The position numbers and the translations under genes were made by a program. The notes below the pieces were generated by a model that worked only from the letters and a program-made list of their open reading frames with translations, had not been told where the DNA came from and made no database searches. From the NCBI GenBank assembly GCA_030390025.1, contig CM059432.1, positions 100,690,001 through 100,754,000 on the forward strand: DNA of 64,000 nucleotides. Direction: 5' to 3'. Positions 1 to 64,000 of the stretch are shown piece after piece; within the stretch, counting starts at the first letter, position 1, and every line of letters starts with the position of its first letter. Origin of the DNA: Squalus acanthias (taxonomy: Eukaryota).

Positions 1-576
1 TCTGCTCTATCACATTTTGTGTGGCAACATGGCTTTCATTGTATGCAGGCTGCGCACGTGTGGATAGCTCTTGTCACTCAGTAGCCACCTTTTGGTTTGC
101 TGTGATGGTTCAAATGCAGATGCCACAGCGGACTGCTGCAGAATGAAGGCATCTTAACAGATGCCAGGATATCGGGCATTGACCTGCGTGATTTGCTTTC
201 TATGGTAGCACACCAGCTGGACACTGAGGGAATGGAATCGCTTTCGGTTGCGGTACATCTCAGAGTTGACATGCTCCTCGAGTGCCGGGCTGCTGGCATG
301 GCACCCCGGTAGTGCCCCGCAGAGTTGTGGGCTTGGGCCTTCCCCTTTACTGAGGGGAAGAGCCCTTCCATGCAGGAGCTCTACATGGCCCAGTGCATAG
401 CACTGCAGAATGCACCACCCCGATATTCGGGGTTAGCTTTCTACGAAGGAAGTGGAGCGCTTGAATTAGCGCTCCACCTCCCTCTTGGGGTGCTAAAATT
501 GAAGTTAGCGATCGCCGGCACTATTTTTCGCCGGGTGCTAAATTTCGCACCCAGGCAATACCGAATTTTTCCCCCC
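1..576. mobile_element. Right portion of a non-autonomous PIF/Harbinger element (left boundary uncertain)
   Basis: Ends GGCAATACCGAATTTTTCCCCCC followed by TTA, the reverse complement of the left end of the 9379 Harbinger (GGGGGGAAAATTCAGTATCGCC). Shares the GGAGCGCTTGA.TTAGC motif with the 59621 element. Confidence 0.6.
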
Positions 577-850
577 TTAGTCTTTCATTGAGTTTGGTTG
601 GGAGCTGAACCTTTCAATCGCCACCAATGTAAAGTTGTACTGCCTCGATAAAGTAAACAAAGACCAGCAATTTGCCCCTTTCAATACCAATATCTGTTCA
701 AAGAACAATAATTATTTACTTGCATTGGATTTAATTACATGACACCAATAATCATGTGTTAAAATTGCACCATAAGCATTTCAACTGAGAAAATACATAA
801 TCATTTTGTTTTCATTAACAGGGGTTGTACTATTACATAACCAGAGACTA

Positions 851-1105
<255 letters not shown>

Positions 1106-1189
1106 CTAATTCTATGAGATTGATGCAGTATTAACAGCATTGTACAACCTGGGATATATCAAGACTGAGAAAACTGGGTTTACAATCTG

Positions 1190-1574
1190 TATTTGGTGGG
1201 CTCAAGCGAAGAACTCCTGCTCCTCCTGGCCTCACCAAAAAGAAATTAGACATTTCCTGAGCCGTTTTGTGAGCGGCCACCAGCGGTCCCTCAGAGGACC
1301 GTTGATTTAGCCGTTCACTGCCTGGTACAAATAAGAGCGTGTACAACTCACACTTCGCCCATTTGTAATGGAAAATCGGGGTCCTATGACTGGCGAAGGG
1401 CCACGATATACATATTTAAGCAGCTTCCCGGCTGTTTCAGGCGGGTGGCTGCTTGTCCATTTACAGGCCTGCCTGAAAATGGCATCAGGTGGGCCTATGG
1501 CATTCTCCGATTTTAAATTGCCGACCATCCATTTTTCAGACAAGAAACGGCGGTTGGCAGCTGAAAATCGCCCT
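1190..1574. mobile_element. Harbinger-type MITE fragment
   Basis: GC-rich block ending TGAAAATCGCCC. Its reverse complement resembles the left ends at 58676 and 49381. Confidence 0.45.
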
Positions 1575-2092
1575 TTGTTCTATGGTGAGTGAAATACAGT
1601 ATTTTAATGCAAACCTTTATAATGACAACAATGCGTTTGTGGGGCAGTGCAACTGATTTTAATTGAATTGCTGGTTGTAAAGTATGTACTATTTTAATGT
1701 ACAGTTGCCTATTTGCTCTCTGTTCAACTTGCCAAGTTGTTGCTCTTAACAATGTCAGTGCCGCAGGTACTTTAAGATAATAACTGCATATGAAGTTAAC
1801 GTATGAATAAACAACATGTTGCTAAAATATGTTGGGAATTTTCAATAAAAATTCACGATGAATTCTTCATTTTCCCACACCAGCCATTCTTGTGGGGTCT
1901 GAGTGAAGGTGGCAATTAGTGTTCATCGATGGTCAGTTTTGGCTGTGGGATCCCATCTGTTGAGAACCAGGCTTTTAAAATATAATGTTTCAATGAATTA
2001 TAATGCACTAAAGAGTAACCTTCCAATTAACACACAATTACAGCCACTTTGGATAGAGCTTTTCTTGCACAATATTGACAATACTACAGTAC

Positions 2093-2219
2093 CTGATAAT
2101 ATTTCCTGGGTCCATTTCGATTGTCCAGATGCACCGGAGATTATTGTCGTATGGGAAAGGGTAACCAGGGGACAGGATTCTTCCAGATGATTCACCTTTG
2201 AACTGGCCTCCACATTCGG
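2093..2219 (-). CDS. CSMD3: CSMD3 internal exon (N-terminal part of the next CUB domain, probably CUB8)
   Basis: tattAG|CC GAA TGT GGA...ATT ATC AG|GTactg. 127 nt encoding (A)ECGGQFKGESSGRILSPGYPFPYDNNLRCIWTIEMDPGNII(S). This frame is not in the ORF track and was read manually. Confidence 0.93.
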
Positions 2220-3474
2220 CTAATAGGGAAATAACACATCAGCTAACTTTTTGGTAACTATAACAGTTTTGGACTACAGAAAGGGTTTGGAAATGAGTTA
2301 CATTTAATGTTGAGTTTTTAAAGCAAAGTGTACTCATGCAAGTTTAAAAAAAATTGGGGCAAAAGGTGGTTAAAATGTTACTGGTCTCGGTATTGAAGTT
2401 GTTTCCTCAAAGACTGTGAAATAAAGCAATTTGTTAGCTTGTCTTGATAGTTAATAAATACCTCACACTCATCATGTTAGGAAGGCTCTAGTCCTGAGTG
2501 CTTGGCAAGGGCTGTCTGACATAGCCCCACCTCTCTGTTTGTGAACACAGAGATAAAAACAGAGACAGAAACACTCACTGACAGTTAGGTTTTTAGAACA
2601 GGAAGCTGGCTTGGGAGTCTTTTGTCACACTCAGAAGATTAGAATGCAGGAGGGCAATTAAAAGTTATTTTGTTTAATTCATGCAAGGCAATCCACTGAT
2701 GTAGGGTCGTGTAGTGTCTCCATTAATTTGTATGATTACATGAAGATACGTTACACTGACTGAATGAAGTAAGTCCAATCACTTGCTATGAAATAAAGCA
2801 GCTTAATGATTTATATATGGCCTCATCTTACTCAGTTCTTTCTACGTCCACCTTCAAAAAGATTAAGACATATGGAGGTCCATATGAAAGACAATAATAT
2901 CCAGCCCAGGTCACAAGGAGGTACCATCGTTACGCCCCCAGTTACATTATTGTATATTTAGATATTGGGCAGTACGACACACCCCTAAACATAAGGTGAT
3001 CAGGCCGCTTACGGGAGTTACCAGCCCGGCAGTATCCAAGAGGTTATCGAATGCAAGACCCCAATCTTGCAACAGTAACAGAATACCATAATCTAACATA
3101 ACTGAAACCTAAATAGTGACTGATTGCAAAGTATTAATGTATTATTAAAAAACTTTTTAAAAAGTGTGCTGCTTATTTTTAGCATTATTTTGCAATAGTG
3201 GTTCTAATTATTAATATTTCAATATCTTGAATCAAAGTACAAGAATAACACATAATAATCTGTTAATTTGACAATAAGAAACATGCATTCTCTTCAAAGG
3301 AGGTTATTGATCAGACAGACTCACATGAACAATTCTTAAGCAGAGTCATTTTTTACTGCTGTGTTGGCTACGACTGACACAATTAATCCCAAATACTTCT
3401 GTACTTGGCAAGTTGCAATTTTTATCTTTATTAGAACTCCATTAGTGTGGAGCAAACACCTTGTTATTTTAGTA

Positions 3475-5039
3475 ATAACAGAAAATGCTGGAAACACTCA
3501 GCGGGTCAGGCAGCATCCGTGGAGAGAGAAACAGAGTTAACGTTTCAGGTCTGTGACCCTTCGTCAGAACTGGAAAAAGTTAGAGATGTAACTGATTTTA
3601 AGCAGGTGCAGAGGCAGGGAAAGGGGGAGGGGAGGAAAGAACAAAAGGGACGGTCTGTGATAGGGTGGAAGGCAGGAGCGGTTAAATGTTGCAAATGGGG
3701 ATGGCAGAATCATCAACACCTGCCGCCTGAAAAAATAGGGGCAGAGGTTATGGTCTGAAATTGTTGAACTCGATGTTGAGTCCAGAAGGCTATAAAGTGC
3801 CTAATCGAAAGATGAGATGCTGTTCCTCGAGCTTACGTTGAGCTTCATTGGAACAGTGTAAGAGGCCGAGGACAGAGAGGTCAGAGTGGGAGTGGAGAGG
3901 AGAATTAAAGTGACAGGTGACTGGAAGCTCGGGGTCACCCTTATGGACTAAACGGAGGTGTTCCACAAAGCGGTCACCCAATCTGCGTTTGGTCTCCCCA
4001 ATGTAGAGGAGACCGCATCGTGAGCAGCAAATACAGTATACTAAATTGCAAGAAGTACAAGTAAATCGCTGTTTCACCTGAAAGGGGTGTTTGGGGCCCT
4101 GGACCGTGGGAAGGGAGGAGTTAAAAGGGCAGGTGTCGCATCTGCTGCACTTGCACGGGAAGGTACCGTGGGGAGGGGAGGGGAGGGGAGGGGCTGTTGG
4201 GGATGATTGAGGAGTAGACCAGGGTGTTGCAGAGGGAGCGGTCCCTTTGGAATGCTGAAAGGGGAGGGTAGGGGAAGATGCGTTTGGTGGTGGGATCACG
4301 CTGGAGGTGGTGGAAATGGCGGAAGATGATCCATTGAATGTGGAGGCTGGTGGGGTGAAAGGTGAGGACAAGGGGAACCTTATCGTCGTTCTGGGAGGGT
4401 GGGGATGGGGTGAGAGCAGAAATGCGGGAAATGGAACGGACACGGTCGAGGGCCGTGTCAACCACGGTAGAGGGGAATCCTCGGTTGTGGAAAAAGGAAG
4501 ACATATCGGAAGCACTAGGTGGCGGCGTCGGAACAGATGCAGCGGAGGCAGAGAAACTGGGAGAATGGGATAGAGTCCTTACAGGAAGCGGGATGGGAGG
4601 AAGTGTAGTCCAGGTAGCTGTGGGAGTCAGTGGGCTTATTGTGGATGTTTGTCGATAGCCTATCCCCAGAAATGGAGACAGAGAAGTCGAGGAAGGGAAG
4701 GGAAGAGTCAGAGATGAACCATGTGAAGGTGAGGGAAGGGTGGAAATTGGAAGCAAAGTGAATGAAATTTTCTAGTTCAGGGAGACAGCAGGAAACAACA
4801 CCAATACAGTTATCAATGTACCAGAAAAAGAGGTAAGGGAGGGGACCTGAGTAGGACTGGAACAAAGAATGTTCCACATATCCCACGAAAAGGCAGGCAT
4901 AGCTGGGGCCCATGTGGTTCCCATAGCAACACCTCTAATTTGGAGGAAGTGAGTGGAGTCAAAGGAGAAGTTGTTCAATGTGAGAACAAGTTCAGCCAGA
5001 CGGAGGAGGGTGGTGGTGGATGGGGACTGGTTGGGCCTG
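3475..5039 (-). mobile_element. Penelope-like retroelement, 5'-truncated and frameshifted (RT C-terminal part plus GIY-YIG endonuclease)
   Basis: Overlapping minus-strand ORFs. RT motifs FLQIRGVAMGT / MGPSYACLFVG / WYIDNC; GIY-YIG region NLVYCICCSRCGLLYIGETKRRLGDRFVEH; terminal sequence carries a hammerhead motif. Confidence 0.9.
3535..3571 (-). ncRNA. Minimal type I hammerhead ribozyme of the Penelope terminal repeat
   Basis: Minus strand reads AGTT-CTGACGA-AGGGTC ACA GACCT-GAAA-CGTT-AACT: CUGANGA and GAAA core boxes, helix II GGTC/GACC, helix I AGTT/AACT, and palindromic AACGTT in place of helix III. Confidence 0.75.
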
Positions 5040-6218
5040 AAACACTTTCCTTATAAGTCAATGAACCAACTGTTTCCTTTTCAATGCATCTTTTGTGTTC
5101 CTCACTGTTCAAACACAATTCAAAATGAAAAATCATAAATGTTTAATGAAGATTTCAAAATCATTCTGGTTAGTGGCCATAAGGCATAATTGATTACATT
5201 ATTTTGAAAAAGATACTTTTCTACTACCAACAGCAATTAATCTAGTTGTATGACTACCTACATTGTTAAACTGAATGAGATGATGTCCAAGAGAAAAGAA
5301 AAGATTATTCTATGACCTGAAATGTCAAAAATATGTTAAATGCATAAACCATCAAAAAGAATAATGGCAGCCTGTCTAAAATACTTCTGTCTAGCTGAAT
5401 TACAGAAAAATATGATGCTGGTATATTAAATCAGCATATGTTATTTAGTAGCATTTGCAAACACAGAACTGCTCTACTAGTCATCATTTTTAATTTAATT
5501 ATCATGCAGGCATTTAATTAATGACTCCACTGATCCTCGCTACTGCACAATGCACGTATTATACATATTTTGTTAACTGAAATTTCCTCCATTTTTCTTA
5601 AAATATTTCTCCGCCTGATTCAGTGCTCCCACATGCTAATCAATTCCACCTGACCAAGAGAGTGGATATGGTACCTTTACGCAGGCTTCTGCCAGTACTA
5701 AGCTGTGATTGGCCAATAAGAGATGTCAGGGATTGCACCCTCCCCCTCTTTTTTCACCCTGTGCATGAATAACCTCTCAGCTGTGCTCAGCACCTCTTCA
5801 GATGGCCAGGCTGAGATCAGTAATAAAACACGTGGGTACAGCCCGGCATCCTACAGGGCACACAGGAGTGTGCAAGGGCCACAAATACACTGCACTATTG
5901 GTCTGACGATGCACATTTTGTTTTTTGCATTCAAAGTAAACTGTCTTTTTGTAACCAAGAAAATGTCTTGTTGGCTGCCTCATCTGCTGTTCAAGCTGTG
6001 CACTTATATGCACAAACAGCTAATGAATGCAATCACAGCTGTGGGACACAAAGTACACATTTCATTGCAGTATCACATAATTTATTTTAAAAAATAGCAT
6101 CATACCACACTTCAATATTTATGACTTTTTATTCCTTTCTTGCACCTGCAGCCTCTAATACCTTAATGAGAGTGTGTGACTATATTTGGGCTTCAAACCT
6201 ACATGTTTCAGGGACAAC

Positions 6219-6738
6219 AGCTGGAATTTTAATCTGGAGGTGGGTAGGGAGCAGGGGAGTCTAGAAAGCGGTAGGGAAACCCACAGGCCTTGCCGAATTT
6301 AACGGTAGGGTGTGATTAATATTTCAAAGCTCGGTTTCCCGCCCACAGCAAGCCAGATGGAGAGGCCAGTTGGCTGTTGGGCAAGTAGGCCTGCAGCACT
6401 AGGCTGCAGAGAGGAGGGAGGGAGGAATCGGGGGCAGGGTGAAGTGTGGTTGGGGGCAGTAGGAGGATTGGGGCTGGAGGATCGACAGCGGAGGAGGATC
6501 GGGGTGCAGTAGGGGGCCGGAGGAGGATCGGGGGGTGGTCGATCACCATGAGGCACGCCAGCCTCATTATAATATTTAAATGGACGACCCGCCTCCTGGG
6601 AGCCGGTTGGCTGCACGGCCCCATCCCGCCTCCGTTAAAACTGGAAGTGGGCGGATTGGAGGTGGGATTCAGTTTTTTAACTCTTTAACCTCCCACCCAA
6701 CTGCAACCCACCCATTTTTTGGGGTTAAAATTCCCCCC
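6219..6738. mobile_element. Harbinger-type MITE, G-rich family
   Basis: Imperfect TIRs AGCTGGAATTTTAA ... TTAAAATTCCCCCC with a 3-bp TSD AAC on both sides. Homologous to copies at 32037, 49955 and 60795. Confidence 0.75.
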
Positions 6739-7849
6739 AACATATTTGTTGAGAAATTACACCTCAACATTAAAGGGAAAGCTCTCATCAAATGTAAGAT
6801 ACTTTGACTTTTATTTCAGACTTCTGTGAAATAAACATCACTCTGCAGTTATGCGTTGCTTTTTTACTCTCTGTCCTAGTTTGCCTGCATTAAAATTGAT
6901 TTCACTTGCTTGATTAAATATCAGAACTCTGATGCCCTGCAAAAGTTTATCCAGGTAATATGCTCCATCTATAAACTCCTATTTCAAAAATTTTGATTTA
7001 AAAGCTTTCATTTTAAAATCCTGCATGGTGCAGTACTCATTATGTGCAGCAAAACTGAACATTCTTTTCTTGTTCAGCCCACTGACATTAAGCATTTGCT
7101 TGTTACACATACACTATGAATTGTTGCCCTCCTTCTACATTGCTCCAACAATACTAATGTTAGAAGTACACTGTTTTTTCAGTGCAGTATTTCCTTTTCC
7201 CCCACGACTTCTAGCTATGCAAACTTTCTGATGGAAATGTCCTGTGCAGCTAGTGTTGAATGATGGTTAGTGCTTTGTACTGAGAGCAACCGACCACTAG
7301 GCTGAGACCGATCAAGCTCATTTTTAATGAGTAATTTGCCTTAACTGTCAGAGACAGAACACTTTCATTATCGAGACTAGATTCAGTCCCCGAGTCTGAA
7401 CGCATACGATCAATGGTTTAACTCCTGTGTTACCTAAGTATATAAAGTACAGTACTATAAATGATAATTGTATAAGACTGATCACGCTGTGTAAAGTTTC
7501 TAAATGGCTGTCATTCTGATGCCAAACAAATTGTTGATAGTAACTGTAATGGACAGCAGAAACACATTTATATACACAATTTGACGCCCATCAAAAATGT
7601 GATTGATAACTTTTAATTTTTTGTATGCATGTAGGATATTTTAGCATTAACATGTAAACATATATTCTAGTTTTCTGGTTTATATGTCTCCATGATTGAT
7701 AAACTTTGTAAATTGGTTGTCACACCAGTTAATCCCAAAACTATATGTTTCAGCCAAATATTGTGCATTTCATATATTTTACTTAAAAAGTCACAGGACT
7801 TTCTCCTATAAACTGATAATCATTCAAAATAACCAAGTACGTTTCTTAC

Positions 7850-8041
7850 CAATGCATGATGGAAGGGGGTAATCCCAGGCTCTTCTTTCTCCAGTCATAC
7901 ATTTCAGGATGCTACTTCCATGTAGAGTGTAACCTGGATTACAACCATAAGAAATAGTGCTGCCAGCAAAATGGCCCTGGTCACTGATTTTATATCCAAA
8001 CTGAGGCACACCGGGATCTTCACAGTGAGAGAGCTCAAAAC
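7850..8041 (-). CDS. CSMD3: CSMD3 internal exon (Sushi/CCP domain)
   Basis: tcacAG|GT TTT GAG...TGC ATT G|GTaag. 192 nt, phase 1/1, encoding (G)FELSHCEDPGVPQFGYKISDQGHFAGSTISYGCNPGYTLHGSSILKCMTGERRAWDYPLPSCI with the four Sushi cysteines and the conserved Trp. Confidence 0.95.
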
Positions 8042-8062
8042 CTGTGACGGGGGCACAGAACA

Positions 8063-9003
8063 CAAGAACATAAGAAATAGGAGCAGGAGTAGGTCATTCA
8101 GCCCCTCGAGCCTGCTCTGCCATTCAATAAGATCATGGCTGATCTTCTACCTCATCTCCACTTTCCTGCACTATCCCCATATCCCTTGATTCCCTTAATA
8201 TCCAAATATCTATCGATCTCTGTCTTGAATATACTCAACGACTGAGCCTCCACAGCCCTCTGGGGTAGAGAATTCCAAAGATTCACCACCCTCTGAGTGA
8301 AGAAATTTCTCCTCATCTCAGTCCTAAATGGCTGCCCCCTTATTCTGAGACTGTGGCCCCTGGTTCTGGACTCCCCAGCCAGGTGAAACATCCTCCCTGC
8401 ATCTACCCTGTCAAGCCCTGTAAGAATTTTGTATGCTTCAATGAGATCACCTCTCATTCTTCTAAACTCGAGAGAGTATAGGCCTAGTCTATTCAATCTC
8501 TACTCATAGGACAATCCCCCAATCTCAGGAATCAGTCTGGTGAACCTTTGTTGCATTTCCTCTCTGGCAAGTATATCCTTCCTTAGGTAAGGAGACCAAA
8601 ACTTTACACAAATACTCCAGGTGTGGTCTCACCAGGGCCCTATATAATTGCAGTAAGACGTCTTTACTCTTATACTCAAATCCTCTTGTAATAAAGGCCC
8701 ATATATCATTTGTTCTCTTAATTGCTTGCTGTACCTGCATGTTAACTTTCAGTGATTCATGCACAAAGACACCCAGGTCCCTCTGAACACCAACATTTCC
8801 CAATCTCTCACCATTTAAAAAATACTCTGCTTTTCTATTTTTCCTACCAAAGTGGATAACTTCACATTTCTCCACATTATATTCCATTTCCCACATTCTT
8901 GCCCACTCACTTAGCCTGTCTATATCTCTTTGAAGCCTTTTTGCATCCTCCTCACAACTTACATTCCCACCCAGCTTTGTATCATCAGCAACTTGGATAT
9001 ATT
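8063..9003 (-). mobile_element. CR1 LINE, 5'-truncated (RT C-terminus, 3' UTR, TTCTTATG tail)
   Basis: ADDTKLGG...LQRDIDRLSEWA...LYRALVRPHLEY and LGLYSLEFRRMRGDLIE...FFTQRVVNLWNSLP. The tail ends about 20 nt upstream of the CSMD3 Sushi exon acceptor. Confidence 0.92.
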
Positions 9004-9731
9004 CAGAACAAACTGAACCCGCTGAACCACAACACATCTAATCTTGACATCACGAATGGAAATGTCAGTGCATATAGCATCAAAATTAAGAGATGGGCCA
9101 CTTGAGAAAGAAGAGAGATTGATCCACTTGACCAAAAAATTAAATCAGAATGAATTTTCACATAGAAAAGCAGAACTTCATAAATACTGCAGTGTCAATT
9201 TATTTATGAGGTAAGACATGCTCCTATACAATGTAAAATAGCTTAAGAAATTAAAGTCTGCTGAAATATTCTTTGTTCTTTTAATTAATTTAGTTATCCC
9301 CCATTGTTTCTTTAACTCTTTGTGTTCACCAAATTTTCCATTAAAAATTAGCATGTACAGCCCTTTTTAAAAAATATTGGGGGGAAAATTCAGTATCGCC
9401 CATTTTGGGACGCTAATATTGGCCAGGGGCCAATTTTAGCGCCCAGCGCAAATTATCGCCGCCAACCGCGAAATTCGTCTCCAGCACCCCTGGAGGTGAT
9501 TGGAGCGCTAATCAAGCGCTACACACCTCTCTTAGGGCACTAACGTCGGGGAACGAGGCGCTACCTCAGAGCGCTACTGAAGCTCAGGCGATGTCAATTA
9601 CCTTGTACTCAGACAGACTGGCACCATCCAGTTCTTAAAGGGGAGGGTCAATCTTGCTGCACAGCCTCACCCTGCTCATTGCAGCATTTGACCTCGGCCT
9701 GCAAGCAGGTAAAAATCTTCAGCAAAAATTC

Positions 9732-11400
9732 ATGATGGCTACTCAGAGGCCCAGGGAGAGAACTCGCTGGTTTAGCGACCAGGCATTGGTGGCTCTGGTT
9801 GGCGCTGTGGAACGCCGACAGGCAGTGCTGTTCCCAGAGACTGGCAGGAGGCTGTTGCCCCGGGAGTTTACAAGGGAGTGAAGGAAGGTTCCCCAGCACG
9901 TTTCATCCAGGAGCCTGGTCCAAAGGATGCATACGCAGTGCCGCAGGAAGTTCAACGACCTCACTCAGGTAGTCAGGGTGAGTACATGCTTGAAAAACCT
10001 CTGCAGCCCACCATCTCAACCTCATTCTGAGCACAGATGGTGTAAATTTCCAAATCCCCAACACTCACCCAACAACAATGCCCATCTAATAAAAGTCACA
10101 TCCACATCCCACATCTTGCAGACTTTAACGGCTATTTAACTATGGTAGGCACATCTGCCAAACACATGGCTGCACACTCACTCAGACGCTGTCCTTTTTC
10201 TTTCACATATTCGGAGGGAGCAACAACGCACAGGAGGACGACAGGCGGAGCTGCACACCCTCAGACAACTGGAGGAGCGAGTCCAGAGACTCATCGCCAG
10301 TCATGTCGTTGACGCTGTGGCCGTTAAATAGGTTGTCCCCCTTGGGGACAGCAACGGTATATTCATCACCCTTATCTCCTCTCTCATACCACTTCCCCTC
10401 ACAACACCAGCCTTTCCCACTTCCCATCTAACGATACTGTCTTCATTCCTTGCTCCCTTCCTGCTCCCCTCTTGCACATTCCTGCTTTCAGATAGTGAGC
10501 CACCAACTGACCAGCCTGTTCCTCAGCCTCCCAGTGGCAGCGACGTTAGAGAGGAGGAGGAACACGAAGCCCGCGCCTCACCGCCTGTGTCTCCCAAGGG
10601 CGAGACATCCGATACTGGGGCCACACGGTCACTTGAGGGGAGCAGGGGATTTGGATCTGATGTGGGTGAAGCTCCGGGACCCAGCGGGCTGCAGCAATGC
10701 CATGGGGAAAGGAAAGCTCAGGGGCCATCTCCCCGGAGGGTGAGTGCGCGCACGAGTTCTGCTGCACAGGACTCGGATGGGGACCTCGATATAGTGGCCA
10801 TGAATACTCAGGCAATGAGCAAGCACACTGAGCTCATGGGTGCAATGGCAAGGGTGCCCGAGAGCATGGATGCACTGGCTAGGAGCGTGGAGGAGTCCGC
10901 TACCAGCACAGCTGTCATCTGTGCGCAAACCCATGATCTCATCCATGCCTCGTTGCAGAGGATGGCTGAATTGCAGAGAGACCTTGGGGACTCAGACCCC
11001 ATGCCGCGTGTAATAGGTGAGGTGGCAGCATGTATTGCAGCACAGGCCGAGGCAACGCAATGGCTTAGTGCTGGAATTGAGTCATTGGTTGGTGCCATCC
11101 AATGCCAGACTGCTCTCATGCAGTCTCAGATTGATGGCACACAAGCGCTGACAGCTGCCATCATCGCTGGGTCGTCCACAGTCCACCGGGGATCTCACGG
11201 TACCGCAGCAGGCCAGCAATCTGTGCTCGAGCAGATTGCTCCGGATGCTGAGGTACTGTCCCGGGGGAGTGGCAGTGTTTTGGTCGAACAGGAAGGTGCC
11301 GTCCTCTCTCAGGATGACAGCATTCCTGCTGCCACCACTGCCACTCTGCCACTATCTTGCCACAGCCTGACAACTTTGCTCATTTTACCCATTGGAGCTT
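9732..11400 (+). pseudogene. Harbinger Myb/SANT-like DNA-binding partner gene (NAIF1/MSANTD-like), intron-containing, with an in-frame stop
   Basis: MMATQRPRERTRWFSDQALVALVGAVERRQAVLFP...E*RKV...QCRRKFNDLTQVVR then a GTGAGT donor after 9977. TGA at 9879-9881 sits where a Trp is expected. A downstream coiled-coil-like ORF lies at 10587-11603. The 3' end is approximate. Confidence 0.72.
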
Positions 11401-11473
11401 TGCCCGGTAATAGGGGCTGCGGGATGGCTGTAATGATGTGCTTTTCCATCCCAAAAGCTATCTTCTCTGTCAT

Positions 11474-12635
11474 TCATCTGAAGCGGTGTCTTATGAGGCG
11501 TTCACGAACTGCCCTTGCAGAGGCAACATTGAGCGCCTCCCTCCCACGTTGCTGCTGCTCATCCTCCTCTTCATCCTCCTCCTCTCCCTCTTCCTCCTCC
11601 TGAGGTGGTGCACCAATCCCTGGTGGCAAGGGCTGTGCCCTCAGAATTGCGAGGTTGTGAAGCATGCAGCACACAACAATGAAAAGCGATACTCGCTCAG
11701 GAGAGTACTGCAGGGCTCCTTCAGAGTGGTCAAGACACCGGAACCGTTGCTTTCAAGACGCCGATCGTCTGTTCAATGAGGTTCCTAGTGGCGCTATGGC
11801 TCTCATTGTATGCGAACTCAACAGGAGTGTTGGGGTTATGGAGCGGTGTCATCAGCCAGGTGCAGAGTGGATAACCCTTGTCCCCAAGGAGCCAGCCACG
11901 AGGATGATACGGTGGGTGGAAGAGGTCTGGGACACCAGTCTGGTGCAGGATGGATGCATCGTGGCTGATGCCAGGATAGCAGGCATTGACAGTGAGGATG
12001 CGCTGTCTGTGGTTGCACACCAACTGGATGTTGAGAGAGTGGAAGCATTTGCGGTTGTGGAAAACCTCTGCATTTTCATGAGGAGCCAGCAATGCCACAA
12101 GCGTGCAGTCAATGGCGCCCTGAACCATGGGGAAGCCCGCTATCCTAGCGAAGACACATGCACGTTCACGCTGTTTGTCTCGGTTCATGGGGAATGAGAT
12201 ATAGTCCCTTCTCCTTTGGTATAGAGCATTTGTGACCTCCCGGATGCAACAATGGACGGCAAACTGGGAGGTATGCGTAATATCCCCTGTTGAAGCCTGG
12301 AAGTAGCCGCTGGCATAGAAATTAAGAGCCATCGTCACCTTCACTGCCACCGACAGAGACGTCCTGATCCTGAGCTGAGGCTGAAGCTCTGGCTGTAGGA
12401 GGTGGCAGAGCTCTGTGACCATCTCCTTGCCGAAGCGCAGCCTTCTAAAACACTGCTCCTCGGACAAATGAATATAGGAGAAATGCTCCCGGAATATCCT
12501 GGGAGGGTAAGGTCTCCTGTGCAGAGGCCTGTTGGCCCTCCTCCCTCTGGCCACGTTTGCCACTCTCTCTCTGCACCTCTGCTGCCTCCGAACGTGAAGC
12601 TGGAGGACGAGGCCCCGTGTTAGTACAGCCCCCAT
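11474..12635 (-). pseudogene. Harbinger DDE transposase (HARBI1-like), frameshifted near 11750
   Basis: [44 protein letters not shown]. After a frameshift it continues as QRFRCLD..GALQYSP..VCCMLHN with an acidic tail ending at 11474. Confidence 0.9.
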
Positions 12636-13527
12636 TTAATCTTCTAAATATGGTAGTAATAAAGCTGACAGAAATGGGAACCTGAAAAGTGTTGGTGAGG
12701 AACAAAACTCCTTGGAGGACAGCGTTAAATGTATCTAGACGCCTCTCTCCCTCGCTCAACCTGCGTATGCAGAATCTTTTGCCGACAGGAAAAAGCAGGA
12801 AGCGTGCACCTTTAAATAGCGCTCCCCCAGCTCCCAGCCGACTGCAAAACGTCCCCCTCTACCTGTCATTCCTAGTGGCAGGTGCTAAGGCAGGGGGCGA
12901 GAATCAATTTCCGGTCTGGGGCGCTACCGGGGCGTTGCTCGTTTCGATGGCGTCACGATCTTCGGGCGCAGGAGATTGTGGCAGTGGTGTTTAGCACCAC
13001 CGCAAACCGCCAGGTCAATTTCGCAGGTGGCGCTAAAATCACCGCATTTGGGTGGTAAGTCGTTAATGCCCCGTTAGCGCTAACTGGAGGCGCCAACCAA
13101 CCAAATTTTTCCCACGTTAATTTTAGTCAGTCCTCTCCTGCATGTGATCACTCGTGCTTAGGTATTTTTTGTGTGCAAGTCTTGAGGTAAATGTTGATAA
13201 TTTATTTGATCATTGAAGTCATAACACCGGAGCTTGATCGTGACCTCTTCTGATACACAGCCACTTTCCAGCACTAGTCATTACAATGCAATCCAAAATC
13301 ATAGCAAACCTTTCCCCTTCTTGGCCAGAGACAGAGACTATCTGTAGCTCTGCAACAGCCAAGATCAGGAACCGGACCCGGAACATTTCATTTCTATATG
13401 GCTATGTTCCTCATTGGGTGTTGCATTTACATCTGAGCCATCTTAGGAAGTCATGTGTCCAGTCTTATTGTACGGAGGTCAAGCTGTTTGACTGAAGGAA
13501 GAGGCTGAAGATCAAGTTTGTCTTCTT

Positions 13528-16055
13528 ACATAGGATTACATAGGATATACAGCACAGAAACAGGCCATTCGGCCCAACCAGTCCATGCCGGCATTTATGT
13601 TCCACTCGAGCCTCCTCCCGTCTTTCCTCATCTAAATCTATCAGCTTAATCCTCTATTCCCTTCTCCCTCAAATGCTGGTCTAGCCTCTCCTTAAATGCA
13701 TCCATACTATTTGCTTCAACCACTCCCTGTGGTAACGAGTTCCACATTCTCACCACTCTTTGGGTTCTGAGTTCCCTATTGGATTTCTTGGTAACTATCT
13801 TATATTGATGGCCTCTAGTTATGCTCTTTCACACAAGTGGAAACATTCTCTCTGTATCCAATCTTTCAAAACCTTTCATAATTTTAAAGACTTCTATTAG
13901 GTCACCCCTCAGCCTTCTTTTTTCAAGAGAAAAGAGACCCAGCCTGTTCATCCTTTCCTGATATGTATACCCTCGCATTTCTGGTATCATCCTTGTAAAT
14001 CTTCACTGCACCCTCTCCAGTGCCTCTATATCCTTTTTATAATATGGCGACCAGAACTGCACACAGTACTCTTAAGTGTGGTCTAACCAAGGTTCGATAC
14101 AGGTTTAGCATAACTTCCCTACTTTTCAATTCTATCCCTCTAGAAATAAACCTAGTGCTTGGTTTGCTTTTTTTTAATGGCCTTGCTAACCTGTGTCGCA
14201 ACTTTTAGTGATTTGTGTATTTGTACTCCTACATCCCTTTGTTCCTCTACCCCACCTAGACTCACACCCTCCAAGTGATAAGTGACCTCCCTATTCTTCC
14301 TACCAAAATGTAATACCTCACATTTATCTGTGCTGAACTTCATTTGCCAATTATTTGCCCATTCTGCAAGTTTATTAATGTCCTCCTGTAATTTGTTGCA
14401 GTCCTCCAATTTGGTATCATCCGCAAATTTAGAAATTGTGTTTTTGATTCCAAAGTCTAAATCGTTAATGCAAATTGTGAGCAGCAGTGGTCCCAGCACT
14501 GATCCTTGTGGAACTAGCCACCTTCTGCCAATGTGAATAGCTACCCTTTACTCCCACTCTCTGCTTTCTCTCTTACATAGGATATACGGCACAGAAACAG
14601 GACATTCGGCCCAACCAGTCCATGCCGGCGTTTATGCTCCACACGAGCCTTCTCCCGTCTTTCCTCATCTAAATCTATCAGCATAACCCTCTATTCTCTT
14701 TTCCCTCATATGCTTGTCGAGCATCCCCCTAAATACATCTATACTTTTCGCTTCAACTACTCCCTGTGGTAGCGAGTTCCACATTCTCACCACTCTTTGG
14801 GAAAGAAGTTTCTTCTGAATTCCCTATTGGATTCCAAATCTAAATCGTCTTGAAGCCAGCTAGCAATCCATTCTGCTACTTGTCCCCTGACTCCGCATTC
14901 TCTGACCTTATTCATTCGTCTATTATGGGGTACCTTCTCGAAGGACTTTTGAAAATCTAGATAAATTACATCTACTGCATTACCATTGTCTACTCTCTCT
15001 GTTACTTCTTCAAAAAATTCAATAAGGTTGGTCAAGCAATATTTTCCATTTTGAAATCCATGCTGACTATTCATTATTATACTTTTCATTTCTAGATGTT
15101 CTTCTATTCTCTCCTTTAGTAGGGATTCCATTATTTTTCCTACCACTGATGTTAAGCTGACTGGTCTAATATTCCCTGGACATGTTCTATCCCCCTTCCT
15201 AAATAGAGGTATTATACATTAGCTATCCGCCAGGCCTCTGGCACTACACCTTTTTCTAACGAATTATTAAATATGTGCAGTAATGCCTCTGCTACCTCTT
15301 CCCTAGATTCTTTTTAAATGGGTGGATGCAATCCATCCGGACCAGGGGTTTTATCCTCTTTGAGTTTGATTAGTTTATTTAATATATCCCACTTTTTTAA
15401 ATTTTAAATGCACTAATCTCATTACTCATCTCATCATCCAATGTCATGTCCACTTGTTCTATCTCCCTGGTAAATACCGAAGTGAAATAATGATTTAATA
15501 TTTCTGCCATCTCCCTATCGTTACCTGTGGTATTGTCCTGTCCATCCCTTAATGACCCTATTCCCATCCCTACCTTCCTTTTTTTATTGATTTGCCTGTA
15601 AAATATTTTACTACTTTGTTTTATGTTCCTTGATAATTTAATTTCATAGTTCCTCTTTGCCTTCCTAATTGTTTTTTTTGACTTCTCTCCTAATCCCTTC
15701 GTATTCTCTCTTATCATGCACTCCTCTGCTGCCTATATACTTAATGTATGCCTCTTTCCTTACCCTCAATTGTTCCCTTATGTCTTTATTCATCCATGGA
15801 GTCTCATTAGTGTTTAGTTTTTTCTTTTCTTTTAGTGGAATATATTTTTCCTGCACTCTGTTGAACATTGTTTGAAATGTCTCCCATTGTCGTTCTACAT
15901 CAATGTTTGCCAATATTGTTGCCCATTTTATCTTCCCAAGTTCTATTCTCAGCCCCTCAAAATCAGCTTTTCCCCAATCTATTAACCTAGTTTTTGTCAT
16001 ACTTATGTCCTTCTCTATTATCATCTTAAAGCGTATTATATTATGGTCACTATAG
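13528..16055 (-). mobile_element. CR1 LINE, decayed ORF2, containing a nested same-family 3' fragment
   Basis: ORF fragments SQHGFQNGKYCLTNLIEFFEEV..VDVIYLDFQK and LGPLLLTICINDL..SKFADDTKL; tail near 13528-13550; a second tail copy at 14575-14847. Confidence 0.9.
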
Positions 16056-16129
16056 TAAATGTGCTAAGGCAGTAGGTCGTTCATATGACTATTCAATCAT
16101 ATTTAAATCAGATGATTTTTTTCATTCAC

Positions 16130-17240
16130 AAAACTGAAGTCAATGGGAATCGGGGGGAAAACGCTCCACTGGCTGGAGGCATACCTAGCACAAAGGAAGA
16201 TGGTTGTGGTGGTTGAAGGTCAATCATCACAGCCCTAGGACATCACTGCAGGAGCTCCTCAAGGCAGCGTCCTAGGCCCAACCATCTTCAGCTGCTTCAT
16301 CAATGACCTTCCCTCCAACATAAGGTCAGAAATAGGGATGTTCGCTGATGACTGCACATTGTTCAGCGCCATTCACAACTCCACGGATAATGAAGCAGTC
16401 CATGCCCGCATGCAACTGGACCTGGACGACGTTCAGGCTTGGGCTGATAAGTGGCAGGTAACATTCGCGCCACAGAAGTGCCAGGCAATGACTATCTCCA
16501 ACAAGCAAGAGTCTAACCACCTCCATTTGACATTCAACGGCATTACCATCACCGAATCCCCCACCATCAACATCCTGGGGGTCACCATTGACCAGAAGCT
16601 TAACTGGACCAGCCACATAAATACTGTGGCAACAAGAGCAGGTCAGAGGCTAGGTATTCTGCGGCGAATGTCTCACCTCCTGACTCCCTAAAGCCTTTCC
16701 ACCATCTACAAAGCACAAGTAAGGAGTGTGATGGAATATTCTCCACTTGCCTGGATGAGTGCAGCTCCAACAACACTCAAGAAGCTTGACACCATCCAGG
16801 ACAAAGCAGCCTCTTGATTGGCACCCCATCCACCACCTTAAACATTCACTCCCTCCACCACCGGCGAACCGTGGCTGCAGGGTGTACCATCCACAAGATG
16901 CACTGCAGCAACTTGCCAAGGCTTCTTCGGCAGCACCTCCCAAACCCGCGACCTCTTCCACCTAGAAGGACAAGGGCAGCAGGCACATGGGAACACCACC
17001 ACCTCCAAGTTCCCTCCAAGTCACATACCATCCTGACTTAGAAGTATATCGCCAATCCTTCATCATCGCTGGGTCAAAATCCTGGAACTCCCTACCTAAC
17101 AGCACTGTGGGTGTACCTTCACCACACAGACTGCAGCGGTTCAAGAAGGCGGCTCACCACCACCTTCTCAAGGGCAATTGGGGATGGGCAATAAATGCTG
17201 GCCTTGCCAGCGACGCTCACATACCATAAACGAATAAAAC
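16130..17240 (+). mobile_element. 5'-truncated copy of the tRNA-headed APE-RT LINE family (CR1/Jockey group)
   Basis: QGSVLGPTIFSCFINDL, MFADDC, WADKWQVTF; 3' tail GGCAATAAATGCTGGCCTTGCCAGCG followed by an A-rich end. Confidence 0.9.
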
Positions 17241-17249
17241 ATTTTTTAA

Positions 17250-17582
17250 ACGTGCCGTCTTTCATACGAGATGTTAAATCGAGGCCCCGTCTGCCCTTTC
17301 AGGTGGACGTAAAAGATCCAATGGCACTGTTTCAAAGAAGAGCAGGGGTGTTCTCCCTGATGTCCTGGCCAATATTTATCGCCAACCAACATCACTTAAA
17401 AAACAGATTATCTGGTCATTATCACGCCGCTGTTTGTGGGACCCTGCTGTGCGCAAATTAGTTGCCGCATTTCCTATGTTACAACAGTGACTACACTTCA
17501 AAAGTACTTCATTGGCTGTAAACGCTTTAGGACGTCCTGAGGTCATGAAAGGCGCGATATAAATTTAAGTCTTTCTTTTCTT
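17250..17582 (+). mobile_element. Deu-domain SINE (SacSINE1-like), 5'-truncated
   Basis: CAGGTGGACGTAAAAGATCC..ATGGCAC...GAAGAGCAGGGG...CAGTGACTACACTTCAAAAGTAC...AAAGGCGC.ATATAAAT; L2-type tail. Confidence 0.8.
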
Positions 17583-17941
17583 CTCATTACATTCTTTAGT
17601 TAAATACCTGCAAATAGCAGTATGGTAAAGAGCAATTCATACAAGTGAGAAGCTGATGGAATTTTGGAGATGCCTGGATGCCATTATTACTGAAATGAAT
17701 ACAGTAATGTATTGTGTGTTTTTTTTATGATTACGCCCACAGCGTAATCATCATTGAGTGCAACTTTCATTAATTAATCACTCAATTATAGTTGCGCATG
17801 CTACCTCTGCTGTACCTCAGCTACAATACAACTTGCAAAAGTATTCATGGACAGTATGTGGAATTGACCAACTCCATCCCTCTCCCTGGTCACTGTCTGC
17901 GGCTGAACCATACCATTCGCAACCTTGCCGTCCGATTTAAC

Positions 17942-18972
17942 CAACAACAACTTGTATTTATATAGCGCCTTTAACGTAGTAAAACGTCCCAAGGTGCTGC
18001 ACAGGAGTATTATAAGACAAAAAATTTGACACCAAGTCACATAAGGATAAATTAGGGCAGGTGACCAAAAGCTTGATCAAAGAGGTAGGTTTTAAGTAGC
18101 GTCTTAAAGGAGGAAAGAGAGATAGCGAGGCGGAGAGGTTTAGGCAGGGAATTCCAGAGCTTAGGGCCGAGGCAACAGAAGGCACGGCCACCAAAGTTTG
18201 AGCGATTATAATCAGGGATGCTCAAGAGGGCAGAATTAGAGGAGCGCAGATATCAAGGGGGGTTGTGGGGCTGAAGGAGATTACAGAGATAGGGAGGATG
18301 AGAATTTTGAAATCGAGGCGCTGCTTAACCGGGAGCCAATGTAGGTCAGTGAGCACAGGGGAGCTGGGTGAATGGGATTTGGTGCGAGTTAGGACATGGG
18401 CAGCTGAGTTTTGGATGACCTCAAGTTTACGTAGGGTAGAATGTGGGAGGCCAGCCAGGAGTGCGTTGGAATAGTCAAGTCTAGAGGTAACAAAGGCATG
18501 GATGAGGGTTTCAGCAGCAGATGAGCTGAAGCAAGGGCGGAGACGGGCAATGTTACGGAGGTGGAAATAGACAGTCTTTGTTATGCTGCGGATATGTGGT
18601 CGGAAGCTCATTTCAGGGTCAAATATGACACCAAGTTTGCGAACAGTGTGGTTTAGCCTCAGACAGATGTTAATGAGAGGGATGGAGTCAGTGGCTAGGG
18701 AACGGAGTTCATGGCGGGGACCGAAAACATTGGCTTCAGTCTTCCCAATATTTAATTGGAGAATATTTCTGCTCATCCAGAACTGTATGTCGGACAAGCA
18801 GTCTGTCAATTTACAGACCGTGGAGGGGTCAAGAGAAGAGGTAGTGAGGTAGAGCTGGGTGTCGTCAGCGTACATGTGGAATCTGACGCTGTGTTTTCGG
18901 ATGATGTCGCCAAAGGGCATCATGTAGATGAAAAATAGGAGGGGGCCAAGGATAGATCCCTGGGGGAACCCT
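17942..18972 (-). mobile_element. L2 LINE, 5'-truncated (RT C-terminus plus 3' UTR)
   Basis: PQGSILGPLLF..FHMYADDTQLY..LIHAFVTSRLDYSN..LHWLPV; tail AAAGGCGCTATATAAATACAAGTTGTTGTTG. Confidence 0.92.
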
Positions 18973-20076
18973 GAGATGCCTTGGGACATTTTACTGTGTT
19001 AAAGGCGCTATATAAATGCAAGTTGTTGTTTTTGCTTTTATTCCAGCTGAACTTTGCACATGGAATGCCAATTTGCATAAATAGCCATTGTTTTAAAGGG
19101 GTAGTCTTTTTCTAATACAGCAGTGAATCCTATTGTATTTTAATCATGTACTATCTGAGGCTGAAGCAGAACAAATTCTTTGAAAGCCTAATCCCTGTTT
19201 CTGATCCACTGCCAGCAGTTCTACACAAGTCATATGCTAAGCTCTTGGAGCACACTTCGGCTCATCCAAACTGTCAAAGCCTGGGTGACACAATCAAAAT
19301 TCACCTGGAACTAACACAATGGGTAAACACAGTTGTAATCATTAGCAGCGCTGTCACTGCCTGGAATAAATCCCCAGGGCCATCCACAACGTCAACAACT
19401 CAGTAACATTTACTCACCAGAACAATGCATCAGATATGCTACATGTATGTCAATGTGTCATAATCAAAGAATAACTGCAATAAAAATACACTACAATCTA
19501 ATTTCCAATTGTTCTGGTCAGTGTTCTCCAATTGTGATTTCATACAAGTCATGGCTCTGAATTCAATTTCCACCTACAAGTCAGATGTAGTAATAGTGGC
19601 ATCCAGCACTTCCAAAAATCCAAAGGCACACCTTCTCATTTCTGTGAACTTCTTTTCATGCTGATGATGGGAAGTGTTTTACTAAACAGAGAGAACAGTA
19701 ATAGCAAAGACCCTGAGCACTGGAGGTCCTCCACTCCCACATGAGGAAATAATACACATGCAACAGTCCATTTTACTGTTAGTGTTTCATTCAGAAAAAA
19801 AAATGATGGACACCCCATTGTAAATTTCAATCCTCTGGATGCAAGTCAACCATCACAAACTCTATGACCTGACATCTATTGCTGTTTAACTGACCATACT
19901 GCAACAAACTTTATGTTATGGAGAATTAATAAATGGTTATTTCCTTTAGTAATAGAATAGTCTTGTGAAGTACAGCCCAGAATTCTAACATTCCTGAAAA
20001 CGGTTAAGCGCTTCCTGAATTGAACTGTTCAATAATCACGTGATTAAATAGCCAGATTATATAAAGCCTGGCAAAG

Positions 20077-20510
20077 TTAGCTGCTTGGTTCAGTTGGTAG
20101 CACTCTCACAATTAAGTCAGAAGATTGTGGGTTCAATCCCCACTCCAGGCCCAGGCTGTCACTTCAGTGGAATGATGAGGGAATGCTATATTGTCAGAGG
20201 TGCTACCTTTTAAATGAGACATTAAATCAAGGACCTGCCTTCCTATTACAGTGAATATGGAAGTTCTCATAGCACTTTTGGAAGAAGAGCAGTGAGTTCT
20301 CTTGAGTGTTCCAACCAACATTTCTCCCTCAGCAACGCCATCAAAAACAATTAACTGGTCATTTATCTCATTTGTTGTTTATGGCACCTTACAGATGCAC
20401 AAATTGGTGTTGTGTTTGTCTAAGTAGCAAGTAACTACATTTCAAAAGTAATTGATTGGCTGTGATGCACTTTGGATGTGAAACGTGCTGTAAAATGTAA
20501 ATTCTTTCTA
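20077..20510 (+). mobile_element. Deu-domain tRNA-SINE, old full-length copy
   Basis: A box TGGTTCAGTTGG and B box GGTTCAATCCC, followed by a diverged body like the one at 17250. Confidence 0.72.
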
Positions 20511-22127
20511 ACATATGAGCAGAGTGACAGGTGAGAGTTGCTGGTAGTTTTGTGACTAGAATTATTGTCAATTTGGCATGACAAGTTTTACTGTTAAGTC
20601 ACAAAACACAAAAACTATAGTCACTTTTCTTTAATGTCTTGCAGTGCGATGCATACCTGGCCTTTCCTTGACCAATCTCCTAAACAGAACCCTCAATATT
20701 ACAATGCATTTTAGTCAATGTCTTCCCAGCTGCTCACTCAGATAGAGTTGTTTCTATGGCTTTTTGATGAGACATGGTTCCTTCTGAGGGCAAAGGTTTT
20801 AAGATGCCTTTCATCTAAGAATTCTTCAACTTGAAAGGCAGGGCTGAAGCATTACATGTTACAACTAATGCTACTACAGGTTCCATGGATAGATATTGCA
20901 CTAGCTATGAGCTGTGGCATAAGATGCTGTGCTTTAACAAAGCTCTGTTTCTGCAGTGTCAAAAATCCATAGAGGTGATTCCAATTCTATCTGAGTGTGC
21001 AACTGAAAATAGCTTGGCTAAAATTCTCATATTATGGGTTATACTTAGGAGGCCTTCAAAAAGGAACTGCACTACAAGGCTTTAAAAATTAGCAAGAACT
21101 TACAAAAGCTATTAAACCTACAGTTAACAGATTTGACCGTCCGATAGCCCAAGGACTAAAACTTATTAGAAGAGAAGTCTGCATCTTAAACTATGTTGCT
21201 CAGGGTTGCTTTTAATTTTCACCATTTAATTCAGCATTATAGCCATAACTCACTATGTAATGGCTACTCATAGGGTAATTCTGTTCAATGATCATTATCT
21301 TATACAAGCTCAGATTACATTAAAGGGATAGCAAACTCATGAAATAATATTTAGAAAGCATTTATTTGTGTGGCGATATAAATTGCATTGAAACCTATTG
21401 TTATGTAATTTATTTGTTACATCATCTAAGGTGGACACACTGTAGGGTTTTCACTGGGCTGTCTAAAATTTTCTAAAATGTAAACCAGATAAACAAAAAT
21501 TATTTTTAAAAATATATAAAATTGCATTTTTTTCTTTTTACTTTTGGGCCTTATGATGTAGAGGACATTAATAATTTGTGTTATTATGGTTTTTAATAAA
21601 TTCTTATCAGCAGCAAAGCAAACCTCAGAACTGAAGCCATGATGCCAATCCCTGCCGTGCCCCCATCTGCTGTTGAGTTTGCCTACAGGAGGCAAGCCTG
21701 ACATTACCATGATGAAAGGGGTACACAGCTCGTCTGGGTCTTCTCACCCACAAACTCAACAAGATTTTTCAAAGACCCTTTAAAGAAGGCAGTACCCATT
21801 TAAGAATTCTTTCATTTTCAAGTAGTTTCAACACATTAAACAGATATATTGTATCACATAACCTGTTGACCGAAGCTAAACAAAGGGTCAAGATATGCTC
21901 TTTGAAAAAGATATGCTCTTTGAAAATGAATGAACAATTTTGCGCAACATATTGCAATTGCGCCCTTAATAATTTATTTACACCACTTTGGAATTAATGA
22001 ATAACTATAATGGTAGGAAATTTCAACTGTGCATAGAATTTATATTGTTTAAAATCTGGTTCTTGTACAAGAAAAAATATAATGAGCTCCCTTGACCATA
22101 CACAACAAAGGAGGTTGAAGCACTCAC

Positions 22128-22284
22128 CAGTGTAAACAAGCTGAAAACCTTCATCAGTTGCTTCAGAGTCCGTATTAAACTCCAACCACAGATGATTGGA
22201 TGTACTGCTCAAAGTCAATCCCATCATCCCAGTGCCAGAGAATGCCCCCAGAAGATGAGCAGAACTGTCTTTCCCATCATATAT
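22128..22284 (-). CDS. CSMD3: CSMD3 internal exon (C-terminal half of the CUB domain)
   Basis: tgttAG|ATA TAT GAT...TAC ACT G|GTgagt. 157 nt encoding IYDGKDSSAHLLGAFSGTGMMGLTLSSTSNHLWLEFNTDSEATDEGFQLVYT. Confidence 0.93.
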
Positions 22285-23859
22285 CTAACAAAGGAGGCAA
22301 ATTGACAGATCATTTCACTATCAGATAAAGAAACAGATGCAGAAATGTGAGCAACATAGAACTAATACAATGTAAGCATCATATAATTACTAGATCATGT
22401 TAACTTTCTGATACATGATAGTATCATGGCGCAGAGATAATAATTGGCCCCCTTAAGGATATAAACTTGTACTAAAACATGAAAATCCTTTCTGTGAACA
22501 AAACTCAAAGATGGAACTAAAAACACCTAGTTTGGAAAGGCTTGCCATTCCACAGGGCTGTCTGTGCTCATTCTCTTTCCATTGTGCTTTTGTGGCTGTA
22601 TCCAGCCTTTCAGAAATCTTTACAATGGCACTGAAAGGTCTCCGATGTAGAGGTAGATTGCAGAACAAAGGAATAATTAGATAATTTTAAAACTGCTGCA
22701 GCCCAGCAGCACACGTTCTGACCTTCCCCTTGTCATCCTTTCTTAGCCGTTTTCTCTTTGTACAAAAATGTTTTTTTTTCCACTTTTATTTATGACTACC
22801 AGTAGCTTAATGGGCTATCCTGGCTCTCTCTTTAAATAGTTTTATATATATATTTAAAAATGAACTGGAAATGGTGTAGGTTTTAAAAAAGTCTTAAACA
22901 GAATAAGAACCGATGGAAAATAACTAAAATGATGGTATTCATGCTACCTACCTATCTAATCCAACTTCCAAACCTTTGCAAAAAACAGAGTCAACACACA
23001 CAACAACCCTGAAAAATGTCAAAAGGCGACTGGATTCATCTTGAATATGAGACTATCGATTTAATGCCAATTTATGGCTGCATTTGCAATATGAATTCAT
23101 CCCAAATTCTGATATCTATCTGTCATCATAAAAGTGCAAAACTCTTCACCCAAAATGACTTCTTCCCCTTCCTTGGTGCTGCAGTTCCGTCCAACTTGAT
23201 AGAATAGAACTACGTAATTTACTTTTCCATAAATCTGGGATTTGCACACGTACAATAGAAAAGCTTGAAATGCCCAACAATCTTGGACTGATTAACATAT
23301 TTTTTGTTTAAAGTTTAATTTTACTGTTCAGATTAGTGGATCAGTTAGTACAAGGAAAGGAAAACAGATGGGATCTGGCTACTGGTGGGGAGAAGCATTT
23401 GTAAAAATAAAAACAGAAAATGTTGTAAAGGCACATGGTATGATTTGAGTACCACCCAACACTTTGATTTTCTGCTCATAGCAAAAGGCAATTTGCATAA
23501 GCGATCAAGTCCCTTATAAACCAAAACCCATGCTATTTTTGTGCCCTGAGTATAACATGACAGATAGATGAACAATCACCCCTTAATTACAGCATAACAC
23601 ACTGGAGATTACATAGAATGCCCAATGCATTTTCCTGTCTACTCTCAAGAGTGGTAAATAACCATAAATAACCATAATCATTATGTTCAGGCTATAAATA
23701 ATAGATTTATTTAAAAGTAAGCTATTTTACAAAAACACTAAGAGACTGACAGGACCAGCATTTGGAAAACAATAAAGCTGGAACAGTTTGGTAGGTGTTA
23801 CTATACCTTCTTTAAAACATATCTCTCACAGAATCTGCAAGACTTCTGGAGAAAACAGT

Positions 23860-24945
23860 GGCCGAGAATTTGGATCACGTGCGAATTTGGGTGCGGTCCC
23901 AGTGTAGTGCACGCGTCTAATGAGGTCGTTAGAAGGACCATGGGAAATTTGTCCACCGGCCTCACTCATTTATTAGTGGCGAACTGCAGGCACCTGTCAT
24001 GATCCCAGAGGTAGATTGAAGATTGGCTGGCGTCTGTGGTGCGCAGAGGGGGGCAGAGAGCATGACTGGCAATGGCCCGTGAATTTAATGTGGGGCCGGG
24101 TGGGCCATTACTGCTCCTCCTGGCTCCACAATAAGTTAAGAAAAAAAATTACAACTTATCGTTCGGGAGACAGCCTCCAGCAGTCCATTGAAGGACTGCT
24201 GGTTTGGCTGCCAAGCACCTAAGAATACTGACCACAGCATTCACGCCACAAGCTGCAGTGAGTCACTACAGAATTTTGTAAAGGGGGCCTCAACGGTGGT
24301 AGACCCACTATTTGCAAAGGCATTGGGGAGAAATTGGACAAAAGCACAAAATGGGGGAAAAAGGCACCATTTTCCCGGTGCTGTCTCTCGTGACCCATGG
24401 GCGCCTGAAATACATCTGATGCCCTATTCGGTCAGACAATACTTCAGGCTTCCTGGCGGCTGCCTAAAACAGAAATTAGGGTCCTTGTATGTGCTAATGA
24501 GAGGTCTTACGTCTGTTTCAGGACCTCTCTCGGATGTTCATTAGGACTGAGCGGGCAGGCTCCACACAGGTTTTTGGGTTCTTCAGCAGCCTAACCAGCA
24601 GTCCTTAAAAGTACTACTGGAGGCTGCTAACAAAATAGTAAGTATTTTCTTTTAACTTTGCCTAAACATGGAGCTGGGGGAAGGAGGAGCGCTCATCCTG
24701 GCTCCACATCACTACTTCGGGCTGCTTCTGGCCTCCCACCCTTTCTGTTGCGCCCCGCCCTCCCCCACAGGACCGTTGTCAACAAGCCTCTAGATGCCTG
24801 ATTAGCATCCACAGCTCCCTGAAATTATGCTGGTGAGCTCTGAGGCCCAGTTTCGGTCGAGCCTCAGGCCTCTGGGTTCTGGTGCTCACTCCCAGAGCAT
24901 CGACCATTCTTCATCTGAAAACGGGCTGAAACGAATCTTTAGCCC
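23860..24945. mobile_element. Composite of Harbinger-type MITE(s)
   Basis: TIR-like ends GGCCGAGAATTT (23860), GGGGAGAAATTG (24325) and GAATCTTTAGCCC (24945). The internal CTGCTCCTCCTGGC motif is shared with other MITEs. Confidence 0.5.
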
Positions 24946-25891
24946 AAATTTTGTACATCAATCAGGTGATAAAGCTACTCATTGCACAATGCCCAGCTAT
25001 TAGACTGAATTGAAACTGAACTAAATGTGAGCAAGTATGGCAGCTTTTTATGCCAAAAGAAGTCCTTATGTCACAGGTCAGTGAACTCATTTTAGTATCC
25101 AAATTAAGAAATTAAGAAACTGGATTAATTTCGATCCAATATGCACCAAAAAGACATGAGCCTTGCAATTAGGGTTGGACATATTCCTGGAGTTTCAATC
25201 ACAAGACCTCCGGCCTCCAACAGCCCTGCAGTCAAACGACCTTTCTTCCCATTTCCAATATTTCTATAACTAATAAACAAAAGTGTTCAAAGAATATGAA
25301 GAAAAACTTTTTTTTAAAGGCCCCTATGAATTTTCAACCGGGTTGCTTGCAGCAGTGTCCAGAAGATTAATTTTCAATTCCTGGAAACTCCAGGGTAAAC
25401 TTGGAGGGTTGGCAACCGTAATTGCAAACACTGCGAGGTAACACATTGACTGAAATTCCTCCCAGCACTTTGTAAAATAAATGGGTTAGTGCCGCTGCTA
25501 AAAAAAACGGAGAGAGGAATTTCAGGCAAACACATTAGCAGTCATCTGCCAATATTCCAGAGCATAATTTGAGGCCATTGTCGAAACGACTGTAAAAAAA
25601 AGTCATTTATTTTCGTAAACAGACTCAACTAATTCAGAAATGGAACAACTTCCCAGTTTTGCACATGAAAGTAAATCCCCAAATGAAGCATCATACAACA
25701 AATAATAAAAAATAAACTCAATATTGGTTTTCATTGATTTAAAGTTATTGCTTAGTGGTCACTCAAAATTAGTTTTCTGCTGTTTTCACAGCACTGTTTC
25801 TGTTGCCTTCTCAGATCTGTAACATCATAAAGCAAATAAGTATTTTTCACTGAAACTTTCTTCAGTCTATTTTGAAGGTGCTGACTTATGC

Positions 25892-28800
25892 TGGAGTTCA
25901 ATTCACCACGGCAGCTGGGGAATTTAAATTCAGTTAATTAAATAATCTGGAATAAAAAGCTAGTATCAGTAATGGTAACCATGAAACTATGAGATTGTCG
26001 TAAAAACCCATCTGGTTCACTAATGTCCATTAGGGAAGGAAATCTGCTGCCCTTACCTGGTCTGGCCTATATGTGCCTCCAGACCCACAGCAATGTGGTT
26101 GACTCTTAACTGCCCTCTGAAATGGTCTAGCAAGCCACTCAGTTGTAACAAACCGCTACGAAACACAATAATAAGAATGAAACCGGACGGACCACCTGGC
26201 ATCGACCTCGGCACCGGCTATAGACACGGCAATGGCACACCCAGCCCAATCAACCCTGCAAAGTCCTCCTCACCAACATCTGGGGACTTATGCCAAAATT
26301 GGGAGAGCTGTCCCACAGACTAGTCAAGCAACAGCCTGACATAGTCATACTCACATAATCATACCTTTCAGCAAATGTCCCAAACTCCTCCATCACCATC
26401 CCTGGATATGTCCTGTCCCACCGACAGGACAGACCCACCAGGGGTAGTGGTATACAGTCAGGAAGGAGTGGCCCTGGGAGTTCTCAACATTGACTGCGGA
26501 CCCCATGAAGTCTCATGGCTTCAGGGCAAGCATGGGCAAGGAAACCTTCTGCTGATTACCACCGTCCGCCCTCCCTCAGCTGATGAATCAGTACTCCTCC
26601 ATGTTGAACACCACTTGGAAGAAGCACTGAGAGTAGCAAGAGCTCAGAATGTACTCTGGGTGGGGGACTTCAATGTCCATCACCAAGAGTGGCTCGTTAG
26701 CACCACTACTGACCGAGCTGGCCGAGTTCTGAAGGACATAAATCCAGTCTGGGCCTGCGACAGGTGGTGAGAGATCCGACACGAGGGAAAAACCTACTTG
26801 ACCTCGTCCTCACCAATCTACCTGTCGCAGATGCATCTGTCCATGACAGTATTGGTAGCAGTGACCACCACACAGTAATTGTGGAGTCGAAGTCCCGTCT
26901 TCACACTGAGGACACCCTCCATCGTGTTTTGTGGCACTACCACCCTGCTAATTGGGATAGATTCAGAACAGATCTAGCAGCTCAAAACAGGGCATCCATG
27001 CGGCGCTGTGGGCCATCAGCAGCAGCAGAATTGTATCCCACCACAATCTGTAACCTCATGGCCCGGCATATCTCTCACTCTACCATTACCATCAAGCCAG
27101 GTGACCAACCCTGGTTTAATAAAGAGTGCAGAAGAGCATGCCTGGAGCAGCACCAGGTGTACCTAAAAGTTAGGTGCCAACCTGGGGATGCTGCAACACA
27201 GGGCTAAGCGATCCCACAATCAACGGATCAGATCAAAGCTCTGCAGTCCTGCCACATCCAGTCGTGAATGGTGGTGAACCATTAAACAACTAACGGGAGG
27301 AGGAGGCTCCATGAATATCCCCATCCTCAATGATGGTGGAGCCCAGCACGTGAGTGCAAAAGAAAAGGCTGAAGCGTTTGTAACCATCTTCAGCCAGAAG
27401 TGCCGAGTGGATGATCCAAATCAGCCTACTCCTGAGGTCCCCACCATCACAGAAACCAGTCTACAGCCAATTCGATTCACTCCATGTGATATCAAGATAT
27501 GGCTGAGCGCACTGGATACAGCAATGACTATGGGCCCCGACAACATCCCGGCTATCGTGCTAAAGACTTGTGCTCCAGAACTAACCACCCCTCTAGCCAA
27601 GCTGTTCCAGTACAGCTGCAACACTGGCATCTATCCGACAATGTGGAAAACTGCCCAGGTATGTCCTGTCCACAAAAAACAGGACAAATCCAATCCGGCC
27701 AATTACCGCCCCATCAGTCTACTCTCAATCATCAGCAAAGTGATGGAGGTATCATCGACAGTGCTATCAAGCGGCACTTACTCACCAATAACCTGCTCAC
27801 TGATGCCCAGTTTGGGTTCCGCCAAGACCACTCGGCTCTCGACCTCATTACAGCCTTGGTCCAAACATGGACAAAGGAGCTGAATTTCAGAGGTGAGATG
27901 AGAGTGACTGCTCTTGACATCAAGGTAGCATTTGACCGAGTGCGGCATCAAGGAGCCCTAGTAAAACTGAAGTCAATGGGAATCGGGGGTGGGGGGGGGG
28001 GTGAAATGCTCCACTGGCTGGAGTCATACCTAGCACAAAGGAAGATGGTTGTGGTGGTTGAAGGTCAATCATCACAGCCCCAGGACATTACTGCAGGAGT
28101 TCCTCAGGGCAGTGTCCTAGGCCCAACCATCTTCAGCTGCTTCATCAATGACCTTCCCTCCAACATAAGGTCAGAAATGGGGATGTTTGCTGATGACTGC
28201 ACAGTGTTCGTGCCATTCACAACTCCTCAGATAATGAAGAAGTCCATGTCCGCATGCAAAAAGAGCTGGACATCGTTCAGGCTTGGACTGATAAGTGGCA
28301 GGTAACATTCACGTCACAGAAGTGCCAGGCAATGACTATCTCCAACAAGCGAGAGTCTAACCACCGCCCCTTGACATTCAACGACACTACCATCGCCGAA
28401 TCCCCCACAATCAACATCCTGGGGGTCACCATTGACCAGAAACTTAACTGGACCAGCCATATAAATACTGTGGCAACAAGAGTAGGTCAGAGGCTAGGTA
28501 TTCTGCAGCGAGTGTCTCACCTCCTGACTCCCCAAAGCCTTTCCACCATCTACAAGGCACAAGTAAGGAGTGTGATGGAATACTCTCCACTTGCCTGGAT
28601 GAGTGCAGCTCCAACAACACTCAGGAAGCTCGACACCATCCAGGACAAAGCAGCCCGCTTGATTGGCACCCAATCCACCACCTTAAACATTCACTCCCTC
28701 CATCACCGGCGTACCGTGGCTGCAGTGTGTACCATCTACAAGATGCACTGCAGCAACTCATCAAGGCTTCTTCGGCAGCACCTCCCAAACTTGCGACCTC

Positions 28801-29073
28801 TTCCACCTAGAAGGACAAGGGCAGCAGGTGCATGTGAACACCACCATCTCCAAGTCACACACCATCCTGACTTGGAAACATATTGCCATTCCTTCGTCGC
28901 TGGGTCAAAATCCTGGAACTCCCTACCTAACAGCACTGTGGGAGTACCTTCACCACACGGACTGCAGCGGTTCAAGAAGGCGACTCACCACCACCTTCTC
29001 AAGGGCAACTAGGGATGGACAATAAATGCTGGCCTTGCCAGCGATGCCCACATCCCATAAACAAATAAAAAAA
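25892..29073 (+). mobile_element. Near full-length tRNA-headed APE-RT LINE (single ORF, decayed)
   Basis: Begins at a B-box remnant (GGAGTTCAATTC). APE motifs TNIWGL, WVGDFN, LLDLVL, SDH; RT motifs NYRPISLL, QFGFR, GVPQGSVLGP, FADD; A-rich tail. Confidence 0.9.
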
Positions 29074-29904
29074 GAAGTTCCACAGGAGCCCATGGGTACT
29101 TTGCGCAAATGGCCGTGCTCCATGTATGAGGGAACATAAGGATATCTCTGGACGGATAAATTAAGATGGTGTTCCTCATCCATAATTATCTTGTGAACCT
29201 ATTCACTGATTCCTGCTGGAATGTGTTCCTGGAATGGAGGTGGGGGGGTTGCGGGTGGGTGCATCATAGCTGAGCCAAATTCTGTGCTCATGCAACAGCC
29301 ACATGGGATCGTATTCCAGCAGTAGTCAGTGAATATTAATTTGGAGCAGGAACCCTTTCCTAAACCAGTGATTCTGAGGCAAATTGAAAAGTTCAAAAGT
29401 CCCTGCCACTGCATTGGCTGAGATTAGCCAACCCAGCACTTCCCTGGTCAGAATAGTATTTTCCACATCAGGAAGTTTACTTATCAACTGAGCCATTTAG
29501 AGAGCTGTAGAAAATTATTATTCAACACCATAGTACAAAACATATTCGTCATCTTACTTTTCCTTTGCTAAGCAACAAGAATCAGCAAATTTTTTCAATC
29601 AATACTATTCACTAAAATAAGCAACTGCATTAAAAATCACAATTTAAATCCATTTTGTTCATGAAACAATAAAATGGAAAGTCTGTGGAATTGAATTTGA
29701 AGTGATTGCTTTTTATTTCTGTGCCGCTCAAACTCCAGCCAATCAAACTTCATAGTATTACTCATCAGGGAATCAGCACCATTGAGATAAGTTTCTTTTC
29801 TTTCTGTCTAGTTTCATGTCACACATTCGAGATGCTGTTCTGTCAGAGGGAAAATCTGAAAGGTAATGACGGAAACTTCTGTTACAAGAAAAATAAACAG
29901 CAGT

Positions 29905-31243
29905 GGGTAGAATTTCCGCTTTGGGCACAATTGTCAATTCCCCTGCAAATCGAGCCCGAAATTGCGCCCATTCTGAAAAGTATTTTTTTCCCCCTCCCCG
30001 AGTTTCCGCTGAAACTCATTTGCATATCGCCAAATGCAAAATCTGCCATGAACCAGCGTAATCGGGCAATGTTTAGAAACATAATTTTAAAAAAAATTTG
30101 CTTTAAAAATGTTTCCTTCATATATTTAAAAGTGGTAACTTGGTGACATTTAATTAAAACAGCTGAAAATAGATTAATCACAAAAAATAGGCATTTTTAA
30201 TCACAGTGTCAATCCATCACCTGTGAGTAACCCAATTTTAAATTATTGAAATTCACTTAAAAAAAATATATAAAATTATTTTCAAGTTATATTGGGGTAC
30301 ATTAGTAAGCTAATAAATTAAAATAAAAATCACATTTGAAAGCTTTTAAAATGTATCATTTTTTGGCTTGGAATTTGCGGTGGGTAATAACAGTGAACAA
30401 ACAGCGTTCGCTGTCATTACCCCTCTGAAACTGACCGCAACTTCAGGATGTAGCGCATGTGCATCCTAATGCGGAAATCCTGAAGTTGTGGTCAGTCATT
30501 CACTGCTCTGATACTGGCTGTGCTGTGCCTCCCCCCCACCCCCAACCCCCAACCTGCACAGCCGGCAAGCAGTGTAATCTGTCAAATCATGGAAACTGAC
30601 AAAAACTTCAGCTCTTCTGCGGTAATACCGCTGTTAAATACCCCACTAAAAGCTAGACCCTTTTGGATTAGATGTAACTGGGGTTTTAACAGCGTATTGA
30701 CAGCTAAACAAAGGTTATGGCCTTGAAAAACTAATTTCAATTTTGTGGAGTGTCAAATTTATCCATTTTAATCAAATTTTTAAGAAACTTTAAAAATGTT
30801 TGTTCATCATTATTTCAGGTTTGCCTTTTCCTATGTGAGAACCCCAATTGCGTGTCAGAAAAGCTAAACTTCTTGCCACAGAGATCGCGAGATCTTTGTG
30901 GGAAGTTTACTTCGGAACCAGCTGTGAATGCCTTTGTTTCACAGCTGACCGCAAATTACGGGCCATTGTCTTAATTTTTAAAGCCTCCCTGAAGGCTTGC
31001 AAATGAGCTTTATTAGCGGAAACTCGCCACGGTGATTCATTCAACCTGGGGGCGTGGCCAATGTTGTGGGCGGGGCCTGCTTCCAGCACAATGTTTTTAA
31101 AACTAGTGCAAAAGATCGCAGAACTTTGAGTTGCGCCAAACGCAAAGACTGTTTAAAATTCCGTGATCTTTTGCGCTGGTTACGCCGATTTTGGCTGAAT
31201 TGCGCCGAAAAAACCAGCACAATCGAACGGAAACTCCAGGCCC
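29905..31243. mobile_element. Non-autonomous Harbinger-type element
   Basis: Ends GGGTAGAATTTCCG and CGGAAACTCCAGGCCC, flanked by AGT on both sides (3-bp TSD). CpG-rich subterminal regions. Confidence 0.65.
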
Positions 31244-32036
31244 AGTTGTCTTTTTAAATATACTGGTAGATCTCTGATGGCATAACACAAAATAAACTTT
31301 GTGTTCCTCTTGCTGTGACTATTGTTCTGTTGTCTCACCCTCTATTTCTTTCTGTCTGTTTCAACACTTACTATTTCCTTCTTACTCTTTATGGCTCTCA
31401 CACTTTTTCTCGATATCCTCTCATTATCTGACTTTTTCTCTCACTCTCTTTCTGTAAAGCTGCTCTCCCTGTCTCATTTCTTTTGTATGCTTCTTGCAAT
31501 TGTTCTCCCTTTCTCTCAGTATGTCTCTCTTTCTTTCTGTAGAACTGTTACTCTTTATTTTTTGTCTCACTAGCCACAGAGACCTGGAGACAGATTATAA
31601 GGACCCAACCTTCTGGTAGATGCAGAAATCATCTTGTCCCTCCATGACTATGAAGCCACCACTCTCCTCTTGGGAAACAATATAATCATGTAACTTCCTT
31701 CACAGAAGTCCAATCACTATAGAAACACTTCAGTCAATCCCACCTCCAACACCAACTGGCTAGTCTCTTTGTAAAAGGTTGTCTTGAAAAGATGGGAAAT
31801 AGTTTTGAAAGAGACTAGGGGAGAACTATTGTCCATCCCAATCCTACCATTAGGTTGATAGTCACCTTGCTCATATTTGGCAGTATCTTTCCTCCACATT
31901 GGGAACAAACCCTAAAATCATGTTTCTCAGGCATGAGCATCCTCATGATTTTCCATCCATTAATTTTAATAGATGGAAAACTGTTGGAAGGCAAATGGCC
32001 AAATTTCGAGTATGCAGGTGAAGTGCTGAAGATAAT

Positions 32037-33028
32037 GGCTGAATTTTAATGGGGAAAGCGGTTGTGAGCAGGGCAGCTCCGAAGTGGTCGGAAAACCCGG
32101 GAGAACGGGTCTCCCGCAAGCCCTGCCGAATTTAACGGTAGGGCCTGATTTCCATGGGAAGCCTCTGTTCTCCACCCGCAGCCAGCCAGATTGAGAGGCT
32201 GGCTGGCTCCGGGTGGGTAGGCCTGCGGTACTAGACTGCAGAGAGTAGGGAGTGAGGAATTGCGGGGGGGGGGGCCGGGGGGGGTTGGGGGTGGCAGCCG
32301 GAGGAGCACGGGGGGAGGGGTCGCTAAAAGATCATGGGCTGGCACCAGCATGGTGGGGGTCTGAAGTGATTGTGAGCCAGGAGCAACATAGGGCGGGGGT
32401 CTGAAGTGATCATGGGCCGGGAGCAGCACGGTGGGTAGGGGGGGTCGGGAGCAGCATGGGGAGGGCCGGATGAGTGGAAGGAGGGGAATTGTCAGCAAAG
32501 ATCGGCGGCTGGAGGAGCGAGGGTGGGAGGGGGTGCCAGAGGAGCATGGGGGTGGGGGGGGGGGAGCGGGGGAGAGGCACCTTGGGGGATTGAAGGCCAG
32601 GGTGGTGGGGGGGGGGGGAAGCCTCGTTGGGGGGGGGGATAGGAAGCCTGGAAGGCGGGTCTCTGATCGCGGGGGGTGGATTAGGTAGGGATGCTGGATC
32701 TAGGAGTTAAGTGTAAAGGCACTTATCTCCTAGATCCAGCAGTGCTCGTTTTCCATTAGCTGTCAGGTTTCACGAGGCCTGCAAAACCCGACCAGCTAAA
32801 ATTAAGTTCAAAATGGAGGTTAAAGCAGCGGCTTCCAGCCTCATTATACTATTTAAGGAGATGAACTGCCACCTGGCATGGAGTTGGCTGCCTGCCCCCC
32901 ATCCCGCCTCCGTTAAAACCTGAAGTGGGCGGGTTGGAGACGGGTTCTGGTCGGGATTCAGATTTTTAATACTTTAACTTCCCACCCGCCCCAAACCCAC
33001 CCGTTATTATTCAGTTAAATCTCCCCCC
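32037..33028. mobile_element. Harbinger-type MITE, G-rich family
   Basis: Same terminal and subterminal sequences as 6219-6738 (GCCAGCCAGATTGAGAGGCTGG; CCCGCCTCCGTTAAAAC..GAAGTGGGCGG), with an expanded G-rich core. Confidence 0.75.
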
Positions 33029-33740
33029 ATTGTTTCCCCCTCTGCTTTCATTGCTGATATCTTTCAAAAGGAGAGATCCAGAAAGCAATTTGACAGAGTA
33101 ATTATGTATGATAAGTAAAGTATAGCCTTTGATGATCCACTTTTAGCTACTCAGTACCCTAATGTACAAAAATACATTTTGATTTTCCATCTAAAAGAAT
33201 GCTAGCAATTGAATAATAATCTTTCCCAATAGCTAACATTGTAATGTTAAACGGTGGAGAACTGCTGCAGAGAATTGATCAATCTCCAAGTTCTCTGTAA
33301 CTCCCAGCCACAACGTGATTACAAAGATTGCTACACCAATTTGCTGCTTATACTGACAGCTTGCTTCAGCTTCAGTTTAGCACCAAGGTTTCAGTTTGGG
33401 GCACTTGGTGCCAGCATTCAAGCACATATCGAGTGTCAAAGGACAATCTCTGCCCATTAGAATTACTCAGATGAAGCTCAAGTTCCAATTTCGAGGGAGC
33501 CGTGGGCCTCCGGCTTCTGGTGCACACTGCAAGTGCACTGATAATTTCGGGCCCGAAGACGAGGCTAAATGAATTTCTCCTCCACTCTCACATTCATCAA
33601 TGGCTTATGGAGGCACATCTGTGCCCTACACCGTGCGCAGAATATAAACTAAACCCAACACACATTGACGAAGAAGAAGTGTTTTAGCTAAGAATTGAAA
33701 ATATGAAGAAACAACAGAGATTTTTTTTTCTTGAATAAAT

Positions 33741-33930
33741 ATAGAAAATGCTGGAAATGCTCAGCAGGTCAGGCAGCATCTGTGGAGAGAGAAACAGAGT
33801 TACCGTTTCAGGTCGATGACCTTTCAGCAGGTTCCTCTCTCCACAGATGCTGCCTGACCTGTTGAGTATTTCCAGCAATTTCTGTTTTTATTTCAGATAT
33901 CCAGCATCTGCAGTATTTTGCTTTTGTATT
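33741..33930. repeat. Penelope terminal-repeat-derived hairpin element
   Basis: Inverted arms of about 49 bp (33743-33791 and 33835-33883) homologous to 3478-3530, with a degenerate hammerhead (CTGCTGA) in the loop. Confidence 0.75.
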
Positions 33931-35961
33931 TGTATTTTACTTTAATCAATTATTTTGAACTCATGAATTTAAATACACTCAGCTGTGCAGTTTTTTGTGA
34001 TTTAGGTGGCTGCGGCAAAAAAACTAATGTAAATCTAGCAAATTTGTGACTGTTATTGACTTCATTGGTGGGGAGGAAGGGGGGCGCTGAGCTCGGATAA
34101 TCAATTTTGCACGGTTTCAGCGGGTGTATTGGCGGAGCGGCTCAAAAGTCCCAGGAAATTATGATGCTGCGTAAATAATGATGTAACTCACTTATGCCAT
34201 AATTTCAGGAGACTTTTGTGGTATGATACAAACCCAATGCTGTAGATGCGCTATTCCAATAGCGCAAATCTCCGGGAAATTTTGGCCCAATATCAAAATT
34301 TTCCTCTTTCTCAACTTGTATTCATTGCAATACACTCAGATCATGTACAGCTCACTACATCCATATAGGATACACAATGCAGTGAAATATGATTTTAAAT
34401 TCCGTGAGTGAAAGAGATGTGGTGCCTCTCATGAGTAGAAATAAAATTCATATTTCTCTGCCTTCTACAGTGTATTCACTTTAGAACACTTCTATGGGTA
34501 TTATAATTAGGTGCTTTTAGAATTAATTCTTTCTTTTCAAATTTCATTTAACAAGGAACTTGGGCTCAGCCCACAAGTAATTCTTCAAGTTATGGAAGCT
34601 GTCTGTCCACCTTCAAAAACCCTTTCTGGTTTATTACCCAGGCTCTGGACATGAAAATAATCTCAAAATAATATTTTAGTTGTTGTTGATTTTCTGCATA
34701 AATCACTAAAACATTTGCACTTTGTTAAATATCATACTGAATTGCGTAATTTCAAAGTATTTTTAAGCAAGGACAGATGAGGTAGAATGACAATGTTTGA
34801 AATTTATGATCCACTCACATGGTTCTGGAGGTAATCAGGATGCTAGTCTTTGTGGGATTCCATGATGTTAACCTAATTAATATGTAAAGTGAGCTCTTGG
34901 CCCAGATTGGGCTACCAGTGAAAGCTCACTGTCAGCAGAGGGTGGAAAATTTTATGTTGCTGCTGTTTAAAAGTGCTCCTTAATTCTAGTTCAGTATGGA
35001 TGCAAAGCACCTTCATTTTCTGACACTGCTTTGGAAGTGTTTGTCCAAAAGTGCAAAAAAAAAATCTTTGGGATCCCAGGCCATCTTCCCTACAGGCGCT
35101 CCATCTACCCTGCTTGGCATGAGACGTTGCATATAATCAATGCTGCCAAAGGACATGGGCACAAATTAGGAAAATATGACAGCCTGAGGAAGTTTGCCAA
35201 TTTAAGACTAGTCAGTATTCTAGTATGATACACAGATGGGCAAATTATGCCTGCTGCAATGCATTTCCTCTCATTCTGTTATATCATGACTGAGGCTGCA
35301 CCCTAAATTCTCAAAACAGCTATTTTCAACCTTCACATGCATACCCATATTGCAGCGAATTCATCACTATCACTGGAACTGTTGTCAAATTACCATTTAA
35401 ATAGGTAAGCTCACAAATTAACTTTACAACACAACCTACATATATCATGCGTGTCCGTTTGCTCACACCAAACCTAGGATGTAGGGTGGACACTTGAGCA
35501 TCACTCTTCAAACTTCTATTGTTTCAGCACTACTTCTCCACTATGTCCAGAGAGACTTCTTTTTAAGGTATAGAATGGAGTATTAGTAAATTATAGAATT
35601 GGCATGCACTTGGCAATTGATATAGCACAGAGACCAAAGTTGCTGAAGCAGATTTGGGCTACTGCATTGTGCGTATGCATGGAGCAGACTATTTGTGCAG
35701 TATTGTCTTGCTTTAACATTGCCTTGGTGAATGAGGGGAGGAATGTAATCTTCCTGCATCCGCTCTATTAGTAGGCTTCTCTGAAAAGAAATGTTGTGAA
35801 AAGAAATGCAACACACTACGATATTTTTGGGAGACTATAAGTAGGCCTTGTAGTATGTTAGATAATGCTCTTGTAAAGTGCTCAGATATTCTTTGACATG
35901 ATGGGCACTATAAACGCAACATGTTGTAAGTGAGGAGATAAAAACATAAATTTTTTAAATT

Positions 35962-36352
35962 TGCATCCTTATGTTCAAATCCCTCCACGGCTCTGCCGGC
36001 AACCTCCCTATCTCTGTAACCTCCTCCAGCCCTACAACCCTCCTAGAACTCTGCGTTCCTCCAATTATGGCCTCGCGCATCCTCAATTTCCTTTGCCTCT
36101 CTATTGGCAGCCATGTGTTCAGCTGTCTAGGCCCTAAACTCTGGAATTCCCTCCCTAAACCTCTGCGCCTTTCTCTCCTTTTTCAAGACGCTCCTTAAAA
36201 TCTACCTCTTTGACTAAGCTTTTGGTCACCTGTCACACTATAATATCTCCTTATGTGGCTCGGTGTCAAATTGTGTCTGATAAAATTCCTGTGCCTTGGG
36301 ATGCTTTACCATATTAAAGGCGCTATATAAATGCAAATTGTTGTTGTTGTTG
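35962..36352 (+). mobile_element. L2 3' fragment
   Basis: FSCLGPKLWNSLP; tail AAAGGCGCTATATAAATGCAAATTGTTGTTG. Confidence 0.8.
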
Positions 36353-36674
36353 AATGTAAGGAATGAGAAAAGGCCAGGTGCTCCCTGAAAGCTCATCTCT
36401 CATCATGTTAACTCTTCCATTATAGCATGTAATTGTATCTTGAGTAACTCCAATATTTTTGTTTCTATTTCTTTGTTTGGTAGATTATTGCAAATATTTA
36501 TCACTCTTCCAGTTAAAGAATTTCTTTATAATATCTGTTCTAAATTTACTTTTAAATATTTCCATTTATATGCTCTGGTCCTATTTTCTTGGTGCGCATT
36601 GAAGCAATAATATTTTATCAGTTAATACTTTATTTACCTCAATAAACCCTCCGCAATCAAGGATCAGTCAAGAT

Positions 36675-38144
36675 GGCCGGAATTTTACCGGCGCTCAGAG
36701 TGCGGGTTTGGAGGCGGGTCCGCTGTCAAAATCACAAAGATTAACAGCGGGTCGGTATCCCGCTGTAAACCCGCCTCCTTGTCAGTTTCCCAAGTGCCAG
36801 GTCTGTCGTCCCTGAACAGACCCGACACCAAGCGACGGGTCAGCCAATTTAGATACTTAAAAGCTAGTTAAAAGGTATTTAAGAACCATTTTCCCATGTA
36901 CTTACCATTTTCCCAGATTTTTAACGAGGTTCCTGGAGAGCGGGTATCACGTTAGTTAAGTAGGTCGGGTATTGTGTCAGCATGGAATGATTTACTAACC
37001 TGACAGCTTGAAATGTTCTATGAAAGCTCCCATTACACAGGTCTTCACTTTCCAAGGTTAGAAGCTGTTGCTTATTGCATTTGGAAGACAGATTGAGCTT
37101 TATGCAGCTAGCAAGTGTTTGGAGCAAACTCTCTATCCAGTGTCACCTCATTGGAACAACCTCTCGCACCATCGACAGATTGCTTCTGTCATCTTAACCT
37201 CAACTGCCATCTATTCCATCAGCATCGGTGCCCTTGAAAAAATCTCACCTTGGTCCTCAGAATCCCAACACCAGCATCATCAGGCACACCAGCAGCACTA
37301 ACACCCACACCAACCTTCTCCGCAATCAACTGATGCTGCTCAGGACACAGGGCATCAGCACCCGACCACATTGCTGCCCGGGACGCCAGGGATGGCCTCA
37401 CCATGTCCAGATTTACTTCACTTAACAATGTACACCCTGGCTGCCACATGATGCACCAGGTTGGCACCACCACACACCGGCACCATAAAGCATCCCTACA
37501 ATGCCCAAGCCATACCTTTCACATTCATCACCATGGGGACGAGGGGGACGTTATGTCTCACCATTCACTGCAACTCACTAAGACACTTCTAAAGGTGCAC
37601 ACAAATCTGTCCAAGAAGGCAAAGTGTTGAAAATAAAAGATTTCAATGCTTGACAACACATTAACAGAAACTTTACATGAACATTGGCTAAAGCACACAA
37701 GTGCCTACCCTTGTGTGTTGTTAGTTGGTATGATTGGACAAGGTTAAGGGTGTGTGTGAGGGGTGGCTAGTGAGATGGGGAAGTGATAACATAGATAGAG
37801 AGGGATGGGTGGAGGTGTAAGGTAAGTTGGTGTGAGTAAGGATGTGCAGGATTAGGATAGGGAAGGCAGAGTGATGGGGATGTGATCAATGGCACAGCAG
37901 GATGAGGTTGAGTGTGGCTTTGCAGTAACGTTTCGTGATCTACTGTGATGGTCCCTTAAAGGAAACCTGCCGATGATGCGTCATCAAATTATATCATCAG
38001 ACCCGCTTCCTATTAATTGGACGGGAACCTCGCAGGGCGGGCTGAACAAGCCCTATCAATGGACAATCTTGTTCGAGGCCGGGATTGAGACAGATGCCAG
38101 ATGTCGCCCGCCACGGACCCGCCGAGGTTGGAAAAATCCAGCCC
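36675..38144. mobile_element. Internally deleted non-autonomous Harbinger element
   Basis: TIRs GGCCGGAATTTT and AAAATCCAGCCC, flanked by GAT/AAT. Colinear with 45084-46850. The left subterminal region resembles the end of the 54283 element upstream of its transposase. Confidence 0.78.
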
Positions 38145-39734
38145 AATGTGCGTGTTTATAGATATCAGGGGATCAGCCTACATGTTAGTACTTGTTGGCT
38201 TGAGGACATCAGTCAGGATGGCAGGTCTCAGGAAGTTGGCAAGTATGAAAAAATCAGTTTGGATGTCAGCTGGATGAGATCAGCCAAGATGGCAGTGACC
38301 TTAGGTATCAAGACATGGGATAACACAGAGATAGAAAACTTGCATTCTTCCCATGTCTGCTTGTGATTTGGCACTGCTGGAGAATAGGGATTTCCCTGTG
38401 GGGCTGAAACCATTGCACAGCATTTCATTATTTGTCCCCATTTTCTTCCGTGTAGCATTCCCCAAGTAGAGAAAGTGTGCAAGTAATCTACTCAAACTCT
38501 CTGCTTGTTCTACTCAAAAATCGGCCACTAAAAGAGGGTAGAAGCAGACAGGAGCTCAGAACATTTTTTCTCCCTGCCAAAAAGCACAATGCTTTACCTT
38601 GACTTGGGGCTTTCTCCCGACAGCTCAGCCAAAATCTAGATCCTGCCAAGCAGGGAACTGTAGCAGAAAACCCCAAGTCAACCACATCATGGCTGTAGTA
38701 CATTGATAGATTATTTCTTTGCTCAATAGCTGCATTTATCATACGTGTTTTCTTTGTGCTTTGTGTTGAACAAAAGCTGATGCGAATATATTTTGCATAT
38801 ATTAGTACTTCCCATTGCTACTAAGCTTGGATAATATTAAGCCTGAAGCTAGCTCTTGCAGTTTCCAGCACATTAGCAGTGTCATTGCATTGCAAATCAT
38901 TCGCTGACTGACAGTAAAATGTTTCTTACTAACCAAGTCTTGGCAGATATATTTTTGACCTTTGTTCAACTCTAGTGCTGTAAAGTTTCTTCTCGGTGGG
39001 ATGAAAGTGAACTCAGCCGCTGTCCTTACTCACCTCAGACAATCTCATTTCAACGAGAAACTGCAACTGTGTTGGAATAATAGGACCTTAATTTAAGACA
39101 ACTGTCCCGGAAATTTGGATTGTAAAATGTGATTTGTGAAAAAAGGTGGGATCCAAGTACTTAAATCTACCCTTACATTTCCAAAATGTGCTTAATGGAA
39201 TGCCCAATTATGTTAATAAGTGGAGCATTACTGTGGTGGGTAGCAAGGTTCACGCACAAATTATAAAGAACAAGTTTAGTAACTAGTAAGCTCTCATTCT
39301 CATTATTAGTCCGCCACTATCTTTTGTGTTATGTTCATCAAGTTGACAATGTATAATTAGAAGATGTGTAGTTAGGGTCAACAGTCATGAGATATCATAG
39401 TGTTATAGATCTGTCTTGGTCTGCATCTTGGGAGAGATTAGCAGCGCTGTCTAAAAAGACAAGAACTGGTTTAGTCATGAAAATCTTACAAGTTCCATAT
39501 ATTTGGCCAATACAATACATGTTGGTCCGACTACTGGCTGTGCTTTGTTCAAGCTGCACTGCACCGCATCATGTACAACAGTACCAAGATCAAATAAGGT
39601 TGAAATTAAAAAGAACAGTACAGTTTGCAGAAGACTGTTGCTTTGAGGCAGTAATCGACTGAATAGTCGAAATATTGCAGCAAGGATCTCTTTGGTGACA
39701 TGGTATGTTGGTATTTTCTTAATGGTAGCTGTCG

Positions 39735-40232
39735 ATAAGCAAAGGGATTTGGGTGTACAGTGCAGATTAACCAGAATGATACCAGGGCTTAAAGAGTTAA
39801 ATTCTGGAAAGGTTGCATAAATTTGGTTTGTATTCCCTTGAGTTCAGAAGGTTGAGGGGTGATCTAATCGAGGTATTTAAAATGATTAAGGTGTTTAATA
39901 GGGTAGATGCAGAGGAACTGCTTCCTTTGGTGAGGGAATCCAGCACAAAGTGGCATAAACTTAAAATTAGAGCTAGGCCGTTTAGGAGTGAAATCAGGAA
40001 GCACTTTTTCCACATAAAAAGTAGTGGAAATCTGGAACTCGCTCCCAAAAGGCAGTGCGGATGCTGGGTAAATTGAAATTTGCAAGACTTAAACTGATAA
40101 TTTTTTGTTTGGCATAGAGCAAAGGCAGGTAGATGGAGTTAAGGTATAGATCAGCCATGGTTTAATAAAATGGCGGACAGGTTGAAGGGGCTGAATGGCT
40201 TACTTCTGTTCCTATGTTCCAATGTTCCTATG
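39735..40232 (+). mobile_element. CR1 3' fragment
   Basis: FGLYSLEFRRLRGDLIEVFK; tail TTCCTATGTTCCAATGTTCCTATG. Confidence 0.85.
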
Positions 40233-40333
40233 GTAACATAGGCTGCTAGATACATGTCAGTACTCATGGTTCCTGAGATGATTTCAGTCATGTAAAAAGG
40301 AGATGTTTAGCTAAAAGATCAGAATTGCGGGAA

Positions 40334-42849
40334 TGGTACCATAGTGGTAATGTCACTGGGCTAGTAATCAAAAGGCCTGGACCAATGATCCAGAGACATG
40401 AGTTCAAATCCCACCACGGCAGCTGGGGAATTTAAATTCAGTTAATTAAATAAATCTGGAATAAAAAGCTAGTATCAGTAATGGTAACCATGAAACTATC
40501 GGATTGTCGTAAAAACCCATCTAGTTCACTAATGTCCTTTAGGGAAGGAAATCTGCCGTCCTTACCTGGTCTGGCCTATATGTGACTCTTAACTGCCCTC
40601 TGAAATGGCCTAGCAAGCCACTCAGTTGTAACAAACCACTACGAAACACAGTAAGAATGAGACCGGACGGACCACCAGGCATCGACCTCGGCACCGACTA
40701 CGGACATGGCAATGGCACACCCAGCCCAGTCGACCCTGCAAAGACTTGTGCCAAAATTGGGAGAGCTGTCCCACAGACTAGTCAAGCAACAGCCTGACAT
40801 AGTCATACTCACAGAATCATACCTTTCAGCCAATGTCCCAAACTCCTCCATCACCATCCCTGGGTTCGTCCTGTCCCATCGACAGGACAGACCCACCAGA
40901 GGCAGTGGTATACAGTCGGGAAGGAGTGGCCCTGGGAGTCCTCAACATTGACTCCGGACCCCATGAAGTCTCATGTCTTCAGGGCAAGCATGAGCAAGGA
41001 AACTTCCTGTTGATTACCTCATACCGCCCTCCCTCAGCTGATAAATCAGTACTCCTCCATGTTGAACACCATTTGGAAGAAGCACTGAGAGTAGCAAGAG
41101 CTCAGAATGTACTCTGGGTGGGGGACTTCCATGTCCATCACCAAGAGTGGCTCGGTAGCACCACTACTGACCGAGCTGGCTGAGTCCTGAAGGACATAGC
41201 TGCCAGTCTGGGCCTGCGACAGGTGGTGAAAGAACCAACACGAGGGAAAAACCTACTTGACCTCGTCCTCACCAATCTACCTGTCGCAGATGCATCTGTC
41301 ATGACAGTATTGGTAGCAGTGACCACCGCACAGCAAAGGTTATGGGCCCCGACAACATCCCGGCTATCATGCTGAAAACTTGTGCTCCAGAACTGTTCTC
41401 TAGCCAAGCTGTTCCAGTGCAGCTACAACACTGGCATCTATCCGACAATGTGGAAAACTGCCCAGGTATGTACTGTCCACAAAAAGCAGGACAAATCCAG
41501 TCCGGCCCATCAGTCTACTCTCAATCATCAGCAAAGTGATGGATGGTGTCGTCGACAGTGGTACCAAGCAGCACTTACTCACCAATAGCCTGCTCACGGA
41601 TTCCCAGTTTGGGTTCCGCCAAGACCATTCGGCTCCCGACCTCATTTCAGCCTTGGTCCAAACATGGACAAAGGAGCTGAATTCCAGAGGTGAGGTGAGA
41701 GTAACTGCCTTTGATATCAAGGCAGCATTTGACTGGGTGTGGCATCAAGGAGCCCTCGTAAAATTGAAGTCAATGGGAATCGGGGGGGAAAACGCTCCAC
41801 TGGCTGGAGTCATACCTAGCACAAAGGAAGATGGTTGTGGTGGTTGAAGGTCAATCATCACAGCCCCAGGACATTGCTGTAGGAGTTCCTCAGAGCAGTG
41901 TCCTAGGCCCAACCACCTTCAGCTGCTTCATCAATGACCTTCCCTCCAACATAAGGTCAGAAATGGGGATGTTCGCTGATGACTGCACAGTGTCCAGTGC
42001 CATTTGCAACTCCTCAGATAATGAAGCAGTCCATTCCCGCATGCAAAAAGACCTGGACAACGTTTAGGCTTGGGCTGATAACTGTCAGGTAACATTCGCA
42101 CCACAGAAGTGCCAGGCAATGACTATCTCCAACAAGCAAGAGTCTAACCGCCGCCCCTAGACATTCAAAGGCATTAGCATCGCCGAATCCCCCACCATCA
42201 ACATCCTGGGGGTCACTATTGACCAGAAACTTAACTGGACCAGCCAGATAAATACTGTGGCAACAAGAGCAGGTCACAGGCTAGGTATTCTGCAGCGAGC
42301 GTCTCACCTCCTGACTCCCCAAAGCCTTTCCACCATCTACAAGGCGGTGTACTCATAAGGAGTATGATGGAATACTCTCCACTTGCCTGGATGAGTGCAG
42401 CTCCAACAGCACTCAAGAAGCTCGACACCATCCAGGACAAAGCAGCCCGCTTGATTGGCACCCCATGCACCACCTTAAACATTTACTCCCTCCACCACCG
42501 GCGCACCGTGGCTGCAGTGTGTACCATCTACAAGATGCACTGCAGCAACTCACCAAGGCTTCTTCGGCAGCACCTCCCAAACCTGCGGCCTCTACCACCT
42601 AGAAGGACAAGGGCAGCAGGCTTATGGGAACACCACCAAGTTACACACCATCCTGACTTGGAAATATATCGCCGAACTTTCATCGTCGCTGGGTCAAAAT
42701 CCTGGAACTCCCTACCTAACAGCACTGTGGGAGTACCTTCACCACACGAACTGCAGCGGTTCAAGAAGGCGGCTCACGACCACCTTCTCAAGGGCAACTA
42801 GGGATGGACAATAAATGCTGGACTTGCCAGCGATGCCCACATCCCATAA
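40334..42849 (+). mobile_element. tRNA-headed APE-RT LINE with intact 5' end and an internal deletion of about 0.65 kb
   Basis: A box TACCATAGTGG (40337-40347) and B box GAGTTCAAATCC (40400-40411), then APE (VILTESYL, WVGDF) and RT (QFGFR, FADD). Deletion junction near 41333 relative to the 25892 copy. Confidence 0.9.
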
Positions 42850-43452
42850 GCAGGCAGAGGCCCACGTATCCCAGGGGCTCAGGCGGTTCACAAGCACCCC
42901 TGGGATCATGTGGGCCGGCCCAACCAATAAAAGAAGGGAATCCCCATTCATACTTATGGGAGTTCCCATAAGTATGAATGGGAATCGCTTAAAAAATACA
43001 CGAACACATGAAATACATTTTAAAAACTACTAAATTTAATTAAAATGCCAATTAATTAAATATTTTAAACAAAAATGTAATTGTTTTGAAAAAAATTTTT
43101 TATGTTTTAACGGGGCTAAAAATAAACTTACCTTATTGGACAGGGTTTTTCATGTATAAATGAGTGATAAAATTTTATTTTTCTATTTTTTTAAACTCTT
43201 ATGCTGGTAAAAGCAGGCCTTACGCCTGCTTTTACCAGGCGTAAGAATTTCATGGGCATTCAGCGGGCAGAAGTTGGGCAAATAGCGCAACTCTCCACCC
43301 GTGGAGGCCCTTTTCCCTGGGATGCAGATGATCTGAATTCTTGACAGATCGCAAGTTCCAGGTTTTAGCGCATGCCTAAACCCAGAACTTGCGCGGCCCC
43401 TATGGGCGCTTACACACCTCGTACGTACCCGTAGGGGTCGCAAATACGGCCC
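42850..43452. mobile_element. Harbinger-type MITE, right portion
   Basis: Ends CGCAAATACGGCCC; contains internal hairpins; left end not found. Confidence 0.5.
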
Positions 43453-45083
43453 ACTGAGATTCTAAGGAATTAATTTATTGTGTATGGTTTTCAATATCAA
43501 TATGTGCAAAAAAATCTGCATAAAAAGAATAGTGACTGTACATTACATTGCCTTTCAGAAGCAATCATCCCAGAAAAATCATAGACCAAAAATAATTTGG
43601 GGCCTGTGAGTAACTTAGATCTCCCTGTAGATTACTGTACATGTTTTTTCTTTTCTTATTAATGGGTTGAAATTAAGCTCTATTACATTAATGCATTTTG
43701 TATGATATTCCTCTGCCTGTTATTTGATTAAGGAGTTAATACATTTACAATAAAAGGCTATCATCTTTGTTAAAATAATGAACTAAGGAATATAATATGA
43801 ACATGTTCATGACTAATATCATAATTTTAACACATATTTTTCCCAAATATGCCACAGTTTTGTTGCCAGGAGGTTTTGTGGTTAAGGAGTGGGTATATGG
43901 TGTGCCTGGTTGCCCCATATCTAGATGAGGTGAAATTCATGTTTTTCCCCCATCATTTTCACATGTATTTTAACCACTTGAGTGCTGACAAACTATTTTT
44001 ATTCTTCATTTTCTTTTAAAGTTCTACATACATGACATCTGTTATTTATATGCAATTTCACTGGCACCAAGCCAGTGCTGAATTCTCTACACACTGTGTC
44101 ACAATGTAAGCATTTATGGTTGGGCTATTCTCAAATGCTAAGTTTTGGATTGAAATTAACTGAAACCCTGGATAGCTTTGATCTGCAAAGCTCAAGTGTC
44201 CCAAACCTGCTGTCACTTCTGTAAAATCAGCTGGAGTCTGCCACACTGGAACAAGCAGAAACATAGCATTGACAGTGAAAAACAACACATGTTCTGGAGT
44301 ATGCTGTGCTTATTGGTGGCACCATCTGTCCACTTCTCTCATGTACAGCTCTCAACATGCCTGGTGTTTTGGAGGGTGGGGGTTGAATTAAGCAATACAA
44401 ATGTTGGTACACTATTTATAAGAGGGGAATAACCATGTTTTGTGAGGAAGGGCACAAATCGTTCATTTCAAAGTTCCTTTTCTTCAACATGAAGTGTTTA
44501 TGTGTTGGAATATAACTTTCAATCATCTTTCAGCACAATGTTAAGTTCGTTTTGACTTTGCTTACATAAGTCATAATCAATTGATTCACAATGATGCTTT
44601 CTTATTTTAAAGGTCCTGTATTAAATTAATTTTTCCCTTTATTTCTGTGGGAAGATGGAAATTTAATACGTGAAGGAGAGCTCCTGAAGTCTAAAAATAA
44701 TGGAAGGGTACAACTTTTAAAGCATATTTGTCAAGAAACTATAATGAATATACTTTATTTTTAAATCAAACTAACAAACGCAAACTACTTAAGTAATCAG
44801 GAGATGAACAGAGTCAGTAAGAGCATCAACTGAAACTTACCAAAAGGAAACACTTCCACAGTATCAGAGACCTCTCTAGATTTGAATATATTCAATAGAT
44901 TCTTTCAGCCAGAGGCCAAAATAATTCTACATGTATTTTTCTAAACTTGCCAAATTGAATATACAAATGTGAAGAAACTAAATCAGAAAGAAAGCATATA
45001 TTGTGATGTTGATTAATTTTTATTTGTCAAGATGAGGGACGTCAGCATTGGGGAATAGAACACCTTCCAATTTCAGACACCTC

Positions 45084-46850
45084 AGCTGCGATTTTGCCGG
45101 CGCTCAGAGTGCGGGTTGGAGGCGGATCCGCTGCCAAAATCGAAATGATTGACAGCGGATTGGGATCCAGCTCCGAACTCGCCTCCATGTAAGTTTCCAA
45201 AGTGTCGGGTCTGCGATTCCAGAACAGACCTGACACCAAGCGGCGGGGGAGGCATTTAAGATAGTTAAATGCCTGTTAAATACTTGTTAACTACTATTTT
45301 GCCAGCCTATTTCTATTTTCCCACTTTTTTAATCGGGGTTCACGTCGGTTGGAGAGTATGTAGGTCGGGTTCTCTATGTCTCCCCATTGCTGTGAATAAG
45401 TGGCAGCTGCAAAAAGTGGTATGAAAGCTACTATTTCACAGCTGGTCACTTTCCAATGTCAGAAGCTTGAGCCTTCAGGACTTGGAAGACACTTTTCAGC
45501 TGTATACAGTTTGGAAATGTTTGGAGTAAACTCTCCATCCACTGTCACCTCCTTGGAGCAAGCTCTCTCACCATCGACAGATCGCTTCTGTCATCTTAAC
45601 TTCAGCTGCCGTCTATTCCAGCAACATCAGTGCCCTTGAAAATATCTCACCTTGGTCCTCTGAATCCCTCCACGATCAGCCCCAACATCAACATCACCAG
45701 GCACACCAGCAGCACCAACAACAATACCAACCTTCTCCGCAATCACCTGCTGCTGCACAGGACACAGGGCATCAGCACCCAACAGCATTGCTGCCCAGGA
45801 GGCCAGCGATGACATCACCATGGCCAGATTTACTTCACTTGACGCTGTACACCCTGGCTGCCACATGATGCGCCAGGTTGACACCACCCCACACCAGCAC
45901 CATAAAGCATTCCTACAATGTCCAAGCCATTCCTTACACACTCATCACAATTGGGGGGGGAGGGGGAGTTATGTCTCAACATTCACTGGAACTCACTAAG
46001 ACACTTCCAAAGGTGAGCACAGATCTGTCCAATAAGGTAAAGTGTTGAAAATATAGATTTCAATGTTTGACAACACATTAACAGAAACTTCACATGAATA
46101 TTGGCTAAACCACCCAGGTGCCTACCCTTGTGTGTTGTTAGTTCGAATGCTTGCAGTAGGTTGGGGGTGAATGTGAGGGGTGGCTAGTGAGATGGGGAAG
46201 TGATAATGTAGATAGAGAGGGATGGGTGGAGGTGCAATGTAAGTTGGTGTGAATAAGGATGTGCAGGATTAGGGTAGGGAAGGCAGAGTGATGTGGATGT
46301 GATGATTGGCACAGTAGGATGAGGTTTTGTGTGGCTTGGCAGTAACATTTTGTGATCTGCTCAGATCATTGAAAGGTTTGTGCCACTGCAGCCAGGTCCT
46401 TCTGACGACATCCCTGCTTGTGCCCTCCTGTGCAACCAGGCTGCGTTGGTCTCCTGGGGAGGTCTCTTCTGCCCATTGGAAGGGAAGAGAACCTCCCTGC
46501 ATACTGTGACTCCCTCCATAAGCATATGGAGGGAGTCATGGGAGAGCCTGGGTGCAGCCGTACACCTTTGTGCAGTGCTTGGCAGTGTTTGCAGCACCTC
46601 AATGCTGTAGAACACTGACAGCACAACTGTCAAGATCAAGTTTGAGATGGCCCATTTAAGGAAATCGGCTGATGACACATCATCAAATGACGTCATCAGA
46701 CCCGCTTCCTATTAATTGGCTGGGAACCTCGCAGGGCGGACTTAACAAGCCCTATTAACGAAAAATCGCTTGGAGAGTGTGTGCTGCAGTAGGTAGCGGG
46801 CTGGGACCGCGACACCAACTCCGGCCGCCCCGGTCGGCAAAATTGTGGTC
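45084..46850. mobile_element. Internally deleted Harbinger element retaining a decayed minus-strand Myb/SANT exon
   Basis: TIRs AGCTGCGATTTTGCCGG and CGGCAAAATTGTGGTC with TSD CTC. Minus-strand APRLSHDSLHMLMEGV..REVLFP / RTWLQWHKPFNDL at about 46350-46580. Confidence 0.82.
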
Positions 46851-46855
46851 CTCAT

Positions 46856-46953
46856 ATCAGCATTGGGGAATAGAACACTTTCCCAGTTCAGGCACCTTGT
46901 ATCAGCATTGGGGAATAGAACACTTTCCCAGTTCAGGCACCTTGTATCAGCAT
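46856..46953. repeat. 45-bp minisatellite (two identical copies plus a partial; a diverged copy at 45041-45083)
   Basis: Unit ATCAGCATTGGGGAATAGAACACTTTCCCAGTTCAGGCACCTTGT at 46856 and 46901. Confidence 0.9.
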
Positions 46954-47297
46954 GAAGCACACCCTGATCGGATTTCACACAGTCACATGGCGATTAAAAT
47001 TCCCCTTACGCTGCCCTACAATCTGTTTTATCCTCAGCATCAGAACAGCACGCTCTACTACACCGGTGTGACTTTTCCAGTTCTGAGAACAGCATCTTTA
47101 CAAGATAATTGAATGGGGCAGTGAAGTAATGTTACCATGTACTGAATTCTGAGTAATGTTGAGTTGACCGGAAATAGTTTCACTCAGAACCCTAACAGCC
47201 ACCAATGTAGTCTTTCCTACTATCTGTCTGACCTCGATTTCAACCCTATACCTTAGTTGGGACAATGACAGAGAACTCATCTACTGTAAAAGTAAAC

Positions 47298-48450
47298 GAA
47301 CTTGCATTTATATCATGCCTTGCACAACCTCAGGACATCACAAAGCGCTTTAAAGCCAATTAAGTACTTTTGAAGTGTAGTCACTGTTGTAATATAGGAA
47401 ACATGGCAGTCAGTTTGCGCACAGCAAGGTCCCACAAACAGCAATGTGATAATGAACAGATAGGGGGCTAAATTCAGTTGATTTGCGCCTCCCGTTAGCA
47501 CCCTAAGAGGGCGCTAACGGGGCACAAATCAACTAGCACCTGGGCGCGGCGCCGCTAACGCCTCCCACGAAATTCAGTGGGAGGTTAGCGGCGGCGCTAA
47601 CCATTAGCAGTGCTGCGCCGCCGGCGATGATGTCATCGGCGTGCACAGCGCCCCGCTCGTGCCCCGGCTGTAATATTGAGTGGCGCCCCCCCGACTTACC
47701 GCCGGACGCTATGTCCGCCGGGGTCATGGGGGCCTACCTGCAGCCGGGGCGGCGCTAGTTAAAGGGGAGGTGGCGGGTGGCCATTTTTGTTGCTGGCCGC
47801 CTGCCAACCGTTGCTGTCCCCGGCCCCCGTGAAGACCCCCACCCCCGCGGTGTGGCGGCTGCTCTCCATGAGCCCGGCACTCCTTGAGTGCCGGGTTCAT
47901 TTGCTGGCACTCCTGATCCCTGGTGGCCCAGTTGGGTGCCGGGATGCGCTACGCCAGGTCCCTCCCCTTTAATAAGGGGAGGAAGGCCTGCAGTACCATG
48001 GCGCGAGGCGCCGCGATATTGGCTCGCAGCGCCCCAAGAGGGATGCGGGGCGCTTCCAGTGTCGCCCCTCCTCCCTCTCGGGGCGCTACCTGGGAAAATC
48101 GGCCGCGGGGGTGCTAACTTTTTCGGGGTCAGAGGGGGCGCTACCCAATTTTTACCCCATAATCATTTTTTAGTGATGATGGTTGAAAATGAAGATTGAC
48201 CAGGATTTCGAGGAGGACTACCCTGCTCTTTGAATAGTACCATGGGATCTTTTACATCCACCTGAGAAGGCAGATGGGGCCTCTGTTTAACGTCTCATCT
48301 GAAAGACGGCACCTCCGACAGTGCAGCACTCCCTCAGTAATGCACTGGAATGTCAGCCTAGATTAGGTGCTCAAATCTCTGAAGTGGGACTTGAACCTAC
48401 AACCTTCTAACTCAGAGGTGAGAGTGCTACCGCTGAGCCTTGGCTGACTG
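47298..48450 (-). mobile_element. Deu-domain tRNA-SINE interrupted by a MITE
   Basis: tRNA head at about 48380-48448 (minus strand GGCTCAGCGGTAGCAC..GGTTCAAGTCC), Deu body, tail at about 47298. Confidence 0.82.
47463..48158. mobile_element. Harbinger MITE, CpG-rich, nested in the SINE
   Basis: TIRs GGGGGCTAAATT and AATTTTTACCCC with TSD ATA on both sides. Related to the ends of the 9379 Harbinger. Confidence 0.85.
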
Positions 48451-49380
48451 TACTACTAAGCTTACACTAAGCTCCGCAGAAGAATAATATTGTAAAAAAG
48501 AAACCATTGCTTCTGATTTGGGTCCATTTAATTAAAATAAGGTTCAAGGAGAAAAATACTACATGACAACCTGATGGAAAGCTGGAGGTGAAAAATGCAA
48601 GAAGAGCAATGAGGGTGACCATTTGGCCAATATTAGTGCTCATGGTTCCCCATCACTTCATCTAATTATCTTAAATGAAACAACACAGAAGACCATGCCA
48701 GATGTTGATCACCATTTGCATGAGCAAATTCTTCCTGACATCAGTCCTAAATTATTCTTTCATCAGTTTTAATCTATTGCTCTTTGTTCTACTGCCTTGG
48801 CTTAACTTGCAGTAATACTCAGGAATTACCTTGGGTTTTAAATATTCATTAACAAATTAAGTACAGTCTTTAAACAAGCTGACATCCATATTTAGATGTT
48901 CAAGCTTGCTTGCTACAATACCTGCTGTCAATTTTGGTAAAAGTAGCTGAAATTTGCCTAGTGTCAGGTGAAGGTGACACAATGACATTTACTTACAATG
49001 TTTTCCGACTTAAATCACGACATCGTTTTACTTGTTTGCAAAAATGGTTAAAAAAAAAACTTGGCTTATTTTTCATGCAATGACCAATGTTAATATGCTT
49101 CCAGAAATTTGAAAAGATCCAGGAATCTGCATAGCCGTATCAAACGTTTGAGAGTATCAGTTACAATTCAGTGTCAAAAGTATGTAAATAAAAGGGAAAG
49201 GCGATCATTTCATGCTTTTTTTCTGACCCACAGCACCTTCCAATCTGCAAACATTTCCCACCAGACAGCAATTAAACTCTGATTGACACCTTACGCTGAG
49301 TTTAATTACATCAATGAGGCATTCTACCCTTAAAGGGCCAGGCCTACTTAAATATAACTCTACTGTAATAGCAATATAGC

Positions 49381-49951
49381 GGGGCTATTTTTGACCCATT
49401 TTTGGGCAGGAATGGGTGGTAGCAGAACAAAAATCACGGGGCTAAACTTACCCTATTGCTACTCCTGATCCACCCATCAGAAATTTCCATTGAACCCTGA
49501 TGCAATTTACAGGTATCAATGGTGCAGAGCTTATACCATGCGCCCTCTGCCTATTAGTACTGGGCGTTGATCGGTCTAACCAGCGGTCCTTAAAGGTACC
49601 GCTGCAGGCCGCTCCAAACTGACACAAGGTTCTGTTTGTTTTTTTATAATGCTCCTGCTGGCCCCACAAAAATCTTCTGGCCCACTAATGGTCCATCCAT
49701 GTTATCTCCTGTGATTTCCTTCTTCTCTGAACATTGAATATCCAGCTTGGCTCCGAAGTGGAGCAGCAGAATTTCCCCTCACCTTCTGACTGGAAAGCTG
49801 GCTGTCAGTGCTGGTTGAGTGTTCATGGCTCGCCACCATTACGCAGATAAGGCCCCACCATCAAAATGGCTCATGTCTCTCATGAGGATAGCAGGTGGCC
49901 GGTGCAATTGCACCACATGCCTAATGCCTACAGAAGGTGAAAATCAGTCCC
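49381..49951. mobile_element. Harbinger-type MITE, old
   Basis: Ends GGGGCTATTTTT and GAAAATCAGTCCC; similar to the 58676 element. Confidence 0.5.
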
Positions 49952-49954
49952 ATT

Positions 49955-50957
49955 GGGCAGGATTTTAACATGGAGGTGGGTAGGGTGCGGGTAGGCTGGA
50001 TTGCGTTCGGGAAACACGGGAGAACAGGTTTCCCTCAGGCCCTGCCGAATATGATGGCAGGCCTGATTAACATTTTGTTCTCTGTTTCCTGCCCGCAGCC
50101 AGCCAGATTGAGAGGCTGGCTGGCTGCCGGGCAGGGAGGCCTGCGACACCAGGCTACAGACGGGGAGCAGAGCGGAGGGAGGGAGGGATCGGAGGCTGGA
50201 TGGGAGGGAGGGTCGGGGACTGGGGAGCGGAGGGGGTCAGAAGGCCGGAGATCTGAGGGGGCCGGAGATCGGGGGGGGAGGGCAGCGGAAGGCTGGGATC
50301 TGAGTGGGTTGGAATGTCGGAGATCGGGTCGGCAGGGGGGGGGTGGGTGGGGAGGTTAGAAGGCTGGGATCAGAGGGGGTTGGAATGTCGGAGATCGGGG
50401 AGGTTGGAAGGCTGGGATCAGAGGGGGTCGGAAGGCCTGGATTGGAGGGGGTCGGAGATCAGGGGATCGGAAATCAGAAAGTTGGTGGGTGGGGGGCGTG
50501 GGGGGGACGTCAGGGGCCGGTGATCTGAGGTCAGGATCAGAGTCCGGGGGCCAAGGATTGGCGGTCAGGGGGGGGGCGGTGGAGGTGGCAGGGCAGCCGG
50601 GGGCCAGGTTGGAAGGTCAGAGGGGGGTTCTGGGGCCGGATCCAGCAGGTTAGTGGAAAGGGACTTATCTCCTGGATCTACCAGACCTCACCTCCTTTTA
50701 GCCGGCGGGTTCCCTGAGGCCCAGGAAACCCGGTCACCCAGAGTTAAATTTAAAATGGTGCTTCCAAATGAGGCACGCAGCCTCATTATAATATTCATTG
50801 TGCCAACCCGCCTCCTGGGAATAGGTTGGCTGCCCGCCACCCGTCCCGCCTCCGGTAAAACCGGAAGTGGGCGGGTTGGGGTCGGGATTCAGATTTTTAA
50901 CACTTTAACTTCCCACCCGACCCAAACCTGCCCGTTTGTTGGGGTTAAAATTCCCCC
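49955..50957. mobile_element. Harbinger-type MITE, G-rich family
   Basis: TIRs GGGCAGGATTTTAAC and GTTAAAATTCCCCC, flanked by ATT/ATC; internal G-rich tandem repeats. Confidence 0.78.
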
Positions 50958-52480
50958 ATCGTGTGTAACACGCTAGAATGTTTTTGACATTATACAAAAG
51001 TATATGATTTACCATAATATGGGAGATTGCTAGTTTTAAAAAAAAACCTCAATATTATTATTCATCTTCAACTTAACTGAACATTAAAGCTCAGTGTTAG
51101 ACTAGAATGGTTTCAGCTGGTTTAAATTTATTCTCTCTGTTTGGCTGTCTCCTTTATAGCCATAGAATTTAAAATTGGGCTGGTTGGTTTATTTAAAACT
51201 TTCACAACAGTCGTCAACTGCATTGTCATACAATGCTGATGATATCAATTAACTGTTGCACGATGACCTCTATCTATGGTATCGAAATACATTACAACCT
51301 CAAATTAAAATGCTTTCAAAACAGATTTTTCCATTAAGCACCAGATTGCTAAATCTTCCAATGTTATTGGTGCTTTGTAACAGAAACTTCATTACCATAC
51401 TGAATCTTGTACACACTGTCAAACTTTTTGCATTTAATAAACATTAAATAAGTTTAAATATATCATCTTTACATTCAATAATTTAGTTTTTCCAGGCTCA
51501 GTGGTAAACCCAGTAGGCATGAAACACATAACTATTTTGCAATCATCATTTTTTATTAAATCTTCCTCATGTATTATAACATTCCCCTCTGGTAATAAGA
51601 GAGATAGAATAGTAATTTTCATTTAAAGTGGTTTGTAGCTATGCACATCATGAGGAACTAATTATTCCCTTATGAAAAGACAACATGTGTAATAAACAAA
51701 TAATGATATTCTCTTTAAACTAACTTTTCAGATTCCACAAAATATGTACATTTTCACCTCTAAATTCCAATTTTTTAAAACATTTCTTTGGTGTTCAAAC
51801 CTAAAGCGTAACTACCCATGAAACAGAAGGCAACATTATCAGAGTGATGACGTAATACAGGTGGCGTAGACTGAATCTTCAGTCCACCTTCTGAGCAGAT
51901 TTTATGAGGATTGTATTTCTAGCCTCCTGCAAGCCAATTATAGGAATCTGCACTATGGTTTAAACAGAAGGAGAGCCTATTTTTTAAGGATATGGGACAT
52001 TGTTGGCCTTTAGTGCAAGTGATTTTTTTCTCCCACAACATTTGGACAAATTCATTGTTGTACAGTACCTTGATGTAAATAACATTATGTGAGAGCTGTA
52101 TACAGTCCAAGTAACAGAGAAAATAAAACTGAAAGGGTAAATGTATGTCTTTGGCATGATGAGCATAAAGTAAGGAAATTTTGCTTTAAAGCAGTTTTAC
52201 ATAATCAAACATTCCACAGGAGCTCACTGTAATGGAGAAGATCTGTCTCTGGGCGGCCATGCAATTTTAGAAATAATTAAATGTTGGCTAGCTTATTGGC
52301 TGTCGATATGGAAGGATAGGATACGGATGTCACAAGCACTAAAACATTTGTGCTCAGAATTGTTTCATCACCTTAAAATTAAATTTAAAAAATTGGTTAT
52401 TCTAGAATTTAAGTGAAAAGGTATAAGATTCAAACTGACATACAAACATTATGAAATATTCAAATATCTTTGTCATATCA

Positions 52481-52717
<237 letters not shown>

Positions 52718-53039
52718 TCACATACACAGCACGGTAGTTACAGAGAACAAGGAAGGGTCATCCTTTCCTATCACATTATAAAATGGATTTAAACAACATC
52801 TGTTTAAATTGGAAGGCAATTAATAACTCCTGTGCCAAATGAAATAGCTGTAGAAATTATTTATCGCTCAGACCAGTCTTGTAAAAAAATTTCATGCAAA
52901 ACTTCAGCAATGACTGCTACTACGAATAAAAAATGAAACATTGGTGTGGCTATATCTGTAATGAATTGTGTATAATACAATTGGGTATTGTACTGTGCAA
53001 TTGGAGGAAATATCAAAAGCTATTTATTACACAATACTT

Positions 53040-53610
53040 TAGTATTCTGCGGCGAGTGTCTCACGTCCTGACTCCCCAAAGCCTTTCCACCATCTACAAG
53101 AAGTGTGATGGAATACTCTCCACTTGCCTGGATGAGTGCAGCTCCAACAACACTCAAGAAGCTCGACACCATCCAGGACAAAGCAGCCCACTTGATTGGC
53201 ACCCCATCCACCACCTTAAACATTCACTCCCTCCACCACTGGCGTACCGTGGCTGCAGTGTGTACCATCTACAAGATGCACTGCAGCAACTCGCCAAGGC
53301 TTCTTCGGCAGCACCTCCCAAACCCGCGACCTCTTCCACCTAGAAGGACAAGGGCAGCAGGCGCATGGGAACACCACTACCTCCAAGTTGCCCTCCAAGT
53401 CACACACCATCCTGACTTGGAAATGTATCGCCGATCCTTCATCAACGCTGGGTCAAAATCCTGGAACTCCCTACCTAATAGCACTGTGGAAGTACCTTCA
53501 CCACACGGACTGCAGCGGTTCAAGAAGGCGGCTCACCACCACCTTCTCAAGGGCAACTAGGGATGGGCAATAAATGCTGGCCTTGCCAGCGACACCCACA
53601 TCCCATAAAC
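53040..53610 (+). mobile_element. 3' fragment of the tRNA-headed APE-RT LINE family
   Basis: MEYSPLAWMSAAPTTLKKLDTIQDKAA...HLLKGN* and the same 3' tail. Confidence 0.88.
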
Positions 53611-53699
53611 GTATATTTTTTTTTAAAGTGAACGATAATCCTGTGCTCTAAGTCCAATTGAAAAGCCAATCATTGACAGAACACTCGTGTTCTGTCTAC

Positions 53700-53888
53700 C
53701 CATCTACCTGGCTCTCTATCTCGCTCTCCTTTAAGACACTCCTTAAAACCTACCTCTTTGAACAAACTCTTGATCATCTGTCCTAATATGTGTGTCGGTG
53801 TCAAATTCTGTTTGACAACGCTCCTGTGAAGCGCCTTGGGGTGTTTTTACTATGTTAAAGGCATTATATAAATGCAAGTTGTTGTTGT
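53700..53888 (+). mobile_element. L2 3' UTR fragment
   Basis: CCTTAAAACCTACCTCTTTGA...TATATAAATGCAAGTTGTTG. Confidence 0.7.
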
Positions 53889-54282
53889 GTTCACAGCATG
53901 ACAGAAGATTGGAACATTTTTATCCAAGACGTTATAAGGTCCAGTGTAATCAGTCTAATGGGTACACAAACATTCAGAACAACAGGGAGAGTGCAAGGAT
54001 GTCTTGAGGATAAATTCACTGTGGATCTAAATAGGAAATGACATAATTAAGTTACTTTGTTTTAAGAACCCTACAGTAAAGAGTGGGTGCAGTCATTGTT
54101 GAATGTCTTTATTACCGGTCATAAACAAGTCCCACTAATACGAGATTCCACAATGGTGGGTAAATGATGAACATGCTCACCAACACATACAATTCTCCAA
54201 TCTGTGTTCCTGTTGAGTGATATTCTACACTGAGTGTGGTCTTTTACAATTTTGGGGAAATCTTACATAGGACACACACTTC

Positions 54283-56462
54283 GGGCTGGATTTTGTCAAT
54301 GGGGACGTGATGGAGGCGGGACTCCCACTTTTTGGGTTGTAGTCCTGCCTCCATCGACTTGTGGCCAACCCACTCGATTTTCCCTTGAAAGTGAGCAAGG
54401 GGCCTCCATTTCTGCTGAAGCCACAGGGGAAGCACTACATAGGAGCACGCGTAAGAGGAAGATAAAGCACAATTAGTCACACGGGCAGTCACTTGGGTGT
54501 TTTTTTGTGTTTAATAATTAAATGCCATCCCTTTGTGAATATATTAAACTCTGGTGATGGCAAACTGTTGACGTTATGGCCTCTGTGATTTCGGTTTTGG
54601 AAGTTCCACATTGCGGCCTCAGCGAGACTTGCTTGGTCAGGTTGGTGGTCAGAGTGAGAGAAAGCCAGAGAATCATGCCCATTGTCTATCTTGTGCTAAG
54701 AAGGAGCCAAGCACATGTGCTAGAATGGGCAGCCTAAGCAAATCTGGCCAAGATGAGTGCATTCCTTGCATTCCGGCCAGCAATGTGCTCACGTGCTGCT
54801 GCTGGTTAATGCGCCTCCGTTCGGTCATCATTCTCCTCCTCCTTCTCTTCATCCGAGGAGGCTATGTACTGAGCCACTTGCTCCTCAGGAAGCTGCAAGC
54901 CACGATGCCGTGCGATGTTGTGCAGTGCACAGCAGACCATGACCATTCTGGAGACCCTGGCTGCTGAGTACTGCAGGGCTCCACCTGATCGGTCAAGGCA
55001 TCTGAATCGCATCTTCAGCAAGCCGATGGTTTGTTCGATGATGGACCTGGTCGAAATGTGGCTGGCGTTGTTGCGCTCCTCAGCTTCGTTCGCTGGCCTC
55101 CTGATCGGCGTCATTAGCCACGTCGTCAGGGGGTAGCCCTTGTCTCCAAGTAGCCATCCGTTAAGTTGGTTTGGCGGCTTGAAGAGCGGAGGCACACTAG
55201 AGTTCTGCAGGAGGAACGAGTCATGGCAACTGCCGCAGTACTTGGCATAAACATGCAAAATCTCCTTCTTGTGGTTATACACCAGCTGTACATTGAGGGA
55301 GTGGAAGCCCTTGCGGTTGACAAAAATAGCTGGGCTGTGATGGGGTGCCCTCAGGGCCACATGTGTGCAGTCTATGACGCCTTGCACCATTGGCATGCCT
55401 GCCATATTTGCGAATCCAACCGCACACACGGTTATACTTGCTTGATCCATTGAAAAGTTTATGTAATTGTGCGCCTTTGTGAAGAGGGCATCGGTAAACT
55501 GCGTGATGTAACTGCGAGCAGCCGACTGGGAGATGCACCTGATGTCTGCTGATGATCCCTGGAAGGAGCCTGAAGCAAAAAAGTTGAGTGCGGTGGTGAC
55601 TTTGACAGCCACTGGTAAGGGGTGTCCACCGGATCCTCTGGGCTCCAGGTGTTGGTGCAGCATTGCGCAGATGTCTCCGACAACTTCTCGTGAAAGTCTC
55701 AGCCTCCTTTGGCACTGCTGCTCACTCATGTTAAGGAAGCTCATCCTCTGTCTGTAAATCCTGAGAGGAGGGTATCTCCTGTGGTGACATGCTGCCATGC
55801 GCCGGCGCCTTCTGCCTTGTGCACCATCAGGTGGGTGAGCAGCAGGTTGTCGCTCCTGCTTGCTGTTCTGCCTGGTTCTGCTGCTGCCGTGGCTGCTCCT
55901 CATCCGAATCTGAGGTCCATGATGAAAGGAAATAAATGTTTCCCATGCTGCTGATAGATACTTCCGTTGGGGAAGCGTTCAGTCCAAGTGGGAGAGGGTT
56001 TTCCCAGGAGGTACCAAAGTAGATAGATCTCAGCTGCACCACCTCCGACTTCAGTAGGCCTGGAAAAAGTGCTCAAAGACCTGTGGAAAAAAAGTTCTGC
56101 CACCTGCAACTCATTCCTGTTGAAAGCTCCGTTTTTATGGTGGAGCTGCAGCTGTGAGGAGGTCAGCCACTTATCAACCCGCCAGGATTAGCTGGTGTGG
56201 TTTAGGAGCAGCGTGCAACACGCTGTAAATGTGGCAAAATAACAAAGGCCGGGGGAAATTGGATTATAGAGGCCTTTGAGCGCTTCTTAAGGGTCTTAAC
56301 TGCCTATTCTGCTTCTTGGAGGCGGGACCGAATCACACTCGTGAAGCCCGCCTCCGGCAAAGTTGCGCGGAGGCGGGGTTCCGAACCCACACTCAATTTT
56401 TGCAATTTTACCAACTGTCCCGCCTCCAAACTCGCCTCCTCAGGGTTGGTAAAATCACCCCC
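54283..56462. mobile_element. PIF/Harbinger element carrying only a transposase
   Basis: TIR-like ends GGGCTGGATTTT..GGAGGCGGGAC and GTCCCGCCTCC..AAAATCACCCCC enclose the transposase ORF. Confidence 0.8.
54806..55903 (-). CDS. Harbinger DDE transposase (HARBI1-like), uninterrupted 365-codon ORF
   Basis: [67 protein letters not shown]. The true N-terminus may be MGNIYFLSS at about 55946 in another frame. Confidence 0.85.
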
Positions 56463-56728
56463 TCAGTGTTTGCAGCACCTCAATGTTGTCAAACACTGAA
56501 AAAATCATCTGTCAAAAAGAAATGGTGGTGGCCCCTTTAAGAAAACTGGCAGATGACGCTTCATCAACTGACGTCATCTGACACCAGCTTTCTCTGAATT
56601 GGCCGGCAAGCCCGCAGGGCGGGCTTAACAAGGCCAACTGACGCAAAATAGCGTCTGTGCGTCGGACGTCGCTGGGGACGGGACTAGAACCCGAAAGGCA
56701 GCAGTCCCGCCCCCAACGCGCCTCTTCA
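56463..56728. mobile_element. Fragment of a relative of the 36675/45084 Harbinger family
   Basis: CAGTGTTTGCAGCACCTCAATG...TGACGTCATC...GCAGGGCGGGCTTAACAAG matches about 46582-46752. Confidence 0.65.
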
Positions 56729-56739
56729 GGTAAGATCCT

Positions 56740-57480
56740 GGCCAAAGTACTTGTTTAATTTCTCTGCCATTTCCTTATTCCCCATTATAACTTTTCCTGT
56801 CTCAGCCTGTAAGGGACCCACATTTACTTTTGCTAATCTTTTCCTTTTTACATACCTATAGAAGCTTTTACAGTCTGTTTTTATGTCTCTCGCTAGTTTA
56901 CTCTCATATTCTATTTTCCTTTTCTTGATCAATTTCTTGGTCCTCCTTTGCTGAATTCTAAAATCGTCCCAATCCTCAGGCTTACCACTCTTTTTGGTAG
57001 CATTATAAGTCTCTTCCTTTGATCTAATACTATCTTTAACTTCTCTTGCTAGCCACGTTTGGACCACTTTTCCTGTGGGGTTTTTGTGCCTTAAAGGAAT
57101 GTATATTTGTTGTAAATTATGTATCAATTCTTTAACTGCTAGCCATTGCTCATCTACTGTCATACCTTTTAATGTAGTTTCCCAATCTACCTTAGCCAAC
57201 TCGCCCCTCATAACTACGTAGTTTGCTTTGTTTAGATTTAAGACCCTAGTTTCGGATTTAACTAAGTTACCTTCAAACTCAATATAAAATTCTATCATAT
57301 TATGGTCACTTTTCCCTAAAGGTCCCTTTACTACAAGGATATTAATTAACCCTTTCTCGTTGCACAATACTAGATCTAAAATAGCCTGTTCCCTAGTTGA
57401 TTCCTCAACATACTGATCTAGAAATCTATCTTGCATACATTCCATGAATTCGTCCTCCACACTATTACTGCAAATTTGGT
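56740..57480 (-). mobile_element. CR1 LINE internal fragment (APE C-terminus and linker)
   Basis: QYVEESTREQAILDLVL..LGKSDHNMIEF..KSFYRYVKRK..MAEKLNKYF. Confidence 0.88.
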
Positions 57481-58675
57481 CTGGTTGTCTGCACCTCGGA
57501 CTCCAGCTCAACAACCCAAAGATGAAGTTCCTCGAGATGCAGGCACTTACTGCAGGCGTAGCCGTCCGGGATCGCGATGCTCTCCACAAACTCCCACAAG
57601 CTGAAGTTGCGGCACACCACCTGCACTGCCATCCCTATATAACCTTGTTTTATTTATTTAATTAGAGTTGATGTATTTTCATTAACTTAGCGTATACAGT
57701 AGTTTAGTTTTTTACCTAATTACTTGATCTAGTTTATTATTAGGTAGATAAAATTAAATATTTACCTGTAACACAAAGCACAAGAAGTATTGGAGGTAAA
57801 AAGCAGCACCTCCTTCCCCCTCTGCTCCGAATTTCAACTCTCTGCAAATTCCAAAATTTAACACTCTGTTTAAGTACACTCCCTTTAAGACCACTCTGTG
57901 AAGACCAGACCAAACTTTTGGACCGGTAAGGGCTGGTGTTTGGATTATGTAGACAAACACTACAGTTTGAAGTGATGCATTTTGGGAGGAAGAATGAGGA
58001 GAGACAATATAAACTAAATGGTACAATTTTAAAAGCGGGTAAGGAACAGGGAGATCTGTGGGTTCACAAACACAAATCTTTAAAGTTGACAGGACAAGTT
58101 GTTCAGGCAACAATGGGATTTCTCCAATTATTTCCCTTTTGAGCCATGATGGCACTTGACATATGCGGTTCCATGGGTACCAGCAGCTTTACAGTACCTG
58201 ACCCAAAAGGCAGTGTCATCAGGCTATTTGACTGTGGAGGGATTCACAGCTGGGCCTAATCTTGCTCTTAGCTGTCAGCCACACATACTTGCTTTACAGC
58301 AGGAATTACTACACTGTGATTAGGAGCAGAAACCCTGTCAAATTTTTCGCTTCACCAACCCAAGTAGCTGAGACTAACCGTAATAATTCAACTTTTACTC
58401 AACTAACTTCAAAAGTAATCCATTGGTTGTAACATGTTTTGGGACATCCTGAGGTTGTGAAAGGCGTTATATAAATGCAAGTCTTTCTTTTCTTTATACG
58501 CTTTGACTGAGTGGGAAGCCCCCATTCACAATATGGAATCAGTAACCTGTAACATTCATTCTTGTTGAACTCTTGCTGTATTTTTCACCTTCAATTTTAT
58601 TGTTACTAATATAAAACAGAAAATGCTAGCAAAATACAATAGCTTCAACAGTATCTGAAAAGGGATACTTTTGAA

Positions 58676-59432
58676 GGGGCAATTTTAACTCCCTTCATCC
58701 GATGGAAACAGGATGGTAGCAGAGTTAAAATCGAGGTGGTCAAGCTATCAGCCCAATCCCACTCTACCACCATTTTAATCGGGTCTTACACTGGGCAGCC
58801 CAGGCACCCGCCTGAATTAGGATGAAGCCTCATTTATCTATGCAAATTAGGGTCCTATGATGTACAGATGTCTCCAATGGAATTTTGATGGCCTACTGAG
58901 TGGAGCATGCACCCTGGACACACTGCTCAGTAAAACCTGGCAGTGAAGAGGAAGAGACCACAAAAAGGTAATCTTAAAATTATTTCTGCAGGGCCAATAG
59001 GAGCAAGAGTGTTTCCTCCAGGCCCACCAAGTTAACCTGTAAAACCCCACCCCTGCAATCACCGACTCCCCCCACCTCCACAATCTTGCCCCTCTGAACC
59101 CCCCATATTACCGATCTCCCCCGACTCCCTGCGATCTCTAACTCTCCCCATCCCCCCATCCCTCCCCCCCCACACTGTGATCACCCCTGACCCCCCCCAA
59201 CCATGCTCTACCCACCATCCCACCCCCATCCCCACCCCCCACATGACCCCCCCGCCACTCACCTGGTCCTGGGACTGCAGCCTTCCTCACCCGACAGGGA
59301 GCCAAGCCTGTCAATCAGGCTGGCTTCTTGGCAGGGAATCTATTTTTTTTAAACTCCATGGCATTTGGGGGAAACCACCCGACCATAACTCCTCCCCCTC
59401 TAGGAAACTCAGCTACAGTGAATATCGCGGCC
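58676..59432. mobile_element. Harbinger-type MITE with a C-rich core
   Basis: Ends GGGGCAATTTT and AATATCGCGGCC; subterminal similarity to the 1190 and 49381 elements. Confidence 0.5.
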
Positions 59433-60478
59433 AATATTTCAGTGAGCAAGTGGTCAATCTATGGAACAGGCTCTCTAGGGCGATGGTGGAAGCAGTTAGT
59501 ATTGATTAATTCAACTGCAAAAGAGATAGATTTCTTTGAGAAAATAACATTCTGGGATATAGTTTGAGTAATTTGAGACATGACATGCTTGAGACGAACA
59601 GATGACTTTGGACCTCGGTGCGGCGAGAATATCGGCTCCCGCTAAATTTGGCGGGAGGTTTGCGGCGGCGGTATGGCGTTGCGTCCCAATCTCCTTCACC
59701 TGGAGATCGTGACGTCATCGCCGTGCGCATTGCCCCAGACCCGAACTTCAGTTCCGCCCCCTGCAGCAGCGCCGGCCGACAACACCGACAGCTGCAGGAG
59801 GCATTCATCGGGGGGCCGGGCGCTACTGGGGCGATACTTAAAGGCGAGGTGTCCGAGGTAGGCAAAAAAATAATCAAATGCTCGTTTTCTGTTTTTTTTT
59901 CCTTTTTTCCCCAGCTCTCGATCAGCCCGGCACTCTGCTGCAGTGCATGGGACTGATCGGGCCGGATCGCGGCTGCTGTCGGGGACCAGGTAAGTTTTTT
60001 CCTTGCAAAGCCTGGAGCGATGGCCCTTCCCTTTAAGGGAGGGAAGGACCCTTCCAACGCGGCAGAACTGCACGGCCCATTGTGCAACGCTGCACACCGA
60101 CTGCCCCGCCTGCTGCCTGTTGTTCTCCAGGAACGAAGTGGAGCGCTTGATTTAGCTCCACTTCCTTCCTAGAGCGCAAAACCAAATTTTTTTTAAGTTG
60201 AGAAACATTAGCGCCTGCCGCTAATTTTTTCAACTTTTAAAAGTTAACGTCCCAAATGGGGCTATAATGAATTTCTCCACCGTGGTTCCCAAAGCTCTCC
60301 ACCACTGGGGTTTTTCACATCTCATGTCTAGGTTTGTTGTAGACTAATTGATAGAGATTGATTGCTATGATTAGTCAACAACATCCATTATTGGTGTATC
60401 ATGCAACTACCAGGATGGTAGAAGGCAAACTAGACGGATCTTGGTCTTTTCTTGTCCAGCAATTCCTATGTTCCTATG
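59433..60478 (+). mobile_element. CR1 3' fragment interrupted by a MITE
   Basis: YFSEQVVNLWNRL..VEA; tail TTCCTATGTTCCTATG near 60462-60478. Confidence 0.7.
59621..60281. mobile_element. Harbinger MITE nested in CR1
   Basis: Ends CGGCGAGAATAT and GAATTTCTCCACC with TSD GTG on both sides. Related to 1-576 and the 9379 family. Confidence 0.75.
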
Positions 60479-60794
60479 GTAATGAGGGCGCACTCTCAAA
60501 ATGGACCAGGATTCCCACTGGACAGATGGGGCAGCCGGCCCGTGCACTTAACCAGTCGGCTGTGCAATGGTTGCAATGTCCCCGAGAGAGTAAGATGATG
60601 TTCTGTTGAAGGATCCCCACCAGAAACATGAACCTATCTTTTCTCTTAACAGATACTGATGGATCTGTTGTATATATCGCTCCACCATTGACGGCCGTGC
60701 TTTCAGCTGCTGAGGCCCCAAACTCTGGAATTCTCTCCTATTTTTTCCTTTTTTCTCTCCCTAAACCTTCTCCGCCTCTCTACCTCTCTCCTTA

Positions 60795-61582
60795 AGAGGC
60801 TGGCTGGCTGCAGGCAGGAAGGCCTGCGGCACTAGGCCACACAGAGGAAGGAGGCAGGGATCGAGTGGGGGTTGGGAGGTAGCTGGAGAAGCAAGGGGGA
60901 CGTCAGATGAGGATTGCGGGCCGGGGGCAGCCGGAGGAGCACGGGCTGGGCCAGGACCAGCACGGGGGGGCGGGGGTTGCAAAGGATCGGGGGGGGGGGG
61001 GGCGGGGGGGGGGGGCGGGGTAGGTGGGGGGTGGTGCAAGGTGGATCAGCGGCCGGGAGCAGCACCAAGGGGGGTGGTGGGGGGCAACAGCACGTTGGGG
61101 AGGATCTTAGGCCTGGGGGGGATCGGAGGCCTGACAGGGGGGTTGGGGGGGGGGGGGTGGAGATTGGTGGCCTGTGGGGAAAATCGGAGGCCTGGGGCGG
61201 TGATCGGAGGCCTCGTAGGGGGGGTCTCCAATCACAGGGGTGGGTTAGGTAGGGACCCTGGATCCAGGAGGTAAGTGTGAAGGCATTTACCTCCTGGATG
61301 CAGAAGTCCTAGCCTTCCATTAGCTGGTGGGTATTAAGAGGTGTGCAAAACCCAACCAGCTAAAATTAAAGATATAATGGAGGTTAAAGCAGAGGCTTCC
61401 AGCGTCATTGATATAGACGGCCCGCCTCCTGCCTGCGGGTTGGCTGCCCACTCCCGCCCCGCCTCCGTTTAAACCGGAAGTGGGTGGGTTGGAGGCGGGT
61501 TCAGGTCGGGATTCTGATTTTTAAAACTTTAACTACCCCCGCGCCCCCAACCTGCCAGTTTTGTTAGGTTAAAATTCCCCTC
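60795..61582. mobile_element. G-rich MITE, left end missing, lying inside an L2 3' fragment (about 60680-61680)
   Basis: Right end GGTTAAAATTCCCC. L2 sequence lies on both sides: CCCCAAACTCTGGAATTC before it, TATATAAATGCAAGTTGTTG after it. Confidence 0.7.
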
Positions 61583-62558
61583 TCGGTGTCAAAAATGTTG
61601 TTATCGGTAACACTCTTGCTTAAGCGCCTTGGGACAGTTTGGTACGTTCAAGGGGCTATATAAATGCAAGTTGTTGTTGCTGTGTATTTCCAGTACTTTC
61701 TGGGTTTTTTTAAATTTCAAGATACAGGGTTTGTTTCTATCTGATACTGGTTCCTGCTTTAATTTGTCATCTCTTGTTCACGCCAATAGATATTCCACAT
61801 CAAGCTTTAGCGTGAAATCGCAATTGGCAAAAGCACTTGTCCTTTTTTTAATTTAATTTCACAGTGGTTGCAGTGGTAGACAGCTGGATACCAACAAAAC
61901 CCGTCATTGAGTAACAGGACGCAGGCTCGCTCCTGCAACTGCTCTACTTGGCTGCCGGGGTAGGCGTAATGCAGAGGCACAACAGCCCATGCAAAGAGAA
62001 ACCCAAAAGTATTGGAGGGAGTTACCAATGCCGACCATTGTTCTGTCACTATAGGGTTTGTGAATAATTACAACTGTTAGTTTCATAGTACCTAATATAG
62101 CAAAATTGTCTGGCGGGGAGGGGGAGCAGAGTGGAGATATGAGTAGTGGGAAGGTGACCAAGAACGCAGTCAAACATATTAAGAAGGCATTTAATGATGG
62201 TGAAAGATGTGCCAAGGGATATGGGCTTAGTAATTCGAGAATGTGGAGGCAAGATGGTTGAAGGCTCTGGAGTAGGATGCAGACGTAGGATGGGGCAAGG
62301 GCGTAAATGAGCAGATAATGATTAACATACGTAATGGATTTATGAGTAGAGTGGTGGAGGCAAAAAACCTGGAACAGCTAGATGCAGTAATGGGGGAAGT
62401 GGAGGGCTGTTCTGGATGGATGTAGTAAGATGGGCCAAATGGCCTTCCACAACCACAAGTGTTTTGCGATCAGTTAAACATTCCAACTCACTCAGTCTCA
62501 CAGTTACATCTGCCATTACTTCAAATCAAAATCTCTTTAAGTGCTCATAAAGTTCTTA

Positions 62559-64000
62559 GGCTGCGAAATTCGAGGTTGTAGCATCGGCCATTAAGGCCGG
62601 TTGTGTTGAAAAAATGGCGGCACATCGCTTCCACCCGCTTCCAGTGCGGGACACAATGGCCACCATTTTGGAGAGGTCGGCAGTGCTGCCGTTGCCTGTG
62701 CTCGCCTCTCCCATGTAAATGTGCAGATCGTGACATCAATCGGCATGCAACGCTTGAATTGACGCATAACTGCGATTTTGTACAGTGTCATTCTCTATAC
62801 CGCCCTCTCCTAACCATGCACAGAAGAACATGCGTGCAGGAGTTCTACAGAGACGCTGTTAGCGCTTCTTAAAGGGACACACACATCTTTCAGGTAAATT
62901 TTGATTTCAGCTTTTGGAGTTTTATTTTACATTTTATTGGAGTAGTGGCTTGGTGCAATACATTTAAAAAGTTGTTAAAGTGTGCAGAGACGCTTTTCAG
63001 GCTTTGGCTGTTAAAGGAAGGTGTCTGAGAACAACACTTGCTCACAGTCCTGGGGCTCTAATTGCAATCCGCTTGGACTGCAACATCACGTGGAGATGAA
63101 GCAGAGGCAGCAAAGGAGACAAGCTGCTCACAGAGGGAGGAGGAAGAAGCAGAAGAGGAAGAAGCAGAAGAGGAGGAAGTGGAAGGAAGGCAACCCGGAC
63201 AGCCCCTTTCTGGCGGGGATATCCGGGATCGAATCATCCGCCTGTGGTACCAGTGACCACAACCCCAATTACCCTTTCATCATTTGTCCCACACCTTACC
63301 TTCCCTCTGTTACTGGCCATTACAGCGTTCTCTTGTCACAATGCTAAAATAAAAGCCAACACAAAGCAAACTTTCCAATCCAACTACATCCAATGTTACA
63401 TCAAAAAATCAACTAATCTCCCTTGTACATTCCATTAGTGACTGTCTTATGTGTGTCTTTGAATATCCTAGTGATGTTGCGCAGTGCTACCCCAGTGGCT
63501 GCAGCAAGCGGAAGGCTGCTGACTTTCAGTGGGGGACACTGCAAATAACCCTTCAGGACAACCTTGAGAAGCTGGTGGCTGGGAATGTGAAATCGAATAA
63601 TGATGTTTCTGCTTCTTCTTCTTCTTCAATCTCCTCTCCCTCTTCTTGGTCAATCACTGGCTGGGCAGGCTGCATTTCTTGGGTGTCTGAAATGAGGAAG
63701 GCACAAGGGTAGGGTTGTGGTGAGGGGAGGGCGGGAAAGCAAGAGGGGCATGCTTACAGCATGTGCAGCTTGTAAATCAGAAGAGATTGTGCGATGAGGG
63801 GGAAGTGGGATGTGAGCAGGAGGATAATGTATTTTTTCAGCCCCGCCACTGTCCAAGGGCTCAGCCATGCACTGCCAAGAATGACCAATGCTGTCTCCTC
63901 GAAGGGGGTGAAGTGAAGCTAGAAATGTAAGGTGTGTCTCGTGCTTGGTAGAGATTGTTGGTAGGTGAGTGATGGAGGGTGTGGGTTGTGCATTGAGCAG
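62559..64000. mobile_element. Internally deleted Harbinger element running off the window end
   Basis: TTA followed by GGCTGCGAAATTCG. A plus-strand remnant EEEEVEGRQPGQPLSGGDIRDRIIRLWY* resembles the transposase C-terminus at 11474 (..ARAVRERLIRHRFR*). Confidence 0.6.

Follow-up and report, generated by a model that had tools for sequence, protein, structure and literature searches.

In the 64-kb window (the whole stretch of Squalus acanthias DNA analyzed here), we characterized a LINE whose sense strand is nearly free of T-clusters. We consider end-to-end transcription of active source copies by Pol III (RNA polymerase III) the most likely reason, with a probability of roughly 0.55 as judged from sequence comparisons. 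That the element is, more broadly, an autonomous coding retrotransposon, which makes a 3.3-kb Pol III RNA from an internal tRNA promoter, has it translated without cap or AUG, and has been kept across sharks and rays at several percent of the genome, seems to us an evenly balanced proposition. The Pol III reading most simply takes in the conserved internal promoter, the sharp start, the purged terminators, the missing AUG, and the origin of a SINE by deletion. The family itself is already known, its promoter design is undescribed, and the T-run feature is real. The copies and parts that bear on these points are as follows.

16130..17239, plus strand: 5′-truncated copy, 3′ 1.1 kb, no T4
25892..29076, plus strand: focal Zenon copy, 5′-truncated and decayed (BLAST: majority positions 71-3288, 93% identity)
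25892..25904, plus strand: what is left of the tRNA head, a mutated B-box remnant; truncation has removed the A box
25905..26148, plus strand: 5′ UTR, common to the derived SINE; the majority 5′ UTR has no window with T at 4 of 5 positions
26149..29012, plus strand: single APE-RT ORF (972 codons in the majority sequence), frameshifted in the focal copy
26177..26179, plus strand: out-of-frame ATG opening a 48-codon uORF (26177-26323) that overlaps the main ORF start
Near 26261, plus strand: start of the APE domain; first in-frame Met at 26998; FADD motif at 28186-28197
26927..26930, plus strand: sole T4 run of the focal copy, a private post-insertion mutation (1 of 55 copies at the site)
28768..28772, plus strand: TTCTT, found in each of the four window copies and the sole terminator-like motif that the majority sequence contains
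29012..29055, plus strand: 3′ stem-loop with AATAAA in an internal loop (the majority 3′ end is predicted to fold at −25.4 kcal/mol); likely RT recognition site
29056..29076, plus strand: 3′ end and short A-tail
40330..42849, plus strand: second copy with complete head, internal deletion of majority 1039-1724, no T4
40330..40421, plus strand: tRNA-Thr(AGT)-derived head (A box 40337-40347, anticodon 40363-40365, B box within 40399-40410)
53042..53615, plus strand: 5′-truncated copy, 3′ 0.6 kb, no T4

By its sequence, the focal repeat is a decayed copy of the elasmobranch CR1-Zenon LINE family, as far as that family is set out in the main text and supplement of Stuart 2026 (PMC13343379). Zenon elements of sharks and rays are described there as LINEs of ≈3.3 kb without ORF1, with APE and RT domains and a poly-A tail (Stuart et al. 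2026, PMC13343379), and are named SquAca_Zenon-1/-2/-3, CarCar_, RhiTyp_, ScyCan_, and HypSab_Zenon-1; a CR1-Zenon-like LINE also appears in bioRxiv 10.1101/443036. Our element has a single ORF with APE and RT domains and no ORF1 (Pfam Exo_endo_phos_2 and RVT_1), and short A-tails occur at most of the LINE 3′ ends listed. A motif search returned six rows of the published supplement, all of them elasmobranch Zenon, and by eye the first 400 nt of SquAca_Zenon-1 match our majority sequence almost letter for letter. The RT is 36% identical to a lepidopteran RT and ≈30% identical to the CR1s of the same genome. In the main text of Stuart 2026, the terms "tRNA," "Pol III," "polymerase III," and "start codon" have no matches, so the tRNA head, the missing AUG, and the avoidance of T-runs are undescribed there.

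The majority sequence was built from 49 copies (53 were aligned, and four rearranged ones, L048 and L054-L056, were left out) and comprises 3289 nt with 19.5% T, no T4, seven TTT, and 45 AAA+ runs. Majority rule dropped a short variable segment of the 5′ UTR that is present in the focal copy and brings no T-cluster. The focal copy also carries a G-run expansion within its RT region (27985-28003). Across 39 random stretches, the family accounts for 17,593 of 390,000 bp (≈4.5% of the sampled DNA). Contigs from four sequencing runs cover all 30 bins and include head-to-tail joints, although contigs cannot show starts or the polymerase. Neither the viral contigs nor a single-protein metagenome scan yielded relatives.

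The earlier note had drawn attention to the rarity of TTTT on the sense strand, and direct counts bear this out: T4 is absent from 40334-42849, 16130-17239, and 53040-53615 and occurs once in 25892-29073, at the private site 26927-26930. Its statement that TTT and AAAA runs are both common holds for the A runs (A4+ runs number 14 in the focal copy, 12 in 40334-42849, four in 16130-17239, and one in 53040-53615) but not for TTT, which is scarce (10 TTT+ against 50 AAA+ runs in 25892-29073). The note had further proposed counting T4 against codon-shuffled nulls, and this count gave no significant result. The ORF contains no T4 where 1.8 are expected under synonymous permutation (P = 0.11) and 1.6 under permutation of third bases (P = 0.17); the corresponding values are 3.0 (P = 0.05) for a base shuffle and 1.1 (P = 0.31) for a dinucleotide shuffle, and for the whole element the absence has P = 0.02 and 0.22 under these two shuffles. 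TTTT alone is thus a weak test that is not significant under codon nulls; with so few runs expected, the statistic is too low in power. Runs of TTT or longer are depleted (5 against 11.3, P = 0.004; 5 against 14.3, P = 0.002).

Human Pol III also terminates partially at T3VT, TVT3, T2VT2, T3VT2, and T2VT3, with 15% termination at T2CT2 (TTCTT) and none at an isolated T3, according to the relevant results of Orioli 2011 (PMC3141230). A T-cluster, taken here as four T in five nucleotides, covers T4 and the T3VT, TVT3, and T2VT2 terminators of that study (PMC3141230). As in a Pol III unit, 3277 nt of the element contain no T4 and a single weak TTCTT. The ORF has one T-cluster where 5.8 are expected (P = 0.008), and clusters of A, C, and G are present in normal numbers; the depletion is confined to the sense strand and to T. 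Over the whole element, one cluster compares with 7.3 expected when the UTRs are dinucleotide-shuffled and the ORF codon-shuffled (P = 0.002), with 6.8 under a dinucleotide shuffle (P = 0.005), and with 12.2 under a base shuffle. T-clusters were among 18 patterns that we scanned before the motif set of Orioli 2011 was known to us, and correction of the whole-element test for these 18 gives 0.002 x 18 = 0.03. A comparison of shared with private variants that create T-runs showed no difference (Fisher P = 0.26-1.0, at low power). The majority sequences of older subfamilies likewise lack T4, but the 29-95 sites at which they differ give too little power; a single lineage supplies one data point only. 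The extended terminator test offers moderate, specific support for Pol III read-through. Selection for readability by Pol III, as proposed in the earlier note, is accordingly backed by the depletion of terminator-type clusters (P = 0.002-0.008) and not by T4 alone, and an effect of UU is possible.

That effect underlies the strongest alternative, which we regard as unlikely, though a serious contender: a Pol II transcript that avoids UU (and UA), for example through escape from RNase L, other U-sensing decay, or processing signals, with the head as a captured passenger or enhancer. The missing T-runs would then follow from UU avoidance. RNase L prefers to cleave at UU and UA, and both TT (74 against 90, z = −4.2, ratio 0.82) and TA (91 against 110) are depleted. 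Plain UU avoidance remains a rival because, once the TT count of the ORF is held fixed, the clusters become borderline (P = 0.07) and the numbers of T3 and T4 unremarkable (P = 0.41 and 0.46). T pairs with a gap (T.T and T..T) show no depletion. It also fits that OAS and RNase L exist in cartilaginous fish, as stated in part of PMC1845163, and, for a Pol II transcript, that Zenons are poly-A tailed (main text of PMC13343379) and that AATAAA lies near the 3′ end. The cluster depletion nevertheless outlasts the dinucleotide shuffle of the whole element, and in the five other LINE families from this genome the TT ratio is 0.93-1.00. The boxes are, moreover, kept in five species (first 400 nt of the published supplement), and the ORF has no early AUG, neither of which favors a Pol II transcript.

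We compared the element with LINEs that lack the head. As the earlier note had stated, neighboring CR1 copies do contain sense-strand T-runs: the CR1/L2 pieces in the window carry one to seven T4 each (7 in 2412 nt, 3 in 693, 2 in 834, and 1 in 396). The headless controls from the same genome comprised an RTE (20 copies) together with one L2 family and three of CR1, each represented by 30 copies. A first CR1 control, assembled from mixed fragments of 80% mean identity, had looked as depleted (T3 P = 0.003) and was replaced by the three clean families (98%). Against codon nulls, neither T3 nor T4 is depleted in L2 or in two of the CR1s. The third CR1 is mildly depleted in T3 (ratio 0.76) and T4 (4 against 8.5, ratio 0.47, P = 0.03), with P = 0.01-0.03 across these two, and in clusters (17 against 24.9, P = 0.012); this family (L350-L379) shows mild depletion of TT and T4 against codon nulls (P = 0.002-0.03). 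The RTE, which has a tandem-repeat 5′ end without A or B boxes, contains 16.7% T and one T4, at the last of its 1085 codons (P = 0.13; TT ratio 0.98, T3 ratio 0.88), which means that near-absence of T4 needs no tRNA head. This RTE (L210-L229) is young; its 5′ array of tandem monomers is followed by a TATA-like motif, its T content is ≈16%, and its sole T4+ run sits at the stop codon. The comparison with headless relatives that the earlier note had suggested therefore divides: the RTE is nearly T4-free, yet T-clusters are depleted in Zenon and not in RTE, L2, or two of the three CR1s, with mild depletion in the third. All five headless LINEs keep 9-22 T-clusters.

A wider comparison used 63 related LINE ORFs, each an RT ORF of at least 400 codons, from 80 metagenome loci. 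Their relationship is distant, with 28-41% identity among the 12 for which it was measured, and they were chosen by RT ORF and not by Zenon assignment; the closest homologues of the element protein are 44-47% identical. None of the 63 lacks T4, and regression on their T content leads us to expect 3.4 T4 (P = 0.035) and 17 T3 (P = 0.0009) in the shark ORF. Its TT, T3, and T4 ratios lie below those of all 63 under three nulls, with one to six relatives having equally low T4 z-scores. The cluster ratio is 0.17, compared with 0.98 +/- 0.12 (minimum 0.66) in the relatives, two of which have an equally low z-score, and the regression expects 12.1 clusters where one is seen (P = 7e-5). The same regression fits the controls (RTE 9 against 9.3, L2 22 against 25, and the three CR1s 17-18 against 13-22), and the RTE, lower still in T, provides a check on the extrapolation.

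These comparisons make it quite improbable that the pattern reflects chance and composition, namely that a T-poor (≈19%), Phe-poor ORF with C-ending codons will often be free of T4 and that the rest is one lineage examined with several statistics. Only 1.1-3.0 T4 are expected in the ORF under the four nulls, the RTE is nearly T4-free, and 18 patterns were scanned; even so, the cluster depletion survives both the 18-pattern correction and the regression, and the still more T-poor RTE has its expected number of clusters. The Phe content of the element protein is indeed low (1.9% against a mean of 3.45%), and 4 of 81 homologues are equally low. The metagenomic homologues P0035, P0039, P0041, and P0049, at 1.6-1.8%, are as Phe-poor.

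The proposed promoter lies in the tRNA-derived head. The earlier note had called the focal LINE tRNA-headed, which is correct for the family, with a full head at 40330, but not for the focal copy, which starts at the B box and is missing the A box. A box scan, run with the A- and B-box consensus, found both boxes in the head. ARAGORN at a lowered threshold of 80% recognized a tRNA-Thr(AGT) in two of three sequences, namely the majority sequence and a single copy; at its default setting it found no tRNA in the window, and an Rfam search gave no match at the head. The anticodon arm is tandemly duplicated at 40356-40393, lengthening the spacing between the A and B boxes. Each of the 20 stretches selected by the head continues into the LINE body, and of the 45 copies extending into the 5′ region, 32 begin no more than 6 nt from +1 (≈20 of the 45 were head-selected). 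By eye, 20 of 22 exact starts have G at −1 and three have a second G at −2, a pattern that gives no sign of a variable cap-derived G. The head is also present on an old copy at 70-77% BLAST identity. One old full-length headed copy, ≈71% identical (L269:1926-7815), has a young full-length copy inserted inside it.

In the first 400 nt given in the supplement of PMC13343379, seven elasmobranch Zenon rows from five species have the same head and no T4 by eye, whereas the hagfish and coelacanth Zenon rows have no such head and contain T4 runs. Among the metagenome relatives, ARAGORN on 60 of the 80 loci returned one minus-strand tRNA only; a box-scan match in one of the 63 (L151) lies among T-runs and was set aside as chance by its appearance. 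Ribozymes cut exact 5′ ends for some other LINEs, and by analogy a host Pol II read-through RNA could gain its 5′ end through an RNase P-type cut at the tRNA-like head, leaving it uncapped and AUG-less without Pol III; although the 5′ end falls at the tRNA +1/−1 position and the D, anticodon, and T arms are still foldable, we consider this very improbable, as ARAGORN does not recognize the head at its default threshold or at 95%, its acceptor strands are unpaired by inspection, and the T-cluster depletion would be left unexplained.

Returning to the Pol III reading, we found that the 972-codon ORF of the majority sequence has no AUG before codon 286; in all 32 long related ORFs, a Met occurs no more than 166 codons from where the stop-to-stop frame starts. 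In the APE region, nonsynonymous and synonymous variants number 5:9 when shared and 338:130 when private (P = 0.006), and in the rest of the ORF 24:32 and 1253:355 (P = 3e-8). Shared and private variants reveal no constraint of this kind in the N-terminal 37 codons. Because APE is under selection despite lying upstream of the first Met, the endonuclease is evidently translated although no in-frame AUG precedes it. The uORF start is ATG in 18 of 23 young copies and ATA in 15 of 21 older ones, and visual inspection of the published supplement showed the same ATG in Zenon-1 rows from five species.

The head is of the tRNA-derived kind that characterizes SINE2 elements. The element is itself neither short nor non-coding, with 3.3 kb and an ORF under purifying selection, and only its derivative is SINE-sized. 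This abundant ≈450-nt SINE consists of LINE positions 1-316 joined to 3176-end (the last 114 nt), has no T-clusters where 2.5-2.9 are expected (P about 0.045), and is presumed to be a Pol III unit. The SINE majority sequence is ≈84% identical to the young LINE head (L089:865-1260, L180-L209). A T-run followed by an A-run at the 3′ end was considered as a built-in terminator and rejected: 16 of 63 LINE tails have at least three T, compared with 48 of 202 A6+ runs preceded by T in random DNA. T-runs in the LINE tails show no trend with age. In the random stretches (L061-L099), T4A4 occurs 78 times and A4T4 25 times, a genome-wide excess of T-runs followed by A-runs.

Under the Pol III reading, TFIIIC would bind the A and B boxes of the head, and Pol III would initiate there and run on into the flank, ending where it first meets a T-run. 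Translation of the uncapped RNA would begin at a non-AUG start, and the element protein would reverse-transcribe the RNA that encodes it, beginning from the 3′ stem-loop and A-tail. A source copy that gained a T-cluster would give a truncated RNA without the 3′ stem-loop, which would not be copied, and terminators would thereby be purged.

Known systems share parts of this design, to the extent that the relevant sections of the cited papers describe them. Lepidopteran Zenon and its SIDE Persaeus (PMC6740152) resemble the shark pair: the Zenon is ≈3.3 kb long and ends in poly-A, and a short derivative with an internal deletion retains both ends. Persaeus, however, lacks both tRNA homology and a Pol III promoter (PMC6740152), whereas the shark derivative has both boxes. 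Bov-tA and CoeSINE4 (Kojima 2018, PMC5786205) combine a tRNA head, a LINE 5′ UTR, and a LINE 3′ end, as the 450-nt shark SINE does; there, however, only the non-coding derivative is headed, and Pol II is assumed to transcribe the parent LINE (PMC5786205), whereas in the shark the coding parent is headed. The TRIMp3 elements Cassandra, Helenus, and Ajax (PMC10886601) are also retrotransposons with Pol III promoters derived from small RNAs, but they are non-autonomous LTR elements of 311-1263 bp whose autonomous partners are argued to need Pol II (PMC10886601).

Because weak processivity of Pol III is stated to limit SINE length (PMC10886601) and Pol III RNAs are stated to be generally unsuited to translation (PMC6023835), in the parts of those papers that treat the subject, the prior for a Pol III mRNA is low and the result would matter. 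A search confined to the open literature found no Pol III-transcribed or tRNA-headed autonomous LINE. The prevailing view assigns LINEs to Pol II and SINEs to Pol III, and regards short non-coding RNA as all that Pol III makes. If the Pol III reading is true, a natural 3.3-kb Pol III mRNA would overturn this split for a major vertebrate repeat, the divide between LINEs and SINEs would be blurred, SINEs would have a direct route of origin, in which a headed LINE simply undergoes deletion, and the 300-nt 5′ UTR would be expected to hold an initiation element that needs neither cap nor AUG.

Elsewhere in the window, two ORFs encode DDE_Tnp_4 (Harbinger-type) transposases (11730-12635 and 54806-55978, both on the minus strand), and a weak GIY-YIG match at 3790-4578 (minus strand) is probably a Penelope element.

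Follow-up and report, generated by a model that had tools for sequence, protein, structure and literature searches.

LINEs are classically coding elements transcribed by RNA polymerase II (Pol II), and SINEs are non-coding elements whose transcripts come from RNA polymerase III (Pol III). In the window, by which we mean the whole 64,000-nt stretch of the Squalus acanthias genome analysed here, a LINE coding frame runs on directly from a SINE-like head. Does such a locus record two elements that came to lie side by side, or a LINE that carries the promoter of a SINE, and in the latter case which polymerase transcribes it and from which codon is it translated? The reading that we favour, and consider somewhat probable, is that of an autonomous LINE which is likely transcribed by Pol III and translated independently of an AUG.

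The focal copy (40329–42849, plus strand) is a broken member of a family whose elements measure 3.3 kb and number in the thousands; four copies, all on the plus strand, lie in the window. Its parts and its relatives are as follows.

40329..40416, plus strand: tRNA-like head, the fixed 5′ end of the family (weak Rfam tRNA match; sharp 5′ boundary in independent copies)
40337..40347, plus strand: A box, with two changes relative to the family majority
40400..40411, plus strand: B box
40417..40628, plus strand: SINE body, common to the head-plus-tail SINEs, with a 26-nt deletion in the focal copy
40629..40742, plus strand: leader, with a GCT codon at 40638, a frame-keeping A-rich spacer and an out-of-frame ATG at 40657
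40743..42801, plus strand: APE endonuclease and reverse transcriptase (RT) frame, broken here (Pfam PF14529, PF03372, PF00078)
42780..42849, plus strand: short 3′ tail with a stable hairpin, common to the SINEs; the A tail of the focal copy is gone
25894..29073, plus strand: second copy, near full-length, from B box to A tail
16130..17239, plus strand: 5′-truncated copy, from RT to tail
53042..53615, plus strand: 5′-truncated copy, from the C-terminal part to the tail

The A box TACCATAGTGG (40337–40347) and the B box GAGTTCAAATCC (from 40400) of the focal copy lie where the first-pass annotation had placed them, with the element starting at 40329 rather than at 40334 as then proposed. This A box, which departs from the family majority TAGCGTAGTGG at two positions, is the only one among the window copies. 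An independent copy with the same architecture had also been reported at 25892–29073: its head-to-ORF junction is indeed the same, with 92.6% identity over aligned columns, but the copy starts at 25894 with the B box and thus lacks the A box. The focal copy itself is dead, having undergone an internal deletion of ~686 nt near 41330, further frameshifting indels and the loss of its A tail; a 22-nt deletion removes the first endonuclease residues.

Other mobile elements share the window. Two Harbinger-type DDE transposase frames (Pfam DDE_Tnp_4) lie on the minus strand, at 54806–55978 with 389 open codons and at 11730–12635. The latter stands tail-to-tail with a 423-codon open frame at 10332–11603 (plus strand) that has no Pfam hit and is possibly its partner gene. 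A minus-strand frame at 3790–4578 with a weak GIY-YIG hit (E 0.004) is likely a Penelope-type element, and the same strand carries an L2-type RT fragment with a YADD motif (18222–18998) and a CR1-type ORF2 fragment (56726–57634).

Throughout the 3.7-Gb genome, head and coding frame belong together. A 20-mer at the endonuclease start has 4393 exact matches. Among the first 30 of these copies by position, a sample that includes two near-duplicates, 19 reach the head start, one does so across an insertion, 10 are truncated within the head or body and none has another 5′ end. When copies outside the window are selected by their head, 24 of 29 enter the endonuclease, three skip ahead within the frame and two run straight to the tail; the head-to-ORF junction pattern has 359 exact matches in the genome and its reversed control none. 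These junction counts, the shared 5′ ends and the head-selected copies rule out a SINE that landed by chance before a truncated LINE and, with the like structure of the shark and ray consensuses, they uphold the heritable architecture that had been claimed for the locus. An upstream Pol II 5′ UTR with an ORF1, or a fused junction rare in the genome, had been named as observations that would speak against it; the former is seen in none of the 30 copies, and the latter is belied by the 359 matches. The absence of ORF1, with ~440 nt between element start and endonuclease, holds as well and had already been published as a general Zenon trait.

Headed copies have a median divergence of 3.9%, the older ones reaching 13%, and most full-length copies end in short A tails; no target-site duplications were evident by eye in 42 copies. 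Variants of the head and of the ORF co-segregate only partially. Of the copies extending as far as the endonuclease start, about two thirds go on to the start of the head, an unusually large share for a LINE, and headed copies (L091–L130) bear many deletions of 5–45 nt and some very large internal ones. Contigs filed under other organism labels bridge the body to the leader or endonuclease, and in the contig of the most distant run tested this body–endonuclease bridge has 78 different linker letters. Three old relatives (about 18–22% diverged) have no head upstream and may simply be 5′-truncated; when an old fragment of 22% divergence served as query, most matches belonged to the young family.

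The family has a catalogue entry already, among the elasmobranch Zenon LINEs of the CR1 group. Zenon elements, which lack ORF1 and end in a poly-A tail in every case, are described from sharks, rays, coelacanth and hagfish (Stuart et al. 2026, PMC13343379), and the single APE–RT frame, missing ORF1 and A tail of our family are common to the elasmobranch consensuses (SquAca_Zenon-1/2/3, CarCar, RhiTyp, ScyCan, HypSab). Over the first 400 nt, SquAca_Zenon-1 (3314 nt) equals our 3313-nt majority sequence by eye, bar one base in an A run. An L2 or canonical CR1 identity was dropped in view of this match and of the about 27% identity of the co-resident CR1. Within the first 400 nt of each consensus of PMC13343379, the tRNA-like head opens all seven shark and ray Zenons and is missing from those of the coelacanth and two hagfish, the coelacanth consensus being possibly incomplete (38.7% endonuclease coverage).

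The terms tRNA, promoter, polymerase III, Pol III and start codon do not occur in the main text and preprint of that study, whose main text likewise leaves undescribed the head, the terminator avoidance, the missing AUG and the SINE derivation reported here. A tRNA-headed autonomous LINE was found neither in passages of PMC5786205, PMC3747384, PMC5753468, PMC11481361, 10.1101/2025.02.02.635956 and 10.1101/443036 nor elsewhere in a search of openly available papers and preprints; the SINE head and what it implies seem not to have been reported in print. Outside elasmobranchs, no headed relatives were seen in the 32 of 80 metagenome loci with long matches, which is a weak test given that these LINEs are distant (24–37% identity) and T-rich: none gave an ARAGORN tRNA hit, and one has a B-box-like motif upstream.

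A majority sequence was derived from 42 headed copies, 40 fetched from the genome and two from the window. It is 3313 nt long and holds, like other Zenons, a single open frame with APE and RT Pfam domains, here of 973 codons. The substitution test was applied to 41 rows (one duplicate removed), with CpG-type changes left out. Singletons comprise 892 non-synonymous, 336 synonymous and 63 stop changes, against 62, 63 and 1 for substitutions found in at least three copies (P 3e-7); in the sixteen older headed copies, shared changes are 25 non-synonymous to 22 synonymous, against 363 to 143 among singletons (P 0.012). Because shared substitutions are poorer in non-synonymous changes, purifying selection must have acted on the frame in the source elements of the headed copies, and this marks the element as autonomous in type. 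That the family is a SINE-headed autonomous Zenon is highly probable.

Protein homologs are 33–44% identical and are mostly unnamed RT relatives. Many full-length relatives in this range (P0002–P0121) sit on contigs of 3–4 kb, which suggests that compact single-ORF Zenon-like elements are widespread. About 200 residues of an annotated shark aldo-keto reductase-like protein (P0081) are 89% identical to the family ORF, an overlap that probably reflects a gene-model artefact or exonisation.

The element has the tRNA-like head with A and B boxes that defines a SINE2, but at 3.3 kb and with a frame under purifying selection it is neither short nor non-coding. The Rfam tRNA match (40336–40415) is weak, at 13.8 bits and E 8.6, under the gathering score, and ARAGORN predicts no tRNA gene at the head, so that it is the boxes, together with a layout resembling tRNA arms, that suggest a tRNA origin. 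Both boxes can be recognised in sharks and in a ray, where compensatory changes are also seen by eye in the anticodon-like arm. The 3′ part of the SINE body is probably a Deu domain, a putative label that follows the description of SacSINE1 in PMC5499810. The body folds no better than shuffled sequences (z +0.55, −0.63 and −0.17, in a model without pseudoknots), which leaves an IRES-like fold unsupported; the hairpin of the 3′ tail is significant (z −3.2 for the family majority).

The end of the SINE body has 10,132 exact matches, the first 30 of which divide into 14 LINE continuations and 16 head-plus-tail SINEs, and exact junction patterns number 359 of LINE type and 256 of SINE type genome-wide. 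The breakpoints of the SINE-type copies vary widely and seven of the 16 keep at least 10 nt of LINE leader, which points to a recurrent process: the head-plus-tail SINEs seem to have arisen time and again from the Zenon LINE by loss of its interior. The first-pass annotation had offered a choice between an autonomous SINE-headed LINE and the parent of a SINE formed by internal deletion; with selection on the frame and SINEs of deletion type, both alternatives apply.

In their tRNA head, conserved body and LINE-derived tail these SINEs resemble the Deu-SINEs SacSINE1 and LmeSINE1, and at about 400–490 bp they compare with Deu-SINE lengths of up to 463 bp (PMC5499810). SacSINE1 and LmeSINE1 were described as non-autonomous and homologous to a LINE (L2-2_CM) by their tail alone, whereas here head and body form the 5′ end of the coding partner. 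A further likeness is with bipartite LINE-derived SINEs (Bov-A/Bov-tA, Vingi and RTE cases), in which both LINE ends are joined by internal deletion. In the bipartite model, however, the LINE is made by Pol II and receives its tRNA head after the deletion (PMC5786205), whereas here the full-length autonomous LINE is already headed.

The choice of polymerase can be approached through termination signals. The minimal Pol III terminators have been measured as T4+ and TVTTT (PMC8466645). The sense strand of the majority sequence has seven T3 runs and no T4; over its 3313 nt, T4+ and TVTTT together are absent, where base shuffling predicts 6.9 (P 0.0007) and shuffling of synonymous codons 3.5 (P 0.013), and the antisense strand has 20 minimal terminators. 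TVTTT was introduced once the T4 test had proved weak: the composition-matched RTE control, with one T4+ in 1856 nt, would lead one to expect 1.8 (P 0.17), a dinucleotide shuffle gives P 0.20, and T4 absence was given up as stand-alone evidence. TTT and TVTTT are depleted in the Zenon family and in neither control, RTE having 3 minimal terminators against 2.9 expected and CR1 21 against 15.3; the RTE control spans 1856 nt only, and family and RTE compared directly differ at P 0.046. T4+ runs number 12 in the 2991 nt of the CR1 control and 6–40 in each of the 32 of 80 metagenome LINE loci, but the former is T-richer and the latter are T-rich. A C motif of the same shape is also mildly low in the family (20 versus 28.6). 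A tRNA-type promoter at the 5′ end combined with the lack of Pol III stop signals makes a Pol III message likely, and through terminator avoidance Pol III transcription of the family, as far as sequence can tell, has moderate, indirect support and is somewhat probable.

The CR1 control is itself a low-copy young subfamily (L268–L271), with four loci of 97–99% identity and an open frame of up to 864 codons. A young RTE fragment recurs six times (L385–L390) at about 5.08–5.13 Mb of contig G000:C25, several times at about 5.6-kb spacing, which suggests a tandem array.

No in-frame ATG stands ahead of the endonuclease in the majority sequence. The ATG in the leader lies in another frame, and 36 of 83 copies, the older subfamily included, have ATA in its place. 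Upstream of it, the A-rich spacer keeps the frame in 77 of the 83; indels in the ORF body are divisible by three in 86 of 324 cases. Between old and young copies, leader changes are synonymous in six cases and non-synonymous in two when read in the ORF frame, against two and seven in the ATG frame. The leader evolves as coding sequence in the APE–RT frame. By eye, the consensuses of four other species have the GCT codon followed by 15 or 18 nt to the same point, with the ORF frame alone open, and slippage on AAT repeats could be the source of the three-base spacer steps. The published dogfish consensus is one base short in the leader spacer, unlike individual copies. Young copies have a stop just upstream of GCT, and the whale shark consensus a 1-nt gap; together these confine a non-AUG start to the neighbourhood of this codon. 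The out-of-frame ATG is kept in five of the seven published consensuses and in all five species, its frame being about equally conserved across species by eye. Overall, a non-AUG start seems slightly favoured.

An element with the same head and the same autonomy might nevertheless be a Pol II product, if the head hides a promoter for that enzyme or if host transcription reads through, and its poverty in T runs might simply follow from the C-richness of the coding strand or from the avoidance of premature processing. We consider this doubtful, although a C-rich RTE family of the same genome goes 598 codons without T4, mouse B2, a tRNA-derived SINE, reportedly has a Pol II promoter inside, and most published consensuses have the leader AUG. 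LINEs are also Pol II products in general, non-LTR elements using this enzyme, and Pol III limits length, being too weakly processive for long elements (PMC10886601). Against Pol II stand the 5′ end fixed at the tRNA head, as an internal type-2 promoter predicts, the boxes and compensatory arm changes kept across sharks and a ray (by eye), and a TTT and TVTTT depletion that the RTE and CR1 controls do not share. A non-autonomous ‘long SINE’ with a passenger LINE frame, mobilised in trans by an unheaded Zenon, is largely refuted and very improbable. It would agree with the missing in-frame AUG, with the lack of a fully open copy among the loci examined (longest frame 697 codons) and with the three headless old relatives; the latter, however, are maybe 5′-truncated, the headed lineages are under purifying selection, none of 30 copies has an alternative 5′ end, and the frame is kept together with the head across sharks and rays.

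Two other alternatives concern single parts of the account. As regards translation, a Pol III RNA might be read from the leader AUG and then pass into the APE–RT frame by a −1 frameshift or re-initiation. The context of the ATG is kept in the white shark, whale shark, catshark, stingray and dogfish consensuses (by eye) and its frame overlaps the start of the endonuclease, but the frequent ATA, the leader changes favouring the ORF frame and the lack of a standard slippery heptamer by eye make such a start unlikely. As regards origin, SacSINE1, with its tRNA head, Deu domain and LINE tail, also occurs in chimaera, and in coelacanth as LmeSINE1 (PMC5499810), which favours a Zenon that took over the head of an older SINE and then gave birth to new SINEs; the donor would probably have been a SacSINE1-type SINE and the event would predate the shark/ray split. 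Conversely, the headed LINE could be far older than elasmobranchs, SacSINE1 and coelacanth LmeSINE1 being deletion products of it and the body of such Deu-type SINEs its 5′ UTR. SINEs do arise here repeatedly by internal deletion, head, Deu domain and tail are common to SacSINE1 and LmeSINE1 (PMC5499810), and Deu SINEs are partnered by Zenon in bivalves (PMC11481361). Given the headless first 400 nt of the two hagfish and the possibly incomplete coelacanth consensuses, and the 32 metagenome LINEs with a single B-box-like motif among them, we regard this deeper ancestry as rather improbable.

Under the preferred reading of an autonomous Pol III-transcribed LINE, source copies would likely be transcribed at full length, and translation would likely begin without an AUG directly after the SINE body. 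With TFIIIC on the A and B boxes, Pol III would traverse the entire element and continue into the flanking DNA. Ribosomes would start on this uncapped RNA at or near the invariant GCT codon, and the resulting APE–RT protein would recognise the 3′ hairpin and integrate a new copy through target-primed reverse transcription. Since promoter and tail lie on one RNA, any internal deletion would yield a ready-made SINE.

Uncapped RNA and translation without a normal AUG are known from R2 elements, which are co-transcribed by Pol I and cut by a ribozyme, and from the intergenic (IGR) IRES of dicistroviruses, which starts at GCU, GCA or CAA. The likeness to Zenon is in the proposed uncapped, AUG-less translation; an IRES-like fold was not found here. 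The Cassandra, Helenus and Ajax TRIMs are likewise retroelements with a small-RNA-derived Pol III promoter, but they reach about 1.3 kb at most, do not code for protein and are non-autonomous (PMC10886601).

Taken to its full extent, and quite tentatively, the elasmobranch Zenon might be a self-mobilising protein-coding Pol III gene, with a 3.3-kb uncapped RNA, a GCU start and the SINE body as translation-entry element. Three questions could be tested on one clone, namely whether Pol III is able to make a 3.3-kb RNA that is translated, how uncapped RNA is translated without AUG and why the central domains of SINEs are conserved. Even under Pol II transcription, the internal deletion of an already headed LINE would be an unreported route to SINEs. 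If Zenon is a Pol III coding gene, an abundant family kept in sharks and rays and joining the traits of LINEs and SINEs would provide a natural Pol III messenger RNA, the conserved domains of SINEs would gain a function, and the birth of a SINE would be a one-step deletion.
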